DNA of 64,000 bases, taken from Candidatus Fermentibacteraceae bacterium. GTDB taxonomy: Bacteria; Fermentibacterota; Fermentibacteria; Fermentibacterales; JCC-6. This document shows positions 1 to 64,000 of this stretch, piece after piece (position 1 is the stretch's first letter; each line of letters starts with the position of its first letter). The notes beneath the pieces are model-generated. The model saw nothing but the letters and a program-made list of their open reading frames with translations. It made no database searches and had not been told where the DNA came from. The stretch spans positions 572-64,571 of the forward strand of contig JADGDO010000017.1 in assembly GCA_016744855.1 (NCBI GenBank). Reading direction: 5' to 3'. A program made the position numbers and the translations under genes.

Positions 1-566
1 AAAGTCAGGCTGTAGACAGACTTCTTAAAAGGGTTAAAGCTTTCTCGCTTGCTGGTCAGTGGGAGAAGGCTGAAACTATTCTTGACAAGCTCATCGCAGG
101 TCGCCCCTGGGACAAAGCGATGTTGCTCGCACGGGCCGAAGTCAAGAAAAAAAGATGGCTAGCGGCAGGATGTGACGACTTCCATCTTCTCGGGAAAGCA
201 ATCAAACACTATTCCAGGTGTTCACTGATTACCGGCACTGTTGAAGCAGGAATAAATACTGCAACTCTTATGCTCCTTGGAGGCCGGGAAGAGGAAGCAC
301 ACGAAAGAGCGGATGAAATTGCTTATCACTGTAGAAAACTCATCATGGAAAAAGATGTTCAAAAGGAATCATATCTGGCAGCTGTCATTGCCGAAGTTCA
401 CATGATTAATGGTCGTTTCCATCACGCTGAAACATGGTACAAAACAGCATTCGAGCAGAGTAGCGAAATGCCGGACCATGTTTTGATAAATATGAATCTG
501 CTGCTTGAACATCATGTTCCAGATACTGCTACTATTATCAGAATCAGGAAAGCTGTAGGGGCATAA
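1..566 (+). CDS. C-terminal fragment of a helical-repeat (TPR-like) protein; 5' end outside window
   Basis: Frame 3 is open from base 3 to the TAA at 564-566; the track starts it only at the internal Met at 120. Helical repeat-like sequence (GINTATLMLLGG...YLAAVIAEVHMINGRFHHAETWYKTAF) recalls DUF4071/TRAFs-binding-type TPR modules. Family call is from memory. Confidence 0.45.
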   Translation, partial: SQAVDRLLKRVKAFSLAGQWEKAETILDKLIAGRPWDKAMLLARAEVKKKRWLAAGCDDFHLLGKAIKHYSRCSLITGTVEAGINTATLMLLGGREEEAHERADEIAYHCRKLIMEKDVQKESYLAAVIAEVHMINGRFHHAETWYKTAFEQSSEMPDHVLINMNLLLEHHVPDTATIIRIRKAVGA

Positions 567-1013
567 TCAGCGCTGCACACTCCACGCATCAGGATATCCA
601 CTGGATCTAAGCTGATTTCTCAGTGAATCCGTTCCAGATGAAGTTGCAAATGAACCAACTCGAACCTTGTAGTAGCTACCGGTATGATCAATAAACACAG
701 GGTGATTTGTTTCTGCTGCAACAGTATCACGCAAGGTTAGAGCTGCATCCATGGAACCACAGGCAGCAATTTGAATAGACCAAGGGCCAGCTGATTCTAT
801 CTGTTCAACCATCTCGATCTCTGAATCACCCTCAGCCGGAAACGTGATTGAAGCTACAGGTCCAAAACCCGCAAATGGATCCCCTGAATATCCAGGAGGG
901 TCTGCATATGGATCCGGATTAGTATCGATTGAATCATCTGTAGAGGAGGTTGTTCCACACCCTGTAACTCCTGCAATCAGTAAAGCAAAAGACAAAACTA
1001 TCAGGTATTTCAT
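567..1013 (-). CDS. SPOR-domain lipoprotein (peptidoglycan binding)
   Basis: Lipoprotein signal LLIAGVTGC. C-terminal SPOR-like domain (WSIQIAACGSMDAALTLRD...YYKVRVGSFATSSGTDSLRNQLRSSGYPDAW). Confidence 0.8.
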   Translation of the reverse strand: MKYLIVLSFALLIAGVTGCGTTSSTDDSIDTNPDPYADPPGYSGDPFAGFGPVASITFPAEGDSEIEMVEQIESAGPWSIQIAACGSMDAALTLRDTVAAETNHPVFIDHTGSYYKVRVGSFATSSGTDSLRNQLRSSGYPDAWSVQR

Positions 1014-1945
1014 TTTCTTCCCTCCGCAGCCTTGATGAATACATCAAGGAGAGGCAACATCAGTTCGTGATGCCCTGTAACTTCGACCGTCTGCCCTCCG
1101 AGAGCATCAACAGGACGACGGACAACATTAGAAGTCGATCTGTACTGTTTTATCATATCAAAATCGGCTGTTGTTATATTTTCGACTGGATAACCAAGGT
1201 TACGTACTGAAGAAAGGGCCTTTAGAAAAACTTCCGGCATTACGACAGCACTACCGGCGTTTAGAACCACCCCATTCGCAAGATTACCGACAACCTCTGC
1301 AAATGATACAAAATCTTTCTCGGCTTCCCGTCCCAGATCAGCCCAGTTCACATGATGTATAGGATGAACAATATCTGAACCCAGACTGGGGTGAACAGTA
1401 ACAGTGCAATCATTCTCTAAGGCAGCCGCGATGGGACTGATTGAAGTGTTGCCACCATTCTCAATTATTTCAAGAGCAATACCCCGGCCTATCCCCTGCT
1501 GACGATTGAGAGCACTCCCGTAGTGGATTGATGTTTCCTTCCACATGCCGAAAGATCCATCTTTAATGCCAGCCTGAACATCCTCTGACGTTGCTCCGTA
1601 AAGAGACATTTCAAGATCGTGTATTGAACCCGCTCCATTCGTAGCTAGAGCCGTGAAGACTCCTTCATTGAGCCAACGAACGATGAGGGGGCCAAGACCG
1701 CATTTGATTACATGCCCGCCGTACATGAGCAATCGTGCACTGCCGGCTTCCCTTGCATCAAGCAGAGCACGGGCCAATTTCTTCATCTCGCGTACGGCTA
1801 GAACATCCGGCAGAGCTTGAACAAACTCATCCACTGGTGTATCAACCTGCCATTCTCCGACTAGGAGATCTTTGGTTACTTTCGATGTTCTCCCGGAGAG
1901 GGTTTTCAGGGTCAGATCTTCTCTTATAAACTTAGTAAACTTCAT
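1010..1945 (-). CDS. deoxyhypusine synthase-like (DHS-like NAD-binding fold) family protein
   Basis: 311 aa. LLMYGGHVIKCGLGPLIVRWLNEGVFTALATNGAGSIHDLE resembles the DHS family core. 4-nt overlap with the downstream SPOR gene. Assignment is tentative. Confidence 0.45.
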   Translation of the reverse strand: MKFTKFIREDLTLKTLSGRTSKVTKDLLVGEWQVDTPVDEFVQALPDVLAVREMKKLARALLDAREAGSARLLMYGGHVIKCGLGPLIVRWLNEGVFTALATNGAGSIHDLEMSLYGATSEDVQAGIKDGSFGMWKETSIHYGSALNRQQGIGRGIALEIIENGGNTSISPIAAALENDCTVTVHPSLGSDIVHPIHHVNWADLGREAEKDFVSFAEVVGNLANGVVLNAGSAVVMPEVFLKALSSVRNLGYPVENITTADFDMIKQYRSTSNVVRRPVDALGGQTVEVTGHHELMLPLLDVFIKAAEGRK

Positions 1946-2672
1946 GGGGGTATCTCACCTCCGTAAGTATCAGTCCACAGGCAGGTAACGATGGACCTGC
2001 AAGTTCTTTATCTTTACTCTCAAGTATACTCAGTACTGTTTCAGGGAGAATTTTCCCGGAACCTATCCGCAGGATGGTTCCAGACCAGATCCGTACAACT
2101 CCCCTCAGAAACCTGTTGGCTGTAATTGTCAGTGTCCAGCCCCTGTCATTTTCTCTGACGGAAGCAGATAAAACATTCATGTCCCAGGTAGAATTACCTC
2201 CACCCTCTCTTGCAAAACCGCGCCAGTTTGAATGTCCGAGAGAGAATTCGCAGGCTTTTTGCATTAATCCGGTATCAAAGTCGCCTCTTTTGGGCTGATA
2301 TTGATACCTGTTATGAAGAGGATGTCTGCCCTTCCCTATATGATAATCGTAACTTCTTGAAACAGCGTCAAACCTTGCATGAAAATCGTCATGAACCCTC
2401 CGGACAGATAAGCATGAGATATCAGAGGGCAACATTGTATTAAGACCTTTTTCTATTCTACTGTATTCCCCAGGTTCAATATCAAAATGTACCGGCATAA
2501 ATGCAGCATGTACTCCAGCGTCAGTCCTGCCGGCTCCCGTAACAGCGACTCTTCTGCCGCACATTCTCTTCAGAGCTTTTTCGATTTCACCCTGTACTGT
2601 TACATCTCTGGGTTGTATCTGCCAGCCGCAGTATGCAGTTCCATCAAACTCAAACCTGGTTAGCAATCTCAT
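1932..2672 (-). CDS. truA: tRNA pseudouridine(38-40) synthase TruA
   Basis: FEFDGTAYCGWQIQP and GAGRTDAGVHA catalytic-Asp motif. Start moved to Met18 (ATGA overlap with the upstream gene stop at 2669). Confidence 0.9.
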   Translation of the reverse strand: MRLLTRFEFDGTAYCGWQIQPRDVTVQGEIEKALKRMCGRRVAVTGAGRTDAGVHAAFMPVHFDIEPGEYSRIEKGLNTMLPSDISCLSVRRVHDDFHARFDAVSRSYDYHIGKGRHPLHNRYQYQPKRGDFDTGLMQKACEFSLGHSNWRGFAREGGGNSTWDMNVLSASVRENDRGWTLTITANRFLRGVVRIWSGTILRIGSGKILPETVLSILESKDKELAGPSLPACGLILTEVRYPHEVY

Positions 2673-3247
2673 ACGAAAAAACCTTCCGCAATCCCGGAAA
2701 CAGATATAAGCAGAAAAACCCATGAGATAACTGCAACGGAAAGAGGGAGAATTCCAATAGGCTTCCGCTGAGGAGAATGGAGCTCTGCTCCAGCAACCGA
2801 ATCACCTGCGCTCTGAATAATTCTTCGGAATAAAGGTAGCTCGGAATTATCAACCCAGAACTTCCTGACATTGATTGCAGTACTACCCGCCAGAAGCATC
2901 AAATCTGACAACCTGCGGGTAAAAGGAATCGATTCCAACGACCCAAGAACAGAGGCCATGCCAGCGGTGCCAAGCTCCGCTGCAAAATATGTTCCAGATG
3001 CTAAAGCGCAAATCCATCGGATTGAACGGACATAGCCGGAATCATCACCAACGAAGTATGCCCAGATAAGAAAAATAACTGGAGGAAGGGTCATGAAAAA
3101 AAGCCTCTTACAATACATCCACCTGCGTTGAGTAATTGCAACGAGGGGAAAAAGAATAAAGAAGTAGAGAGAATCGCCAGTGCACAACATCGCAGAGAGA
3201 GGAACTGCCAGCAAAGCTGAGAAAAGCATAAAATCAGCAGTCATCAC
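2669..3247 (-). CDS. hypothetical polytopic membrane protein
   Basis: 192 aa with several hydrophobic helices. Stop/start coupled to rluD upstream and truA downstream. No family recognised. Confidence 0.5.
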   Translation of the reverse strand: MMTADFMLFSALLAVPLSAMLCTGDSLYFFILFPLVAITQRRWMYCKRLFFMTLPPVIFLIWAYFVGDDSGYVRSIRWICALASGTYFAAELGTAGMASVLGSLESIPFTRRLSDLMLLAGSTAINVRKFWVDNSELPLFRRIIQSAGDSVAGAELHSPQRKPIGILPLSVAVISWVFLLISVSGIAEGFFV

Positions 3248-4230
3248 TCTTTACCGGCTGATACAGAGTCGAGTTTCTTCTGGACCAGGCGGAATTCTAT
3301 TGGTGGTGCGGAATTGAACTCGAGTTCCTCGCCGGTAATCGGATGAATAAAGCCCAGAGTCTCGGCATGAAGCATTTGGTGAGTTGCTAATCTGGAGACA
3401 TCAGCAATCAGTTCCCGGTTTTCTCTTGTTGAAGGAACACCCCTGGGAGCCATACCACCGTATTTTGAATCTGAAATAATAGGGCAATTTCTCAACACTG
3501 ACATGTGTACCCTGATCTGATGTGTTCTACCGGTTTCAAGCCGGCATTCGATGAGGCTTGCTATAGAATACTTTTTGATAGTGCGGTAATTCGTTGCTGC
3601 TCTTCTGCCGCTTTCTATCACTGTCATCTTCTGTCTGTTATGAGGATCTCTGCCAATTGGTCCGCTAATTCTTCCAGCCGGGGGTGTTGGAAAACCCCAG
3701 CAGAGAGCTACATACCTTCTTTTAACTGTTCTTGCAGCCAGTTGGGCAGAAAGGTTTCTGTGAGTTTCGTCTTCTTTAGCAACCATCATCAGGCCAGTAG
3801 TGTCTTTATCAAGCCGGTGTACAATACCCGGCCGGAGATCACCTGAGATGCCGGAAAGAGTATCCCGGCAATGATACAGCAAAGCGTTCACCAGTGTTCC
3901 GTTTCGTGTACTTGGAGTTGGATGAACCACCAGCCCGGCATGCTTATCAATTACTATCAGATGATTGTCTTCGTAAACAATGTCTATCGGAATATTCTCA
4001 GCTACAAGATCTATAGGTTCCGGATCAGGAACATGCACTTTTACAAGTTGGTTACTTTTGAGATGAGTTGACGGCTTAACTGATGTCTCGCCGTCAACCA
4101 TAACATGACCATTTCTGATAAGCGTGCTTATGTAGCTTCTGCTTAGGCCAAGATCATCCTGAAGGGCAAGGAAACTATCCAGCCTAAGGCCGGTATCATC
4201 GCTCTCAACCCCGTACTCAGGAATACTCAA
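3244..4230 (-). CDS. rluD: 23S rRNA pseudouridine synthase, RluA/RluD family (N-terminal S4 domain)
   Basis: S4-like N-terminus (RLDSFLA...SRSYISTLIRNGHVMVDG), catalytic HRLDKDTTGLMMVAK, and GRTHQIRVHM. Confidence 0.9.
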   Translation of the reverse strand: MSIPEYGVESDDTGLRLDSFLALQDDLGLSRSYISTLIRNGHVMVDGETSVKPSTHLKSNQLVKVHVPDPEPIDLVAENIPIDIVYEDNHLIVIDKHAGLVVHPTPSTRNGTLVNALLYHCRDTLSGISGDLRPGIVHRLDKDTTGLMMVAKEDETHRNLSAQLAARTVKRRYVALCWGFPTPPAGRISGPIGRDPHNRQKMTVIESGRRAATNYRTIKKYSIASLIECRLETGRTHQIRVHMSVLRNCPIISDSKYGGMAPRGVPSTRENRELIADVSRLATHQMLHAETLGFIHPITGEELEFNSAPPIEFRLVQKKLDSVSAGKE

Positions 4231-4235
4231 GAATC

Positions 4236-4718
4236 TTAGTTCTCTCTGTAGATCAGGTGGTAACCGAACTGAGTTTCAACGATTCCGGACATTCCGCCAA
4301 CTGGGAGAGCAAATGCTGCTTCTTCAAATGCTGGAACCATTGCACCACGACCGAACTCACCGAGCATTCCACCGTCTGCACTGGAAGGACAGTCGGAGAA
4401 GTCTACAGCAGCCTGTGTGAATTCAATCTCACCGGAGTTGATTCTTTCGTTGATGCCCTCGATAAGAACGAGTGCTTCTTCTTTGGTGCGTCCAAAGCTT
4501 TCATTAACGGCACAGCCATCATAACAAACAAGTATGTGTCTGGCTGTAACTGATGTAAGAGGTGCGTCTGCCACTTCAATTTCCTCCACTGGATCGATTT
4601 CTGTAGTTTCAATTGTTTCTACTTGAGAATCCTCGATTGTTGCATCAGCAGCAGGCTCTTCCTGACCGCATGCGATAACAAGTAATAGCGCTGGTAACAG
4701 GTAGAATAGTTTTTTCAC
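4236..4718 (-). CDS. parvulin-type peptidyl-prolyl cis-trans isomerase lipoprotein
   Basis: Signal plus lipobox LLVIAC. PpiC rotamase domain (ARHILV...GGMLGEFGRGAMVPAFEEAAF...SGIVETQFGYHLIY). Confidence 0.85.
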   Translation of the reverse strand: MKKLFYLLPALLLVIACGQEEPAADATIEDSQVETIETTEIDPVEEIEVADAPLTSVTARHILVCYDGCAVNESFGRTKEEALVLIEGINERINSGEIEFTQAAVDFSDCPSSADGGMLGEFGRGAMVPAFEEAAFALPVGGMSGIVETQFGYHLIYREN

Positions 4719-4874
4719 AATTTCTCCTTTTATTGAAAGTTAAGGTTCAAGGCAGGAATATAGCCTCTTTTGAGAGAGTTGACACCGATAGAGGTCACAA
4801 CCGATAGTATGGTTATGCTCTGTTAAGTCAATTGTATTGCTTATATAAAATGTAACCAGAAAGGGGGGTCCCAA

Positions 4875-6077
4875 GTGGACCGATCTTCCTATTTCAGCAC
4901 CCGCGCAAACAGCATGAAGCGTTCTGTAATCAGAGAACTGCTCAAACTAACACACAATCCTGAGATTATTTCCTTTGCGGGTGGACTTCCTGCCCCGCAG
5001 ACATTTCCTGTAGAGTACGTAAAAAGAGCTGCTACCAAAGTGCTCGACGAAGAACACGGCAAAGCTCTTCAGTACGGAGCTACAGAGGGTGACCCAAGGC
5101 TTCGCCGCAAACTTGCTGAGATAATGCAGAAAGACGGTATTGATGCAGACCCAGACAAGGTTCTTGTAACAACAGCAAGTCAGCAGGGTCTTGAACTCAT
5201 GTCAAAAGTCTTTTTCAATCCTGGAGACACCTGCATTGTCGGTCTCCCCACCTACCTTGGCGGATTACAGGCCATAAAGAGCTATGGTGGTGTACCCATC
5301 GGTGTTGAACTTGATGAGCATGGCATGATCCCAGAAAAGCTTATTGAGACTCTCGATAAACTAGAGGCCGAGGGCAGAAGACCAAGACTTCTCTACATAA
5401 TTCCGGATTTCCAGAATCCCGCAGGAGTCACTATCCCGGTGGAACGAAGAAAAGAAATTGTAAAAATCGCTCGCGAGAGAGACTATATAATTGTAGAGGA
5501 TACACCCTACAGACAAATTAGATTTGAAGGAGAGCATCAGACCACCTTCCAGGCTCTTGCTCCTGAAAGAGTCATCAGTCTCTATACATTCTCTAAGATC
5601 ATGCTTCCCGGTTTCCGTCTTGGCTGGGCTTACGGACCGGAATGGCTGATAGACAAGTTTGTAATGGCCAAGCAGTCAATGGATCTTTGTACTCCTCCAT
5701 TCAACCAGGCTATCACATATCATATGCTCGAAGAGGGCGCTCTTGAAATAGGACTGAAGGAAACAATCAAACTCTACAAGAAACGCTGCAAAGTGATGCT
5801 TGAAGAGTTGGACAAGAACCTTGGTGATGTGGAAGGCGTTTCCTGGACAGTACCTGAGGGTGGACTTTTCCTCTGGCTTACAGTACCTGAGGGAATGAAC
5901 ACTGACGAGCTTTTTGACAAAGCCATCAAAGAAAATGTTGCTTATGTACCGGGTAGCGCATTCTTCCCGCTGAATGAGGACCACCGCTCTATGCGCCTTA
6001 ATTTCAGCTACAGTAATGAAGAAAAGATAATTGAGGGTTGCAGACGCCTCGGGAAACTCATCAAAGAATCCCTTTAA
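4875..6077 (+). CDS. PLP-dependent aminotransferase, class I/II (2-aminoadipate/aromatic aminotransferase-like)
   Basis: 400 aa. PLP-lysine region YTFSKIMLPGFRLGW. GTG start preceded by AAAGGGGGG. Confidence 0.85.
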   Translation: MDRSSYFSTRANSMKRSVIRELLKLTHNPEIISFAGGLPAPQTFPVEYVKRAATKVLDEEHGKALQYGATEGDPRLRRKLAEIMQKDGIDADPDKVLVTTASQQGLELMSKVFFNPGDTCIVGLPTYLGGLQAIKSYGGVPIGVELDEHGMIPEKLIETLDKLEAEGRRPRLLYIIPDFQNPAGVTIPVERRKEIVKIARERDYIIVEDTPYRQIRFEGEHQTTFQALAPERVISLYTFSKIMLPGFRLGWAYGPEWLIDKFVMAKQSMDLCTPPFNQAITYHMLEEGALEIGLKETIKLYKKRCKVMLEELDKNLGDVEGVSWTVPEGGLFLWLTVPEGMNTDELFDKAIKENVAYVPGSAFFPLNEDHRSMRLNFSYSNEEKIIEGCRRLGKLIKESL

Positions 6078-6094
6078 ATCCCGAATCGCATACA

Positions 6095-6126
6095 AGGAGG
6101 GTGCTTACGGGCACCCTCCTTTTTTA
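6095..6126 (+). terminator. intrinsic terminator after the aminotransferase gene
   Basis: aggagggtgc / gcaccctcct stem followed by TTTTT, about 18 nt after the stop codon. Confidence 0.7.
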
Positions 6127-6222
6127 CAAGTGCATCCTTCGGAACCCCGACCTGTTCGATTTGGTATGACGATTATATGTTTCAGCATGAAATGTAACAA
6201 ACAAAATACATAAGGAGAACCA

Positions 6223-7197
6223 ATGAACCTTTCAACAGTGTACATGAGCATGAAGCTCCGGAACCCTGTCATTGTGGGCAGTTGCGGTCTCACAAGCACT
6301 CCTGAAAAAGTAAAAAGTTGTGCTGATGCTGGAGCAGGAGCGGTAATTCTTAAATCTATCTTTGAAGAACAGATTGAAGCAGAACTCGGATCACTTTCAG
6401 ATAGCGGGAACTGGTATCCTGAAGCCAGTGACTATATCAACAGCTACGGTATGGAGAATGCTGTATCAAATTACCTTACACTTCTTGAAAACTCCAGAAA
6501 ACTGACTGATATTCCTGTAATACCAAGCATTCACTGTTTTGGAAAAGGCAACTGGATTGAGTATGCAAAGAAGCTTGAGAATGCAGGGGCTTCCGCCATT
6601 GAATTGAACGCTTTCATTCTCCCGTCCGATCCGAGGAAAAAAGGTCGTGAGAACGAAAACACAATTCTTGATATTGTCACCGACATAAAATCGCAGACAA
6701 GTATTCCTGTTTCTGTAAAAATAGGAAGATACTTCTCCAGCCTTTCCTGTTTTGTAAAAGAGCTTGATGACTGCGGTGTTGATGGAGTAATTCTCTTCAA
6801 CCGATTTAACAGGATAGATTTCGATATCGATAAACTTGAAGTTATCGGAGGATCCTCTTTTTCCAGCCCCGGTGAAATGGAATCAGTATTGCGTTGGGTC
6901 AGCATGCTGAGCCCAGTAACCGCTTGCGATATCGCCGCAACAACTGGAATTCATGATGGAGAGGCAGTAATCAAGTTCCTTCTTGCCGGAGCAAATGCAG
7001 TGCAGATTTCTTCAACTCTCTACAAAAATGGTTTGGGAGAAATAGCTAAGATACACGGCTTCATTGCCGACTGGATGCGCAAACACAACTACAACAGCAT
7101 CGAAGAGTTCCAGGGCAAGCTAAGTCAAAACAAAACAAATAACCCTGCTGAATACCAGAGAGTTCAGTTCATGAAAACATCAGTGGGTGCAGTATAG
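6223..7197 (+). CDS. dihydroorotate dehydrogenase-like (class 1 DHOD/DPD-like TIM barrel) protein
   Basis: LRNPVIVGSCGLTSTPEKVKSCADAGAGAVILKSIFEEQ and later barrel strands. AAGGAGA SD. Not adjacent to other pyr genes. Confidence 0.75.
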   Translation: MNLSTVYMSMKLRNPVIVGSCGLTSTPEKVKSCADAGAGAVILKSIFEEQIEAELGSLSDSGNWYPEASDYINSYGMENAVSNYLTLLENSRKLTDIPVIPSIHCFGKGNWIEYAKKLENAGASAIELNAFILPSDPRKKGRENENTILDIVTDIKSQTSIPVSVKIGRYFSSLSCFVKELDDCGVDGVILFNRFNRIDFDIDKLEVIGGSSFSSPGEMESVLRWVSMLSPVTACDIAATTGIHDGEAVIKFLLAGANAVQISSTLYKNGLGEIAKIHGFIADWMRKHNYNSIEEFQGKLSQNKTNNPAEYQRVQFMKTSVGAV

Positions 7198-7210
7198 ACT
7201 CTTTTATCAA

Positions 7211-7237
7211 AGCCGGGCTTAGGCCCGGCTTTTTTTT
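7211..7237. terminator. bidirectional intrinsic terminator between convergent DHOD-like and eamA genes
   Basis: agccgggc-ttag-gcccggct stem-loop with a T7 run downstream and A-rich sequence upstream. Overlaps the last codons of the EamA gene. Confidence 0.75.
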
Positions 7238-8073
7238 GATGCTACCAGATAGCTTCCCGCTCCGGCAAGAAACAATCCTATTACAAAATGCAAGCTCACT
7301 GTTTCACCGATAAACACTATCGCAAGAACTGTAGCTACAGCCGGCTTAAGAAGAAAGATGACCGATGCATTTCCAGCTCCCAGTTTCCGGATAGCAGTAT
7401 GGAAAGTTACATATCCAAGACCGCTTACGCCAATTCCCAGAAAAAGGAAAGAAGGAATTTCCGATTTGAGGGGAGCGGGGCTCAGCGAAACACCGCTTAC
7501 AGTCAGCCAAATAGCTAGAGCTGCCAGACCAAAAGCGAAAGAGATAACATTTACTGTTACAGGATCGCAGTTCAGCGAAGCCTTTCTCCCAAGAAGAATG
7601 TATATGGCGAATGTGATTGAAGCTGCAAGTGCGTAGAGGGTTCCTGTGTCAATTGTCAAGGTGTGTAAACCTGTAACCAGAACAAGACCGGATATTGCCA
7701 GAATAAGACCCAGTCCCCTCTTTCGGGAGAATTTTTCCCATCCGAGGATTGCAGCAAATATCAAAACAAAAACGGGGTTTGAACAGAAAACTGTGGCTGC
7801 TCTGGCTGCAGAATCATGCTTCACAGCCAGTTGCAGAAAAGACATGCTCATGAATGTATTCAGAATACCCATAAGAGCAAGGACAAGAATATTACCGGCG
7901 GACAAATTCACTTTTCTGCGTTTGAAAAGCATAACAATTCCAAGAACAAGAATGCCGCACACAAAACGCCAGAATGTAAGTACAAGAGGATCAACGGTGC
8001 CCATCAGTGGCTTACTTGCAACTTCCACTGAGGCAAATAGAAGAAGAGTTATCAAAAAACTGAGGATTCCCAT
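7219..8073 (-). CDS. EamA/DMT superfamily transporter
   Basis: 284 aa, about 10 TM helices. Two EamA-like halves (FASVEVASKPL..., ...GIGVSGLGYVTFHTAIRKLGAGNASVIFLLKP). Confidence 0.85.
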   Translation of the reverse strand: MGILSFLITLLLFASVEVASKPLMGTVDPLVLTFWRFVCGILVLGIVMLFKRRKVNLSAGNILVLALMGILNTFMSMSFLQLAVKHDSAARAATVFCSNPVFVLIFAAILGWEKFSRKRGLGLILAISGLVLVTGLHTLTIDTGTLYALAASITFAIYILLGRKASLNCDPVTVNVISFAFGLAALAIWLTVSGVSLSPAPLKSEIPSFLFLGIGVSGLGYVTFHTAIRKLGAGNASVIFLLKPAVATVLAIVFIGETVSLHFVIGLFLAGAGSYLVASKKSRA

Positions 8074-8140
8074 CTACTTCACTCCAATACATTCCGGGGG
8101 AACCTTTTCAGGCTCCCCCGGTTTTTCACTACTTATATTA

Positions 8141-10090
8141 TTAACGGCACTCGGCCACAATCTCAATAAAGCTGTCAGCTTTAAGACTGGCTCCGCCTAC
8201 AAGTGCCCCGTTAACATCTGTCCCGGACATAACCTCTTCAGCATTGGATGGCTTTACACTGCCACCATAAATAATGCCAACTTCTCCGGAAAATTCATCA
8301 CCGAAAATACCTGCTATCCAAGTTCTTATCAAAGCGTGCATTCTCTGAGCTTCCTCAGGAGTCGCTGTTTTTCCGGTGCCAATCGCCCAAACAGGTTCGT
8401 AAGCAACGATCAGGTTATACGGTGTAACTATATCGAGGCCCTTCAAAGCGGCTTCAATCTGTCCTCTCACAACTTCTTCAGTTTTTCCTGATTCACGCTG
8501 GTCAAGAAGTTCGCCAACACAGAGAACACAAGATAATCCCGCGGTTACACCCGCTACCAGTTTCTTCCTCACTATTTCATCGGTTTCACCTATAACATGT
8601 CTTCTCTCGCTGTGTCCGGCGAGGAACCAAGTACAGCCAGCTTCCGCAAGCATTGTCGCACTGATTTCACCAGTGAAAGCACCCTTGTCCTCCCAGAAAA
8701 TATCCTGAGCTCCAAGGTATATTCCTGCTTTCTCGGCAAGCGGTGCAAAAGCTGCAAGAAGCGTGAATGGAGCAAAAAGAACAACATCAGCTCCAAAATA
8801 GTTTACATTCCCCTCATCGAGAGAGGTGATGTACTCTATCCCCAACTCCAGCGAACCGTTCATCTTCCAGTTAGCTCCGACAAAGGGCTTAACTCCCTCT
8901 ATTCTTAAGTGCTCTAAAGCTGGAAGTTCCTCTCCTTGAAGAAGCTTAAGAGAAGCTCCACCACCGGTGGAAACATGAGTTAACTGTTCAGCTACACCAG
9001 CTTCTCGAACAGCACGCATACTGTCACCTCCACCTACAACAGCAGAGGCGCCGTAAGTAGTTGCATCAGCCATAAAAGCAGCAAGCTGCCTTGTTCCAAT
9101 ATCAAATGGACTTATCTCAAACAAACCCATGGGTCCATTCCAGATAATTGTACGGCTTCCCATCATAGTTCTGCGAAAAAGCTCGATTGATTCAGGACCT
9201 ATATCAAAACCAGCCATGTCAACTGGAAGATCATCAAATCGTCGTACAACTGCTTCTTCGCCTGAATCTCTTGAGGGCGCACATACAATGTCCACCGGAA
9301 GAATAAGATTCACTCCTCTGGCTTCTGCAGCCTTTATAATATCTCTGGCTGTCTGTATTGTGTCTTCTTCAACAATACTTTTTCCGGTTTCAAGACCCAT
9401 CGCCTTAAAGAAGGTAAAAGCCATTGCGCCACCAACAATTAGATTATCCAACTTGGGAAGTACATTTTCTATAACTGCAACCTTATCGCTGACTTTCACA
9501 CCTCCCAAAATAACCGTATAGGGTTTTCTGGGGTGCCTTATCAACTCACCAAAAACTCTTAGCTCTTTCTCCACAAGAAATCCGACATAACCGCCTCCCA
9601 GAATGGCAGGAACTCCTACCATAGAAGCGTGCTCGCGGTGACTCGTACCAAAGGCATCATTAACATAGATGTCTCCCAGAAGGGCCAGTTTTTTGGAGAA
9701 TTCCGGATCATTTGCAGTTTCTTCCTTGTGAAAACGAAGGTTTTCAAGAACAAGGATTTCCCCGGGTTTAAGACCTGCTGCCATTGCTTCAACTCTTTTT
9801 CCAATGCAATCTCTGGCAAAAAGAATCCTGGTTTCAGTAAGTATTTCTTTAAGCTTCTCCGCGACAGGTTTCATACTGTATGCGGGTACGATTTTCCCTT
9901 TAGGTCTGCCCAGATGTGAAGCCAGGACAACAGGTGAGCCCTGTTCAATAAGATATCTGATAGTTCTGAGCACTGATCTAATCCTTGTATCATCAAGTAT
10001 CTTGCCGTCTTCAATCGGAACGTTGAGATCAGCTCTGAGGAATATTCTTTTCCCTCCAGTTTTCAGATCTCGAATAGAAGGATACTGCAT
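8141..10090 (-). CDS. pgk/tpiA: bifunctional phosphoglycerate kinase / triosephosphate isomerase fusion
   Basis: N-terminal PGK (RADLNVP, VLASHLGRPKG, GGGDS, STGGGASL) runs without a stop into TPI (FVGANWKMNG, AGHSERR, AYEPVWAIGTG, YGGSV). Start set at MQYPSIRDL, 1 nt after the gap stop. Confidence 0.9.
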   Translation of the reverse strand: MQYPSIRDLKTGGKRIFLRADLNVPIEDGKILDDTRIRSVLRTIRYLIEQGSPVVLASHLGRPKGKIVPAYSMKPVAEKLKEILTETRILFARDCIGKRVEAMAAGLKPGEILVLENLRFHKEETANDPEFSKKLALLGDIYVNDAFGTSHREHASMVGVPAILGGGYVGFLVEKELRVFGELIRHPRKPYTVILGGVKVSDKVAVIENVLPKLDNLIVGGAMAFTFFKAMGLETGKSIVEEDTIQTARDIIKAAEARGVNLILPVDIVCAPSRDSGEEAVVRRFDDLPVDMAGFDIGPESIELFRRTMMGSRTIIWNGPMGLFEISPFDIGTRQLAAFMADATTYGASAVVGGGDSMRAVREAGVAEQLTHVSTGGGASLKLLQGEELPALEHLRIEGVKPFVGANWKMNGSLELGIEYITSLDEGNVNYFGADVVLFAPFTLLAAFAPLAEKAGIYLGAQDIFWEDKGAFTGEISATMLAEAGCTWFLAGHSERRHVIGETDEIVRKKLVAGVTAGLSCVLCVGELLDQRESGKTEEVVRGQIEAALKGLDIVTPYNLIVAYEPVWAIGTGKTATPEEAQRMHALIRTWIAGIFGDEFSGEVGIIYGGSVKPSNAEEVMSGTDVNGALVGGASLKADSFIEIVAECR

Positions 10091-10091
10091 A

Positions 10092-11108
10092 CTAGAACCC
10101 CTTCGCAGCCATGAGAAGAAGCATGTCAACCATTCTGGAAGAGTAACCGAATTCGTTATCGTACCATGAAAGAACCTTTAGCATCCTCGGACCGATCATC
10201 TTAGTGATTCCACTGTCAAAGATACTGCTGTAAGGATTACCGACGATATCAGAGGATACGATAGGCTCATCAGTATACTGAAGAACACCTTTAAGAGAAG
10301 TTTCTGATGCCTTCTTCATAGCCTGATTAACAGTCTCTTCCGTGGCATCTGTCTTCAAGTTACAGACAAGATCAACAAGAGAGCCATCTGGAACAGGAAC
10401 TCTTACAGCCATTCCATCAAGCTTGCCTTTGAGCTCGGGGATAACAAGAGAAACAGCCGCAGCAGCACCTGTAGTTGTTGGAATAACATTAACAGCAGCA
10501 GCTCGCGCTCTTCTCATATCTGAATGTGGAAGATCAAGGATTCTCTGATCATTAGTGTAGGCATGAATTGTAGTCATGATACCTGCATCAATGCCAAAAG
10601 TGTCGTTTATGACCTTCGCAACCGGAGCTAGGCAGTTGGTAGTACAGCTTGCTGTGCTTACAACATCATGGACCTTCGGATCGTAAAGATCAGAGTTTAC
10701 ACCGTATACGACTGTTAAATCCGCACCCGGCTTACCCTTGGCAGGAGCACTGATAAGAACTTTTTTTGCGCCAGCTTGAATGTGATATGCTGCTTTTTCT
10801 CTGGTTCTGAAAAAACCGGTTGATTCAATAACAATATCAACACCCAATTCTTTCCATGGCAGCTTCAGTGGATCGGGCTGACAGGAAACCGTGAATGAAT
10901 CTCTGCCTGCAATAATTTTATCACCCTCTACTTTCACTTCACCTGGAAAAACTCCGTGAACTGAATCGTACTTAAGAAGGTGAGCCAGCATCTTGGGATC
11001 TGTAAGATCATTAACAGCAACAATATCAATCTCATCATGCTTTAGAGACTGTCTGTATACGAGTCTGCCGATACGGCCAAACCCATTGATGGCGACTTTT
11101 ACTGACAT
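10092..11108 (-). CDS. gap: type I glyceraldehyde-3-phosphate dehydrogenase
   Basis: INGFGRIGR, SCTTNCLAP active site, and WYDNEFGYS. Confidence 0.95.
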   Translation of the reverse strand: MSVKVAINGFGRIGRLVYRQSLKHDEIDIVAVNDLTDPKMLAHLLKYDSVHGVFPGEVKVEGDKIIAGRDSFTVSCQPDPLKLPWKELGVDIVIESTGFFRTREKAAYHIQAGAKKVLISAPAKGKPGADLTVVYGVNSDLYDPKVHDVVSTASCTTNCLAPVAKVINDTFGIDAGIMTTIHAYTNDQRILDLPHSDMRRARAAAVNVIPTTTGAAAAVSLVIPELKGKLDGMAVRVPVPDGSLVDLVCNLKTDATEETVNQAMKKASETSLKGVLQYTDEPIVSSDIVGNPYSSIFDSGITKMIGPRMLKVLSWYDNEFGYSSRMVDMLLLMAAKGF

Positions 11109-11129
11109 GAGGTTTTCCTCTCCAATTTA

Positions 11130-12167
11130 TCAGCCGAAGAACAACTCGGCTGTTTTGATATGTTCATCCGGAACTGTTTTAAGAGTACCAACTGCTTCTG
11201 ACAAATCTGCTGCAACAACATCTGTTCCGCGAAGAGCAGCCATCTTCCGATTCTCGCCTGACTCTGCTATCTCCACTGCCTTCACTCCCAGCCTTGTGCC
11301 GAGAATACGATCGAAAGCGGAGGGGCTTCCCCCACGCTGAACGTGACCAAGAACAACATGCCTTGTCTCAAGACCTGTTCTGTCTTCAATCTCGTTCTTT
11401 AAAACTTCTCCTATGCCAATACCCGTTCCAAGCTGTACGTGACCGAAGGAATCTTTTTCTGCTGAATGATAAACATGACGGGCAAGACCGGGGTCAATTG
11501 CACCTTCAGCGACGGCTACAAGAGCGTAGCGCCTTCCGTCCTCGTATCGTTTCTTAAGAATCGCACAGATTTTATCTGTATCAAATTCGTTTTCCGGAGT
11601 CAGAATAACATGTGCTCCTCCGGCCATTCCTCCATACAAAGCCATCCAACCTGCATGACGGCCCATGATCTCAACAACCATCACTCTTTCGTGGCTTCTG
11701 GCTGTAGTTTTCAATTTATCGAGCGAATTCATAACATAATTTATCGCTGTATCAAATCCGAAAGTATAGTCTGTTGCTGAGAGGTCATTATCGATAGTTT
11801 TGGGGACACCAACAACAGCCACTCCCATTTCGGCAAGAGAGTCTGCAACTCCGAGAGTATCCTCTCCCCCTATTGCAATAAGAACATCAATATCATTCTC
11901 ATCCAGAGTTTCCTTAATCTTTTCAAAACCATTCTCCAAGTTACGTGGATTCGTTCTGGAAGAAAACAGAATGGTTCCGCCCTGTGTGTGCAAATCACGA
12001 ACAGATTCACGATCGAGAGACACTTTGGTGTTCTCTATAGCACCCTTCCATCCTCTCAAAAATCCAGTAACCTGGTGCCCTCCAGCCTCAGCTCGAACAA
12101 CAATACCTCGAATAACAGCATTTAACCCGGGTGCGTCACCACCACCGGTCAGTATTCCCAAATGCAC
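11130..12167 (-). CDS. pfk: 6-phosphofructokinase with PPi-type signature residues
   Basis: TGGGDAPGLNAVIRG, IGGEDTLGVA, VPKTIDNDL, and MGRHAGW. Asp after GGE and Lys in PKTIDND are the positions used to separate PPi- from ATP-dependent enzymes. Confidence 0.85.
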   Translation of the reverse strand: MHLGILTGGGDAPGLNAVIRGIVVRAEAGGHQVTGFLRGWKGAIENTKVSLDRESVRDLHTQGGTILFSSRTNPRNLENGFEKIKETLDENDIDVLIAIGGEDTLGVADSLAEMGVAVVGVPKTIDNDLSATDYTFGFDTAINYVMNSLDKLKTTARSHERVMVVEIMGRHAGWMALYGGMAGGAHVILTPENEFDTDKICAILKKRYEDGRRYALVAVAEGAIDPGLARHVYHSAEKDSFGHVQLGTGIGIGEVLKNEIEDRTGLETRHVVLGHVQRGGSPSAFDRILGTRLGVKAVEIAESGENRKMAALRGTDVVAADLSEAVGTLKTVPDEHIKTAELFFG

Positions 12168-12171
12168 TTGT

Positions 12172-12969
12172 TTACCTCCTGATTTTTCCCTTGAAGCGAC
12201 AGGGTGATTGCCCGGTCGCAGCTATTTTTTGTGTATATAGCTCAAATTCCTCCAGAGACAGAGACTGCCCTCCATCGGAAAGAGCTTTATCCGGGTCCGG
12301 ATGTACTTCTATCATGAGACCATCAGCACCGGCACCGAGAGCGGCCAGTGAAAGTGGAAGAATAAGGTCTCTTCTACCGGCTGCATGGCATGGATCAACA
12401 ATTACTGGAAGACCCAGGGAGTTTCTAGCAAGGGGTACTGCTGCAATATCCAGAGTGGAACGAGTCCAGGTTTCGAATGTTCGAATTCCTCTCTCGCATA
12501 GAACAACGCTCTCGTTTCCCTCTTTCAGGATGTATTCCGCAGCCAGAAGCCATTCTTCTATGGTTGCCATAAAACCCCGTTTTAAAAGAACCGGCATTCC
12601 GCTTCGGCCTATTTCACTGAGCAGAGTAAAGTTGTGCATGTTTCTGGCTCCTACCTGAAGCATGTCAACATACTCGGAAGCAATTCCAATTTGTTCTGCG
12701 GACATCACTTCGGTAACAACTGGAATCTTGAATTCATTCCCTGCTTTTCTCAAAAGCTTCAACGCGTCAACACCAAGTCCCTGAAATGAATAAGGAGATG
12801 TTCTCGGCTTCCAGGAGCCTCCTCTTAGCATCTGACCACCACAAGCGACAACAGCCTCTGCTGTTTGCATTACCATTTCTTCGTTTTCAACAGAGCAGGG
12901 ACCCGCTATCAGAACAATTTTGGTACCCCCGAAAACGGCATTACCCACTCTAACTTCTCGTACGAGCAT
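12172..12969 (-). CDS. 3-deoxy-7-phosphoheptulonate (DAHP) synthase, type I-beta, catalytic core only
   Basis: GPCSVENEE, LRGGSWKPRTSPYSFQG, VVTEVM, VGARNM, and DPCHAAG. At 265 aa it has no N- or C-terminal regulatory extension. Confidence 0.88.
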   Translation of the reverse strand: MLVREVRVGNAVFGGTKIVLIAGPCSVENEEMVMQTAEAVVACGGQMLRGGSWKPRTSPYSFQGLGVDALKLLRKAGNEFKIPVVTEVMSAEQIGIASEYVDMLQVGARNMHNFTLLSEIGRSGMPVLLKRGFMATIEEWLLAAEYILKEGNESVVLCERGIRTFETWTRSTLDIAAVPLARNSLGLPVIVDPCHAAGRRDLILPLSLAALGAGADGLMIEVHPDPDKALSDGGQSLSLEEFELYTQKIAATGQSPCRFKGKIRR

Positions 12970-12970
12970 G

Positions 12971-14653
12971 TCAGCCCCTCCCCAGGTTGTTCATGATAGA
13001 TCGGATAACTTCCCTGATACTGGAGTCGGAAAGAGGTCCAGGGTTGTGTCCCATCGCATTTTTTAACTGTTCTTCTACCCAGGTGGGATTGTATCCAGCA
13101 TCGACTTTTTCCATAAGAAGAGCTCTACTGTTCAGTAGCTTAACCAGATCAACATCAAGCCTGAGAAGCTCTGCTCTGTAATCAGGAGAGATATCCTCCC
13201 TGGCTATCCTGCCTCTATCAAGTTTACCAGAAGAAGTTCTGGGGAGACTGTTACTGAAGTAATACTTCCTCGGCATTTTAAAATCTTCCAGAATATCTGA
13301 AAGAAATGTTCTCAATTCATGCTTGGTCAGTTCAACTCCAACCGGAACAACAATAAAAGCAACAGGAGCCTCTCCTCTGCCGGGAATATCCTTCCCAACA
13401 ACACAGACATCTCTGACCAGGGGATGCTTCAGAATAGCAAGCTCAACTTCACTCGGGAAAACTTTAAGCCCGGAAGCTTTAATGAGTCCACCGCGTCTAC
13501 CGGTAAAGAAGAGTCGTTCACCCCTTCGGTTGAATATATCTCCGGTTCTGTACCAGCCATCAACAAGGATCTCTGAAAAATCAGATCGTTCCCCGAGATA
13601 GCGGTTAACTATGCCTTCTCCGGCAATCCACAACTCTCCGCGGCCGCTACCCTCTACCACAGAATTTTCTGAACGAAGCTGCACGCTGTATCCGAAAGCG
13701 ACAGAAGAAAAACCGAGCACTCCAGGGTCTCCGATTAAAACAACTCCGGAAGTTTCTGTGCTTCCCCAAACGGGTGTAACCTTTTTACCGGTTCTATCTT
13801 CAAAAACAGTAAGGAATCTGTCTGTAATCCTCATTCCCCCTGTTTCCACAATTCTAAGTGATGACAGATCTGCGTCTTCCCTGCTGGCAAGTCTGCTAAG
13901 TGCGTCCAGCTGAGGGGGTAACCCCATAAGGAAGGTTACCTGATTCTCCCTGATCATTTTTATATGCTGCCTTGGATAAACTGATGGTTCAAGAACAGTG
14001 GTTGCACCTATATAAAGACCACGCATGAAAATCTCATGAGGATGTCCGACGACTCCAAAAAGTGACATAAGAACATCTTCAGTTACAAGTTCAAGGTTCT
14101 CACAGACTGCTGCAGTATTAATCATTAACTCTCGGTGTGAAGTAACAGCAACCTTCGGCAAACCGGTTGAACCACTGGTAACATTCATGTAAAACTCATC
14201 GAAAGTATCAATACGGGGACTGCCATGGAGAGAAAGGGCAGGAGTCGTTATGTCTGATCTACTGAAGGAAAGAAGTGTGCTGGCCTTCCAGGCTTCATTT
14301 TCCATTCCCTCCCAGCAAAGAACAAACCTCTTGTCCCATCTCGTGAAAACCATATCTCTATCTTCGGAAAGCCAACTGGGATTAAGGCCTAAAAATCGGG
14401 CTCCAACTTTTGATATTGCGGTAAAAGCGACGGGAAGACCACAGTTTCTCTTTACCTGCACACCGACAAGAGTTCCCTTTTCCACACCGGCAGTTTGTAA
14501 TTTGCTTGCAAGGTGCTCTGAAGCCCGGTGCCACTGGGCATAAGTCAGGGAGCTCTTTCCGTCGACTATTGCTACTTTATCTGGTGTCTCCATGGCCCAC
14601 ATTTCAAGCAGGCCATGGATAGTAAGGATTGTTCTATTCAACCTGTTTGCCAC
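12971..14653 (-). CDS. AMP-dependent adenylating ligase (acyl/aryl-CoA synthetase family) with about 65-aa C-terminal chorismate-mutase-like helical extension
   Basis: TSGSTGLPKV, WGSTETSG, YRTGD, and SSGKLDR close the ANL fold. The tail RAELLRLDVDLVKLLNSRALLMEKV...GPLSDSSIREVIRSIM follows. True start is uncertain (GTG 14653, TTG 14644 or ATG 14686). The track start 14869 reads through the zinc-ribbon repeats of the upstream gene out of frame. Confidence 0.8.
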   Translation of the reverse strand: MANRLNRTILTIHGLLEMWAMETPDKVAIVDGKSSLTYAQWHRASEHLASKLQTAGVEKGTLVGVQVKRNCGLPVAFTAISKVGARFLGLNPSWLSEDRDMVFTRWDKRFVLCWEGMENEAWKASTLLSFSRSDITTPALSLHGSPRIDTFDEFYMNVTSGSTGLPKVAVTSHRELMINTAAVCENLELVTEDVLMSLFGVVGHPHEIFMRGLYIGATTVLEPSVYPRQHIKMIRENQVTFLMGLPPQLDALSRLASREDADLSSLRIVETGGMRITDRFLTVFEDRTGKKVTPVWGSTETSGVVLIGDPGVLGFSSVAFGYSVQLRSENSVVEGSGRGELWIAGEGIVNRYLGERSDFSEILVDGWYRTGDIFNRRGERLFFTGRRGGLIKASGLKVFPSEVELAILKHPLVRDVCVVGKDIPGRGEAPVAFIVVPVGVELTKHELRTFLSDILEDFKMPRKYYFSNSLPRTSSGKLDRGRIAREDISPDYRAELLRLDVDLVKLLNSRALLMEKVDAGYNPTWVEEQLKNAMGHNPGPLSDSSIREVIRSIMNNLGRG

Positions 14654-15779
14654 AATCGGGGCAAAACTTACTGCCTGCAGGAACATCGGCACCACATTCG
14701 CACTTTGCTCCTCCACCCATTTTGGTTCCGCATGCAGGGCAGAATTTGCCTCCGGCAGGTACGGGTTTACCGCAGGAAGGGCAGCTCTCGGCAAGAGGCT
14801 TTCCGCATTCAGGGCAGAACTTACCGTCCTGTACGGATTTTCCACAAGCAGGGCAGGCAACCAGTGCAACAGCTGCTGCTGCAGGCTGAGCGGCAGCCCC
14901 CGAAGCCCCTGCAGCGCCGGCCTGAGGGGTCATTGCCTGACCCATCTGATTAGCCATTACCATACCCATTCCAAGACCTGCACCCATGCCCACTCCAGCT
15001 CCTGCCGCTCCACCGGCTCCGGCCTGAGCAGCGTCACCCATTGCTGTGGCAGTTTTAAATCTCATGTATTCATTCATGTCGCCAAGTGCACCCATGGCGC
15101 TTCTCTCATCAATACGCTTCTGAACTTCCTCAGGTGGAGTAATAGCGCTGATGTAAAAATCGACAATCTGAATGCCGTATTTGCTGAAGTCATCGGTAAA
15201 TCTTGCCTTGGCAAGAGTACCGAGTTCATCATAATTCGCGGCAAGATCGAAAATGGTGCTGATGGTTTCACCGAGAAGATCAGCCAGGCGACTGATAATA
15301 TTGTTTTTAAGAAAGCTTTCGATATCTGCTGTGGAATACTTACCCTCTGTTCCAACAAGCTTGTTAACAAACAGCATACTATCGATAATCTTCATGGAGA
15401 AGTTACCGAACGCACGAAGTCTGACCATTTTCAACTCGGTGTCACGGAAGATTATGGGCTCTTTCGTGCCCCACTTCATATCTGTAAAAGTCTTCTTGTT
15501 TATGTAGTAAACCTCTGCACGGAAGGGAGTACCGCTTCCGCTAAAAGCCATATCAGCAAGACCTGCCAGAATAGGGACGTTCTGGGTTGTAAGTGTGTGC
15601 CTTCCAGGCCCGAGAACATCCATTGCCTTGCCATCACGGTAGAAGACCGCTTCCTGGCTTTCTCTAACAACACACTGGCTCCCAAGACGGAACTCACCTG
15701 AGCCGTTCTCAGGTATTCTGTGTGCCATATCTTTTCCGGTGTTATCAAGAAATTCAATTATTTCCGGTCTTTTAAACAT
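14634..15779 (-). CDS. SPFH/band-7 domain protein (YdjI-like) with Gly/Ala/Met-rich linker and three C-terminal zinc ribbons
   Basis: N-terminal about 245 aa is SPFH-like (FRAEVYYINKKTFTDMKWGT..., IQIVDFYISAITPPEEVQKRIDERSAMGA). The C-terminus has three CPxCG-x7-9-FCPxCG units. GGAAGGA SD. Confidence 0.85.
   Translation of the reverse strand: MFKRPEIIEFLDNTGKDMAHRIPENGSGEFRLGSQCVVRESQEAVFYRDGKAMDVLGPGRHTLTTQNVPILAGLADMAFSGSGTPFRAEVYYINKKTFTDMKWGTKEPIIFRDTELKMVRLRAFGNFSMKIIDSMLFVNKLVGTEGKYSTADIESFLKNNIISRLADLLGETISTIFDLAANYDELGTLAKARFTDDFSKYGIQIVDFYISAITPPEEVQKRIDERSAMGALGDMNEYMRFKTATAMGDAAQAGAGGAAGAGVGMGAGLGMGMVMANQMGQAMTPQAGAAGASGAAAQPAAAAVALVACPACGKSVQDGKFCPECGKPLAESCPSCGKPVPAGGKFCPACGTKMGGGAKCECGADVPAGSKFCPDCGKQVE
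14637..14855 (-). repeat. tandem in-frame coding repeat encoding three zinc-ribbon units
   Basis: CPACGKSVQDGKFCPECGKPL / CPSCGKPVPAGGKFCPACGTKM / CECGADVPAGSKFCPDCGKQV. The nucleotide-level repeat creates long spurious ORFs in other frames. Confidence 0.8.
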
Positions 15780-15791
15780 GACTTATCCTTC

Positions 15792-16316
15792 CTAATCAAT
15801 AGGTGTATTATTTTGAAGGTCGACCATCAGAGAACTTCGGCCCTCAAGCTTGTGAATGAAGTCATCAAGACCGGCTATTGCCACCTGAAGGGCTCCTTTG
15901 ATGCCAGTTCCGCTCTCAACGGAAGCTCCAAGTGTCTCAAAATCCACCTGCATCTTCTCCACATCCTCGGTGAGCGAACAGTCGAATTCGTAGAGTTTGT
16001 CCAGCTCGTTTTCCTGCACTTTGTGCATATCAAACCAGCCTCTGTAACCCCTCGAAGCAAACCTGACCTTGTCTGCAGCTAGCTCGAGCTTCTTTGTAAG
16101 CCTGCCAAAACCGCTGGCTGCTGTAAGTGCTTCTGGACCTTTAAGGTCTGCAAGACCACCCACAGCTATAGCTAAAAGGCCTTCAATCTTTGCTGCAAGC
16201 ATTGCCCTGAAAAGAGCATCATTGTCTCTTCTTTCCTCTTTACCCTTGTACCCCTTGTATCCTGGAATAATCCTTATTGCCTTTTCCAGGAAATTAAGCT
16301 GTCTTCCGTCACTCAT
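15792..16316 (-). CDS. hypothetical helical protein coupled to the SPFH gene
   Basis: Start set at MSDGRQLNF (GGAGG SD 5-6 nt upstream). 174 aa, predicted helical/coiled (IIPGYKGYKGKEERRDNDALFRAML..., ELDKLYEFDCSLTEDVEKMQ). Stop is 12 nt before the SPFH start. Confidence 0.6.
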   Translation of the reverse strand: MSDGRQLNFLEKAIRIIPGYKGYKGKEERRDNDALFRAMLAAKIEGLLAIAVGGLADLKGPEALTAASGFGRLTKKLELAADKVRFASRGYRGWFDMHKVQENELDKLYEFDCSLTEDVEKMQVDFETLGASVESGTGIKGALQVAIAGLDDFIHKLEGRSSLMVDLQNNTPID

Positions 16317-16401
16317 ACCATCCTCCAGACATGCTGTTATTACCCAATCTACCCAAGATATCATACCTATATACAACAGCCGTTCACGTCAATAAGTAAG
16401 A

Positions 16402-17400
16402 CTACCTGATTGATCTGATATTACTCGCGTGACCTGCGGCTGAAACAGCAAAAAGATGTTCACCCGAGCCGTCCCCTTTGCTTACGAAAAACAAATAGCC
16501 ATCAGTTGTATCAGGAGAAGCAACGCTTTCCAGTGAAGCAACACCAGGTGAGCAGATTGGACCCGGCGGCAAACCTGAATTTCTGTATGTGTTGTATGGA
16601 CTCTCTATTTCAAGATCTCTGTAAAGGAGAACTTCACGAACCTCGCCCTGTGCATATTGAACTGTTGCGCAGCTTTCAAGCCTCATTCCGATACGCAATC
16701 TGTTGATAAATACTCCCGCAACCAGATCACGTTCAGCATCTGAAGCAGCTTCTCGTTCAACTATCGATGCAAGAACAAGCGCATCAAAAGGAGAGAGCCC
16801 TGAAGCCCTGCAGTTTTCCTCCCATTCGTCATCCATAACATCAAAACCGGATCTCACAATCCTATCGATTACATCCCAGGCCGGTAATGAATCTGCAAAC
16901 TCGTATGTTTCAGGAAAGAGGTAGCCCTCAAAACATGGAATGCCCAAGGCATCGAGATATTCAATCTCCCTCGAGAGGGCCTCAAGTTCTGACAGTGGAA
17001 TACCAAGTGAATCAGACAAAATCGGTAAACTCTGTTCCATTCTAAGACCAGGAGGAAGAGTTACCCAGCTGGTTGCAACAGGTATAACATCACCAGAAAT
17101 GAACTTCGCCAGAATTGAGTCTACTTCCATTGTGTCACTTAACAAATAGTTTCCAGCCTGAAGAGATGAGCCCTGAAAACTGCGTTTGTAGTTAAGAATA
17201 ACAATCCACCTGCTTTTAACCAGTGATTCTTGTTCCAGAAACTGTGCGACATCGGCGACTCCCCAACCACGCTCAACTGAAAATTCTATTGAAAGGCCGG
17301 TATTCGGCGGCATTCCAAGTATCCAAACAGCCAGAAGGGCCGCAAGAGCGGCTGCAAGTAACAGAGCAAAAACTGCAAAGAGTGTTCTTTTTTTTCTCAT
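16402..17400 (-). CDS. mltG: endolytic murein transglycosylase MltG (YceG family)
   Basis: N-terminal TM helix. YLFPETYEF, ASIVEREA, VFINRLRIGMRLESCATVQYA, YNTYRNSGLPPGPICSPG. Confidence 0.9.
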   Translation of the reverse strand: MRKKRTLFAVFALLLAAALAALLAVWILGMPPNTGLSIEFSVERGWGVADVAQFLEQESLVKSRWIVILNYKRSFQGSSLQAGNYLLSDTMEVDSILAKFISGDVIPVATSWVTLPPGLRMEQSLPILSDSLGIPLSELEALSREIEYLDALGIPCFEGYLFPETYEFADSLPAWDVIDRIVRSGFDVMDDEWEENCRASGLSPFDALVLASIVEREAASDAERDLVAGVFINRLRIGMRLESCATVQYAQGEVREVLLYRDLEIESPYNTYRNSGLPPGPICSPGVASLESVASPDTTDGYLFFVSKGDGSGEHLFAVSAAGHASNIRSIR

Positions 17401-17777
17401 ATTATCTTCAAATACCTTTTCAAGATTTCACAGGCCGCCAGGGAATCAACCTGACCTTTCCTGTCTTTTTTACCAAGCAGAAGCACTGCAGCTGCGGAAG
17501 AACCTACCTCATTTATCAGCTCTACAGAGTACCCTGATTCAATAAGCCACTCTGAAAGTTTCTCAACTTCAAGACTTAACTCCGTTGGTTTCCCGGTTGA
17601 TGACAGAGGTAATCCAAGAACAACTTTACAATCGTCCTCTCCACCAGTAAGCTCTTCGAGCTTTCCTCTGATTTTACTCCATGTACCGAAAACAGCGTCC
17701 AGAGGAAGAACAAGTCCTTCTCTGAATACAGCAAAACCAGTTTTCTTTCTTCCATAATCCACACCTATCAATACCAT
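17397..17777 (-). CDS. ruvX: Holliday junction resolvase-like nuclease RuvX/YqgF
   Basis: IGVDYGRKKTGFAV N-terminus. 126 aa. 4-nt overlap with mltG. Confidence 0.85.
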   Translation of the reverse strand: MVLIGVDYGRKKTGFAVFREGLVLPLDAVFGTWSKIRGKLEELTGGEDDCKVVLGLPLSSTGKPTELSLEVEKLSEWLIESGYSVELINEVGSSAAAVLLLGKKDRKGQVDSLAACEILKRYLKII

Positions 17778-19429
17778 CAGAATACCCTTTTCTGCAGATT
17801 TTTCATACCGGCTCTGTAAGAAAATACCGAAGTTATCAATCCTACCGGAAACATAAGGTAAAGAATGGAGTTCCGAATTGGTACCGCAAGCATTATCTCC
17901 GTAAAATTATCTGTCATATAGCGTCTGGTTACCCACGAAAGCACACTAACTACAAAAAGCACAAAAGCCACAGAAGCAAAAGCGGATATGATTCCTCCCT
18001 GCCCACTGGAAACACTCACTGCACTTCCGGATCCTCGTCTGAGAAAAATGCATCCCAAAGAGATATTCATTGTGGAAAGAACAACAGAAGTAATGAAAAG
18101 GCAAGCAACACTCTCAATCTGAAAAAGCAGACCAGCTCCGATGCTGCTCGTTGAAAGCCATACAAGAACACTTGCTGGAATCACTGAGAAGAAAAGAGTG
18201 GGTACCCATTTTGAGTGGTAAAACAATTCTCTACCTCTAGGCAGCTGGATTAGAGCATGCAGACCTGGAGATTCCATACTTGGTGATGGAAAGGCAAATC
18301 GAACCATCATTGTTGCTACAACAAATGCACTAAATGAGATATTTATGAATATTGCTACAGCAAGCCAATAGGGATTTGTGAAATCAACAGGGAACCTGCT
18401 CAGGTTAACAACATATATAGAAAACATTCCAGCAAGCAGACCGAGCTGGCTCCATTGTACCGGATCCCGGGAAAAAATAAGCAGATCCTTTTGAAATACG
18501 GTAAAAATACGCCCTCCCCTGCGGAAAAACCGGGTGGACAGATACCGTGCCGAAACAGCTCGAGAGTTATTCCAGGCTTTCAGATAACCTCTTGCGGCAA
18601 GCCACAAGGCTAAAATAGCAACTGAAACAGATTCGATGACAAGCAAAAGAGCGGATCTGGGTTCCCCCTCTGTCATTGATTTCATAAACAAAACATGAGG
18701 CCAGTAGCCGGAATCCTGCCCTGGAAGATCAGAAACAAATGATTCAAGACGACCGAGCTTCATGTCAGGGGCTTCCTCTATTACAAGATCAGTGCTGCTT
18801 CCACTAGCAAAAAAGAACAGAGCACCACTGCCAGCAATAAGAGAAATACCTCCAAACAGTTTCCACCCGTTCATACCACCGAATCTGCTGATAAAAACAG
18901 TTACAATTGTGCCGATGGATGTCCATGTAAGAAGCATAAATGGAAAGAGCAGGAATCCATTTACCAGATTAACCTCTGTAAGTTCAAGGCCGTGCGCAAA
19001 TGCAAGAAGAATTGGAATTCCCATGAGAAGCATGGTCCACCCGGCGAAGAACCAACTTTCTAGTACAGCAGAAACAGCCATTGATGAATGGTTCACTGCA
19101 GCCGAGAGAAGTAGTGTAATTCGGGATGATCTGTAGAGTGATGAGTTTCCCGTGATAAGTGAGGAGACACCGACAAACACACCGAAGGCAAGAAGTGCCA
19201 TACCGAATAGTCTTGACGCAAGAGCTGTACCGAAACCAAAAAACTGCGAGTCAAGTGAAGATAGATAGAAAAACAGAGCCCGAAACATGTAATAAAAACC
19301 GAATGCCATTACTGACAAAGTAACCACTCCGGAGAATAGTTTGAGGCGGTTCGATTTCCACTCTTCGGCAACTGCCCCCAGAAAAGATCTTATCTGCATA
19401 CTGAACAGAATTACTATGTGATTAAGCAT
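17777..19429 (-). CDS. large polytopic membrane protein (possibly ABC-exporter-like permease fold), function unknown
   Basis: 550 aa, at least 10 hydrophobic helices. Its stop overlaps the ruvX start by 1 nt. No ATPase partner adjacent. Confidence 0.55.
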   Translation of the reverse strand: MLNHIVILFSMQIRSFLGAVAEEWKSNRLKLFSGVVTLSVMAFGFYYMFRALFFYLSSLDSQFFGFGTALASRLFGMALLAFGVFVGVSSLITGNSSLYRSSRITLLLSAAVNHSSMAVSAVLESWFFAGWTMLLMGIPILLAFAHGLELTEVNLVNGFLLFPFMLLTWTSIGTIVTVFISRFGGMNGWKLFGGISLIAGSGALFFFASGSSTDLVIEEAPDMKLGRLESFVSDLPGQDSGYWPHVLFMKSMTEGEPRSALLLVIESVSVAILALWLAARGYLKAWNNSRAVSARYLSTRFFRRGGRIFTVFQKDLLIFSRDPVQWSQLGLLAGMFSIYVVNLSRFPVDFTNPYWLAVAIFINISFSAFVVATMMVRFAFPSPSMESPGLHALIQLPRGRELFYHSKWVPTLFFSVIPASVLVWLSTSSIGAGLLFQIESVACLFITSVVLSTMNISLGCIFLRRGSGSAVSVSSGQGGIISAFASVAFVLFVVSVLSWVTRRYMTDNFTEIMLAVPIRNSILYLMFPVGLITSVFSYRAGMKNLQKRVF

Positions 19430-19458
19430 ACAGCTAAGATAGTAGGAAATTAGGAAAT

Positions 19459-19959
19459 CTACACACCGAACGCCTTCATAATCTCTCCGAAATAAATCTT
19501 GTGATAATCCTTCTCAGGATATACCCCGGGTCCTGTTTCTGTAACAAAACAGGATGGATCCATTTCCTGTCCGTACATTTTCCTGCATTCAAGAGTCAGA
19601 GAAGCCTCCTCGTAACCAGGAGAAAGAACTGAAACAGAGGGCTTCAGGGTAAGCTCTGTCTCTGAAAGCTTATAGCAGTTTCTTCCCGAAAGTGTACCGA
19701 GCCTTAGAAGATCCTGCTTGTATTTCTCAGGGAATGCACAAAGTGTAAAGCATTCAGATTTCTCGATGTACTCCATTGTATACCTTTGCGGTCTGACAAC
19801 AATCTGGACGAAAGGCTTGTTCCACATGCAACCGATGCTTCCCCAGGCCACAGTCATCATATTGCAGTCTTTCATGCTTCCTGCTGTAAGCAATAACCAC
19901 TGATTCTTCCATAAGTTTACCGGTTTAAGGGCCAGATCTTCAGGTTTAATTTCTCTCAC
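19459..19959 (-). CDS. flavin reductase-like (FMN-binding split-barrel) domain protein
   Basis: 166 aa. LLTAGSMKDCNMMTVAWGSIGCMWNKPFVQIVVRPQRYT is typical of this family. Confidence 0.7.
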   Translation of the reverse strand: MREIKPEDLALKPVNLWKNQWLLLTAGSMKDCNMMTVAWGSIGCMWNKPFVQIVVRPQRYTMEYIEKSECFTLCAFPEKYKQDLLRLGTLSGRNCYKLSETELTLKPSVSVLSPGYEEASLTLECRKMYGQEMDPSCFVTETGPGVYPEKDYHKIYFGEIMKAFGV

Positions 19960-19980
19960 TTTCTCTCCATTCTCATATTG

Positions 19981-20772
19981 TCAGTTTAGAAAAGCAGTAA
20001 CAATCTTGATAAATTCCTCTGGTTTTTCAACGTGAATGGAATGAGCAACCCCATCCATTACAGAAACGGTAATATCTGGAATCTCTTTTAGTACACCTGC
20101 ATGTAAGTTTGGTGGGAAAAGAAGATCATTCCGACCGAAAAGTGCAAGAGTTTTGGAAGTGATTCTCTTCAAATCCCCTATGTAATTGAAATTGAAAATT
20201 GCTTCAATCTGTTCTTTGAATGCCTTTTCGGTTTGCTGAAAAGGATATTGAACCGCCAAGTCAACTGCATTCTCGAGAAGTCTCTTATCCATAAAGAACT
20301 TGTCTGAAAAAATCCAGTAAAACAAATTTCTGTACCAAAGTTCCGGAGACATTCCATTTTTCAAGTATTCATGCCAGTCAGAGAGAAGTAGCTTGTTTCG
20401 CTGAGTGCAATAGGCAGAACTGCTTACAATTATGGTCTTGGAAATGTATTCGGAATATCTGAGGGCACAATCAAGTGCAACGAAACCGCCCATAGAATGA
20501 CCGGCGATATTCACAGAAGGCAATCCCAGATGAGTGATCAAAAGAATGCAATCATCTGCAATTTTCTGAATACCAGTTTCAGTATCCATTGGTTTCGTTC
20601 TTCCGGTACCCCGATTGTCGGGAATTATAACCCTGAAGTTTTTTGACAATCCATCAATAACAGGTAACCAGCTCTGAGAATCGCTCGCAAGGCCTGCAAT
20701 AAGCAGGAGAGGAGGACCTTCACCATACTCTTCGTAATAAAGATTTACATCGCTAACACTCAGATAAGGCAT
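19981..20772 (-). CDS. alpha/beta hydrolase
   Basis: GPPLLLIAGL, nucleophile elbow GHSMGG, and C-terminal His (GVAHSIHVEKPEEF). Confidence 0.85.
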   Translation of the reverse strand: MPYLSVSDVNLYYEEYGEGPPLLLIAGLASDSQSWLPVIDGLSKNFRVIIPDNRGTGRTKPMDTETGIQKIADDCILLITHLGLPSVNIAGHSMGGFVALDCALRYSEYISKTIIVSSSAYCTQRNKLLLSDWHEYLKNGMSPELWYRNLFYWIFSDKFFMDKRLLENAVDLAVQYPFQQTEKAFKEQIEAIFNFNYIGDLKRITSKTLALFGRNDLLFPPNLHAGVLKEIPDITVSVMDGVAHSIHVEKPEEFIKIVTAFLN

Positions 20773-20788
20773 ATTGCCGAATTCCTTA

Positions 20789-22024
20789 TCAAACCCGGAA
20801 CAATACCCGCTCGTTGTTAAACATTCTCAGAATCGCAAAAATGAGAACTGCTGAAACCAGAAGACTAGTTGCCACTGCAAAGAGGATATTACCCCAAACT
20901 GCGGTTTGCATGAAAATGTCCTTTAGTACAACGAGGGAGTTGAAAAGAGGAGCAAGTCTCATCCAGTTGGGAGGAGTATCCCCAATCTGCATTGTCGTTA
21001 CTCCCATTACCATCACAGCAAGGTAAACTGGCATAATCATGCCCTGACCTTCCTTGACGTTTTTTGCAAAAGTGGAGACAATCAATACAAGGCTTGAAAT
21101 AAGTATTGCGAGTGGAATAACGATAATTGCAAACTGCAAAAGGGCTGTTGAGGTCATCGTGTACTCTACAATAGCTTCTCCTGTGTCACTGTACATACCT
21201 ATCAGATAACGGGATGCAATTTTCAACCCGATAGCAGAGCTAGTTGCTCCGACAATTGCTGCTATCATAACCGACATCATTTTACCAAGAACTATTGAGA
21301 GTCTGCTGACCTGGTTCACAAGAAGTATAGCCAGAGTGCCTCTTTCCTTCTCACCGGCTACGCTGTCCAGACCGACTTTCATTGAGTTGGCAAAGAGGTA
21401 AATTACGATGAAAAATGGCATCATCATACTGATTATTTTTCCCATGATGCTGCCCTCTGTTGCCAGATCGTAACTCTCAGCGGGCATTGATTCATTGATA
21501 GTGAAAACAGACAGAATTTCTTCGGACATGCCCCCCTCAATAATTCTTTCCCTCACCACTGCTTCACTTACGGCAGCGAATGCCAATTCCACCTGGGAGA
21601 AGGCAAAATCAGAAAAATCAGCAGTAGAGTTGTGGTAGAATGACAAGTCAAAAACTTCATTTTCCAGAAGCCTGTCATCCACATTGTCGGGCATCACAAT
21701 AAGCAGCTCCACATCTTTACTTGTCAAACGTTCTTGTGTCTCTTCAATGCTTTGGCTGTTAATGGTTTCCACTTCTGTGTTCAATGCTGCGAGAGATGTA
21801 AGAAAAAGCTCAGTTGATTCTTCGCTGCCAAGTGCTGTGCAAACGACAATTCTAGAGGTGTATTCGGATATTTCGCTTTGTCTTGTTTTCGTTGCTTTGC
21901 CCATAAATGAATACATCAGGGGAAGCATTATTAAGGGAAGAATAACCAGCATAAATATCAGTCGTCTGTCTGTGAACATTCTCTTGAGTTCCTTGCGGAG
22001 AATGATAAAGCTGTCCTTAAACAT
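20789..22024 (-). CDS. ABC-2 type exporter permease (NatB-like)
   Basis: Start set at MFKDSFIILRKELKRMFTDRR (ATG overlaps the ATPase stop). N-terminal TM, large extracytoplasmic loop, and C-terminal 5-TM ABC-2 core. Confidence 0.8.
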   Translation of the reverse strand: MFKDSFIILRKELKRMFTDRRLIFMLVILPLIMLPLMYSFMGKATKTRQSEISEYTSRIVVCTALGSEESTELFLTSLAALNTEVETINSQSIEETQERLTSKDVELLIVMPDNVDDRLLENEVFDLSFYHNSTADFSDFAFSQVELAFAAVSEAVVRERIIEGGMSEEILSVFTINESMPAESYDLATEGSIMGKIISMMMPFFIVIYLFANSMKVGLDSVAGEKERGTLAILLVNQVSRLSIVLGKMMSVMIAAIVGATSSAIGLKIASRYLIGMYSDTGEAIVEYTMTSTALLQFAIIVIPLAILISSLVLIVSTFAKNVKEGQGMIMPVYLAVMVMGVTTMQIGDTPPNWMRLAPLFNSLVVLKDIFMQTAVWGNILFAVATSLLVSAVLIFAILRMFNNERVLFRV

Positions 22025-22772
22025 GATCACCTCCCGGTAGAATGTAGCTGAAGAAAACATCTTCAAGATTGTCCCAGTTGCTGCCCTCTATAATCTCGCT
22101 CAGGGTTCCTTCTTCTTTCATTTCTCCCTCGACAATGATTCCGAAACGGTGGCATAGCTTCTCTGCAATAGTCATATTGTGAGTTGAAATGATTATTATT
22201 TTTCCTGCTTCTGCACGGCTTACAAGGAAATCTGTAACAGCCTTTGAAGTTACAATATCAAGCCCGTTAGTGGGCTCATCAAAGATAATCACATCCGGGT
22301 CATGGATAAGGCTTATTGCAACAGCGGTCTTCTGCTTCATTCCCGTGGAAAGCTTATCTATCTTCTTATGAATAAAATCCGTCATCTGAAGATCTGTGAA
22401 CAACTTGCTCTTTCTCTCCTGTATGACATCATCTTCCATTTTGTTAAGTCTGCCAAACCAGTTCATCATGTAATCCGGGGTGAAATACCCGTCAAGTTTC
22501 ATGTCCGATGTAAGGAAACCGATCTTAGATCTGAATACCTTTCCGTGTTCAAGGACATTGTAACTGTCTATAAAAACATTACCGGAGGTGGGTTTTATAA
22601 GTGTGGAAAGACACCTCAGAGTTGTTGTTTTACCAGCTCCATTCGGTCCAAGAAGCCCGTAGATTTCTCCGGGTTTGCACTGGAAGGACAGGTTATTCAC
22701 TGCCAGGACAGTTTTAGCTGAGCTGCCTCTGCTACCCTTGAATTGCTTTGACAGGTTTTCTACTCTGAGCAA
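22017..22772 (-). CDS. ABC transporter ATP-binding protein (NatA-like)
   Basis: Walker A GPNGAGKTT, signature LSTGMKQK, and Walker B IIFDEPTNGLD. Confidence 0.92.
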   Translation of the reverse strand: MLRVENLSKQFKGSRGSSAKTVLAVNNLSFQCKPGEIYGLLGPNGAGKTTTLRCLSTLIKPTSGNVFIDSYNVLEHGKVFRSKIGFLTSDMKLDGYFTPDYMMNWFGRLNKMEDDVIQERKSKLFTDLQMTDFIHKKIDKLSTGMKQKTAVAISLIHDPDVIIFDEPTNGLDIVTSKAVTDFLVSRAEAGKIIIISTHNMTIAEKLCHRFGIIVEGEMKEEGTLSEIIEGSNWDNLEDVFFSYILPGGDHV

Positions 22773-22876
22773 AATACATCCTCCGATCGAATATTTCAGG
22801 ACAATCTAATTGCTGTATTCAGTAACTGATAATAACTGACAGGAGACGAGAAGGTCAAACACTAGGAGCTTTCTAT

Positions 22877-23479
22877 CTAATGTCGGCAGACTCGGAAAAC
22901 TTTTTCAAGAAAGTCGTTCCTACAAACGTCACTCTGCAGTCTCCCCTCTTCTTCGACAGGAAGAAGTGGAAATCTTTCAACAAAGGCCTCTGCAAAGAGC
23001 CCTCTTCCGTTTGAGTATATCTCGGAGCCTGAATGAACCCGGGTACTGTTAAGAGCACAGCTGGGAGATTTAGCCTTGAAAACAAAACCGCAAAGACCAA
23101 CTTTAGAAAGCTCCTGCAGCCGGTCTTCAATCCATTCAGTTACTGTTGATGTTACATCGCAATGAGATTTAAGGGTAATCATTCTATAAACGCCATCCAC
23201 ACAAAACAGATCCATGGGTTCTCTGGGAACAGTCATACCTGATTCCATTTCAGGGCAGAGAGAAAGCAGAGTAACATGTTTGCTCATCTCTTCGACAAGA
23301 CACTTGTCGAATTTATTCTCAGAATTGTATCGGACATTCTCTCCCAAAAGACATGAACTGATTCCTATGATGGGTTTAGTCTTCAATAGAAACAAACATC
23401 TTCTGATTATATGTTCTGAAACCGGATCTTTCGTATGCCTCCACTGCTGATGAATTTTCTGACCACACATCAAGCTCAA
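22877..23479 (-). CDS. DUF523 family protein (2-thiouracil desulfurase-like Cys-rich fold)
   Basis: IIGISSCLLGENVRYNS...LLSLCPEMESGM core. The N-terminal 30 aa overlap the GNAT gene, so an in-frame TTG at 23386 is a plausible real start. Confidence 0.6.
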   Translation of the reverse strand: MSLMCGQKIHQQWRHTKDPVSEHIIRRCLFLLKTKPIIGISSCLLGENVRYNSENKFDKCLVEEMSKHVTLLSLCPEMESGMTVPREPMDLFCVDGVYRMITLKSHCDVTSTVTEWIEDRLQELSKVGLCGFVFKAKSPSCALNSTRVHSGSEIYSNGRGLFAEAFVERFPLLPVEEEGRLQSDVCRNDFLEKVFRVCRH

Positions 23480-23846
23480 GCCGCTTCATACCCCATGAAG
23501 CAGCTTCCTTCTCTGCTGATTCGAGAAGAGAAGCGAATATTCCTTTTCTTCTGTAATCAGGGTGAACGGAAACTTGATCAATATAGGCACATCTTGTTTC
23601 CTTCTTTAGAGAACTGCCCGGTTTGATCTGCTTCCTGATCATTATGTAACCGACTGAAATACCTGCTTCCCTTGAGATGAAAATGGTACAGTCTTCGCTT
23701 CGGAGTAAACTCGCAAAGAAATTAGCAACCAGGTTATCATCACCTATTTTGAAAACTTCTGGAAAAAGCTCTACATGAACATTGTGAACAATGGAGTTCA
23801 GCATGACCAAGTCTGGGATATCTCCCAGTTTTGCTCTTCTGATCAT
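23376..23846 (-). CDS. GNAT family N-acetyltransferase
   Basis: YIDQVSVHPDYRRKGIFASLLESAEKEA acetyl-CoA binding motif. 156 aa. Confidence 0.85.
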   Translation of the reverse strand: MIRRAKLGDIPDLVMLNSIVHNVHVELFPEVFKIGDDNLVANFFASLLRSEDCTIFISREAGISVGYIMIRKQIKPGSSLKKETRCAYIDQVSVHPDYRRKGIFASLLESAEKEAASWGMKRLELDVWSENSSAVEAYERSGFRTYNQKMFVSIED

Positions 23847-23849
23847 CTA

Positions 23850-24743
23850 TTATTTTTTCTCTCTGCAATTCCCTATTGAAAGCACATCTGCAATGTTGGC
23901 TCCCGGATCAATAACCGGCTCGATCTCGCCGTTTCCACAAGCGAAAAGTGTTGTAACACCTGGACCGTGCCCGGAGTTTCTGCAATCACTGTGTATCACG
24001 ATTCCAATCGCAACCGCACCCTTTCGGTGAGCTCTTCCAAATCGATTGTCCTGATCCATAAGTGCTACGAAATCACCAAAACGCATTTTGTCCATTCCGT
24101 TTTCCACGACAGTTTCCCAATCGCTGGTCATTATGTCGTAGTCACCCCGGCATGTGTTTGTTGATCCAATTCCTGAACCCATGCATTCTGATGGTATTTT
24201 CGCCGTAACAGGTATTATGAGTTTTCCTGTTTTCTTATCTTCTTTTATTTTCATTTTCTTAAGTAGAGAAGGGGCGAGATTTACAACACGGATCTCGGGA
24301 TAGCTGCTCAATTCAAGTCCCATTCCAACAGCTACAAGACGGATAGAATCCTCGTATGACAGTTTTTCTTTAGTTTTCTCATCGAAGTCGATTATCAAAT
24401 GCTCACTGCCACCATGATGGCCGAGAACAACTCCTTCAGCTCCTTTTGCCTTACCGCTTGTTACCACAGCCTTGTTACCTGTGCAGGCAAGTGTCTGAAA
24501 TGCCCTGTTCGGATTTTCATTCCGTTTTTCTCCCCATTTACAACTAACACCCGGTTCAACATGGTCTCCGGCCCAGCCGTAGACAGAATCCCCTGCTTCA
24601 ATATTCAGAGTGATTCCACCGATTCCCGGTAACTGAAAAGGAACACCCTTGTTATCCACCGCTAATCTGTCCCCTGCAAAGGGGTGGCCCGGTTTGCACT
24701 CAAGAGAAAATTTCACCAGTTTTTTTTCATTTGTTTTAAGCAT
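23850..24743 (-). CDS. DUF4438-like protein of unknown function
   Basis: 297 aa. [29 protein letters not shown] matches my recollection of DUF4438. 3-nt gap to the GNAT gene. Confidence 0.45.
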
Positions 24744-24884
24744 CAGAATTTCCTTTCCTGCGATACAAAAACCTCTTCCGGCTAATCCTGCCGTATAAAT
24801 GATTCAGATTCTACTTTTTGAATATATACCATTCTCTTGTCATCAAAAGGAATCGCTGTTAGTTTTTGTGCAAGGAGGTATTTC

Positions 24885-25394
24885 ATGATTACAAGTACGG
24901 ACTGGATTCAGGCGCTCTCACTAATACCCCATCCAGAGGGGGGATTTTACAGAGAATTCTACAGATCAAATCATGTTTTGGATAAGAAAACCCTGCCCCC
25001 CGGTTTTACTGGGAATCGGGAACTCGGTTCTGTCATACACTACATGCTTACCAGCGATACCTATTCTGCATTTCATCGTTTAAGCTCTGACGAGGTATGG
25101 CATTTCCACGACGGTTCTCCATTTCTGATACATCTAATCAGTCCCGCTGGAGTTTACAGCACAGTTCGACTGGGTCTTGATGTACACATCGGCCAGATAC
25201 CCTGTTACGTGATTCCTGCAGGATACTACTTTGGTGCAGAAGTTGCCGAGGAGAATTCTTTTGCTCTCGCAACCTGCACTGTAATACCTGCTTTCAACTT
25301 TGATGATTTCGAAATGCCCACAAGCGATGAACTTATAAGTATATTCCCGCACCTTATCAATGAGATAATGCACCTGAACAGAATGAGTGAATAG
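24885..25394 (+). CDS. cupin-fold protein, DUF985 family
   Basis: Start at MITSTDW with AAGGAGG 6 nt upstream. LIPHPEGGFYREFYRS, AFHRLSSDEVWHFHDGSP. Confidence 0.75.
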   Translation: MITSTDWIQALSLIPHPEGGFYREFYRSNHVLDKKTLPPGFTGNRELGSVIHYMLTSDTYSAFHRLSSDEVWHFHDGSPFLIHLISPAGVYSTVRLGLDVHIGQIPCYVIPAGYYFGAEVAEENSFALATCTVIPAFNFDDFEMPTSDELISIFPHLINEIMHLNRMSE

Positions 25395-25397
25395 CTT

Positions 25398-25853
25398 ATG
25401 ACCCTGAATGACTCGATCGTCCTCGATGACGACAACTGTTTTGCCTGTGGTACAAAGAACCCAATCGGGTTGAAGCTTAAATTCAAGCTTGATCCGAAAG
25501 AGGGTACTGCTGTAACTGAAACGGTCATTGCGGACCATTTCAATGGTTGGAAGGGAGCTGTTCACGGGGGTGTTATCACAACCCTTCTCGATGAAATTAT
25601 GGTGTATGCCTGCACCTCTTCTGGCTGGTTTACAGTAACAGGGACCATCGAAGTCAAATTCCACAAGCCGGTCCCGACTGGAAAGAAACTCATTGTAAGA
25701 GGAATGGTTGTAGAAAACAGAGGCCGATCAATTTCAACGACAGGCACCATTGAACTGGCAGGTACAATTCTGGCATCTGCAAAAGCAGTGCTAATTCCTG
25801 TAAGGCACGAAGAGAATTCTCTTGAAATAATAGCCGAGAGGCTGGTTAATTGA
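25398..25853 (+). CDS. PaaI-family hotdog-fold thioesterase
   Basis: CFACGTKNPIGLKLKF, GAVHGGVITTLLDEIM. Confidence 0.8.
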   Translation: MTLNDSIVLDDDNCFACGTKNPIGLKLKFKLDPKEGTAVTETVIADHFNGWKGAVHGGVITTLLDEIMVYACTSSGWFTVTGTIEVKFHKPVPTGKKLIVRGMVVENRGRSISTTGTIELAGTILASAKAVLIPVRHEENSLEIIAERLVN

Positions 25854-26524
25854 AAAACGCTCTAATCATTCCCGGGCTGGGTGGAGCAGCTGATTGCTGG
25901 GCTCCCATCTTTACAGGGCGACTTTCTACCCGTTGCACCATTGAAAGTACACCTCTTCCTGAAGCAGGTAAAACCATCCGTGAGTTTGCGCTTGAACTGC
26001 TACCGGATGCACCTGTAGATGTGCTTATCGGATTCTCTATGGGTTCTGCAGTTGTCCAGGAAATGATAACCTTAAGACCGAACATCGCGAAGAAAGCAGT
26101 TCTTATGGCTCCTCCTGCAGGCAACATGTATCCACAACCACCTGAAGACGCAAATGACTTCAGCTCCGGCCGGGGGAAGTGGTCATTGTCTATGCTGGAA
26201 ATGATGTTCACACCGGAATGGCTTGCTTCTCATCCGGATATTAGTGAATTCTTTCCGAGGGTGAAGCAGCCAATACCCGGAGAAAGATTAATAAGGCAGA
26301 GCAATGCAATTTCCGACTGGGAAGGATGTCTGGACGCACTGAAAAATGCACTTATGCCAGTCCTTATCCTTGCTGGAAGATATGATATTATTACGCCTCT
26401 CATCCATTCTGAAACACTAAACAAAACAATACCGAACGCCTCAATGACGGTGTTTGATACCGGCCACGGTTTCCCCTGGCAATCTCCTCTGGAAACCGCC
26501 GACAAAATACTGGAGTTTCTATAA
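25850..26524 (+). CDS. alpha/beta hydrolase (short form)
   Basis: IIPGLGG, GFSMGS nucleophile elbow, and a C-terminal DTGHG region. 4-nt overlap with the thioesterase gene. Confidence 0.7.
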   Translation: MKNALIIPGLGGAADCWAPIFTGRLSTRCTIESTPLPEAGKTIREFALELLPDAPVDVLIGFSMGSAVVQEMITLRPNIAKKAVLMAPPAGNMYPQPPEDANDFSSGRGKWSLSMLEMMFTPEWLASHPDISEFFPRVKQPIPGERLIRQSNAISDWEGCLDALKNALMPVLILAGRYDIITPLIHSETLNKTIPNASMTVFDTGHGFPWQSPLETADKILEFL

Positions 26525-27639
26525 TGAAAATACTTGGACAAATTTCCCAGGGACTTGAGGAACTGGGAGCACTTGAATTGAAAAGACTTGGCGCAAAGAA
26601 AATTGACCCCACATACAGGGGTGTTTTCTTTGAAGCTGATGCTGCAATAGTTATGAAAGTTAACTACGAGTCACGACTTTTTGATCGCTTTCTTCTTCCT
26701 CTTGTGGGTTTTGGATGTCACTCCTCTGATTACCTATATCAGAAGGCTCTGAAGTATCCATGGGAAAGCCTCTTCGGCATCAATCACACTTTTGCAATCA
26801 GCGGTGCTGCATCAGGCTCAAATATCAACCATTCGAAATGGGCAACTCTGAAACTCAAGGATGCGATTGTAGATCACTTCCGCGAGATTACAGGGAAAAG
26901 ACCTTCAGTGGACAGGTATGAAGCAGATGTTAATCTGGATCTTAGGATAAGAGGCAATCATGCTGAAATCCGTCTGGATCTTTCCGGTGGTTCGCTTCAC
27001 CGCAGAGGTTACAGAATGGAATCTGTGAAAGCCCCGATGCGTGAAACAATCGCGGCAGCTGCACTTGAGATGTCCGGCTGGACCGGAGAAAAACGTCTTG
27101 TCGATCCTATGTGCGGATCAGGTACTCTTCTTTGTGAAGCGCTGATGAAGTACTGTCATATCCCAGCTGGGTTCTACCGAGAGAAGTGGGGATTCTTCCG
27201 GATGGATGAATTCAGTAAGCTTGTATGGAAAAATGTTAAAGCCGAAGCTGACGATAAAATTATAGCTCTCCCTGATGGGCTCATATCCGGATCAGACATA
27301 GCTTCCCGTGCTGTTAATGCAACAAGAATCAATCTGGGATGTTTCAGAGACGGTGGAAAGGTACAGATTTCAAGAAGAGACTGGCACACCCACCCGGGGT
27401 ATGATTCCTGTACTATTCTCACAAACCCTCCACATGGAATCCGACTTGCTGAAGGCGCTGCCGAAGAGCTTGCAAGAGATTTTGGCGACTTCATGAAGCA
27501 GAAATGCTCCGGTTCAGAAGCATACATCTACATGGGTGACAGAGCGCTTCTCAAAAATGTCGGGCTTAGAACAAGCTGGAAAAAACAGTTGTTCTCAGGT
27601 GGTCTCGACGGCAGGTTGGCCAAATACGAACTTTACTGA
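26524..27639 (+). CDS. THUMP-domain class I SAM-dependent RNA methyltransferase (RlmL/YpsC-like)
   Basis: N-terminal THUMP-like region, DPMCGSGTLLCEA SAM motif, and NPPHG catalytic motif. Confidence 0.85.
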   Translation: MKILGQISQGLEELGALELKRLGAKKIDPTYRGVFFEADAAIVMKVNYESRLFDRFLLPLVGFGCHSSDYLYQKALKYPWESLFGINHTFAISGAASGSNINHSKWATLKLKDAIVDHFREITGKRPSVDRYEADVNLDLRIRGNHAEIRLDLSGGSLHRRGYRMESVKAPMRETIAAAALEMSGWTGEKRLVDPMCGSGTLLCEALMKYCHIPAGFYREKWGFFRMDEFSKLVWKNVKAEADDKIIALPDGLISGSDIASRAVNATRINLGCFRDGGKVQISRRDWHTHPGYDSCTILTNPPHGIRLAEGAAEELARDFGDFMKQKCSGSEAYIYMGDRALLKNVGLRTSWKKQLFSGGLDGRLAKYELY

Positions 27640-29054
27640 TACTGAGAAATCACCTCATTCATCAGTTCTTTCACTCTGGTTCCGGGGTACTGTTTTACTG
27701 CCCCGGAAGCTGTCACTGCTGCCCATGCGTTTCTTGCCTTTTCCATATCTTCCGAAGCTGCTGCAAAAACCTCGGCCTCTGATGGATAATATCGGGCTAC
27801 CCCCTCTGCCTGAGCGGCAGAAGCAACTTTTGCTGCAACATGGGGGAACAAGCCTGTATCGATCATTGAGGGAAGTATTCTACCCGCTCCTATAATACCC
27901 TGTACTGTATAATCAGCTATTGCTCTGGCGGCTGCAACTGCCATTCTGTCTGTAATTGCAGAAGCACCGGTAAGAAGAACACCCTTAAGAATACCCGGAA
28001 AACCAAGAGAATTATTCACCTGGTTGGGGTAGTCACCTCTGCCTGTCGCAACAATTGCAGCACCGGCATTTATGGCATCTGAGGGGAAAATCTCCGGAAT
28101 TGGATTTGCACAAGCAAAGACAATCGCATTTTCAGCCATTTTCTTTATCCACATAGGATGCACTACGTCCGGTCCGGATTTAGACGCAGCAATGAATACA
28201 TCTGCGTCCTTCACCGCTTCACGAACATTGGTAAATCCAGCGGCATTTGTAATACTGCACAGCTCTCTATGCCAGCCCCAGCCTTCGCCTTCAAAGTCTG
28301 TGCGCTCTGGTCCAAGGGCACCGTGTTCATCAAACATAACAATGCGCTCTGCATTAGCACCGGCTGCAATCATCAGTCTGGCTGCAGTTGAATTAGCTGC
28401 TCCAGCTCCGAAAAACACAATTGAGACATCGCTCAGCTTCTTGCCGACGATTTTAAGCGAATTGAGCAAACCGGCCAATACAACACACCCTGTACCCTGA
28501 GCATCATCATGCCAAACTGGTATGGAGCAGGTTTCCTGTAATTTCTTTAATGCAATGTAGCACTCCGGCTGAGATATATCCTCAAGATTGATAGCTCCGA
28601 ATGTAGGAGCAACAGCATTAACTGTACTAACAAGTGTATCCATGTTTTTGTTTATATCAAGGCAGAGAGGTACAGCATCAAATCCACCCAGAAGTTTCAT
28701 GAGCATGGCTTTCCCCTCCATCACACCCATACCGCCGGAAGGTGTACAGTCCCCGTCGCCTAAAACACGGGTTGAATCACTAACTACAGCCACTGTTCTA
28801 CCACGCGACGTGTGCGAAAATGCGATCTGGTTGTCATCTCTGATAGCTCTGGATACAGAGGATACTCCCGGAGTGTACCAAACCTCAAGCCATCCGTCAT
28901 CCACTTCATCAACCAGAGGAATTGTCATCATTTTTCCACCATGAAACTGGTGAGCATCAAGAGATAGATTGAAGAGGAATTCGGTTGTAGCTTTTTCTGC
29001 TGCGTCCTCCGACAAGGTGTTTCTTATTTCTGCAAGAGCTTCATTCGGGGTCAT
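27633..29054 (-). CDS. NAD(P)-dependent malic enzyme
   Basis: Start at MTPNEAL (AAGGAG 6 nt upstream). YTPGVSSVSRAI, VVSDSTRVLGDGD, FGAINLEDI, GAGAAN. The 3' end overlaps the convergent methyltransferase gene by 7 nt. Confidence 0.9.
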   Translation of the reverse strand: MTPNEALAEIRNTLSEDAAEKATTEFLFNLSLDAHQFHGGKMMTIPLVDEVDDGWLEVWYTPGVSSVSRAIRDDNQIAFSHTSRGRTVAVVSDSTRVLGDGDCTPSGGMGVMEGKAMLMKLLGGFDAVPLCLDINKNMDTLVSTVNAVAPTFGAINLEDISQPECYIALKKLQETCSIPVWHDDAQGTGCVVLAGLLNSLKIVGKKLSDVSIVFFGAGAANSTAARLMIAAGANAERIVMFDEHGALGPERTDFEGEGWGWHRELCSITNAAGFTNVREAVKDADVFIAASKSGPDVVHPMWIKKMAENAIVFACANPIPEIFPSDAINAGAAIVATGRGDYPNQVNNSLGFPGILKGVLLTGASAITDRMAVAAARAIADYTVQGIIGAGRILPSMIDTGLFPHVAAKVASAAQAEGVARYYPSEAEVFAAASEDMEKARNAWAAVTASGAVKQYPGTRVKELMNEVISQYQ

Positions 29055-29571
29055 AACTACTCCTTGAGTATATGCTGCCATTGTTGAGATCCCAGGCCAC
29101 AAAAACAGGCAATTCTTCCAATTCCAGGATTGAAACTGCCTCCGGTCCGAGGTGATCCCAGGCAACTATTTTTCTGGATAATATTTTTGTGGATGCGAGA
29201 GCACCTGCCCCACCGGTAGCGGCCAGATAGACGGCACCGTGTTTTTGAAAAAGTGTTCTTGTTTCACTGCTCATTTCACCTTTACCAATAACAATTTTCA
29301 TACCAAGCTTCAGCATCTGTGGAATAAATGGTTCCATTCTCGCTGAAGTGGTAGGCCCCGATGATCCAATGACACGATTGGGAGGGGCTGGAGAAGGTCC
29401 CATGTAGAAGACTGGAATGTTTTTTATGTCAAACGGGACAGTCCCCGTGCTCAGCATCAGGTTATGCGCCGCATCTCTGGCAGTTGCTACAATTCCTGAG
29501 AGAAGAATTTGTTCCCCCGCCTTCATTGATTTCAAGACCTCATCTGTGACTGGTAGTTTTACAACACGCAT
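29041..29571 (-). CDS. class I (Fe-S) fumarate hydratase, beta subunit
   Basis: Start at MRVVKLP. LSGIVATARDAAH, MGPSPAPP...GPTTSARME, GKGEMS. Confidence 0.88.
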   Translation of the reverse strand: MRVVKLPVTDEVLKSMKAGEQILLSGIVATARDAAHNLMLSTGTVPFDIKNIPVFYMGPSPAPPNRVIGSSGPTTSARMEPFIPQMLKLGMKIVIGKGEMSSETRTLFQKHGAVYLAATGGAGALASTKILSRKIVAWDHLGPEAVSILELEELPVFVAWDLNNGSIYSRSSYDPE

Positions 29572-30416
29572 GATGCTGTCCTGTGGGCATGGCATTCGAT
29601 ACATACTGTTACCGGGAGGGACGCCATGTGACAAGGTAGCTGAAGAATTCTTGTCTCCATAACAGTTGTTTTACCGCCGAACCCCTGAGGTCCAATTCCA
29701 GTTGCATTAAGTATTCCCGTTATCCTGGTTTCAAGATCATGAAGCTCAGAATGCGGATTTTCGAGACCCATATCCCTGAGAAGAGCTTTCTTTGCCAAAA
29801 TACCGCTTGTCTCCAGATTACCACCTATTCCAATACCCACAATCAGAGGTGGGCAGGCTTTTGAAGCTCCTGCAAGAACGCAGCTTTCTGCAAGCTTAAT
29901 TATACCCTCGCACCCGGCAAGAGGTGGAAGCATTGCGGACTGGGAAACATTCTCACTTCCTGCGCCTTTTGCAAGAACTGAAATTCTCAAATCAGCTCCG
30001 GTGACATGCTCCAGATGAATTATTGCGGGAGTGTTATTCAATGTGTTTTTTCTCTCTCCAAGAGGAGGAAAAACCTGAGAAGGACGGAGGTGAGATTGCA
30101 CGCATGCTCTTTCAACACCGGCGTTTACAGCATCAGTAAGTGATGAATCGGTAACAAGTACCTTGTTCCCAAATTCAACAAAAACAACAGCTGTTCCCGT
30201 GTCCTGACAGACAGGCAACCCGGTTTCTGCTGCAATTTTCAGATTCAGAATTTCCAGTTCAAGAGCTTCTCTACCCGGTCCTGGGTTTTCGTTTTCAAGT
30301 ATAGAAGTCAATTTCTGCTCAACTTCTCTGTGAGGACCAATACATGCCTGTGCGTAAAGAGCTGCTACAGCTTTGGAGATATCCTCGCCACTGATATATT
30401 TTATGTTTTCTTTCAT
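29559..30416 (-). CDS. class I (Fe-S) fumarate hydratase, alpha subunit
   Basis: GLPVCQDTGTAVVFVEFG, GSENVS, GIGIGG, CIECHAHR. Confidence 0.88.
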   Translation of the reverse strand: MKENIKYISGEDISKAVAALYAQACIGPHREVEQKLTSILENENPGPGREALELEILNLKIAAETGLPVCQDTGTAVVFVEFGNKVLVTDSSLTDAVNAGVERACVQSHLRPSQVFPPLGERKNTLNNTPAIIHLEHVTGADLRISVLAKGAGSENVSQSAMLPPLAGCEGIIKLAESCVLAGASKACPPLIVGIGIGGNLETSGILAKKALLRDMGLENPHSELHDLETRITGILNATGIGPQGFGGKTTVMETRILQLPCHMASLPVTVCIECHAHRTASCVL

Positions 30417-30429
30417 AGCCGGTAATATG

Positions 30430-33132
30430 CTATTTTTTTCGACTTAGGTTTTCTACGGCATTCAGCAGGTCAACAGCAGAGTATGGTTTCTGCAGGACAT
30501 CGGTGATTCCCTCTTCTGAAAACGATTTTACAAGTTTGTCTCTGCTGTAACCGGTACAGAAGAGCACCGGAATGTCCGGCGCAACTTTTTGTATTCTGCT
30601 GAACGCTTCACTTCCATTCATGACAGGCATCATAGCATCAAATATCAACATATCTATTTGATCGCAGTTCTCTCGGAACAGCTCTACTGCAACTTGACCG
30701 TTCTCTGCTTCAATAATCTCGTGTCCGGCAGATTCAAGAATTGTTTTCGAGATATCTCTCACCATTTCCTCATCTTCAGCAAGCAGGATGGTTAGAGGTG
30801 AAAAGGGTCTTTCTGCAACCTGATCCGAGTTGGTTTCATCGACTCTTTCGATGTTTCCTTTGAAGGTTGGAATACAGGCATCGAAGCGGGAACCCTCGTC
30901 CACAGTGCTCTCAACGAGTAAAACACCGTTGTGTTTTGCCACAATACCATAACTGCTTGCCAGTCCGAGCCCTGTGCCTTTGTCGCTGGATTTGGTTGTA
31001 AAGAAAGGTTCAAATATCCGGCTTCTTATGTTCTCTGGAATACCATCACCATTATCGCTGACCGAAATAACAGCACATTCAACAGGGTCGCTTCCGGCAT
31101 ACAGTGAAACCATTGAAGTGGATGTTTCAACATTTATAACACCAGCTCTTCCTTCAGGAATTGCATCTTTGGCATTAACAAGAAGGTTCATAAGCACCTG
31201 TTCAATCTGAAAAGGATCTCCATTTATCATTGCATCATGAGCTCCGGAGTGAAATTCAAGTTTAGCCCCCGTACCGATAATTCTATGAACCATCCGTACA
31301 AATTCACCAACACGGTGGTCCACAGCAAACACACTTTTCCTGAAGCTCTCATCTCTACTGAATGAAAGTAACTGGCGCGTGAGAAACATTGCCTTTTCTG
31401 TAGCCTGAAGAATCTGATCAAATGATTTACCGGTGGTGCCCGTTCCGTTCAAACCTATTTCAGCAGCTCCCATAATTACCTGTAGTAAATTGTTGAAATC
31501 GTGAGCGACTCCCCCAGCGAGTCTGCCTATTGCTTCCATCTTCTGAGATTGTCTTAGCTGATCTTCCAGCTCATTTTCTCTTGTAATATCATCCACCACA
31601 CCAGCAACAAGAGTTGAATCAAGCAGGTCATCATATAGAAGCACTCTACCAATACTCACTGTTTTGATTCCGTTCCTACCCTGAAGTTTGTAGATTTTTG
31701 CAGTCTTCCCGGATTCCGGGTCAGCCAGAAGTGCATCATCATCACTCTTCAGTTGTGCTGCTGCTGTTGTTCCAAACAGATTCCAATCTTTCAGCTCGAC
31801 TGCCTCTGAGGCAGTGTATCCGAAAATTTCTTCCATTTCACGGTTCCATATCCTGTATGTCATTCCCGCTGACGGGTCTTTTGCGAAAAAGCCTGAAGGT
31901 AAATTGTCAACAAGACCAGAGAGAAATTTCTTTCTCTGTTCGAGCTGATCTCTGAACTTGGTAATCTCGGTAACATCTGTGTATGTGACCATTAATCCAA
32001 CAATTACATCATCTGACGATTTTAGAGGAACCCTGCTGATATTTACTATCTTGTCTTTTGAGCCACTCAAACAGACGTTTTCCAGTTTGTTAAGAACTGG
32101 TTTGCCTGTTTCCATAACCAGTCCTTCTATCTGCCTGGATTCCTCAGTGATCCACAAATTGTCATCAAGGTATTCCTCTGAGGAGACACCTGAGTCATCA
32201 AGAAAAACACGACTGGCTCCACTGTACTTCAAGCTTCTATCTTTCCAGTAGAGACCGATAGGAATTCTATCGAGCAGGTTCTTGAGCATAAGGTTCAAAC
32301 TTAAGAGCTCGTTTTCCGCAGCAACTGATTTCGTCACATCACGGAGGGTGGCAACAATAGTAGTGGGTTTACCCGCTGAGTTTCCGGAAACAACCAATCC
32401 TTTTACAATGATCCAATTGCCAGTGTCATTAAATTTAAGACTAACGGGTGGGATACCCTCTTCACCGGACAGAAAACCTTCCAGTGCATTCAGCAGGTTC
32501 TGCCCTTGTTCGACCGGGAAGAGAGAGAGAACATCCTTAACACTCATCTTTCTGTTGATATTTCTGCCGGACAATTTACTCAGGAAATCTTCTCTGTCGA
32601 AGGTTAGCATCATCAAATCGATATCCAGAACAAAAGTTGTAATGCTTTCGGAGGTGTTCACCAGATCAAGCTTCTCCTGAGCAATCCTGTTGTCAGTAAT
32701 GTCTTTGATGCAAATCAGCAGTTTGTCCTTAGAAATAGCGGTAATATGCCCTTCATAACGAAGAAGCGCGGAACCATTCCTGGCTTCATACTGGAAAGTA
32801 TGGCTATCCCCGGAAAGGGATGTATTCTCTAATGCTTTCAAAAACCCGGCGTGATAATTTCTGTGAACAAATTCGCACCAGTTTCTCCCGGAACAATCAG
32901 AATTGATTTCTCCGGTAAAATCAGGTGGCAGGGAATGAACAGCAAGAATGAGGCCAGATTTGTCAACAGATAGCATTAGAAGAGGAAATGAGGCGAGGAC
33001 ATCCGCATTGTTCTTCGCTTCTCTCAAAACTGAATAACTAACACCCGGAAGCATTTTTCTGTAAAGGATGAAAAGCAGAAGAGCAAACAACAGGCAAACA
33101 AGTATCAATGGAAAGAAAGACGCCATGCTCAC
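30430..33132 (-). CDS. hybrid sensor histidine kinase/response regulator with multiple PAS domains
   Basis: N-terminal TM, several PAS-like segments, H-box GGVAHDFNNLLQVI, HATPase (NLLVNAKDA, GTGLGL), and C-terminal receiver (ILLAEDEE...IFDAMMPVMNG). Confidence 0.9.
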   Translation of the reverse strand: MSMASFFPLILVCLLFALLLFILYRKMLPGVSYSVLREAKNNADVLASFPLLMLSVDKSGLILAVHSLPPDFTGEINSDCSGRNWCEFVHRNYHAGFLKALENTSLSGDSHTFQYEARNGSALLRYEGHITAISKDKLLICIKDITDNRIAQEKLDLVNTSESITTFVLDIDLMMLTFDREDFLSKLSGRNINRKMSVKDVLSLFPVEQGQNLLNALEGFLSGEEGIPPVSLKFNDTGNWIIVKGLVVSGNSAGKPTTIVATLRDVTKSVAAENELLSLNLMLKNLLDRIPIGLYWKDRSLKYSGASRVFLDDSGVSSEEYLDDNLWITEESRQIEGLVMETGKPVLNKLENVCLSGSKDKIVNISRVPLKSSDDVIVGLMVTYTDVTEITKFRDQLEQRKKFLSGLVDNLPSGFFAKDPSAGMTYRIWNREMEEIFGYTASEAVELKDWNLFGTTAAAQLKSDDDALLADPESGKTAKIYKLQGRNGIKTVSIGRVLLYDDLLDSTLVAGVVDDITRENELEDQLRQSQKMEAIGRLAGGVAHDFNNLLQVIMGAAEIGLNGTGTTGKSFDQILQATEKAMFLTRQLLSFSRDESFRKSVFAVDHRVGEFVRMVHRIIGTGAKLEFHSGAHDAMINGDPFQIEQVLMNLLVNAKDAIPEGRAGVINVETSTSMVSLYAGSDPVECAVISVSDNGDGIPENIRSRIFEPFFTTKSSDKGTGLGLASSYGIVAKHNGVLLVESTVDEGSRFDACIPTFKGNIERVDETNSDQVAERPFSPLTILLAEDEEMVRDISKTILESAGHEIIEAENGQVAVELFRENCDQIDMLIFDAMMPVMNGSEAFSRIQKVAPDIPVLFCTGYSRDKLVKSFSEEGITDVLQKPYSAVDLLNAVENLSRKK

Positions 33133-33139
33133 TACCTCT

Positions 33140-33448
33140 CTATTCCCTTATATGCTCCAAACCAACAGATATCAAGGTTGTAACGTGATCGTCAGCCAAA
33201 CTGTAATATACATGCCGGCCTTGTTTTCTGCGAGCTACCAAACCACCGGTTCGCAGCCTTCGCAACTGATGGGAAATAGCTGAAACAGATACACCAAGGG
33301 CCTCTGAAACACTGCATACACACTGCTCTCCGTCAAGAAGATACAGAAGTATCTTCAAGCGTGTTGGATCAGAAACGTTGCTGAAAAGATCTGCAAGGTT
33401 CTCTACCTCATCAGTGGTGACAGCCAGTGCAGGAGCATGTTGAGCCAT
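33140..33448 (-). CDS. ArsR/SmtB family metalloregulatory repressor
   Basis: RLKILLYLLDGEQCVCSVSEALGVSVSAISHQLRRLR...RHVYYSLADDHV. CVC thiolate motif in helix 3. Confidence 0.9.
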   Translation of the reverse strand: MAQHAPALAVTTDEVENLADLFSNVSDPTRLKILLYLLDGEQCVCSVSEALGVSVSAISHQLRRLRTGGLVARRKQGRHVYYSLADDHVTTLISVGLEHIRE

Positions 33449-34700
33449 TTGTTTCCTCCTCTGCTCTTAGTTCACCTTTATGACCGATTCCGGCGAGCGT
33501 GTCAAGAATCAACTGACTGGAATACCCGGCTGAAGGAATGACAGCTGCAGTGCCTGATTCAAGAGAAACAGAAACGGAGTTTACACCATCCAACTTGTTG
33601 AGAGCTTCAGTTACAGATCTGACGCAATTCGGGCAGGTCATCTCTGATACAGTGTAGGTGATAGACTCAGAGTCCCCCACTGCAGCGGACTTCTTCATAG
33701 AAAATCTCGCAAGTTGATCTTTCACCGCATAGAAACCTATTGCAAAAAAGAAAAGAGCAGCTGCAATAATACTCAAGACTCCCAGTAGACCGGAGCTTTC
33801 GTGATGATGAAGAAGGGTACCGGCAGGTATCTCCAGACCGTTCAGAAGTAGTCCAGCCAGAAGGCTGACTGCAACAACAGTAAGAATGTAACTCCAGAAT
33901 GAAAGGGCACCCAGATTCTTTCTTACAGCACCCATTGTGGCTGCGTTGGTAGCGGGACCGGCCATAAGAAAAACAAGGGCACTACCAACCGGGAAACCCG
34001 CATAAACCAGGGCTGCTGCTATCGGAACCGAAGAAACAGAACAAACATACAGAGGAATTCCTATCGCGAGAGCGGCAAGCATTCCAAGCGGCCCCGATAG
34101 AACTGGATACTCTGCAAGTTGTCCGGGTGCGATGAATACTGTTACAAGGGCAGAAATAGCAACACCGATAAACAGCCACAGATAAATGTCTCTGAAGAGT
34201 GTTCCAAAGGCATATCTCCAGATCCTGCTTATAACCGATCCCTTTTCCACAGCAGAGGCCGAAGAGGGAGCTGAGGTGTGTCCATTCTCTTTATCCATAA
34301 CGTCTACAACTGTACCGCTTATCACACCTGCAATAAAGGCAGCAATAACTTTTGCCAGTGCAATTGGCCACCCAAGAAGTGCCCAGGTCGCCGCAATTGA
34401 ATCAACACCTGTCTGGGGTGTGCTTGCCAGGAAGCTTACAGCAGCTCCTTTGCTTGCCCCGTCTTTCCTAAGCCCTAAAGCTGCAGGTAAAACTCCACAG
34501 GAGCACAGTGGCAATGGTACTCCGATCAGGCTTGCCTTTACTGAACTTCCAAGCCCGGGCTTACCCATGTGCCTGAATATTCTGTCTTTCTTAACAAACA
34601 CATGCAGAACACCTGCAATCAGGAGACCCAAAAACAGAGACGGTGCAAGAGCTATACCCGTGTCCCACATCGCAGTAATGAATTCTGTGACATAGTTCAT
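33411..34700 (-). CDS. DUF318/ArsP-type permease fused to a C-terminal heavy-metal-associated (HMA) domain (SO_0444-like Cu/Zn efflux family)
   Basis: Start at MNYVTEF. Two permease halves with LPLCSCGVLP and LYVCSVSSVP motifs. HMA domain YTVSEMTCPNCVRSVTEAL and Cys/His tail GSTCSCTGCHH. The 3' end overlaps arsR. Confidence 0.8.
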   Translation of the reverse strand: MNYVTEFITAMWDTGIALAPSLFLGLLIAGVLHVFVKKDRIFRHMGKPGLGSSVKASLIGVPLPLCSCGVLPAALGLRKDGASKGAAVSFLASTPQTGVDSIAATWALLGWPIALAKVIAAFIAGVISGTVVDVMDKENGHTSAPSSASAVEKGSVISRIWRYAFGTLFRDIYLWLFIGVAISALVTVFIAPGQLAEYPVLSGPLGMLAALAIGIPLYVCSVSSVPIAAALVYAGFPVGSALVFLMAGPATNAATMGAVRKNLGALSFWSYILTVVAVSLLAGLLLNGLEIPAGTLLHHHESSGLLGVLSIIAAALFFFAIGFYAVKDQLARFSMKKSAAVGDSESITYTVSEMTCPNCVRSVTEALNKLDGVNSVSVSLESGTAAVIPSAGYSSQLILDTLAGIGHKGELRAEEETNGSTCSCTGCHH

Positions 34701-34735
34701 ATTAAACCTCTTTTCCTTAAGAACAATGTTAATAC

Positions 34736-34751
34736 TTGAACAACTGTTCAA
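34736..34751. promoter_or_regulatory. putative ArsR/SmtB operator (inverted repeat)
   Basis: TTGAACA-AC-TGTTCAA palindrome 36 nt upstream of the permease ATG. TGAA-N-TTCA type repeats are the classic operators of this repressor family. Confidence 0.55.
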
Positions 34752-34911
34752 ATATAAAATAGTTCCCTCTGAAAATGCAAATTTCACTGATTGTGATCAC
34801 GGGTTTATTGAAACTACTTCTCTTTAGCCATCGTAGTCATGTATGGTCTGAAGCCCATCTGCTACTCAGAGTTCAATCCTTGCTACCCATTTTCGTCAAA
34901 CCACTTGATTG

Positions 34912-35679
34912 CTATCTTTTTTCGTAAATAACATTCAGATGATTCCCGAATTCCATTAAATTTTCACTTTCACAATACTTGTATTGCAGTTCCATGATTT
35001 CCGGTAAGATGCTTTCATCCCCCAACCATTCCTTTGGAGCAGGAAACACCGGAGCCACGAATTTCCTTTTAACCACTAAATTGTGCTGTTTTGCCCAAAG
35101 CAAAAGTTCTTCAATTGTGAAACTTCTACATCCGGTAGACTGACCATTGATATGCAGAATCCGGGTTTCCATATACTTCTTTACATCATCGAAAGTAACA
35201 TTCTGTTGAGAATTTTGACCATACATCAAGTGGTAATTACCCCAAAAAGAGTTAACCGATAAATGGATGTTTCCCCCCGGTTTCGTTACACGGACCAATT
35301 CACTGAAGGCTAACTCAACATCAGGGCAAAAACTGATGGCATCGCCAAAGCAAATCACATAATCAAAATGATTATCTGGAAAGGGAAGATTTTGAATATC
35401 CCCCAACTTATTGCTGACCCTTGGAGATAGATCCAGCTGGTTAAACTTCTCTTCAGCCCGTTCCAGCATGGATTGAGAAATATCAAGATTAACACAGGAC
35501 AGTCTTTCCCGCAGTTTGGCAGCACGTATGGAAAACTCTCCGGTTCCCCCACCAGCATCTAGCAATTGCCCATTTCCCGGCAAGTAGATGTCCAGGTAAT
35601 GCTCAATCATTCCAAAACAGAGATCGTAGACCGGTCCCTTATATATTCGATCGTAAGCTTCACCATCATCGTATTTCAT
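34912..35679 (-). CDS. class I SAM-dependent methyltransferase
   Basis: LLDAGGGTGEFS motif I, DYVICFGDAISF, and VTKPGGNIHLSV. Confidence 0.85.
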   Translation of the reverse strand: MKYDDGEAYDRIYKGPVYDLCFGMIEHYLDIYLPGNGQLLDAGGGTGEFSIRAAKLRERLSCVNLDISQSMLERAEEKFNQLDLSPRVSNKLGDIQNLPFPDNHFDYVICFGDAISFCPDVELAFSELVRVTKPGGNIHLSVNSFWGNYHLMYGQNSQQNVTFDDVKKYMETRILHINGQSTGCRSFTIEELLLWAKQHNLVVKRKFVAPVFPAPKEWLGDESILPEIMELQYKYCESENLMEFGNHLNVIYEKR

Positions 35680-35732
35680 TTTGTTAGACCCTATACCTAT
35701 TCTTTATCTGAAATGTATCTGTTTCTTTCTAT

Positions 35733-38700
35733 TTATTCCTGCTCCAGTACTTTTCTTACTTTAACCTTCAGATCTTTAACTGAAAACGGTTTCTGGATGA
35801 AATTCACTCCGGCATCAAGAACACCATGATGAGCAATTACGTTAGCTGTGTAACCCGACATAAAAAGACGCTTGAGATTGGGGAATTGATTCAAGAGGTT
35901 CCTGGCCAGGTCACGTCCGTTCATCTCGGGCATGACTACGTCGGTGATCAGCAATTGGATTTTACCATCGTAAGAATGAGCAATATCAATTGCATCCCGC
36001 GGCGAGTTAGCAGGTACCACAGTATAACCCATCTTCTCCAGCATCATTGTGGTCATCCTCAGGATTGATGGCTCATCTTCTACCAGGAGAATTGTTTCAG
36101 CGCCACCCTCGACCGGCTTATCCGGCTCATCGATCTTCAATGGAGCAGCATCGCTCAAGTGACGCGGTAGATAGATTTTAAAAGTCGTTCCGTGACTTGT
36201 CTCACTGTAGATGTTGATAAAGCCCAAGTTTTGCTTAACAGAGCCGTAGACAGTTGCCAAACCAAGGCCTGTGCCCGATTCTTTGGTTGTAAAGAACGGT
36301 TCAAAAACATTGTTAAGTGTATCCAGATCCATTCCCTTGCCGTCATCACTCACTGCCAGCATCACGTATTCTCCGGGCGTGTAGCCCGCATGATTGGTGC
36401 AATAGGCGTCATCGAAAGTGCTGTTGCCCGTTTCGATGGTAACCTTGCCCACATCGTCAATAGCGTCTCGAGCGTTGACGCACAGGTTGGCAAGAATCTG
36501 GTCTATCTGGCTAGGGTCGATTTTGACCGGCCACAGCTTATCGTTCGGTACCAATATCAGATCGACATCTTCGCCTATTAACCGCTGAAGCATTTTGGTC
36601 ATGTTTTCAACTGTTTTGTTTAAATCAAGCACTTGTGGAAGTACTGTTTGTTTACGGGCAAATGCCAGTAATTGCCTGGTCAGGTCGGCAGAGCGTTCAC
36701 CAGCTCTCCTGATTTCAGTAAGCTCTTCGTAAAATGGCTGATCAGGGCTTATTCGCTGCAGGAGCATATCAGTATGACCAATGATAACTCCCAGCATATT
36801 GTTGAAATCGTGTGCTACACCACCTGCTAGTCGACCAATAGAATCCATTTTCTGAGCTTGTCGAAGCTGATTTTCGAGCTCTTCTTTCTCATCTTCAGCC
36901 CGTTTGTGCGCGGTAATATCATCTACGAATGCAGTCCCGAATCTGACTCTTCCGTCATCGTCCAAAATCCCAATAGCGTTGACGGCCACATCAATCTGTA
37001 AGCCGTCCTTGCGGATATATCGTTTCTCCATGTAAAAGCTTTTTGCTTCCAAAGAAAACATTGACTGGAAAAGCTTCTTATTCTTGGGCCGATCATTCGG
37101 ATGTGTCACATCAAAAAAGGAAAGACTACTAAGTTCTTCTTTGGAATAACCCAGCATCCGTTCATATGCCAGGTTTGTCATTAAAAAGTTACCAAGTGGG
37201 TCAACAGTGCATATCCCAAGAGGAGACGTATTGATGATGAGATTTAATTTTTCTTCGCTTTCTTGCAGCGCTTTTTCTACTTTTTTGCCCTCGGTAATGT
37301 CCATTGTAGATCCAAAAATGTGTAATTTTCCATCTTTTTCAAAACATCTGCCTTTTGAATTGAACCAGGCTGTTTGACCATTTTCCTTCAACACCTCGAA
37401 ATCAAGATTGATTACTTTGCCGGGTGATTCAATTGCTTCTCTAAAAGCGGCATTTACTTGTTCCATGTAACTTGGTTTGATATGGCTTAAATGCGTATCC
37501 CAAGCTTTTGCTGATCCATCAGCAGGTAATCCCAACAACTCATTGAATACAGGAGAAGTATATTGGTTTTCAAAAGATCCGTCTTCACCAATATCCGCTT
37601 TCCAAACAGCTGATGTAATACTGGAGACAACCTGTTGGAAGTTCTCGTTGCTTTCACGGAGTGCTCCTGCAGCATGTTTACGCTCAGTAATGTCTTCTAT
37701 GACTGAAATGAAACATTCTGGGTCGTTGTTTTTGTCTCTTACCAGACTGACAGTGAGATTGATCCAGACCAAATCGCCACTCTTTTTCAGATAGCGTTTT
37801 TCCATGGAGTAGGTTTGGATCTGATCCGCAAGAAGCTGATGGAGATATGCAAGGTCCGTCCCCAAATCATCAGGATGAGTGATTTCCTGAAATGTTTTTG
37901 ATAAGAGTTCCTTGTGTGAATAGCCGACAATATCACATAGCTTTTTGTTAACATTCAACCAGGTGCCATCGGGAGCCAGACGAGCCACCCCCATCGCTGC
38001 CTGATCAAAAACACTCCGAAATCTCTTTTCACTTTCTCGCAAATCATTTTCAGCGCTATCTATTCTTCTTCCAATCACTCCGGCAATCAAATACACGACA
38101 AAGCTTGTAACTCCTATGAACAGCAGCAAGGTGGATGTCATTAGAGTCGCAGCATTTGCTTCTATAAGAGAATCTATAGCATCCTTGATTAAAATGATCA
38201 AAATGGTCAACGGAATGAAAACACGAAGGAGTCTGGCTCGGGTCGAATCCCCAGCGAAAAAACGAGTAAAGAGCTGCCTCGGACCGTTTGCCGTGATGAT
38301 TCCGATTCCTAAGAACAAAAAAGCAATAGCTGTCGTTAATGCCATCGGTACAACAGAGCCTTGGCCATAGAGGAAGGGTTGTTTGTAGATATATCCAAAA
38401 AGCATCAGGACACTGTAGAAGGTTACAAAGCCTCCGGACGCACCCACAGCAAAACCCGCCCATCGGGATTCTTTTTTGAATCTGTTTTTGAGGGCATAGA
38501 TCAAAACGCCTATTCCGGCTATAAAGAATCCAAACCCCGTCATATACGACATGATACCGACTGGAATATCTCCTATTGTATCTAGAACAGGTACGAATGA
38601 GCTTTCAAAGCTAGAGCCGGCACGAGTGAAATGCTCGCCGAATTTAAGCAGTCCAAAGAGGGAAATAAGACCGGCAGACAAGATGAATGCCGTGTGCAAA

Positions 38701-38969
38701 ATGCCGGAGACAGGTCGATATCTGTAGATGATCAAGATGACAGCAAAGAAAATGAATGAGAACGCCGTACTGGGAGCCATCGGGATATAACCTGAGTAGA
38801 TGCTTCCCAATAAACTCATACCGGGTAGATAACTAAGCAACCCTGTGACGGCTACGATAAACAAAATCGCGCAACAGGCAAGCGCGACCAAACTGAGCCG
38901 CCTGGAAAGAATACTTTCAGCTGTGTCATCAAAGTTCACGATACAACCTTTCTTGAGTCGACTTTCCAC
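35733..38969 (-). CDS. hybrid sensor histidine kinase/response regulator with polytopic N-terminal membrane domain and about 3 PAS domains
   Basis: About 300-aa multi-TM N-terminus. PAS repeats (EKRFRSVFDQAAMGV..., ITERK, ITEGK). H-box GGVAHDFNNMLGVI, HATPase GTGLGL, and receiver ILLVEDEP...ITDVVMPEMNG. Confidence 0.9.
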   Translation of the reverse strand: MESRLKKGCIVNFDDTAESILSRRLSLVALACCAILFIVAVTGLLSYLPGMSLLGSIYSGYIPMAPSTAFSFIFFAVILIIYRYRPVSGILHTAFILSAGLISLFGLLKFGEHFTRAGSSFESSFVPVLDTIGDIPVGIMSYMTGFGFFIAGIGVLIYALKNRFKKESRWAGFAVGASGGFVTFYSVLMLFGYIYKQPFLYGQGSVVPMALTTAIAFLFLGIGIITANGPRQLFTRFFAGDSTRARLLRVFIPLTILIILIKDAIDSLIEANAATLMTSTLLLFIGVTSFVVYLIAGVIGRRIDSAENDLRESEKRFRSVFDQAAMGVARLAPDGTWLNVNKKLCDIVGYSHKELLSKTFQEITHPDDLGTDLAYLHQLLADQIQTYSMEKRYLKKSGDLVWINLTVSLVRDKNNDPECFISVIEDITERKHAAGALRESNENFQQVVSSITSAVWKADIGEDGSFENQYTSPVFNELLGLPADGSAKAWDTHLSHIKPSYMEQVNAAFREAIESPGKVINLDFEVLKENGQTAWFNSKGRCFEKDGKLHIFGSTMDITEGKKVEKALQESEEKLNLIINTSPLGICTVDPLGNFLMTNLAYERMLGYSKEELSSLSFFDVTHPNDRPKNKKLFQSMFSLEAKSFYMEKRYIRKDGLQIDVAVNAIGILDDDGRVRFGTAFVDDITAHKRAEDEKEELENQLRQAQKMDSIGRLAGGVAHDFNNMLGVIIGHTDMLLQRISPDQPFYEELTEIRRAGERSADLTRQLLAFARKQTVLPQVLDLNKTVENMTKMLQRLIGEDVDLILVPNDKLWPVKIDPSQIDQILANLCVNARDAIDDVGKVTIETGNSTFDDAYCTNHAGYTPGEYVMLAVSDDGKGMDLDTLNNVFEPFFTTKESGTGLGLATVYGSVKQNLGFINIYSETSHGTTFKIYLPRHLSDAAPLKIDEPDKPVEGGAETILLVEDEPSILRMTTMMLEKMGYTVVPANSPRDAIDIAHSYDGKIQLLITDVVMPEMNGRDLARNLLNQFPNLKRLFMSGYTANVIAHHGVLDAGVNFIQKPFSVKDLKVKVRKVLEQE

Positions 38970-39168
38970 TCTGCTGGTTATTTATCTTCTACTTCCCTTT
39001 CTCTACCTGTCGTATACTGAGCATACTCGCTAAAGGTAACGTAATCAAGCGATACCTGATTAGGGAGAATAGCATGACTGCATATCGGAAGAGATTGATT
39101 GTCTGTGAGTATAGAAATGCTATGACAATCCTGTTGTTGCTGTGGTAAGATAAACTAAGCAGGTTTGG

Positions 39169-40893
39169 TTATTCTATTTTCTCAGAATTGTGCTGGGCAT
39201 TAAGATTATCAGAAATATCATCGCAGTAAGATTGAAAGACCTGAATGAATTCATCTTCACCGGGAGTCGCTCTTACTTCAAGATAATCATGGATTATTTT
39301 TCCACCCCTGCGGTAATCCTTCATCCTTGAGGAAATCGTCGTTTCTCTGGCATATTGAAGAAGATCAAGCATTTCACCGGTTTCACTTGCGTTGAGAGTA
39401 TTTGCTTGGTACTTATTCCAGAGTTCCACAGATCTAAGGCATTTTCTATACGCTTCTATACCTGAAAGCCTGTGCTCTTCAGTCATATAATTTTTACCGA
39501 TACCGGGCATTGAGGATGATGGATTCTTTTCCAACCGTTCTCTGGCATCCCGAAGTTGATTCAATACCTCATTGGAAAACACTTCCGTATTCATGGAAGT
39601 ATGAACTGATTTTGTTCTATTTTTGTATTTCCAGATGTTCCTCAGAATTGAATAGGGATTATCTCTGAGCATCCATCCGGGGATAAGCTGGCACCAGCCC
39701 TCTGGAATGTCATGAGGTCTTTTTGCTGGAAGAGTTATGAGAGAGAAAGGGAAACTCACTTTTTGCGGTAGAGTTGTTAAGCCTGTCGCAATTATTGTAA
39801 AGGGACTCTGGCTGAAATCCGATGGGAATTTAACGGAAGTACTGAGACCGAAGAATTGCCCAGTACCTGGTCTAATTTCCTGATCAGGGAGCCTTGAGGT
39901 GTGGTTACTGCCGATGTTTGCACCGTAACCGACGTTACCCTGCCCTCCGGGCCAGAAGGCTGCTATAAGCAGCGACTGATGGTGGATGCCGGTAAGAGGC
40001 CCTACAAGAGAAGCGGTTACCTCTCCCTCGCCAAGTACACTGTCCGCTCCCAGGAAAGAATCTGTTAACTTTCCGTGTCTCTCCGCTACAGCACATTCAC
40101 CAAGAATTGAGTTCTCGATGATCGCAAAAGAATCGGCAGCAGCATTCCACTGCAGAACACTGTTTCTTACGAGTGCACCATCTTTCACAGAAGCCCCAGC
40201 CATTAGAATTGACCCTCTGACAGCTGTAGCATTGTCTACTTCTACGTCTGTCATTATCAGCGAATTATGAACAACAGAACAATTACAGACTACAGCGTTT
40301 CTGCCTATAAAACCTCTGAGCTTATCAGTGATTCTGTCTCTGACAACAATGCACCTATCAATTGTGTCACGCCCGGCACCTGACCCCAGAAAGGCTACAT
40401 CATTGTGATCAAGATGAGGAATAACTGGAACCTTTCTCTCACCGGTTTCAACTCCCGCATTGATGAACGCGCTCATTGCACCGGGGGTGGAATCCCAAAG
40501 AATGCTGCCATTGTATTCAACAGTCGAGCCCGGAAGAAGAGTCATTGATGCAATCAATCTGTTTGATCTGACTGTTACAGGCCCCTCTATTTTACAATTC
40601 TCAAATGAAGTATTCGACAGTGTTCCCTGTGGAATGTGAATAAAAACCCTTGAGGAAAAGGTGCAGTTATTGATAAGGCTTAGATCAGATTTTTCAGAAA
40701 AACTGACAAGGTTCCAGTTATCGGAACTACAACCCTGAAGTTCAAGTTTTTTAATATCATTGATGCCGGGAGGGGTAGAGTGTTCACAGATCAAATCATT
40801 GCAAGTGCAGCAAAGCTCTTCTGCAAGTTTTTCGATTCTCTCAAGATTAATCAACTCTGTTCCGCCTTTCACCCCGGGACCATGCTGCCACAT
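39169..40893 (-). CDS. DUF4954-like left-handed beta-helix protein
   Basis: 574 aa. IKKLELQGCSSDNWNLVSF N-terminal signature, hexapeptide-like repeats, and GIHHQSLLIAAFWPGGQGNVGYGANIGSNHTSR. The start overlaps the upstream dehydrogenase by 47 nt and is uncertain. Confidence 0.55.
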   Translation of the reverse strand: MWQHGPGVKGGTELINLERIEKLAEELCCTCNDLICEHSTPPGINDIKKLELQGCSSDNWNLVSFSEKSDLSLINNCTFSSRVFIHIPQGTLSNTSFENCKIEGPVTVRSNRLIASMTLLPGSTVEYNGSILWDSTPGAMSAFINAGVETGERKVPVIPHLDHNDVAFLGSGAGRDTIDRCIVVRDRITDKLRGFIGRNAVVCNCSVVHNSLIMTDVEVDNATAVRGSILMAGASVKDGALVRNSVLQWNAAADSFAIIENSILGECAVAERHGKLTDSFLGADSVLGEGEVTASLVGPLTGIHHQSLLIAAFWPGGQGNVGYGANIGSNHTSRLPDQEIRPGTGQFFGLSTSVKFPSDFSQSPFTIIATGLTTLPQKVSFPFSLITLPAKRPHDIPEGWCQLIPGWMLRDNPYSILRNIWKYKNRTKSVHTSMNTEVFSNEVLNQLRDARERLEKNPSSSMPGIGKNYMTEEHRLSGIEAYRKCLRSVELWNKYQANTLNASETGEMLDLLQYARETTISSRMKDYRRGGKIIHDYLEVRATPGEDEFIQVFQSYCDDISDNLNAQHNSEKIE

Positions 40894-41719
40894 TCTTCAG
40901 GGCTTCCACAGTTCTTCTTTCAAGAGCTTCTGTCGAATTAAACCCAATATGAGGAGTAATTGCTACTCCGGGTATTCTGTGAAGAATGTTATCAATGGGC
41001 AATGGCTCAGGGTTTGTAACATCCAATCCTGCCCCTCCCAGATAACCACTGAGAAGATGCTCCTGAAGTTTGGTCTGATCTACAAGCCCTGCACGAGCTG
41101 TATTTATCAGCACTGCTCCACGCTTCATCATTGAAAAACGTTCGGGATTCATGAACATTTCGGTATCACTATTCAGCGGTAGATGAAGAGAAACAATATC
41201 TGAGTTTTCAAGCAGATAGGACAAAGCGGTGTAACTTCCCGGAAACTCGATCTTCTCCGACCTGCTCCATCCCAGAATCCTGCATGATGCCGCTTTGAAG
41301 AGTGAGGCTGCTGCAATTCCAATTGCTCCTGTCCCGACAAAACCGACAGTTTTCCCGGAAAGCTCGGAGCCATGTTTCCTGCGCGGATCACGCAGAGAGT
41401 TGATTGCAAGTGCAAAGGCCAGTTCAGATACGCTACTTGTTGAGTAACCCGGAACATTGCTTACAGCGACCGAGTACCTGCGAACAGCATTCATATCTAC
41501 GTGATCAAATCCTGTGAAGGCAACAGAAACCAAACCCCCACTGATCCTCTCCAAAATGCTTGCATCAACCGGAGAATTTACAGTAAGCAGTGCGCTGCAG
41601 CCCTCCGGTGAACCTCCGCTTCTTATCTCCCAACCGGGGAGTTCTCTGGAAGCCACCATCAGTGTCTTCTCAGTAGAAACGCCCGGGTCCTGAAGAATCA
41701 GCAGGCATTTTACCGGCAT
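40847..41719 (-). CDS. D-isomer-specific 2-hydroxyacid dehydrogenase (NAD-binding)
   Basis: GKTVGFVGTGAIGIAAA Rossmann motif, RGAVLINTARAGLVD, and TPHIGF. Confidence 0.85.
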   Translation of the reverse strand: MPVKCLLILQDPGVSTEKTLMVASRELPGWEIRSGGSPEGCSALLTVNSPVDASILERISGGLVSVAFTGFDHVDMNAVRRYSVAVSNVPGYSTSSVSELAFALAINSLRDPRRKHGSELSGKTVGFVGTGAIGIAAASLFKAASCRILGWSRSEKIEFPGSYTALSYLLENSDIVSLHLPLNSDTEMFMNPERFSMMKRGAVLINTARAGLVDQTKLQEHLLSGYLGGAGLDVTNPEPLPIDNILHRIPGVAITPHIGFNSTEALERRTVEALKNVAAWSRGERRNRVD

Positions 41720-43131
41720 GATCGCTTCAAAATATCAATCAGGTAATCAAGGAAAGTGGCAACTGAAGAAACAACCACAGATTCTCCCGGAATATGAACA
41801 TCACTGATGTCAGGACCGAGACTTATCATATCAAGGTTTCCCACACGCTCGCCTATTATTCCGCACTCGAGACCTGCATGAATAGCCTCAACTATCGGCT
41901 CTGAACCGAAACGATCGATGAAGCATGAACGAGCTGTGTTCAGCAGTTGTGAGGAGTTATCAGGAGCCCACCCGGGATAACCGTTGCCCATTGATACGCG
42001 TGCCCCGGCAAGGCGCCCCACTGAAGCAATGCTCTCACAGAAAGCATCCTTCGCAGGATTAACCGCGCTTCTCACGCTAAGGAGAACATCCAGCTCATCA
42101 TTGTTCCATTCAACAATTGCAAGATTGCAGGAAGTTTCTACAAGCCCTTCGACCACTCCGCTCATTTTTCTTACACCGTGAGGGAGTGCCAGAAGAAGAT
42201 TTATGACTTTTGAGGATGAGTCCTCAGTAAGGCACTTATTCACAGTAACAATCTCACACTGTACAGAAATGGCACTTTCAATCCCAACGTACTCTTCCTG
42301 TAAATCCTGCTCAATTATGGAGCAGAGAGCTTGCGCTCCTGAAGGGTCTTCAACCGTTAACAGAGCTACTGCATTTCTGGGAATTGCATTGTGCTTAGTT
42401 CCACCGGTGATGCTGATTAATCTGGAATCAAGAAGTTCTTCCATCTGTCTGCAAACACGGGCAGCGAGTTGAATTGCATTCGCATTTCCTGAATTTATCT
42501 CTATACCGGAGTGACCGCCATTCAGGCCATCGATGGTGATTTTCACGGCAGGTCCGCAATAATCAATCAATTCCATGTTGAGAGCGATTCTGATATCCCT
42601 ACCGCCGGCACAGCCGATACAGATGTTTCCAAGCTCCTCTGAATCGAGGTTAATAAGTTTGCCGGCTTTAACCCACTCGGGTGGGAAATTGAGAGCACCG
42701 ACTAGTCCACGTTCCTCATCAATAGTAAAAAGACATTCCAGGGAAGGAAGTCCAGGGTAATTTCCATCTAGCAGTTCCAGCATCAGAGCAACACCAATTC
42801 CGTTGTCTGCTCCAAGAGTGGTTTCGTTAGCAACAAGTCTGTCTCCTTCAAGAACAGCATTGATAGGATCCTTCAGGAAATCGTGAGTACTGCCTGCCGC
42901 TTTCTCACCAACCATGTCCACATGAGCTTGCAGCATAACAGGATCGCCTGCTCCTGGTTTTCTGATAAAAACATTACCGGAAGAATCAAACTCAAATTGA
43001 AGATCTCTTTTTTCAGCAAAAGCCTTGAGATACTCGGAAATTGCTGCCTCGTCACCACTAGTATGAGGAATGGCACAAATATCTCTAAAAAATTTCCATA
43101 CTGGTTTATCTTTCAGTGTCTCTGGAAACAT
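41710..43131 (-). CDS. pepD: aminoacyl-histidine (Xaa-His) dipeptidase PepD, M20C family
   Basis: WKFFRDICAIPHTSGDE, LQAHVDMV, ADNGIGVA, FTIDEERG, and GGHSG. Confidence 0.9.
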   Translation of the reverse strand: MFPETLKDKPVWKFFRDICAIPHTSGDEAAISEYLKAFAEKRDLQFEFDSSGNVFIRKPGAGDPVMLQAHVDMVGEKAAGSTHDFLKDPINAVLEGDRLVANETTLGADNGIGVALMLELLDGNYPGLPSLECLFTIDEERGLVGALNFPPEWVKAGKLINLDSEELGNICIGCAGGRDIRIALNMELIDYCGPAVKITIDGLNGGHSGIEINSGNANAIQLAARVCRQMEELLDSRLISITGGTKHNAIPRNAVALLTVEDPSGAQALCSIIEQDLQEEYVGIESAISVQCEIVTVNKCLTEDSSSKVINLLLALPHGVRKMSGVVEGLVETSCNLAIVEWNNDELDVLLSVRSAVNPAKDAFCESIASVGRLAGARVSMGNGYPGWAPDNSSQLLNTARSCFIDRFGSEPIVEAIHAGLECGIIGERVGNLDMISLGPDISDVHIPGESVVVSSVATFLDYLIDILKRSCR

Positions 43132-43826
43132 TATTTCTCCTGTCTGAAGGTCTTAAGAAAGTGTTCGAAAATCACTTCCCCAGTTGGAAACCCGGGGCCC
43201 GAAGCGAGAACAGCTTCAAGATCGATGTTGTTTTTCTTAAACAGTTCAACATCTTCAGCAAAGCATTCATTGCCTCTTATCTGGTCAAATTCTGGATGAA
43301 ACTGAGTCCCAAATAATTTCATATCCTTGTTCAGAAATGCCTGAATCTCCGTGTGACTACTACTGGCTGTAACAACTGAACCTGAAGGTATTTTTATAAC
43401 GCAATCATAATGTGACTGCCACACGGCCTTCGGTCCTGATAGTGTATCATCGGGCCAAGTTGGGAGAAAATTGACTTCTCGCCACCCGATTTCAATTGAA
43501 GCGCATCTTGCTACAGCACCCAGGCCACCAGTTGCCCTAGCCAGAAGCTGATGACCATAGCAGATACCCATTTGAGGCACGCCATGTTCTATTGACTTGT
43601 TCACGAAGGCAATAGCACCCTCCATGAAAGATGCATCATCTACTATTGAGTGCGAAGAGCCTGAATGAATGACTGCACTATAATCTTCTGGAGAAACCAA
43701 CGGGAACGGTTCTCCGGCTACAACTTTTACTATAATGGAGGGAACTTTCAGCCATGAGCTGATAAGTACCCCTGATTGTCCGTCTACGGAATAGTCGAAA
43801 ACAGCAACAGGCTTATTTGTATCCAT
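43131..43826 (-). CDS. class I glutamine amidotransferase-like protein
   Basis: Nucleophile elbow GICYGHQLLA and His/Glu region FGTQFHPEF. The stop overlaps the pepD start by 1 nt. Confidence 0.85.
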   Translation of the reverse strand: MDTNKPVAVFDYSVDGQSGVLISSWLKVPSIIVKVVAGEPFPLVSPEDYSAVIHSGSSHSIVDDASFMEGAIAFVNKSIEHGVPQMGICYGHQLLARATGGLGAVARCASIEIGWREVNFLPTWPDDTLSGPKAVWQSHYDCVIKIPSGSVVTASSSHTEIQAFLNKDMKLFGTQFHPEFDQIRGNECFAEDVELFKKNNIDLEAVLASGPGFPTGEVIFEHFLKTFRQEK

Positions 43827-43955
43827 AGGGCCCCTTCTTTACTCAACGCAAAAATATAAAAACAAGCAACTCGGGACTGTAAAATAATTCACCGATAAGA
43901 CCGTTTGCAACCATGCCTCCGTTGAATTATCATTTCGCATCGAGAGGAGAGTATT

Positions 43956-44960
43956 TTGAGTAAATTCATAGCAAGACAGAACCGGTTCCCATTCTTTCGT
44001 CCTGTGCATCCAAGACGCAACTTAACTGTTCGAATGGATACCACAAACTTCTGCAACCTCAGATGTTCCATGTGCCCAATGAGGCTTTCTGATAATGATC
44101 CAAACAGAAATTGGAAACACATGAGCGATGAGATTTTTCAAAAAATCAGGAGAGAACTTTTTCCATTTGCCAGAACAGTCGGAATATCATGTGGGGCAGA
44201 ACCTCTGGCTAATCCCCGTTTTGGTCACCATCTCCAGTCTCTTTACGAGAGTGGTGTTCCCTACCGGCAAATGGTTACAAATGGAACGCTTCTTACTTCC
44301 GATATTATCAAAATGATCCTCGAATTCCCACCAACAAGTTTATTCCTCTCTATAGACGGAGCAGACCCTGAAACACACGGTGCCATAAGAGATGGCGCGG
44401 ATCTGAACTTTATTCTGGAGAAAACTGAAGAACTTGTATCCGGCCGAGGAAGCCGACTCTTTCCCATGATAGGCTTCAGCACTACTCTGCAGAAAGACAA
44501 TCTTCATCAACTGGCAGATCTTGTTCGATTGGCCCACAAAACGGGCGCTGTTTCACTGGGTGCTGTTCCCCTGGTTCCATATGAGGGGCTAAATACTCTG
44601 GACAGAGTAATCGATACAAATTCAAAAGAAGCATTAGAGGAGATAAACAGGGCTCGTGTTCTCGCTCTAGAACTTGGAATTCAGTTCCACCTTTCGAGTG
44701 AGATTTCTGATCGCGCGTCAGCACACCCTTGTTCATACTTGCAAAATACGGTGTTTATCGATCCCGATGGTTCCGTTTTCCCCTGTCCCTACTGGAATAC
44801 AGAATTCCCTGTTGGTAACATTCTTGAGGGATTTGAAAAGGTTTGGAATGGCCCCTGTTATCAGAGGTTAAGAAAAGGAGATTTCATCAGTACAGACAAT
44901 TGCCTGCAATGCCCAGAGGTAACATCGAGGAAAATTGAGGTACTGAAAGCTAGGCAGTGA
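43956..44960 (+). CDS. radical SAM protein with C-terminal Cys-rich (SPASM/twitch-like) region
   Basis: TTNFCNLRCSMCP (CxxxCxxC). C-terminal CSYLQNTVFIDPDGSVFPCPY...CLQCPE. TTG start with GAGAGGAGAG SD. Confidence 0.85.
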   Translation: MSKFIARQNRFPFFRPVHPRRNLTVRMDTTNFCNLRCSMCPMRLSDNDPNRNWKHMSDEIFQKIRRELFPFARTVGISCGAEPLANPRFGHHLQSLYESGVPYRQMVTNGTLLTSDIIKMILEFPPTSLFLSIDGADPETHGAIRDGADLNFILEKTEELVSGRGSRLFPMIGFSTTLQKDNLHQLADLVRLAHKTGAVSLGAVPLVPYEGLNTLDRVIDTNSKEALEEINRARVLALELGIQFHLSSEISDRASAHPCSYLQNTVFIDPDGSVFPCPYWNTEFPVGNILEGFEKVWNGPCYQRLRKGDFISTDNCLQCPEVTSRKIEVLKARQ

Positions 44961-45476
44961 TTAGGGGAAAGCCGTTATGCCCATGAAATTAGTAACCAAC
45001 CAACCATCGTCCTCGTATGCCAGTACTGCCTGTTGAGGTATCTCAGTTCCATTGACTGTTCGGAAAATCATATCTACCATAGCACTTCTGCCATCGAGTG
45101 TAACTGTATTTATTTCGAGTTCATAGGGTGCATACCTTGCGGTTATCATAGGGAGAGAAAGAGTTGCAGAAATGTACTCTTTTGTATCCCAGTCTTCTGC
45201 TGCTACCAGATCAACAGAGTAACCAGCACCGTTAAGTCGCCTTAGAACAGCTTCTGGATCTCTATCCAAGTTCTGTTTTATGGAAACCAGCATGACCCCT
45301 ACCTGCTCCATTGCCTGATTGGAGAAGAGATCAGAAGCAGCAGAGCCATCTCCTGTCTGAAGAGCTTGCATAAAACTGTTCACTGTGATGCGGATCAGTG
45401 AATCAGATTCAGCATCATCCCCATAGGCAAAACCAGCAAGAAGAAAAACAAGTTGCAAGCAAACCAAAAGTCTCAT
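44961..45476 (-). CDS. small secreted protein (NTF2/DUF4878-like guess)
   Basis: Signal peptide MRLLVCLQLVFLLAGFAYG. 171 aa. No catalytic motif recognised. Confidence 0.5.
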   Translation of the reverse strand: MRLLVCLQLVFLLAGFAYGDDAESDSLIRITVNSFMQALQTGDGSAASDLFSNQAMEQVGVMLVSIKQNLDRDPEAVLRRLNGAGYSVDLVAAEDWDTKEYISATLSLPMITARYAPYELEINTVTLDGRSAMVDMIFRTVNGTEIPQQAVLAYEDDGWLVTNFMGITAFP

Positions 45477-45548
45477 ATTACCCCTCTCCTCGTATTCATC
45501 CCCCTGTTTAGATAATAGGTAGAGAACCGGGTTGAAACAAGGGGGAGA

Positions 45549-46766
45549 TTACAACTCTTCCCCCCAGATAATCAGGATGTTTTTTAATCCCTCTAAGGCT
45601 ATTGAAAGCCCCTCTTCAGAAATCCATTCCCGCCTGGAATGAAAGAGCTCTCCCCCGGTAGGAAGGTTAGCAGTTGGAACCCCCATAAAACTTAACCTGG
45701 ATCCATCTGTGCCACCTCTTATAGAACCCTCCTGAACATCTATTCCTGAGAGTCTCATTCCCCGTAAAGCGAAATCAACAAGTCGCCTGTCTTTCTTGAG
45801 TATCTCACCCGGATTGCTATACTGTTCTTTCATGGTCAATCCTATTTGAGAACCCGGGAAGAGAGCAGAGAGACAGTCTCTAATGGCTTCCATTCGTCTG
45901 CGTCTCTCAACCATTCCTTCTGTAGTAAAATCTCTAAGAATAACTTTTACTTCAGCCAGACCAGTATTTCCATTAACGGATAGCGGATAATCATATCCGT
46001 CCCTGCCGGAACTATTCTCGGGCATCTCCTCTGACCTCATAAGAGCGATCAATTCTCCTGCGATTCTCACTGCATTTATCATACTGCCAGAGGCACTTCC
46101 TGGATGAACTTCACGGCCTGTAATTTTCCAGTTTGCCGACCAGGCATTGAAGGTTTCAGATGAAACTTCTGTAACTTCACCACCATCTACTGTATAGGCA
46201 AAATCTGCTCCGAAACGATCCACGTCAAAATTGTCTACACCTCGTCCGACCTCTTCGTCAGGCGTGAAAGCAACAACAATACGAGGCCTGCGGATTGAGG
46301 GATTATCAATGAGCCATTTACATGTTTCCATGATAATTGCGACACCGGCCTTGTCATCTGCCCCAAGAAGAGTTGTACCGTCACTTGTAATAATCGTACC
46401 ACCCTTGTATCGGAGCATATCTGCGCACTCAGCAGGATCAATTCTCACTTCGTTCTTCAGAATGATAGGCTGCCCGTCCCAATTAGTATGCAACTGAGGA
46501 TTAACTCCTTCTCCCGGTGAATCAGGAGAGGTATCCACGTGTGCTATAAGGCCGATAACATCTCCCGGAATTCCACCTGGAACTTTCGCGTAAAGAACGC
46601 CAGTTCCGGAGAGAAAAACATCCTCCAAACCGAGAGTAATGAGCTCGGTTTCGAGAATTCTGAGAAGATCGAATTGTCTCTTGCTACTGGGGCTGCTTGA
46701 ACTATCTGGATCTGAAGCAGTTGAGACTTTTGCATATTTAATAAATCTTTCTGAAATTGCATTCAT
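45549..46766 (-). CDS. pepT: peptidase T (tripeptide aminopeptidase, M20B)
   Basis: Start at MNAISERF (AAGGAG 6 nt upstream). RFIKYAKVSTASDP, IAHVDTSPD, GADDKAGVA, FTPDEEVG, and GGTDGS. Confidence 0.9.
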   Translation of the reverse strand: MNAISERFIKYAKVSTASDPDSSSSPSSKRQFDLLRILETELITLGLEDVFLSGTGVLYAKVPGGIPGDVIGLIAHVDTSPDSPGEGVNPQLHTNWDGQPIILKNEVRIDPAECADMLRYKGGTIITSDGTTLLGADDKAGVAIIMETCKWLIDNPSIRRPRIVVAFTPDEEVGRGVDNFDVDRFGADFAYTVDGGEVTEVSSETFNAWSANWKITGREVHPGSASGSMINAVRIAGELIALMRSEEMPENSSGRDGYDYPLSVNGNTGLAEVKVILRDFTTEGMVERRRRMEAIRDCLSALFPGSQIGLTMKEQYSNPGEILKKDRRLVDFALRGMRLSGIDVQEGSIRGGTDGSRLSFMGVPTANLPTGGELFHSRREWISEEGLSIALEGLKNILIIWGEEL

Positions 46767-46847
46767 AGTGACTCCTTTCAAGAGCTTTATAAGAGTTAGT
46801 ATAATTAGCCGTCGGAGATTTAACCATCATTAGGGAGTTGTGCCAGA

Positions 46848-47570
46848 ATGAGTGTGTTTCTTTCAGAAACTGATATTGCCAGATTTCTTGGACAAAGTCT
46901 CCCCGACACTAGAAAAGCAATAAAAAATAGCAAACTTAAAAGTTTAACAAGACAGGGTCTTAAGGTCTACACAAGAGATGATGTTCTAAACTGGCTTGCT
47001 GAAAACTTCACATCTCTTACGTCGGAAAGATTGATGAAAGCTGATCACTCTTCGGCGGACGGTGGAGGCCTTGACCCTTTTTCATGTGGTATTACAAATC
47101 TACTTTCCGAGAGTGAGATATGCTTCCCGGAAAAAGCCTCTACAAGGTCGAGTATTCTGAGGTACATATCCTCCAAGGCTGTAGAAATTGGATCTGTATA
47201 TGATGACTCTGAGTTAAGGGAACAGCTTGAGCAGAGAGAAATGGTTGTCTCCACGGCTTTAAAATGCGGTGCTGCACTGATTCACCCTCTTGATATCAGG
47301 CAGCTATACGTAGAGAAAGAACTTCTTCTTCTTATTATCCCCCCCCATCCTCTTCCTTTTGGAGAATCCCGAGGCAGGCTTACATCTCTCTTCTTCCTAC
47401 TCCTTTTTCCCGACCCACACAGACACGTACATATTCTTGCAAGATTAAATAGATTTCTTAGAAGTAATGAATTCATTGAAGAGCTTCTCTGTGCGAAGAC
47501 ACATGAAGAAGCTCTCAATATTGTCTATCATCGCGAGCTGAAGGTAATTAGTTTGCATGGTAAGAGCTGA
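46848..47570 (+). CDS. HTH domain fused to PTS EIIA type-2 (PtsN-like) domain; putative regulator
   Basis: N-terminus SETDIARFLGQS...LKVYTRDDVLNWL (excisionase/MerR-like HTH). The C-terminal domain has the GAALIHP His motif and LFFLLLFPD...HVHILARL, typical of EIIA-2. Confidence 0.6.
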   Translation: MSVFLSETDIARFLGQSLPDTRKAIKNSKLKSLTRQGLKVYTRDDVLNWLAENFTSLTSERLMKADHSSADGGGLDPFSCGITNLLSESEICFPEKASTRSSILRYISSKAVEIGSVYDDSELREQLEQREMVVSTALKCGAALIHPLDIRQLYVEKELLLLIIPPHPLPFGESRGRLTSLFFLLLFPDPHRHVHILARLNRFLRSNEFIEELLCAKTHEEALNIVYHRELKVISLHGKS

Positions 47571-47582
47571 ACAGGAGGAACA

Positions 47583-48506
47583 GTGAGTTCTTTTAAAGGC
47601 CGGGACATAATCTCTTTGCGAGACATGACCATTGATGATCTCTGGACTATTGTCATGAGAGCACAGGAAGTGAAAGAAGGAAAGCATGGAGATTGTCTTA
47701 AAGGCAAGACCATCGCATCTCTCTTCTTCGAGCCCTCCACCAGGACAAGACTTTCTTTCGAATCCGCCATTGTAAAGTGCGGAGGCAATGTTTTTGGATT
47801 TGCAGACCCGGGTGCTTCTTCCCAGAAAAAAGGGGAGTCATTTTCTGATTCCATCAGAACTGTCACGGGCTACTGTGATGCGATGGTTATTCGTCATCCT
47901 GTTGAGGGAGCCGGAAGACTTGCCAGTGAAGTGGCAACAGTTCCTGTGATAAATGCAGGCGATGGTGCCAATCAGCACCCGACGCAGACATTCCTTGATC
48001 TGTTTACAATTCATGAGGAATTCGGAAGGCTGAAGAATCTTAAGATCGGTATCATGGGAGATCTGAAATACGGAAGAACAGTGCACTCTTTGACCCATGC
48101 AATGGCAATGTTTGATGCAGAAATGGTTTTCATTTCTCCACCTTCACTCAGGATGCCATCAGCAATACTCTCCGACCTTACAGAACAGGGTATTTCATAC
48201 CGTACTGCTGACACACCTGAAGATGCAGCTGATATGGGCCTGGATGTTCTCTACGTAACAAGAATTCAAAAAGAACGATTCGGCGACCCGCTGGAATACA
48301 AGAACGTTGCGCATGGTTACAGGATTAACTGTAATACTATTTCTGCCTTGGGAGATCAAGTGAGAATAATGCACCCACTCCCCAGAGTTGACGAGATAGC
48401 AGAAGAAGTCGATGCAACACCAAATGCTATTTACTTCACACAGGCACACAATGGCGTTCCTGCAAGGCAAGCATTACTTGGTCTTGTTACGGGAGGTATA
48501 AGCTGA
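47583..48506 (+). CDS. pyrB: aspartate carbamoyltransferase catalytic subunit
   Basis: FFEPSTRTRLSFE, HPTQ, and HPLPR. GTG start after AGGAGGAA. Confidence 0.95.
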   Translation: MSSFKGRDIISLRDMTIDDLWTIVMRAQEVKEGKHGDCLKGKTIASLFFEPSTRTRLSFESAIVKCGGNVFGFADPGASSQKKGESFSDSIRTVTGYCDAMVIRHPVEGAGRLASEVATVPVINAGDGANQHPTQTFLDLFTIHEEFGRLKNLKIGIMGDLKYGRTVHSLTHAMAMFDAEMVFISPPSLRMPSAILSDLTEQGISYRTADTPEDAADMGLDVLYVTRIQKERFGDPLEYKNVAHGYRINCNTISALGDQVRIMHPLPRVDEIAEEVDATPNAIYFTQAHNGVPARQALLGLVTGGIS

Positions 48507-48967
48507 TGGAGCGAGTATACAAAGTATATGCTATCAACAACGGTACAGTGATTGACCACATCCCCACACCCCTTGCACTGAAAGTTGTCGAAATTCTCGG
48601 ACTAGGGAATGAAGGCGTTTTCACAATCGGTGTCGGTTTCCAGTCAAAAAGACTTCCTAAGGGTAAGGATATCCTGAAAATTGAGAACAGAGTACTTCTG
48701 GAAAGTGAAACTGATAAAATCGCATTGATAGCTCCGGAGGCAACAATCAATATTATCAGTAATGGAAAAGTCAGTGAGAAAAGGATTATTTCAGTCCCCG
48801 AAAGAATTTTCGGAGTAATGCATTGTCCAAATCCCAACTGTGCGACTAACAAACTTGGTGCCCACAGCAATTTTGCTCTTGAGGACAAAGAAACAATGAC
48901 TTACCGATGTGAATACTGTGAAAGAGTAACCGGAATCGTACCGGAGAATCTCACAGCACCCGAATAA
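48506..48967 (+). CDS. pyrI: aspartate carbamoyltransferase regulatory subunit
   Basis: INNGTVIDHI allosteric domain. Zn domain CPNPNC...YRCEYCE. ATGA overlap with pyrB. Confidence 0.95.
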   Translation: MERVYKVYAINNGTVIDHIPTPLALKVVEILGLGNEGVFTIGVGFQSKRLPKGKDILKIENRVLLESETDKIALIAPEATINIISNGKVSEKRIISVPERIFGVMHCPNPNCATNKLGAHSNFALEDKETMTYRCEYCERVTGIVPENLTAPE

Positions 48968-48977
48968 AATCAAAAAA

Positions 48978-49017
48978 AACTCCCGTCACCTGAAATCAGT
49001 TGACGGGAGTTTTATTC
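48978..49017. terminator. bidirectional intrinsic terminator between pyrI and the convergent T9SS-cargo gene
   Basis: aactcccgtca / tgacgggagtt 11-bp stem, with an A7 run upstream and TTTTATT downstream. Confidence 0.85.
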
Positions 49018-49026
49018 TATATCTAA

Positions 49027-50853
49027 TTACCTGGTAACCACTATTCGCTGTGCAGCTGTGCCATCAGCACTTTGCATAACAACAGCATATGATCCTGCAG
49101 GAAGAGCCTCTACCATTCCGGTGTACTCTCCGGCAGCAATATTACCTTCATTAATAACAGAAACAGATCTTCCTGTTACATCATAAACAGCAATACTTAC
49201 AGGTCCTGATTGCTCAACTCTGTAGCCAATGGAAAAAGCACCTGCAACAGGGTTGCCTGAAGTAACCCAAATAAGTCTTCCATCAACAGGAGCACTAGTG
49301 TCTCCCTCAATACTTACTGGGTTCCAGAGAATAGCAACATCTTTAAGAGATGGAGTAATATTAGGGTTGCTTGTTGAGAGCTCTACCTGATACTGAAGGA
49401 ACTGTCCGCCCTGTGCAACAACTGAACCCAAATCTCCTGAAGATGTAAGCCATGCACTCCAGCTGCCCATACTACTTGAACTGTATGAGGTCTTCAGTCT
49501 GACTCTAATTGCTGTACCTGTTGGAATAGTAGCAGACCAGTGCAGGTAATCCCACAGAACATTGCCGGGATTAGGTGGCTCTATGTTAAGAATCGAGCTT
49601 GTAAGAGCACTAGGAGTAGTGAACCCGCTTACTCTCCACCAGCTGGTCTTGTCACTGAAATAACCGCAACCAAGAACGTCAGGTACCTGATCTCCATCCA
49701 TGTCACCGACAGATACACTAATGGCACCGTTAAAGTTGGCAACTACCGAGTGAGTATCCCAGTTTTCTCCAAGGTATTCACTGTTCTTGCACCAGACAAT
49801 TCTGTCTTCATCTAAACTGGCTGCAAGAAGCTCCGGATATCCGTCACCATCCATATCATGGCCAACTATATCTGAGATTCCCTGAGCTCCTGCTCCGATC
49901 ATATCATGAGAAACCCATGTGCTCTGTGTATCGAGGTAATCATACCAGTGAAGGTTTCCGTCGCCAGCAGAAGATGCAACCGCAAAATCAGCAGATCCAT
50001 CATTGTTGTAATCGGCTACTGCGACTGATACAGGAGCATTAAAAGAAGATTCGATCGTATTTTTGTTCCATGAGTAGCCATATGGAGATTGAGAGAGATA
50101 TGCAACGATATCATCCTGATTTTCACTGGTTGCAACAACATCAATGTGTCCATCGTTGTTAAAATCTCCTACATCGCAAGCGTAAGCCTGGATAAGAGCT
50201 CCATCTATATAGTTCTGGGTCCATGACGAAGCGGATCCGTCATTACGCCACCAGCAAACATCTCCGGAAAGACTGGAGACGCCGACAATATCTGGGTTTC
50301 CGTCATTGTCTACGTCAGCAGTTCTGATCTGTCTTGCATCAAAATTGGAAGCTACTGTAGTAGGTAGAGCCCATCCCGAGGGGGAATAGTTGAATAACAT
50401 TATCTTATTATCTGCTCCGCTGGATGCGGCAATATCTTTGTATCCATTTCCATCAAAATCAGCGACTGCGATGAATCTTGGGTTGGATACGGTACCAATT
50501 GAATGCTTAGACCATGCTGTACCCATTCCATTGGTATTTTCACTCCAGAACACTTCACCGGAGTTATATGCACAACATGCTGCATCCAAATCACCATCCT
50601 GATCGATGTCAACTGAAACAACATATACAGGTCCGTCTGCAGAGGAAATCGGATTCTCATCCCTATTGACGATAAGCTTCAACTGTTCCGGAGTCGTATC
50701 CCAGTCCATATCTCCGGCAATGTAAAACGTGTCACTCCAGTCTGTTACAGGCCCAGCAACTCCCGGCCCTCCGACCCAGTCAGTTTGGGTTTCACTACCT
50801 GCAAAAGCGGTGAAACAAAAACCGAATGCGAGAATTAAAAACAGCATCCTCAT
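49027..50853 (-). CDS. FG-GAP/VCBS repeat secreted protein with T9SS type-A C-terminal sorting domain
   Basis: Signal peptide MRMLFLILAFGFCFTAFAG. Repeated DxDxDGxxD...FG-GAP units. C-terminus VSIAVYDVTGRSVSV...LPAGSYAVVMQSADGTAAQRIVVTR. Confidence 0.85.
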   Translation of the reverse strand: MRMLFLILAFGFCFTAFAGSETQTDWVGGPGVAGPVTDWSDTFYIAGDMDWDTTPEQLKLIVNRDENPISSADGPVYVVSVDIDQDGDLDAACCAYNSGEVFWSENTNGMGTAWSKHSIGTVSNPRFIAVADFDGNGYKDIAASSGADNKIMLFNYSPSGWALPTTVASNFDARQIRTADVDNDGNPDIVGVSSLSGDVCWWRNDGSASSWTQNYIDGALIQAYACDVGDFNNDGHIDVVATSENQDDIVAYLSQSPYGYSWNKNTIESSFNAPVSVAVADYNNDGSADFAVASSAGDGNLHWYDYLDTQSTWVSHDMIGAGAQGISDIVGHDMDGDGYPELLAASLDEDRIVWCKNSEYLGENWDTHSVVANFNGAISVSVGDMDGDQVPDVLGCGYFSDKTSWWRVSGFTTPSALTSSILNIEPPNPGNVLWDYLHWSATIPTGTAIRVRLKTSYSSSSMGSWSAWLTSSGDLGSVVAQGGQFLQYQVELSTSNPNITPSLKDVAILWNPVSIEGDTSAPVDGRLIWVTSGNPVAGAFSIGYRVEQSGPVSIAVYDVTGRSVSVINEGNIAAGEYTGMVEALPAGSYAVVMQSADGTAAQRIVVTR

Positions 50854-50935
50854 ATAAAACCCCCGTTTAAATGTTAGCGTACGATTCATCGTTATTATGC
50901 TATCTAAATTGGTTCGGGTCAATATCGAATACAGG

Positions 50936-51487
50936 CTATAAAGATCCGGGGGATTTGATCTTTAAATATCTATCCCGCTCACTGAATACACACCCACAAT
51001 AAGGCTGACGGTAGACACCAGCCTCCCTCGAAAGTTTGATGGATCTCAAGTAGCTGCTTCTGTGATCATTGTAAATGAATTCAGTTTCATTCTGCGCGGA
51101 AGCCTCTTCAGCTGCCTGCACCAGTAACTCATGATTTTGATAAGGACTTACAGACAGAGTTGATGTAAACAGTCTTATACCTTGGTCTGAAGCCAGTTCA
51201 GATGTTTTTTTCATCCTGTCAAGGAAACAGGTAAAACACCGATTTTCACCTCCCAGAAGCATTCTGATGTTGTTTTCCAGAGGATAGTCATCCTGGTAAA
51301 TAACAGGCAGACCGACAGACGGAGCCCACTCTTTTAGTGCATCCAATCTACGCTTAAATTCCTTCCATGGATGAATAGAAGGATTGTAGAAATAACCGGT
51401 AACATCATAACCATCTGATCTCAGATTCTCTAGTACAGCTGTCGCACAGGGTGCGCAACAGATATGCAGCAATATTTTTTCTTTCAT
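50936..51487 (-). CDS. queH: epoxyqueuosine reductase QueH (DUF208)
   Basis: LLHICCAPC, GYFYNPSIHP, CFTCF, and YCGCVFSE. ATGA overlap with the ruvB stop. Confidence 0.85.
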   Translation of the reverse strand: MKEKILLHICCAPCATAVLENLRSDGYDVTGYFYNPSIHPWKEFKRRLDALKEWAPSVGLPVIYQDDYPLENNIRMLLGGENRCFTCFLDRMKKTSELASDQGIRLFTSTLSVSPYQNHELLVQAAEEASAQNETEFIYNDHRSSYLRSIKLSREAGVYRQPYCGCVFSERDRYLKIKSPGSL

Positions 51488-52506
51488 ATAGGAAGCTCTT
51501 CCTGACCACAACGGGTAAATCCCAAGTGCCTGTAGGCATGAGCGGTGGCAACACGGCCTCTGCTGGTGCGGTTAAGAAAACCCCTTGCAAGCAGGAAGGG
51601 TTCAACAACATCAATCAGAGTGTCTCTCTCCTCGTTCAAAGTAGCTGCAATTGCCGACACACCAACCGGACCACCAGCGTACTGTTTCACTACAACTGTA
51701 AGATAGCTTCGGTCCAGTTTGTCCAGACCTGCTTCATCTACCCCGTTGATATCCATAGCCTCTATAGCAGTATTCTCATCAATGGTCTCACACCGCATCA
51801 CCTGTGCGTAATCGCGTACTCTTTTCAGAAGTCTGTTAGCAATTCTGGGAGTACCTCTCGATCGGAATGCTATTGATCCAGCGCCAGTTTCTGTTATTGA
51901 CGTTGAAAGAATTCCTGCTGATCGGCTGATTATGGTTCTAAGATCTTTCACATCGTAAAATTCAAGATGTAAAGAAAAACCAAATCTGTCCCGAAGAGGA
52001 CCTGTTATCAGGCCGGCCCTCGTAGTAGCCCCTACAATAGTAAAGTGGTTTAACTCAAGCTTCACTGTTCTCGCATGAGGGCCAGGATCAATAACCATAT
52101 CGATTTGAAAATCCTCCATAGCGGGATAAATGTATTCCTCTACAATCCGTGGTAGCCTGTGTATCTCGTCGATAAAGAGAACATCGCCTTTTTTCAGATT
52201 TGTTAGTATTCCTACCAGATCTGCAGGTCTCTCCAAAGCGGGACCGGAGGTGCAGACAATATCTGCTTCCATTTCCTCAGCAATTACATAAGCAAGTGTG
52301 GTTTTTCCAAGACCGGGAGGACCATGAAAAAGAAGATGATCAAGAGGTTCACCTCTCTCACGGGCCGCTTGAACAGCAATTTTCAGGTTCTCGATAATAT
52401 CTCGCTGGCCGACATAATCTGAAAAAGACCGAGGTCTCAGACTGGTAAAATCTCTCTCTTCAGTCTCGCTTATATTTTCAGCCCTGATAATAGATTCAAG
52501 TGCCAT
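51484..52506 (-). CDS. ruvB: Holliday junction branch migration helicase RuvB
   Basis: LRPRSFSDYVGQ, Walker A GPPGLGKTT, FIDEIHRL, and GATTRAG. Confidence 0.95.
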   Translation of the reverse strand: MALESIIRAENISETEERDFTSLRPRSFSDYVGQRDIIENLKIAVQAARERGEPLDHLLFHGPPGLGKTTLAYVIAEEMEADIVCTSGPALERPADLVGILTNLKKGDVLFIDEIHRLPRIVEEYIYPAMEDFQIDMVIDPGPHARTVKLELNHFTIVGATTRAGLITGPLRDRFGFSLHLEFYDVKDLRTIISRSAGILSTSITETGAGSIAFRSRGTPRIANRLLKRVRDYAQVMRCETIDENTAIEAMDINGVDEAGLDKLDRSYLTVVVKQYAGGPVGVSAIAATLNEERDTLIDVVEPFLLARGFLNRTSRGRVATAHAYRHLGFTRCGQEELPI

Positions 52507-52507
52507 A

Positions 52508-53098
52508 TCAGCCCCTCGATTTCATTGCAACTCCGACAAGAGCTGATGCAGAAGCATCCTCTCCGACTTCAGCGATGGCAGAGTTAATAAGAGAAACCGC
52601 TTCTGAAGAGGGAATTCCAAGTTGTTCAAGTATTGCTCGTGCATCGAGAGAACTCGAACTCACAGCTGGTGTTGAAGAAACAAAACTGCTTTTAGACATA
52701 GAGTCCTGAAGCTTGGCGATAATTTGCTTAGCCCTTGAATTGCCAATACCGGGCAGAGACTTCAGCACCTTAAGATCGCCGGTTGATATTGCCAAAGCCA
52801 GCTCCGAGGGAGGAATCACCATGGCTTTCGCTGCTGCTCTAACTCCCACACCTGAAACGCTGATAAATTTTGTAAAGAAGTCCCTGTCTGAAATACTGGG
52901 AAATGCAACAGCGAGCGGGATGCCTCTGTTTCCTTCATTTACTATCTGAAAAAGAAGAAAGAACTTGGAATCATCCCCAATTGAGACATGTCGAAGAAAG
53001 TAGCCGGGAGCAAGAAGTCGAACTGTAAGAGGTCCGGTTTCGAGCAGTATGTAAGACAAATCTTTACCGGTGACCTTACCACTAATGCTTTCTAGCAT
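52508..53098 (-). CDS. ruvA: Holliday junction DNA-binding protein RuvA
   Basis: Start at MLESISGKV. HhH motifs (FISVSGVGVRAA, LKSLPGIGNSRAKQII). Confidence 0.9.
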   Translation of the reverse strand: MLESISGKVTGKDLSYILLETGPLTVRLLAPGYFLRHVSIGDDSKFFLLFQIVNEGNRGIPLAVAFPSISDRDFFTKFISVSGVGVRAAAKAMVIPPSELALAISTGDLKVLKSLPGIGNSRAKQIIAKLQDSMSKSSFVSSTPAVSSSSLDARAILEQLGIPSSEAVSLINSAIAEVGEDASASALVGVAMKSRG

Positions 53099-53579
53099 AT
53101 CGTTCCTCCTCATACAGAGTAACAGCTACTGCAAGTGCGTCACTAACATCAAGAGGCTTTAGCTCTTCCCGGATACCGAAGATTCGGCAAATCATACCGT
53201 TCACCTGCTGTTTGCTGGCTCTTCCATTGCCTGTCACTGCTTTTTTCACTCTTGTGGCCGGCAGCGATTCCACTCTGATACCTTTTAAACCGGCAGCAAG
53301 ACAGAGAACACCCCTGGCATGCCCCATAATAATGGCAGTTGCAGGATGGCGATAATGGGAATAAATTTTCTCCATTCCCATAACCTCCGGTGAATACTTG
53401 TCTATTATATGTACAAGCCCCTGGAAAAGTTCTGTCAGCCTTAGGGTAAGCGGATCGGAAGCCTTAGACCTCACAGTTCCAGCATCAATCAGCTTCAAAG
53501 AGCCATTTTCTGCTGCTATTACCCCGAATCCGGTTATGTTTAATCCCGGATCAATGCCAAGGATTATCCTTTCGGACAA
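53082..53579 (-). CDS. ruvC: crossover junction endodeoxyribonuclease RuvC
   Basis: ILGIDPGLNITGFGVI, and DVSDALAVAV acidic catalytic residues. Confidence 0.92.
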   Translation of the reverse strand: MSERIILGIDPGLNITGFGVIAAENGSLKLIDAGTVRSKASDPLTLRLTELFQGLVHIIDKYSPEVMGMEKIYSHYRHPATAIIMGHARGVLCLAAGLKGIRVESLPATRVKKAVTGNGRASKQQVNGMICRIFGIREELKPLDVSDALAVAVTLYEEERYARKH

Positions 53580-54305
53580 TTACTCTTCCATATCAAAATT
53601 AGAGAACATGGCCTGAACATCATCCAGATCCTCAATCGCCTCCAGAAGTTTCATGGTTCTAGCAGCAATTTTTCCGGTAAGAAGAACAGAGGTTGATGCA
53701 ACTTTTGTTACCTCTGAAGTTATAACTTTGATTTCGGCTGCATCCATGGCTTCCTTCACTGCGAAAACATCTTCTGGTCCAGTGGTCGCTATAATGGTTT
53801 CATCAACAACAGCAACATCCTCAAGACCTGCTTCAAGCCCGGCTTCAAGAACCTCGTCCTCTGTATGAGCACTGCCATCAATAAGAATCTGTCCCTGCTT
53901 GCTGAAGAGATAAGCAACACTGTTCTTGGAACCAAGGCTTCCACCGAACTTTGTAAGAGTGTGTCTGATTTCTGCAGCAGCTCGGTTCTTGTTGTCTGTA
54001 AGAACCTCAATGATTATGGCAACTCCACCTGGGCCATAGGCCTCGTAAAGCATTTCTTCATAGGTAACACCTTCGAGCTCTCCCGTTCCCCTCTTAATTG
54101 CCCTGTCGATGTTGTCATTGGGCATATTCTGTCCACGGGCAGAATCAACAGCAACTCGCAGCCTGGGATTCATTTCGGGATCTCCACCACCGGCACGGGC
54201 AGCAACAGAAATTTCTTTCACAAGACGGCTGAAAATCTTTCCACGTGCAGCGTCTGCTTTACCCTTTTTGTGCTTGATCGTACTCCATTTATTGTGTCCG
54301 GACAT
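53580..54305 (-). CDS. yebC: YebC/PmpR family DNA-binding transcriptional regulator
   Basis: MSGHNKWSTIKHKKGKADAARGKIFSRL and DNIDRAIKRG. The stop abuts the ruvC start. Confidence 0.92.
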   Translation of the reverse strand: MSGHNKWSTIKHKKGKADAARGKIFSRLVKEISVAARAGGGDPEMNPRLRVAVDSARGQNMPNDNIDRAIKRGTGELEGVTYEEMLYEAYGPGGVAIIIEVLTDNKNRAAAEIRHTLTKFGGSLGSKNSVAYLFSKQGQILIDGSAHTEDEVLEAGLEAGLEDVAVVDETIIATTGPEDVFAVKEAMDAAEIKVITSEVTKVASTSVLLTGKIAARTMKLLEAIEDLDDVQAMFSNFDMEE

Positions 54306-54367
54306 CTATATCTCCTTTATTTATGAGTTTCTTCAATGTGCTACTTTAGGACAGTTCCGGCCTGCGG

Positions 54368-55057
54368 TCAAGTTCTACGACTATAGTAATCTACTATTCC
54401 ATCCCATTCTGGTGTCGATCTTCTAAAAAAAGCGACTCCCGTTTCGGCGATGAAGACCTTCTCGACTTCGAGAAAACAAGGCAGAATTACAATAGCGGTT
54501 TTTACTGAAGAGAGTACAATCTCAATTTCAGCAATCCAATCTGCCTTCTCGGTTTCCTGACCTACAGCGACGCATCTTGCTAGTACCGCTGCATCCATTG
54601 GAGAAATTGATCCACCGCATATATCGGGAAGTGAATTACCGGACTCAACTACAGGAGGCAGATTTGATATATGCTCAGATAGATTCACTCCGATTCCAGG
54701 TAGACCATCTACCGGAAAGGCCGGGAAGAGGAATGTTCGTTTTTCCGCAAGACCACCTGTCTCACTCTTTTTTTTGGCAAGAACATCTTCTTCGTAGCTG
54801 CTACCGAATCTGAGCATTGTTGTGGTAAACTCATTTCTAACTGTTCTTTTTAAAACATGAGTAGTTGCCTTAACCATCCAGAATGGAAGAGGTAGAGAGG
54901 AATCAGCGGAGGCTCTGCACTGTATCTCGAGAGGTTCAAGCCCCTTGTCTCCATTTGACCATCCACTTCCGCAATTACTGCAAAAGAACAATCTGTCCCG
55001 TCCGAGCCCTGAAAGAATGCTGCCACAATTGCTGCATACCAGTCGGGTAATTCTCAT
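54368..55057 (-). CDS. zinc-ribbon protein C of a three-gene paralogous cluster (soluble), unknown function
   Basis: Start at MRITRLVCSNCGS (ATGA overlap with the upstream stop). CxxC-x14-CxxC and an LPFWMV motif. No TM segment. The track start 55240 is an out-of-frame run through the upstream gene. Confidence 0.6.
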   Translation of the reverse strand: MRITRLVCSNCGSILSGLGRDRLFFCSNCGSGWSNGDKGLEPLEIQCRASADSSLPLPFWMVKATTHVLKRTVRNEFTTTMLRFGSSYEEDVLAKKKSETGGLAEKRTFLFPAFPVDGLPGIGVNLSEHISNLPPVVESGNSLPDICGGSISPMDAAVLARCVAVGQETEKADWIAEIEIVLSSVKTAIVILPCFLEVEKVFIAETGVAFFRRSTPEWDGIVDYYSRRT

Positions 55058-56094
55058 ATAAGGCTGTCCATCCCGGCATTCTTTTTTGCCATTTTCAAAA
55101 ATCTGGCTGAAACAGCCCCAAGTCCGTAAATTGAAAGAATTACAAACATCAGAACAGGACCAGCTTGAAGAAGACCGGAGAACAAAAGCAAAATGAGGAT
55201 TGGAACAAGACCGGCCCACACACTTCCCAGAACCTGACACACCTTTTTCCAGTGATCTGAGTCAGGGGGGAATACACCTTTAAGAATCTTTCCCGAAAAA
55301 CCGTCGACAACAATCCGGTAAGCCTTTTCATTAAGCATGTACTCAACAACCCATAACGGGTAATGAACAAGTTTTTCCCTTGTGCCCGTAACTGCAAGAT
55401 ACATTGAGCGCTGTTCAAGACCGACACCTGAACCGGCAAGAATTCGCTGAATATACTTCTCAGACTCTTCTTTAGCCTGATTTATCGATACTGCAGGATC
55501 CACAACATGTGCTTCTCGAGGGAGAGTTTTGGAATCGAAGATTTTCAATGGTAATCTTGATTCTTTCCCAACAAGTACCATTCCTGAAAGACCCATTTGT
55601 GAAGACGCACCGAGAGAAGGTATACCGAGAGGTTCAAGATGAGCGGCACTCACAACAACTTTGAAACCATTGCTTATCTGATGTTCCTCAGCGCGTATAC
55701 CCTTCCGCTGCTTTATTGTTCTGACTAAATTTGTCTGGGGACCACCTCCCTCGTTATCTGCAGCAGAGATGACTTTGCGTTCTTTATAAACTGGTTTTAC
55801 ACCGAACACATAACCGTCCACGCGGCAAGAAAGAATCCAGAACGGTACATACGATAAAAAAGGCTTTCTTACTCTGCATCCGGAGAAAACTCCTGAAGAC
55901 ATTTCCTCAAGCTTACGACGAACAATCCGAATTGCATCTGTGGAAGTGATTTCCGATTCCAGAATGTATCTGTTAACAACACCTTCAAGAAGCAGAGGAG
56001 TGTCGCAATTAAGACAAACTGTATTTGTGTTTCCTTCGCTCACTTCCAATAGCCCTGCACAGGATGGGCAGGAGAGTGTTAAAAGATCACTCAT
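55054..56094 (-). CDS. zinc-ribbon protein B of the cluster, C-terminal double TM anchor, unknown function
   Basis: MSDLLTLSCPSCAGLLEVSEGNTNTVCLNCDT (CxxC-x14-CxxC). YVPFWIL and HYPLWVVEY...VVDGFSGKI motifs. Hydrophobic tail VWAGLVPILILLLF...VLMFVILSIYGLGAV. GGGAGGGG SD. 8-nt overlap with gene A. Confidence 0.65.
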   Translation of the reverse strand: MSDLLTLSCPSCAGLLEVSEGNTNTVCLNCDTPLLLEGVVNRYILESEITSTDAIRIVRRKLEEMSSGVFSGCRVRKPFLSYVPFWILSCRVDGYVFGVKPVYKERKVISAADNEGGGPQTNLVRTIKQRKGIRAEEHQISNGFKVVVSAAHLEPLGIPSLGASSQMGLSGMVLVGKESRLPLKIFDSKTLPREAHVVDPAVSINQAKEESEKYIQRILAGSGVGLEQRSMYLAVTGTREKLVHYPLWVVEYMLNEKAYRIVVDGFSGKILKGVFPPDSDHWKKVCQVLGSVWAGLVPILILLLFSGLLQAGPVLMFVILSIYGLGAVSARFLKMAKKNAGMDSLI

Positions 56095-56743
56095 CTTTCC
56101 CCTCCCTGCTCGTCAGTTTTTTGAGTAACCTGGGGGCAAGTATGGCGGAGGTCATTCCCAGAACAGAAGCCCAGAAAACGGAAACACCCTTAAGAAGGAA
56201 AAAAACCAGGAGAGTTGGAACAACTGCTATTTTGAAAGCGGACAATGCTTCGCGCAGGGGGTCAAATGAACTTTGTCCATCCGAGTTCGCCGGGGCACCG
56301 GGTATTCTGCCACTGACGCCGTCAACGATAGTACCTAGAGCTGAAGCAGCATTAATCGCTATCCAGAATGGATGGTAGAGTACTCCCGCCTCTCCAACAA
56401 GGTCGGGATCAACTGGAACAATTGTTCCTTCTGCCTCTGCCTCATCCCAGATACGCCGATCGGATGATGGCGGTGAATAGTGTTCCATTTCTGCATAAGG
56501 TTGGGTAAACACCCTATGGAGGGTATCAGGATCGTATGGGAACCAGTAAAGAGAGACAGATGCAACACTGCCGGAGGAGAAAAGACGCAAAACATCATCT
56601 TTGTTCAGCGCGGGTCTATGGAGAAAATTGTTCCCCCTGTAACCGGCAACTACAGATCTGGATCCGCAGTAAAGACATGTGATGTATGCATCCGGAGAAG
56701 TAACGGCGAGAAGAGCTCCACACTGTTTGCACTGAAGTTTCAC
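56087..56743 (-). CDS. zinc-ribbon protein A of the cluster, C-terminal TM anchor, unknown function
   Basis: KLQCKQCGALLAVTSPDAYITCLYCGS (CxxC-x14-CxxC), YHPFWIAI...IVDGVSGRI, and hydrophobic tail IAVVPTLLVFFLL...VFWASVLGMTSAIL. The track start is TTG 56773. GTG 56743, about 10 nt after GGAGG, seems the better start. Confidence 0.6.
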   Translation of the reverse strand: MKLQCKQCGALLAVTSPDAYITCLYCGSRSVVAGYRGNNFLHRPALNKDDVLRLFSSGSVASVSLYWFPYDPDTLHRVFTQPYAEMEHYSPPSSDRRIWDEAEAEGTIVPVDPDLVGEAGVLYHPFWIAINAASALGTIVDGVSGRIPGAPANSDGQSSFDPLREALSAFKIAVVPTLLVFFLLKGVSVFWASVLGMTSAILAPRLLKKLTSREGKDE

Positions 56744-56810
56744 CAGCAAACCACCTCCGAAGAATAGCTGCAACTCCTAGAAAAAAACATAACCGTACTG
56801 ATGTGCTCAG

Positions 56811-56841
56811 CCAGAGGCGACAATTTCATTGCCGCCTCTGG
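56811..56841. other. long hairpin downstream of the carboxypeptidase gene (possible terminator)
   Basis: ccagaggcgacaat-ttc-attgccgcctctgg, with one internal mismatch. The minus-strand T7 run lies about 27 nt further downstream, so this is not a canonical intrinsic terminator. Confidence 0.35.
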
Positions 56842-56849
56842 AATTTAAT

Positions 56850-59072
56850 CTATCTAACTGCAGTGACTACTCTCTGTACAGATACACCAGAAGTTGTTTC
56901 CAATCTTACAAAATGAATACCGGCAGGAACAGACTGGGTATCCCAAATTACATTTCTGTAACCGGATTCGTCGAGAGATGTAGTCAGATCAGCAATTTGC
57001 CTTCCCGATACATCATAAACAGTAAGAGTTGCTGAATCAGCATCTCCCACAGAAATTGTAACTGGAATTGTGGCATGTGCAAAAACCGGGTTAGGTGTGA
57101 TAAGTCCAAGAGATGAAATCTGTGGGGTAACTCCCTCTTCAGCTCCACTAACACCGGTGGTGCTTACCTGTGCACTTACAGCTTCAGAAGCCCATCCGGG
57201 GCCGAAGTCATTATCAATGGTCCAAACTCTGAAGTAAAAATCACCGTTGTTTAGAGCAGTAACATTATACTCTGAAACAGCAAGATCTTCAGCATGGATT
57301 TCGTTGTCTTCCCATACTTCAATCTTGATGTCATCGATGTAAAGCTTGCATGAAGAGCTGCTTCCATAGCTTTCCCAGCGGAACATGACTGTCTGTCCCT
57401 GGAATTCATCCAGCTCATGAATGTTGAAACGCCAGGTCATATCATCACGGCCAAAGGTCTGAAGGTAATACCAGTTAGCACCGGCATCAGGGCTGTATGA
57501 GAATGCTCCCTGGTAACTCTCTGGAGTGATGTCCTGCTCCGACCAGAAACTGATTCTTCCTCCACCATTGGAAGGAATAGTTACAGATTCCTGCCATGTC
57601 ATCTGACCGGTTCCGTTTGAAACATAGCTCTGAGTACCACTGTGATGCTGACTTGTTGTCATTATCCAGCTTACTTTGTCGAAAGGACCACTATCTCCGT
57701 GATCGTCTAGAAGAAGCTGATACTCACTCAGTTTCTGAAGCACATAGGTATCTGCATGAGCTGCATCATTCCAGTTAATTGTAAAAGGAACACTCACGGA
57801 TCCGATATCATCTACAACAGGTACTCCTGGTTCGTGCGGGTCATAGGCACAACCTGCAAGAAGTGCGGTAACCAGATAGCTTCTCAGGTTTCTTCGGGAA
57901 AGTCCCACAACTTCGGATGCTGTTGGCCAGAAGCCAGCATTAGATGTGCCAGTCTCATGGTTCCAGCTCATTGCTCCGTAAAGACCGTAAGCATGATCTC
58001 TTGTATTACCTCCGGAAGCACCGAAGATCGAGGAAGGATAGTGCTCTTCTCCTGTGGCCCACTGAACCATCATCTCGCCCTGAGTACTGTAGGCAGCTGC
58101 GTTAGTTGTTGGGTTGCTTGTGTAGCCCCAGGGGTAGATCAGAACATTGCTGTAGGTGTGAGTGGAATGCATCTGTGTTGGAATATGACCCTGCCAGAAT
58201 GCATCAATGTTCGAACTTTCAGGCTCGGAAAGCGGTCCGGTTCCGCCATAAGTCTGTGAACTTGGTGAACTGCTTGAACCGGCTCCACCCCAGTCGACAG
58301 ACCAATTTCTGTTTAGATCCACTCCATCGCCGCCTGCAGTAAAATTCAGGTTTTTACGATGCATACCACCGCCACCTGGGGATGTTGATTCATTGTATAC
58401 CCAGCCATCAACATTATTCACCGGCAAACACCAGATTTCTCTGTTCTCGAGAATCCAGGTAGCCTGATAGCCGCTGTATCCGTTTCTCTGATAATTAGAG
58501 CAGAGCCACATCATCCAGTACCTGACATTCCTCATCGCTGCACCCTCACGAGCATGAATAAGACCATCATACCATGCATTTGCCATGGAAGGATCATCAT
58601 CGCCAAAACTGTTGTTAACAGAAATCTTAACAACCCTCTGAGGCCGCCCCTGATAGGTGTCACCGATTGATTCAGTGGAAGTAATGGAGGGATTTGCAGC
58701 AACAAGAGAATCTATCCAACCGTCAACTTCATCCCATGTATAAAATCCGCCCATTGAACGGGTTGAACCATTACGGGCCCGGTAGAAACTCTGCATATCA
58801 GCAATTCTCACTGTCGAGGTAAAACCATACTCCAGAAGGCGCTGACGTTCAAATGAATTTGCAACAAAGTCAACTGAGCCATCGTTATAGGTTTGAACAA
58901 TATCAAAACCCATCCTGTCAAACATCTCAGCTTGTCTCTCTGAAGATGGCTGGAAATTCATCAATGAATATATTTCGTTACCATACATAAATCCTGATAT
59001 AATCAACAATATTATCAAATACTTCAAATCAAACCTCCTGTAATAGTATATTCTAACGAGAAAAGCAGTCAT
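56850..59072 (-). CDS. M14 zinc carboxypeptidase with T9SS type-A C-terminal sorting domain
   Basis: M14 features (FYTWDEVDGWIDSL, GLIHAREGAA, HSTHTYSNVLIYPWGY). Additional beta-rich domains. C-terminus LTVYDVSGRQIADL...VPAGIHFVRLETTSGVSVQRVVTAVR. Confidence 0.85.
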   Translation of the reverse strand: MTAFLVRIYYYRRFDLKYLIILLIISGFMYGNEIYSLMNFQPSSERQAEMFDRMGFDIVQTYNDGSVDFVANSFERQRLLEYGFTSTVRIADMQSFYRARNGSTRSMGGFYTWDEVDGWIDSLVAANPSITSTESIGDTYQGRPQRVVKISVNNSFGDDDPSMANAWYDGLIHAREGAAMRNVRYWMMWLCSNYQRNGYSGYQATWILENREIWCLPVNNVDGWVYNESTSPGGGGMHRKNLNFTAGGDGVDLNRNWSVDWGGAGSSSSPSSQTYGGTGPLSEPESSNIDAFWQGHIPTQMHSTHTYSNVLIYPWGYTSNPTTNAAAYSTQGEMMVQWATGEEHYPSSIFGASGGNTRDHAYGLYGAMSWNHETGTSNAGFWPTASEVVGLSRRNLRSYLVTALLAGCAYDPHEPGVPVVDDIGSVSVPFTINWNDAAHADTYVLQKLSEYQLLLDDHGDSGPFDKVSWIMTTSQHHSGTQSYVSNGTGQMTWQESVTIPSNGGGRISFWSEQDITPESYQGAFSYSPDAGANWYYLQTFGRDDMTWRFNIHELDEFQGQTVMFRWESYGSSSSCKLYIDDIKIEVWEDNEIHAEDLAVSEYNVTALNNGDFYFRVWTIDNDFGPGWASEAVSAQVSTTGVSGAEEGVTPQISSLGLITPNPVFAHATIPVTISVGDADSATLTVYDVSGRQIADLTTSLDESGYRNVIWDTQSVPAGIHFVRLETTSGVSVQRVVTAVR

Positions 59073-59197
59073 TATATATAAATACTAAGAGCATCAAAAC
59101 CCAGTAGGCACCTGCTGATTCTAACCAGACATTCTTCGCGTAATTATGTATCTTTGACACATTGGAAAAATCACTTTTATCAACAGTGGAGGTGCAC

Positions 59198-61204
59198 ATG
59201 AAAAGCTTCATGGAAAAAATCAGACAGGGAATCCCATCAGAGATTCCAGACATTCCACCTTCAATTGAAGGCGTAAACAAAGCTCCAGCAAGACCAGACA
59301 TTCTTTCAGTTAAAGAAAAAAGACTCGCACTAAAGAATGCCCTCCGCTACTTCCCGAGAGAATGGCATGAAACTCTAGCAAAGGAATTTGCGGAAGAGTT
59401 AAAAACCACCGGACGCATTTATATGTATCGCTTCCGCCCGACCTATGAGATGTACGCAAGACCGATTAGCGAATATCCTGCTGAAACACCCCAGGCAGCA
59501 GCAATCATGCTTATGATACAGAACAATCTTGATAACGCAGTTGCTCAGCACCCCGAGGAGTTGATCACATACGGTGGAAATGGTACCGTTTTCCAGAACT
59601 GGGCTCAGTATCTGATTACAATGAAGTACCTTTCGGAGATGACTGAGAAGCAGACGCTTGTTCTCTATTCTGGCCATCCTCTCGGGCTTTTTCCCTCTAA
59701 TGAGGATGCACCGAGAGTTGTGGTCACCAACGGAATGGTAATCCCCAATTACAGCTCACAGGATGACTACACCAAAATGGCAGCTCTCGGGGTTACTTCA
59801 TACGGCCAAATGACAGCCGGCAGTTTTATGTACATTGGTCCCCAGGGCATCGTCCACGGAACCACAATTACACTTCTCAATGCCGGGCGTAAATATCTGG
59901 GTACTGGTGACGATGGACTTGCCGGTAAGGTCTATGTTACCAGTGGGTTGGGCGGCATGAGCGGCGCTCAGGCCAAAGCAGCTGTTATTGCCGGAGCTAT
60001 TTGCGTTATAGCAGAGATAAACCCCAAAGCCCTTCAAACAAGGCACGAGCAGGGATGGCTACAGGAGATAGAAGAAGATCTCGACAAGGTCGTCCAGCGA
60101 ATAAAAAATGCAAAAATTGAGGCAAAACCACTCTCTCTCGGATATCTAGGAAACGTTGTCGATCTCTGGGAAAAACTTGCTGAAGAAAACATTAAAATTG
60201 ATCTTGGTAGTGATCAGACAAGCCTTCACAATCCCTGGATGGGAGGATATTATCCGGTCGGATTAACCATTGAAGAAAGCAACCGAATGATGGTTGAAGA
60301 TCAGGAGAGTTTTAAAGAAGCAGTCAGAGTTTCTCTTCGCCGACAGGTAATTGCAATAAACAAACTCTCTGACAGTGGAATGTACTTCTGGGATTACGGC
60401 AACGCATTCCTGCTTGAGGCTTCAAGAGCGGGAGCAGAGGGTATTCTTAAGGAAGATGGAACATTCCTCTACCCCTCTTATGTTGAAGATATCATGGGTC
60501 CTGTATGCTTTGATTACGGCTTCGGTCCATTCCGTTGGGTCTGCACTTCAGGAGACCCGGATGATCTGAGAAAAACCGACAGAATTGCCGCATTTGTACT
60601 CGAAGAGATGGCCAACGAGGCAAGTGAAGAGAACAAACAGCAACTACTCGACAATCTGCTCTGGATCAGACAGGCAGAGAGCAACCGAATGGTGGTCGGT
60701 TCTCAGGCACGAATTCTTTACACCGACTGGTCCGGAAGAATGAAACTTGCACTGGCTTTCAACAGAGCAGTTGCAGACGGAGTAATTTCGGAACCGATAG
60801 TTCTAGGTAGAGATCACCACGATGTTTCCGGTACCGACAGTCCATACAGAGAAACAGCCAACATCCATGATGGATCAATGTTCACTTCAGATATGGCAGT
60901 GCAGAATGTAATCGGGGACTCCTTCAGAGGTGCAACCTGGGTAAGCCTTCATAATGGTGGTGGCGTAGGCTGGGGCGAAGTAGTTAACGGTGGTTTTGGC
61001 ATGCTTCTTGACGGTTCTCCTCAGGCAGACAGGAGAGCAAAGTCAATGCTCTCCTGGGATGTTGGAAATGGTCTTGCCCGCAGAAGCTGGGCAAGGAATG
61101 AAGGAGCAATCTGGGCAATCAAGCAGGCAATGGAGCTTGAGCCTCTTATGCAGGTCACCATTCCTGAGATTGCCGACGACGAGGTTGTAGACCTCTTTGA
61201 GTAG
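59198..61204 (+). CDS. hutU: urocanate hydratase, long form
   Basis: Start at MKSFMEK (GGAGG 6 nt upstream). YGGNGTVFQNWAQY, GLGGMSGAQAKAA, and GRDHHDVSGTDSPYRET. About 668 aa. Confidence 0.9.
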   Translation: MKSFMEKIRQGIPSEIPDIPPSIEGVNKAPARPDILSVKEKRLALKNALRYFPREWHETLAKEFAEELKTTGRIYMYRFRPTYEMYARPISEYPAETPQAAAIMLMIQNNLDNAVAQHPEELITYGGNGTVFQNWAQYLITMKYLSEMTEKQTLVLYSGHPLGLFPSNEDAPRVVVTNGMVIPNYSSQDDYTKMAALGVTSYGQMTAGSFMYIGPQGIVHGTTITLLNAGRKYLGTGDDGLAGKVYVTSGLGGMSGAQAKAAVIAGAICVIAEINPKALQTRHEQGWLQEIEEDLDKVVQRIKNAKIEAKPLSLGYLGNVVDLWEKLAEENIKIDLGSDQTSLHNPWMGGYYPVGLTIEESNRMMVEDQESFKEAVRVSLRRQVIAINKLSDSGMYFWDYGNAFLLEASRAGAEGILKEDGTFLYPSYVEDIMGPVCFDYGFGPFRWVCTSGDPDDLRKTDRIAAFVLEEMANEASEENKQQLLDNLLWIRQAESNRMVVGSQARILYTDWSGRMKLALAFNRAVADGVISEPIVLGRDHHDVSGTDSPYRETANIHDGSMFTSDMAVQNVIGDSFRGATWVSLHNGGGVGWGEVVNGGFGMLLDGSPQADRRAKSMLSWDVGNGLARRSWARNEGAIWAIKQAMELEPLMQVTIPEIADDEVVDLFE

Positions 61205-61295
61205 ATGAAAATGCAGAGGGGCACTCTATTTCACAATAAAAGCTGCTCTGAATAACGTTACGAACAACTGCACAGAGGTTTTCTGTCCGGTTTTT

Positions 61296-61329
61296 TCCCC
61301 CGGGATCAAAACATTGAATCCCGGGGGAT
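61296..61329. terminator. GC-rich hairpin between convergent hutU and beta-propeller genes (weak terminator candidate)
   Basis: tcccccgggat / atcccggggga stem with an 11-12 nt loop. T6 precedes it and TTTCAG follows it on the plus strand. Confidence 0.4.
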
Positions 61330-61370
61330 TTCAGTACCCTATCAAAGAACTATTTGATGAGCAGATGTAC

Positions 61371-62498
61371 CTACAGTGGATACTCAGCATCGATAAGAAT
61401 AACCCTCTGAACCATTCCCTCGTCTTCGTGAACAGCAAGGAAATCCTCACACCAGGGGTTGATGTAAAATGTCAGGAATTCAGTTGCTGGAATGCTCAGA
61501 TCAAGATGAGCCGTATATAGCAGTTCACCCGAGGGAATACTCCAGATATCAAAAACAGGTGTATCCTCTGTCCCTCTAAGCACCCAGAGATTCTCATTCC
61601 ACCCAAGCCAGATCCCGGCAATAGGCTCTCTGAAGCTGTCAGGAGTGTATATCCACTCCATCATGTTGCTTGTGCCCATTCCAGTCAGGTATTCCTCCGT
61701 GTGTTGTTTCTCCAGAGCAATCTCCTGAGCTGTTTTCTCCACAACAGGCAGGTCAAGAGAAAGGGTGTTAAAGGGAACACCCGACGGATCGAAACACTCG
61801 ATTCTGTAATCAGGAGTATGGCGTTTAACCATGTACAGATTTCCATCTAAATCGGCTGTGAAGTAATGGGAAGAAAACGACCTGTTCAGAACATCGTTGT
61901 TGGTCTCCGGGGTAGCTGGAACCGGAATTGAGTCAGTCATGAATTCAGAGATGATATCTCCCTGAAGATCATAGGAAGCGATGAATTTCCTAAGAATAAA
62001 GGAATCTCCTTGAACAAACTCATGCCACTTTACCACAAAAGATTCTGGTCCTGTTACAACATGATCACTGGGCCAATTACCTGCATGGGTAAAAACATGA
62101 CTTAACCATTCTCCGCTGGGACTGTAGTAACCCAGATCAATAATATCCTGAATCAGGAAAGAGCCATCCGGAAAGAAGGCAAGCCAGTGAGGCATACTCA
62201 ACTCGCCAGGCCCGTCCCCACTACCTCCTACAAAACCTGCATAACTCCCATCTGGATAATACTTCTGCAGTTTGGACCGCGACATGTCCAGGATATAGAT
62301 AATACTGTCTGTTCTTGCAGCATCAACAGCGTATCCGAACATAAGGCATGAGTCGCCCAGCTCAACTCCAATTGTATCAGTCATTGTAAGCAGAATGCTC
62401 TCATTTGCGCCGGATTCAGAAACTGCCTCTCCATCTCCACAACCAATCATCAGAAATGAAACCATGACACACAAAGCACCCAATCGACAATACATCAA
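61371..62498 (-). CDS. 6-bladed beta-propeller (NHL/TolB-like) lipoprotein
   Basis: Lipobox FLMIGC. Repeated beta-strand blades (IYILDMSRSKLQKYYPDGSY..., FLIQDIIDLGYYSPSGEW...). Confidence 0.65.
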   Translation of the reverse strand: MMYCRLGALCVMVSFLMIGCGDGEAVSESGANESILLTMTDTIGVELGDSCLMFGYAVDAARTDSIIYILDMSRSKLQKYYPDGSYAGFVGGSGDGPGELSMPHWLAFFPDGSFLIQDIIDLGYYSPSGEWLSHVFTHAGNWPSDHVVTGPESFVVKWHEFVQGDSFILRKFIASYDLQGDIISEFMTDSIPVPATPETNNDVLNRSFSSHYFTADLDGNLYMVKRHTPDYRIECFDPSGVPFNTLSLDLPVVEKTAQEIALEKQHTEEYLTGMGTSNMMEWIYTPDSFREPIAGIWLGWNENLWVLRGTEDTPVFDIWSIPSGELLYTAHLDLSIPATEFLTFYINPWCEDFLAVHEDEGMVQRVILIDAEYPL

Positions 62499-62618
62499 TA
62501 CCCTCCTTAAATTGAAAAGATATATCTACATCCAATCACAGGATCAAAGCAGCTCGGTAAATAAGTAATCCAACGGTGGGTTTATCTATCACTATGGGAA
62601 GTGTTTGGATTAACTTCT

Positions 62619-63983
62619 CTAGTCGATCACCGTGACACACCTGGAAATCATCTGATCTCCTGTTTTTAGAACAACGGCATAAACACCAGTTGGCAAATTG
62701 CCCACTTCAAAGGTGGATGTTCCCTCTTCAGTAAGAGAATATTTCCTGACCACCCTTCCGCAGACATCAAAGATCTCCAAAGAAGCTTCGTTTACATTCG
62801 GGTATTGGTAAGATACCGTGAAAAAATCTGAAGTGGGGCATGGTGAAATCGAGAGATCAAGCAAGGAATTCATCTCAGCAGAAGAATACTCGTCTTCAAT
62901 GCCCACCCAATCTCGATAGATCATCAGATTCAGATCATAGAATTCTGAAGCAAAAACAACGTACAAGTTATCCTCATCGTCAACTGCTATTTTGGGATGA
63001 TGCCCCGTTATGCCTTCCCAGTCGATAACATCGTAGGACCAGACTGAATCTGCCCCAACGGCAAATCTAAGATCCTGGTTCAAATTCTCATTGTAAGCTA
63101 TATAAAAGGTTCCATCAGAACCCATTACCATATCAGCCATAGAAACTGAAGAATCGTCAATAATTGCTGAACCCCAACCGGGACCAGCGTCCCAGGAGTG
63201 GTAGAGAGAAGGGGTGGAACAGATATGAGTCATATCATTGTCATCGACGACAACAGCCCGGCTACTTGCGCCATTTCTAATCTCTTGCGTCCACCACTGA
63301 TTAAGTGCGAACACTGAAAGCATAAGGTCATTGATTGAGTAAGAAATCCTGGGATTGTCCTGATTGTCCAATACTATTTTAGGAAACTTTCCATTTCCAA
63401 AGTCATCTATGACTGACCAGGAAATCCCATTATATCTGTAGTAGCGCATTTCCCATGCATTAGCAATATGCACTGCTATATGGGGATAATCTTGCGAATC
63501 GAGTGCCAGCGAGGCATTTGTGATGTACTCCATGCCCTGTAGAGTAGCGACATTTTCGACAGTCCAAGTTAAATCACTCTGGCGTTCATAAAGATCCATT
63601 GTTTGTGAAGGCCCCGAGTAAGCGAGAACAACTGGTCTACAGTCTGATGTAAGAGCAAGATCAAACCCATAAACTGTGTCAGTAGAAAGAGCTTCATACT
63701 CCCATTCCACTCCATCAAATTCAGCGTAACACACGTTCACACGGTCACTTAAGTTGTGATTAGCAAGGATACAGACAATACCATCATCTTTTACTTCTAA
63801 TCCTGTAGGAACATGATCTTCAGAAAAAGGAACCTCAATATGAGCCCAAGTATCCGAATCGAATTCAGACCCCAGTGCTGATTCACTCTGGAATGAGTAA
63901 GCTCTTGATGCAAGCAGCAAACAGAGTATACACATGAATCTTAAAACAGTACCTTTTCTTGTATCTAATTGTAGTGTCTTCAA
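62619..63983 (-). CDS. secreted beta-propeller-like protein with T9SS type-A C-terminal sorting domain
   Basis: Signal peptide FMCILCLLLASRAYS. Repeated W/Y-rich blades. C-terminus LEIFDVCGRVVRKYSL...LPTGVYAVVLKTGDQMISRCVTVID. Confidence 0.7.
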   Translation of the reverse strand: MKTLQLDTRKGTVLRFMCILCLLLASRAYSFQSESALGSEFDSDTWAHIEVPFSEDHVPTGLEVKDDGIVCILANHNLSDRVNVCYAEFDGVEWEYEALSTDTVYGFDLALTSDCRPVVLAYSGPSQTMDLYERQSDLTWTVENVATLQGMEYITNASLALDSQDYPHIAVHIANAWEMRYYRYNGISWSVIDDFGNGKFPKIVLDNQDNPRISYSINDLMLSVFALNQWWTQEIRNGASSRAVVVDDNDMTHICSTPSLYHSWDAGPGWGSAIIDDSSVSMADMVMGSDGTFYIAYNENLNQDLRFAVGADSVWSYDVIDWEGITGHHPKIAVDDEDNLYVVFASEFYDLNLMIYRDWVGIEDEYSSAEMNSLLDLSISPCPTSDFFTVSYQYPNVNEASLEIFDVCGRVVRKYSLTEEGTSTFEVGNLPTGVYAVVLKTGDQMISRCVTVID

Positions 63984-64000
63984 TGTACTCGATTCTGCCT

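Follow-up and report, generated by a model that had tools for sequence, protein, structure and literature searches.

Overlapping genes for three SamG/YdjG-related zinc-ribbon paralogs in a Candidatus Fermentibacteraceae bacterium: a candidate sub-membrane anchor for a soluble SPFH protein

The closest described system is encoded by the pspA-ydjGHI (pspA-samGHI) operon of Bacillus subtilis, in which ydjG lies two genes away from ydjI. Genetics and microscopy in B. subtilis showed that SamG (YdjG) and SamH are both needed for the membrane localization of SamI and PspA (PMC8581546; bioRxiv 10.64898/2026.02.06.704340), and in two-hybrid tests of the B. subtilis proteins contact with both SamI and PspA was seen for SamH but not for SamG (PMC8581546). 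YdjG consists of two zinc ribbons, a YpeB-related NTF2-like domain and a transmembrane (TM) segment (PMC11237479); its core was described as 'related to YpeB, NTF2-like' (Ravi et al., 2024). In a 2026 preprint it was proposed that SamGH signals and that SamI merely restrains SamGH (bioRxiv 10.64898/2026.02.06.704340).

The window analyzed here, a 64-kb stretch of DNA from a Candidatus Fermentibacteraceae bacterium, carries three consecutive minus-strand genes (A, B and C; Table 1) whose products proved to be related to YdjG. The coordinates and both gene overlaps given by an earlier, sequence-only reading were reproduced, A and B sharing 8 nt (ATGAGTGA) and B and C sharing 4 nt (ATGA). Gene A starts with GTG, with GGAGG situated 10 nt upstream, and the MKLQC that results is the shared start of A and its orthologs in the family alignment. 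The intergenic region upstream of A is probably the operon boundary and start; its hairpin was missed by a simple terminator scan, as the stem and the T-run do not abut. Downstream of the triad lie yebC, ruvC, ruvA, ruvB and queH. No terminator was found on scanning the spacer that precedes yebC, and the single promoter-like match there (54371-54343) was at background level.

Table 1. Positions of the triad, its flanking regions and the predicted partner genes in the window
Feature	Coordinates	Strand	Size	Description
Gene A, short SamG/YdjG-like paralog	56743..56087	-	218 aa	Zinc ribbon at the N-terminus, YpeB/PepSY-like core in reduced form, hydrophobic hairpin at the C-terminus
Gene B, full-length SamG/YdjG-like protein	56094..55054	-	346 aa	Zinc ribbon, helix, long β ribbon, helix and sheet, two C-terminal TM helices
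Gene C, soluble divergent third paralog	55057..54368	-	229 aa	Zinc ribbon, PFW strand, PAF strand, helix, β hairpin; no TM
C-yebC spacer	54306..54367	-	62 nt	Contains the yebC Shine-Dalgarno sequence; no terminator-like hairpin in the sequence
Intergenic region upstream of A	56744..56849	-		M14 peptidase stop, then perfect 12-bp hairpin, T-run, GGAGG
Soluble SamI/YdjI-like SPFH protein, predicted partner	14634..15779	-	381 aa	Band_7_1 domain, G/A/M-rich linker, three double zinc ribbons; no TM
X, conserved protein, predicted partner	15792..16316	-	174 aa	Just upstream of the SPFH gene; probably helical, judged by eye from its sequence

As the sequence-only reading had claimed, each protein opens with a zinc ribbon of identical CxxC-x14-CxxC spacing (C5/C8/C23/C26 in A, C9/C12/C27/C30 in B and C8/C11/C26/C29 in C). 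The four cysteines were invariant or nearly so in family alignments, and when 132 distant relatives with a length of 300 aa or more were compared, 126 had kept an N-terminal CxxC...CxxC. All of the motifs that had been quoted were present, namely YHPFWIAI and VDGVSGRI in A, YVPFWIL, HYPLWVVEY and VDGFSGKI in B, and LPFWMV in C. Their pairing had to be corrected, since the YHPFW of A corresponds to the second motif of B (HYPLW) and not to the first; it is the LPFW of C that pairs with B's first motif in the profile alignment. Hydrophobic tails were found in A (residues 165-203) and B (284-333), and the AF2 model of B (pLDDT 76.7) has two C-terminal helices (279-305 and 312-339). In the same model, a very long β ribbon (79-112/121-149), with a net basic tip (nine K/R vs. 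four D/E), precedes a helix and a sheet that bears YPLW...DGxSG; this ribbon insertion is missing from A and C in profile alignments. The only hydrophobic stretch of C (175-204) was confidently predicted as a β hairpin in its AF2 model (pLDDT 82.5, pTM 0.80) and C is therefore soluble, which agrees with the earlier division into two membrane-anchored proteins and one soluble one. The C-terminal TM anchor is present in A and B and absent from C, and C counts as a truncated paralog of the SamG/YdjG family whose anchor is gone.

Paralogy was visible only with profiles; pairwise BLASTP comparisons of the three proteins were nearly blank. A aligned with the B family along its whole length (hhalign 84%, 179 columns) and was matched by a representative-profile HMM (E 6e-14), and a broad C profile aligned with a broad B profile over 195 columns (hhalign 96.9%, E 2e-10; C 3-201 with B 4-259); all three are therefore paralogs, as had been proposed. 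Relatives of B recovered by profile search amounted to 2,630 clusters at 50% identity. YdjG/SamG of B. subtilis was matched over 261 columns by a 37-sequence family profile that included B (hhalign 98.7%, E 3e-16), over residues 51-337 by an HMM built from 132 representatives (82.5 bits), and in three segments by the Fermentibacterota B profile (E 2e-13, Z=1). The match of A's own profile to YdjG was restricted to the zinc ribbons; the link between A and YdjG runs through B, and that between C and YdjG through the broad profiles. Judged from these profile comparisons, the triad consists of paralogs of the YdjG/SamG family, a known but poorly characterized kind. The view that the proteins belong to no recognizable family is thus true of curated libraries, but does not extend to the uncurated family of 2,630 clusters that includes the partly characterized YdjG/SamG. 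Placement of all three in a characterized family, named beforehand as a result that would refute the proposal, was found in part, by way of YdjG/SamG, a partly characterized member of this uncurated family.

Scans of A, B and C against Pfam and NCBIfam returned only sub-threshold zinc-ribbon matches and a weak PepSY match, and a Pfam scan of 37 divergent relatives gave the same outcome. Zinc-ribbon proteins (LysW, RpoP, eS27) were the only matches in a PDB sequence-profile search, and PADLOC gave no match for A, B or C at E ≤ 1. Foldseek searches of the B model against PDB and of the C model against PDB and BFVD yielded no match at E ≤ 0.001; pore-toxin, DTD and rhabdovirus-G matches, none of them within that limit, were set aside as noise. 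Those family members that bear any name were all labeled 'hypothetical', and a taxonomic look-up of the clusters pointed to a single Bacillota MAG.

The likeness to YdjG extends over the whole core, which is homologous and follows the same order of zinc ribbon, helix, I/VPFW strand, insertion, helix, LPVW...NGQTGKV hairpin and C-terminal TM segment. YdjG also has a genomic link to a soluble Band_7_1 and zinc-ribbon SPFH protein, a neighborhood that some triad lineages share but that does not surround the triad in the window. In both systems a cytoplasmic domain is tethered by its C-terminus, although for the triad this topology is a prediction. YdjG is a single-copy protein that carries a pair of zinc ribbons and a single TM helix, whereas the triad comprises three paralogs with one ribbon each, of which two are anchored by hairpins and one is soluble. 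A further likeness, to YpeB and PepSY (PF03413), lies in the hairpin motif (aromatic-P-hydrophobic-W ... DG-x-[ST]G-x-[IV]) and in helix-on-sheet units. Residues 239-272 of B matched PepSY with E 0.15 and 12.8 bits, below the Pfam threshold of 24, E 0.004 was attained by one of the 37 relatives, and YpeB and a PepSY-like lipoprotein were among the non-significant Foldseek matches of the B model. PepSY domains are typically extracytoplasmic, whereas the core of the triad is predicted to be cytoplasmic and its strands are greatly elongated.

Conservation of the three-gene arrangement in relatives, which the sequence-only reading had made a test of its proposal, was evident. Gene A has 43 orthologs in Fermentibacterota, where the A-B-C order is kept, and the same order was found in about 66 of 84 fetched loci, mostly from Anaerolineae (80 loci), as well as in L089, L092, L093, L094 and the P0189 contig. 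Overlapping start and stop codons recurred among the conserved triads. This conservation across phyla places the arrangement far beyond chance. In addition, fusions of a B core, four TM segments and a C domain were seen twice in a single MAG (L095), in P0188 and its neighbor. Because the number of TM segments is even, the two soluble parts of such a fusion share one side of the membrane. The fusion of B with C argues for a hetero-oligomer.

In the same window, 38 kb from the triad and on the same strand, lie genes for an SPFH protein and for protein X. This pair (14634-16316) had been overlooked in the first reading. The SPFH protein matched B. subtilis YdjI (phmmer, 7e-38), the SPFH protein of L003 (1e-105) and Pfam Band_7_1 (6e-63). 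X matched a 175-aa protein of L003 (phmmer, 7e-19) and the products of the first gene of five-gene clusters (E 1e-21 to 2e-24); it showed no similarity to Pfam families, PDB chains or PspA, and its single NCBIfam match, to LIMLP_15305, was weak and sub-threshold. These five-gene clusters have the order X-SPFH-A-B-C and occur in L003, L087 and L091, which are three separate 50%-identity clusters; in each of them the triad stands directly behind X and a Band_7_1 zinc-ribbon SPFH protein, both orthologous to those encoded in the window. A Band_7 gene near the triad of L094 was rejected as support, being a classical PF01145 fragment and not of the SamI type. The partners of YdjG are the TPM-domain protein SamH and PspA, whereas no TPM or PspA gene is near the triad, and phmmer searches of the window that took the PspA and YdjH sequences of B. 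subtilis as queries detected no homolog of either. Unlike in the YdjG system, the SPFH protein of the triad lineages is accompanied by the small protein X.

An SPFH protein with the architecture of SamI and no TM segment needs an anchor and, since SamG and SamH anchor SamI and PspA in B. subtilis, the triad can be read as a SamG-type anchor for it. By analogy, we consider it probable that the triad forms a SamG-type sub-membrane platform that docks the soluble SPFH protein encoded 38 kb away. Weighing against this are the 38-kb distance itself, the lack of X or a SamI-like SPFH gene near the Anaerolineae triads, the lack of SamH and PspA homologs in the window, and the two-hybrid contact made in B. 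subtilis by SamH and not by SamG. In the family architecture a zinc ribbon at the N-terminus is followed by an α+β core related to YpeB/PepSY and by a membrane anchor at the C-terminus, which C has lost. The absence of a signal peptide, the zinc ribbon at the start of each protein and the basic residues that flank the helical hairpins of A and B point to a cytoplasmic position of the whole soluble mass, which would be held at the inner face of the membrane. A, B and C, presumably made from one message by way of their overlapping stop and start codons, would assemble into a hetero-oligomeric platform in which A and B serve as anchors and C docks on them. Going by the SamG analogy and the gene neighborhoods, this platform may recruit or regulate the SamI-like SPFH protein and X, with a possible role in membrane organization or in maintenance under envelope stress.

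The same idea, a membrane partner encoded beside an SPFH scaffold, is found in the NfeD-stomatin, HflK/C-FtsH and QmcA-YbbJ pairs, in which a dedicated membrane partner positions or regulates the scaffold. The triad is unrelated to NfeD in sequence and fold, its anchor is made of zinc-ribbon proteins, and its predicted SPFH partner, unlike those of the three pairs, is soluble and of the Band_7_1 subtype.

The triad might also be an autonomous SamG-like complex with no role for an SPFH protein, acting as a stress sensor or signaling unit on the cytoplasmic face or as a factor for envelope or lipid assembly. We regard this as rather unlikely, though it has points in its favor. Most triads, including all of those in Anaerolineae, have no SPFH neighbor (neither X nor a SamI-like SPFH gene was found within 7 kb in any of 80 Anaerolineae loci), in 37 of 81 Anaerolineae loci the gene after the triad encodes a PLD/HKD protein, and SamGH has itself been proposed as the signaler with SamI as its restraint (bioRxiv 10.64898/2026.02.06.704340). 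However, X-SPFH-A-B-C clusters turn up repeatedly in lineages that are divergent, the window contains the X-SPFH genes as well as the triad, and no signaling output domain was found in A, B or C with Pfam or NCBIfam.

The neighborhood of yebC-ruvCAB raised a different reading, in which the triad would bind nucleic acids as a module tethered to the membrane and would act together with YebC-RuvCAB, for example in tethering recombination or repair, with the zinc ribbons and the basic ribbon of B on DNA. Triad and yebC are co-directional across a short gap that holds no terminator, their order is held within Fermentibacterota even in a lineage only 47% identical in B, the tip of the B ribbon is net basic, and TFIIB-type ribbons often bind DNA (PMC9239133). 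Against this, the adjacency to yebC-ruvCAB was absent from every lineage examined outside Fermentibacterota, and the link between the triad and these genes was not supported. The ribbon insertion has no counterpart in A or C, no DNA-binding family scored above threshold for A, B or C, and the characterized homolog works in membrane stress and not in DNA metabolism. As the yebC-ruv synteny does not extend beyond Fermentibacterota, we rejected DNA repair as the primary reading and consider it improbable. The last reading, that the long hairpins of B oligomerize into a membrane-inserting barrel (a pore, toxin or defense effector), is close to refuted: the matches to β-pore-forming toxins (such as γ-hemolysin, LukGH and aerolysin) that head the Foldseek list for the B model fall short of significance (E no better than 0.039, TM-score no higher than 0.15, rmsd near 20 Å), the hairpin is charged (K/R/E-rich) and not amphipathic, PADLOC found nothing in A, B or C, and the module sits among housekeeping genes and is chromosomally conserved across phyla.

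Docking of the SPFH protein on a SamG-type platform thus remains the reading that we favor. A broader proposal, which we put forward tentatively, is that X-SPFH-A-B-C may be a widespread, undescribed and PspA-independent machine of five components, in which a heterotrimer of SamG paralogs would act as receptor for an SPFH assembly and X, and of which the SamGHI system of Bacillus would be a derived, simplified offshoot. The results place SamG in a very large uncurated family that is usually an ordered set of three paralogs, and in which the triad repeatedly stands beside an SPFH gene and a second partner. Four families, the A/B core, C, X and the SPFH subtype, deserve curated models. SPFH proteins of the Band_7_1 (SamI/YdjI) type are common, and their route to the membrane is known from a single Bacillus operon; the model presented here would offer a concrete, testable mode of SPFH docking for several phyla, uncultured ones included.

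Genes A, B and C, the zinc-ribbon triad, overlap by exactly the 8 nt and 4 nt proposed in the sequence-only reading: the 3′ end of A (...GATGAGTGA) contains the ATG of B, and that of B (...ATATGA) contains the ATG of C. A script placed the CxxC-x14-CxxC ribbons at residues 5-26 of A, 9-30 of B and 8-29 of C and also found A and B to end in hydrophobic tails, in agreement with that reading, and the P-[FL]-W and VDGxSG motifs quoted there were found in the sequence. The 62-nt spacer between the stop of C and yebC was borne out, as were yebC, ruvC, ruvA, ruvB and queH downstream (Pfam), and a terminator scan found no terminator in the spacer. Directly past the stop of the M14 peptidase gene, at 56790-56830 (minus strand), lies a perfect 12-bp inverted repeat (CCAGAGGCGGCA/TGTCGCCTCTGG) with a T-run ~25 nt beyond it; a simple terminator scan gave no call there, and the repeat is probably the terminator between that gene and the operon of the triad. 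The Por_Secre_tail domain of one flanking protein and the similar tail of the M14 carboxypeptidase suggest that the operon is flanked by T9SS-type cargo genes.

Coordinates of the triad, its candidate partners and flanking genes in the window
Feature	Position	Strand	Remarks
Soluble SPFH gene, SamI/YdjI-like	14634-15779	minus, as triad	Band_7_1, 6e-63
X (174 aa)	15792-16316	minus, as triad	orthologue of the gene preceding the SPFH gene in locus L003
FG-GAP repeat protein	49027-50922	minus	Por_Secre_tail (type IX secretion sorting) domain
Gene C	ATG at 55057, stop at 54368	minus	ORF read from sequence
Gene B	55054-56094, ATG at 56094	minus	ORF read from sequence
Gene A	56743-56087	minus	GTG start preceded by GGAGG
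M14 carboxypeptidase	56850-59072	minus	C-terminal 'VYDVSGR...' tail resembling that of the Por_Secre_tail protein

Pairwise BLASTP between A, B and C detected little similarity outside the ribbon. Their proposed paralogy was upheld by hhalign, which matched A to B at 84% over 179 columns, covering A end to end and leaving a ~120-residue insertion in B. With Fermentibacterota sequences only, C matched B at 94% over 66 columns (the ribbon and first PFW strand); with broad profiles, extended with sequences from other phyla (73 C-like, 132 B-like), C residues 3-201 aligned with B residues 4-259 (96.9%, E 2e-10), pairing the PAF strand, G-L-P-G loop, long helix and 'LWILP' strand of C with their counterparts in B. 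Because of this long match, C is a third, divergent copy of the A/B type that has lost its membrane anchor. AF2 models of B (pLDDT 76.7) and C (pLDDT 82.5, pTM 0.80) are good enough to use. In B, residues 79-149 are predicted with good confidence to form a beta ribbon whose two strands each run for ~30 residues and whose tip is net basic; A and C lack this insertion.

Curated libraries and structure searches were blank. Pfam, NCBIfam and PADLOC returned only sub-threshold zinc-ribbon matches to A, B and C and one weak PepSY match in B; Foldseek gave no significant neighbour for the B and C models in the PDB or for the C model in BFVD; the family profile retrieved only small zinc-ribbon proteins from PDB sequences; and Pfam detected zinc ribbons and no other family in 37 divergent B relatives. 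It is therefore understandable that no recognisable family had been seen, but the claim does not hold. Word-seeded searches confined matches to Candidatus Fermentibacteria/Sabulitectum MAGs (closest non-self matches 80-88% identical, with consecutive NCBI locus tags), which assigns the window to that phylum. A full HMMER search of 1.84 billion representatives with the B alignment yielded 2,630 clusters at a cut-off of E <= 1e-3, of which 522 reached E <= 1e-10. Members typically have 320-380 aa, with an N-terminal ribbon, an [FY]VPFW strand, a hydrophobic C-terminus and the hallmark YYPLWxxRYxYxGRxYxxxxDGxxGxxxxGxAPG. One relative (P0172, 558 aa) carries ~240 residues N-terminal to the B-like core that resemble, by eye, a protein-kinase C-lobe and a P-loop (GEPGIGKT); this may be either a genuine fusion or an artefact of gene calling.

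At the distant locus L003, a Band_7_1 SPFH (flotillin-like) protein with a C-terminal zinc ribbon is encoded directly upstream of the triad, an arrangement reminiscent of the Bacillus subtilis pspA-ydjGHI operon, whose sequence was taken from a metagenome via a published ydjG primer (PMC8581546). YdjG, in which Pfam detected ribbons only, consists of two ribbons, ...MYIPFWMF..., ...YVLLPVWMVSYDYERAEHIFAMNGQTGKVVGKPP and then a TM segment; it matched the B-family profile at 98.7% (E 3e-16, 261 columns), and an HMM built from 132 representatives gave it 82.5 bits. The triad proteins thus very probably belong to the YdjG/SamG family. The published description of YdjG, with two ZnRs, an NTF2-like domain related to YpeB and a TM segment (PMC11237479), agrees with the weak PepSY/YpeB signals in the triad family. 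Membrane foci of PspA and of the soluble SPFH protein YdjI depend on YdjG and YdjH (PMC8581546), and a 2026 preprint, renaming YdjG/H/I as SamG, SamH and SamI, proposed that SamI restrains SamGH signalling (10.64898/2026.02.06.704340).

The triad was found to be conserved as a unit. The order A-B-C-yebC-ruvCAB-queH is kept in a distant Fermentibacterota lineage (B identity 47%), and a genome scan gave matches in 345 species, the best 80 of which were all Chloroflexota, mostly Anaerolineae. By crude ORF calling and HMMs, 66 of 84 loci have an A-like gene directly upstream and a C-like gene directly downstream of B, several of the remainder having a contig end beside B; the most frequent B/C junction was a 4-nt overlap. 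Triads also occur in L089, a low-GC contig carrying TonB and ExbBD genes, in L092, L093 and L094 and on the P0189 contig; L090 has a B-C pair only. In L095:797-7681 (GCA_016926595.1), two tandem gene pairs each consist of an A-like gene followed by one for a ~605-aa Rosetta-stone fusion, a single polypeptide in which four hydrophobic segments connect the B core to the C domain; as the spans are even in number, its two soluble parts lie on one face of the membrane. A fragment of a classical Band_7 (PF01145) gene, of an SPFH subtype different from SamI, lies two genes upstream of one triad (L094:108-665). An 842-aa HerA/DUF87-like ATPase gene follows the triad in 18 of 81 mostly Anaerolineae loci.

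When all window ORFs were compared with YdjI and the L003 proteins, a SamI-like SPFH gene and X were recovered. The SPFH protein has a G/A/M-rich low-complexity linker like that of SamI, three double Zn ribbons and no TM segment; X is probably helical and shows no likeness to PspA. Three loci, L003, L087 and L091, each from a different 50%-identity cluster, carry a contiguous, co-directional X-SPFH-A-B-C cluster, supported by HMM/phmmer values of 1e-21 to 2e-24 for X, 1e-111 to 1e-119 for SPFH, 1e-17 to 1e-40 for the A-like and 1e-12 to 1e-45 for the C-like proteins. In the window's genome the genes of this cluster fall into two groups separated by 38 kb. Homologues of PspA and TPM were absent from the 64-kb window. 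An AMP-binding (acyl/aryl-CoA ligase-like) enzyme is encoded at 12971-14869 (minus strand), with a weak chorismate-mutase-type-II-like tail at its C-terminus (E 6e-4, below threshold).

We infer that the cores of A, B and C would lie in the cytoplasm, given the absence of a signal peptide, the N-terminal ribbon, the basic residues around the hairpin anchors and the even-TM fusion. Of the membrane-associated, hetero-oligomeric module proposed earlier, membrane association stands, and the conserved order, overlapping codons and B-C fusion make hetero-oligomerization probable. Such an oligomer, on the inner membrane face, may dock or regulate the soluble SPFH protein and X, by analogy with SamG/SamH and SamI, and would serve membrane organisation or stress maintenance; the whole chain is moderately likely. 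Its weak points are the basic beta ribbon of B, to which it gives no role, the lack of SPFH genes within 7 kb of Anaerolineae triads and the absence from the window of SamH, which in Bacillus is the direct two-hybrid partner of SamI.

It is plausible instead that the triad is an SPFH-independent sensor or assembly unit. In L005-L084, at 37 of 81 mostly Anaerolineae loci, the triad is followed by a PLDc_2 (HKD phospholipase-D-like) gene whose product has an N-terminal hydrophobic segment; this neighbour, which lies ~1.7 kb beyond the start of B (at L025:8568-9704, for example), hints at lipid metabolism. A role with YebC-RuvCAB is suggested by the terminator-less gap and by synteny inside Fermentibacterota, but no other lineage supports it, and the link drawn earlier was misleading. 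A pore or defence reading was rejected, its sole basis being insignificant Foldseek matches. Proteins of the SamG kind were already known, if barely characterised; what is new is the SamG-type anchor as a three-paralogue module, together with its cross-phylum linkage to an SPFH protein of the SamI type and to X, a new partner.
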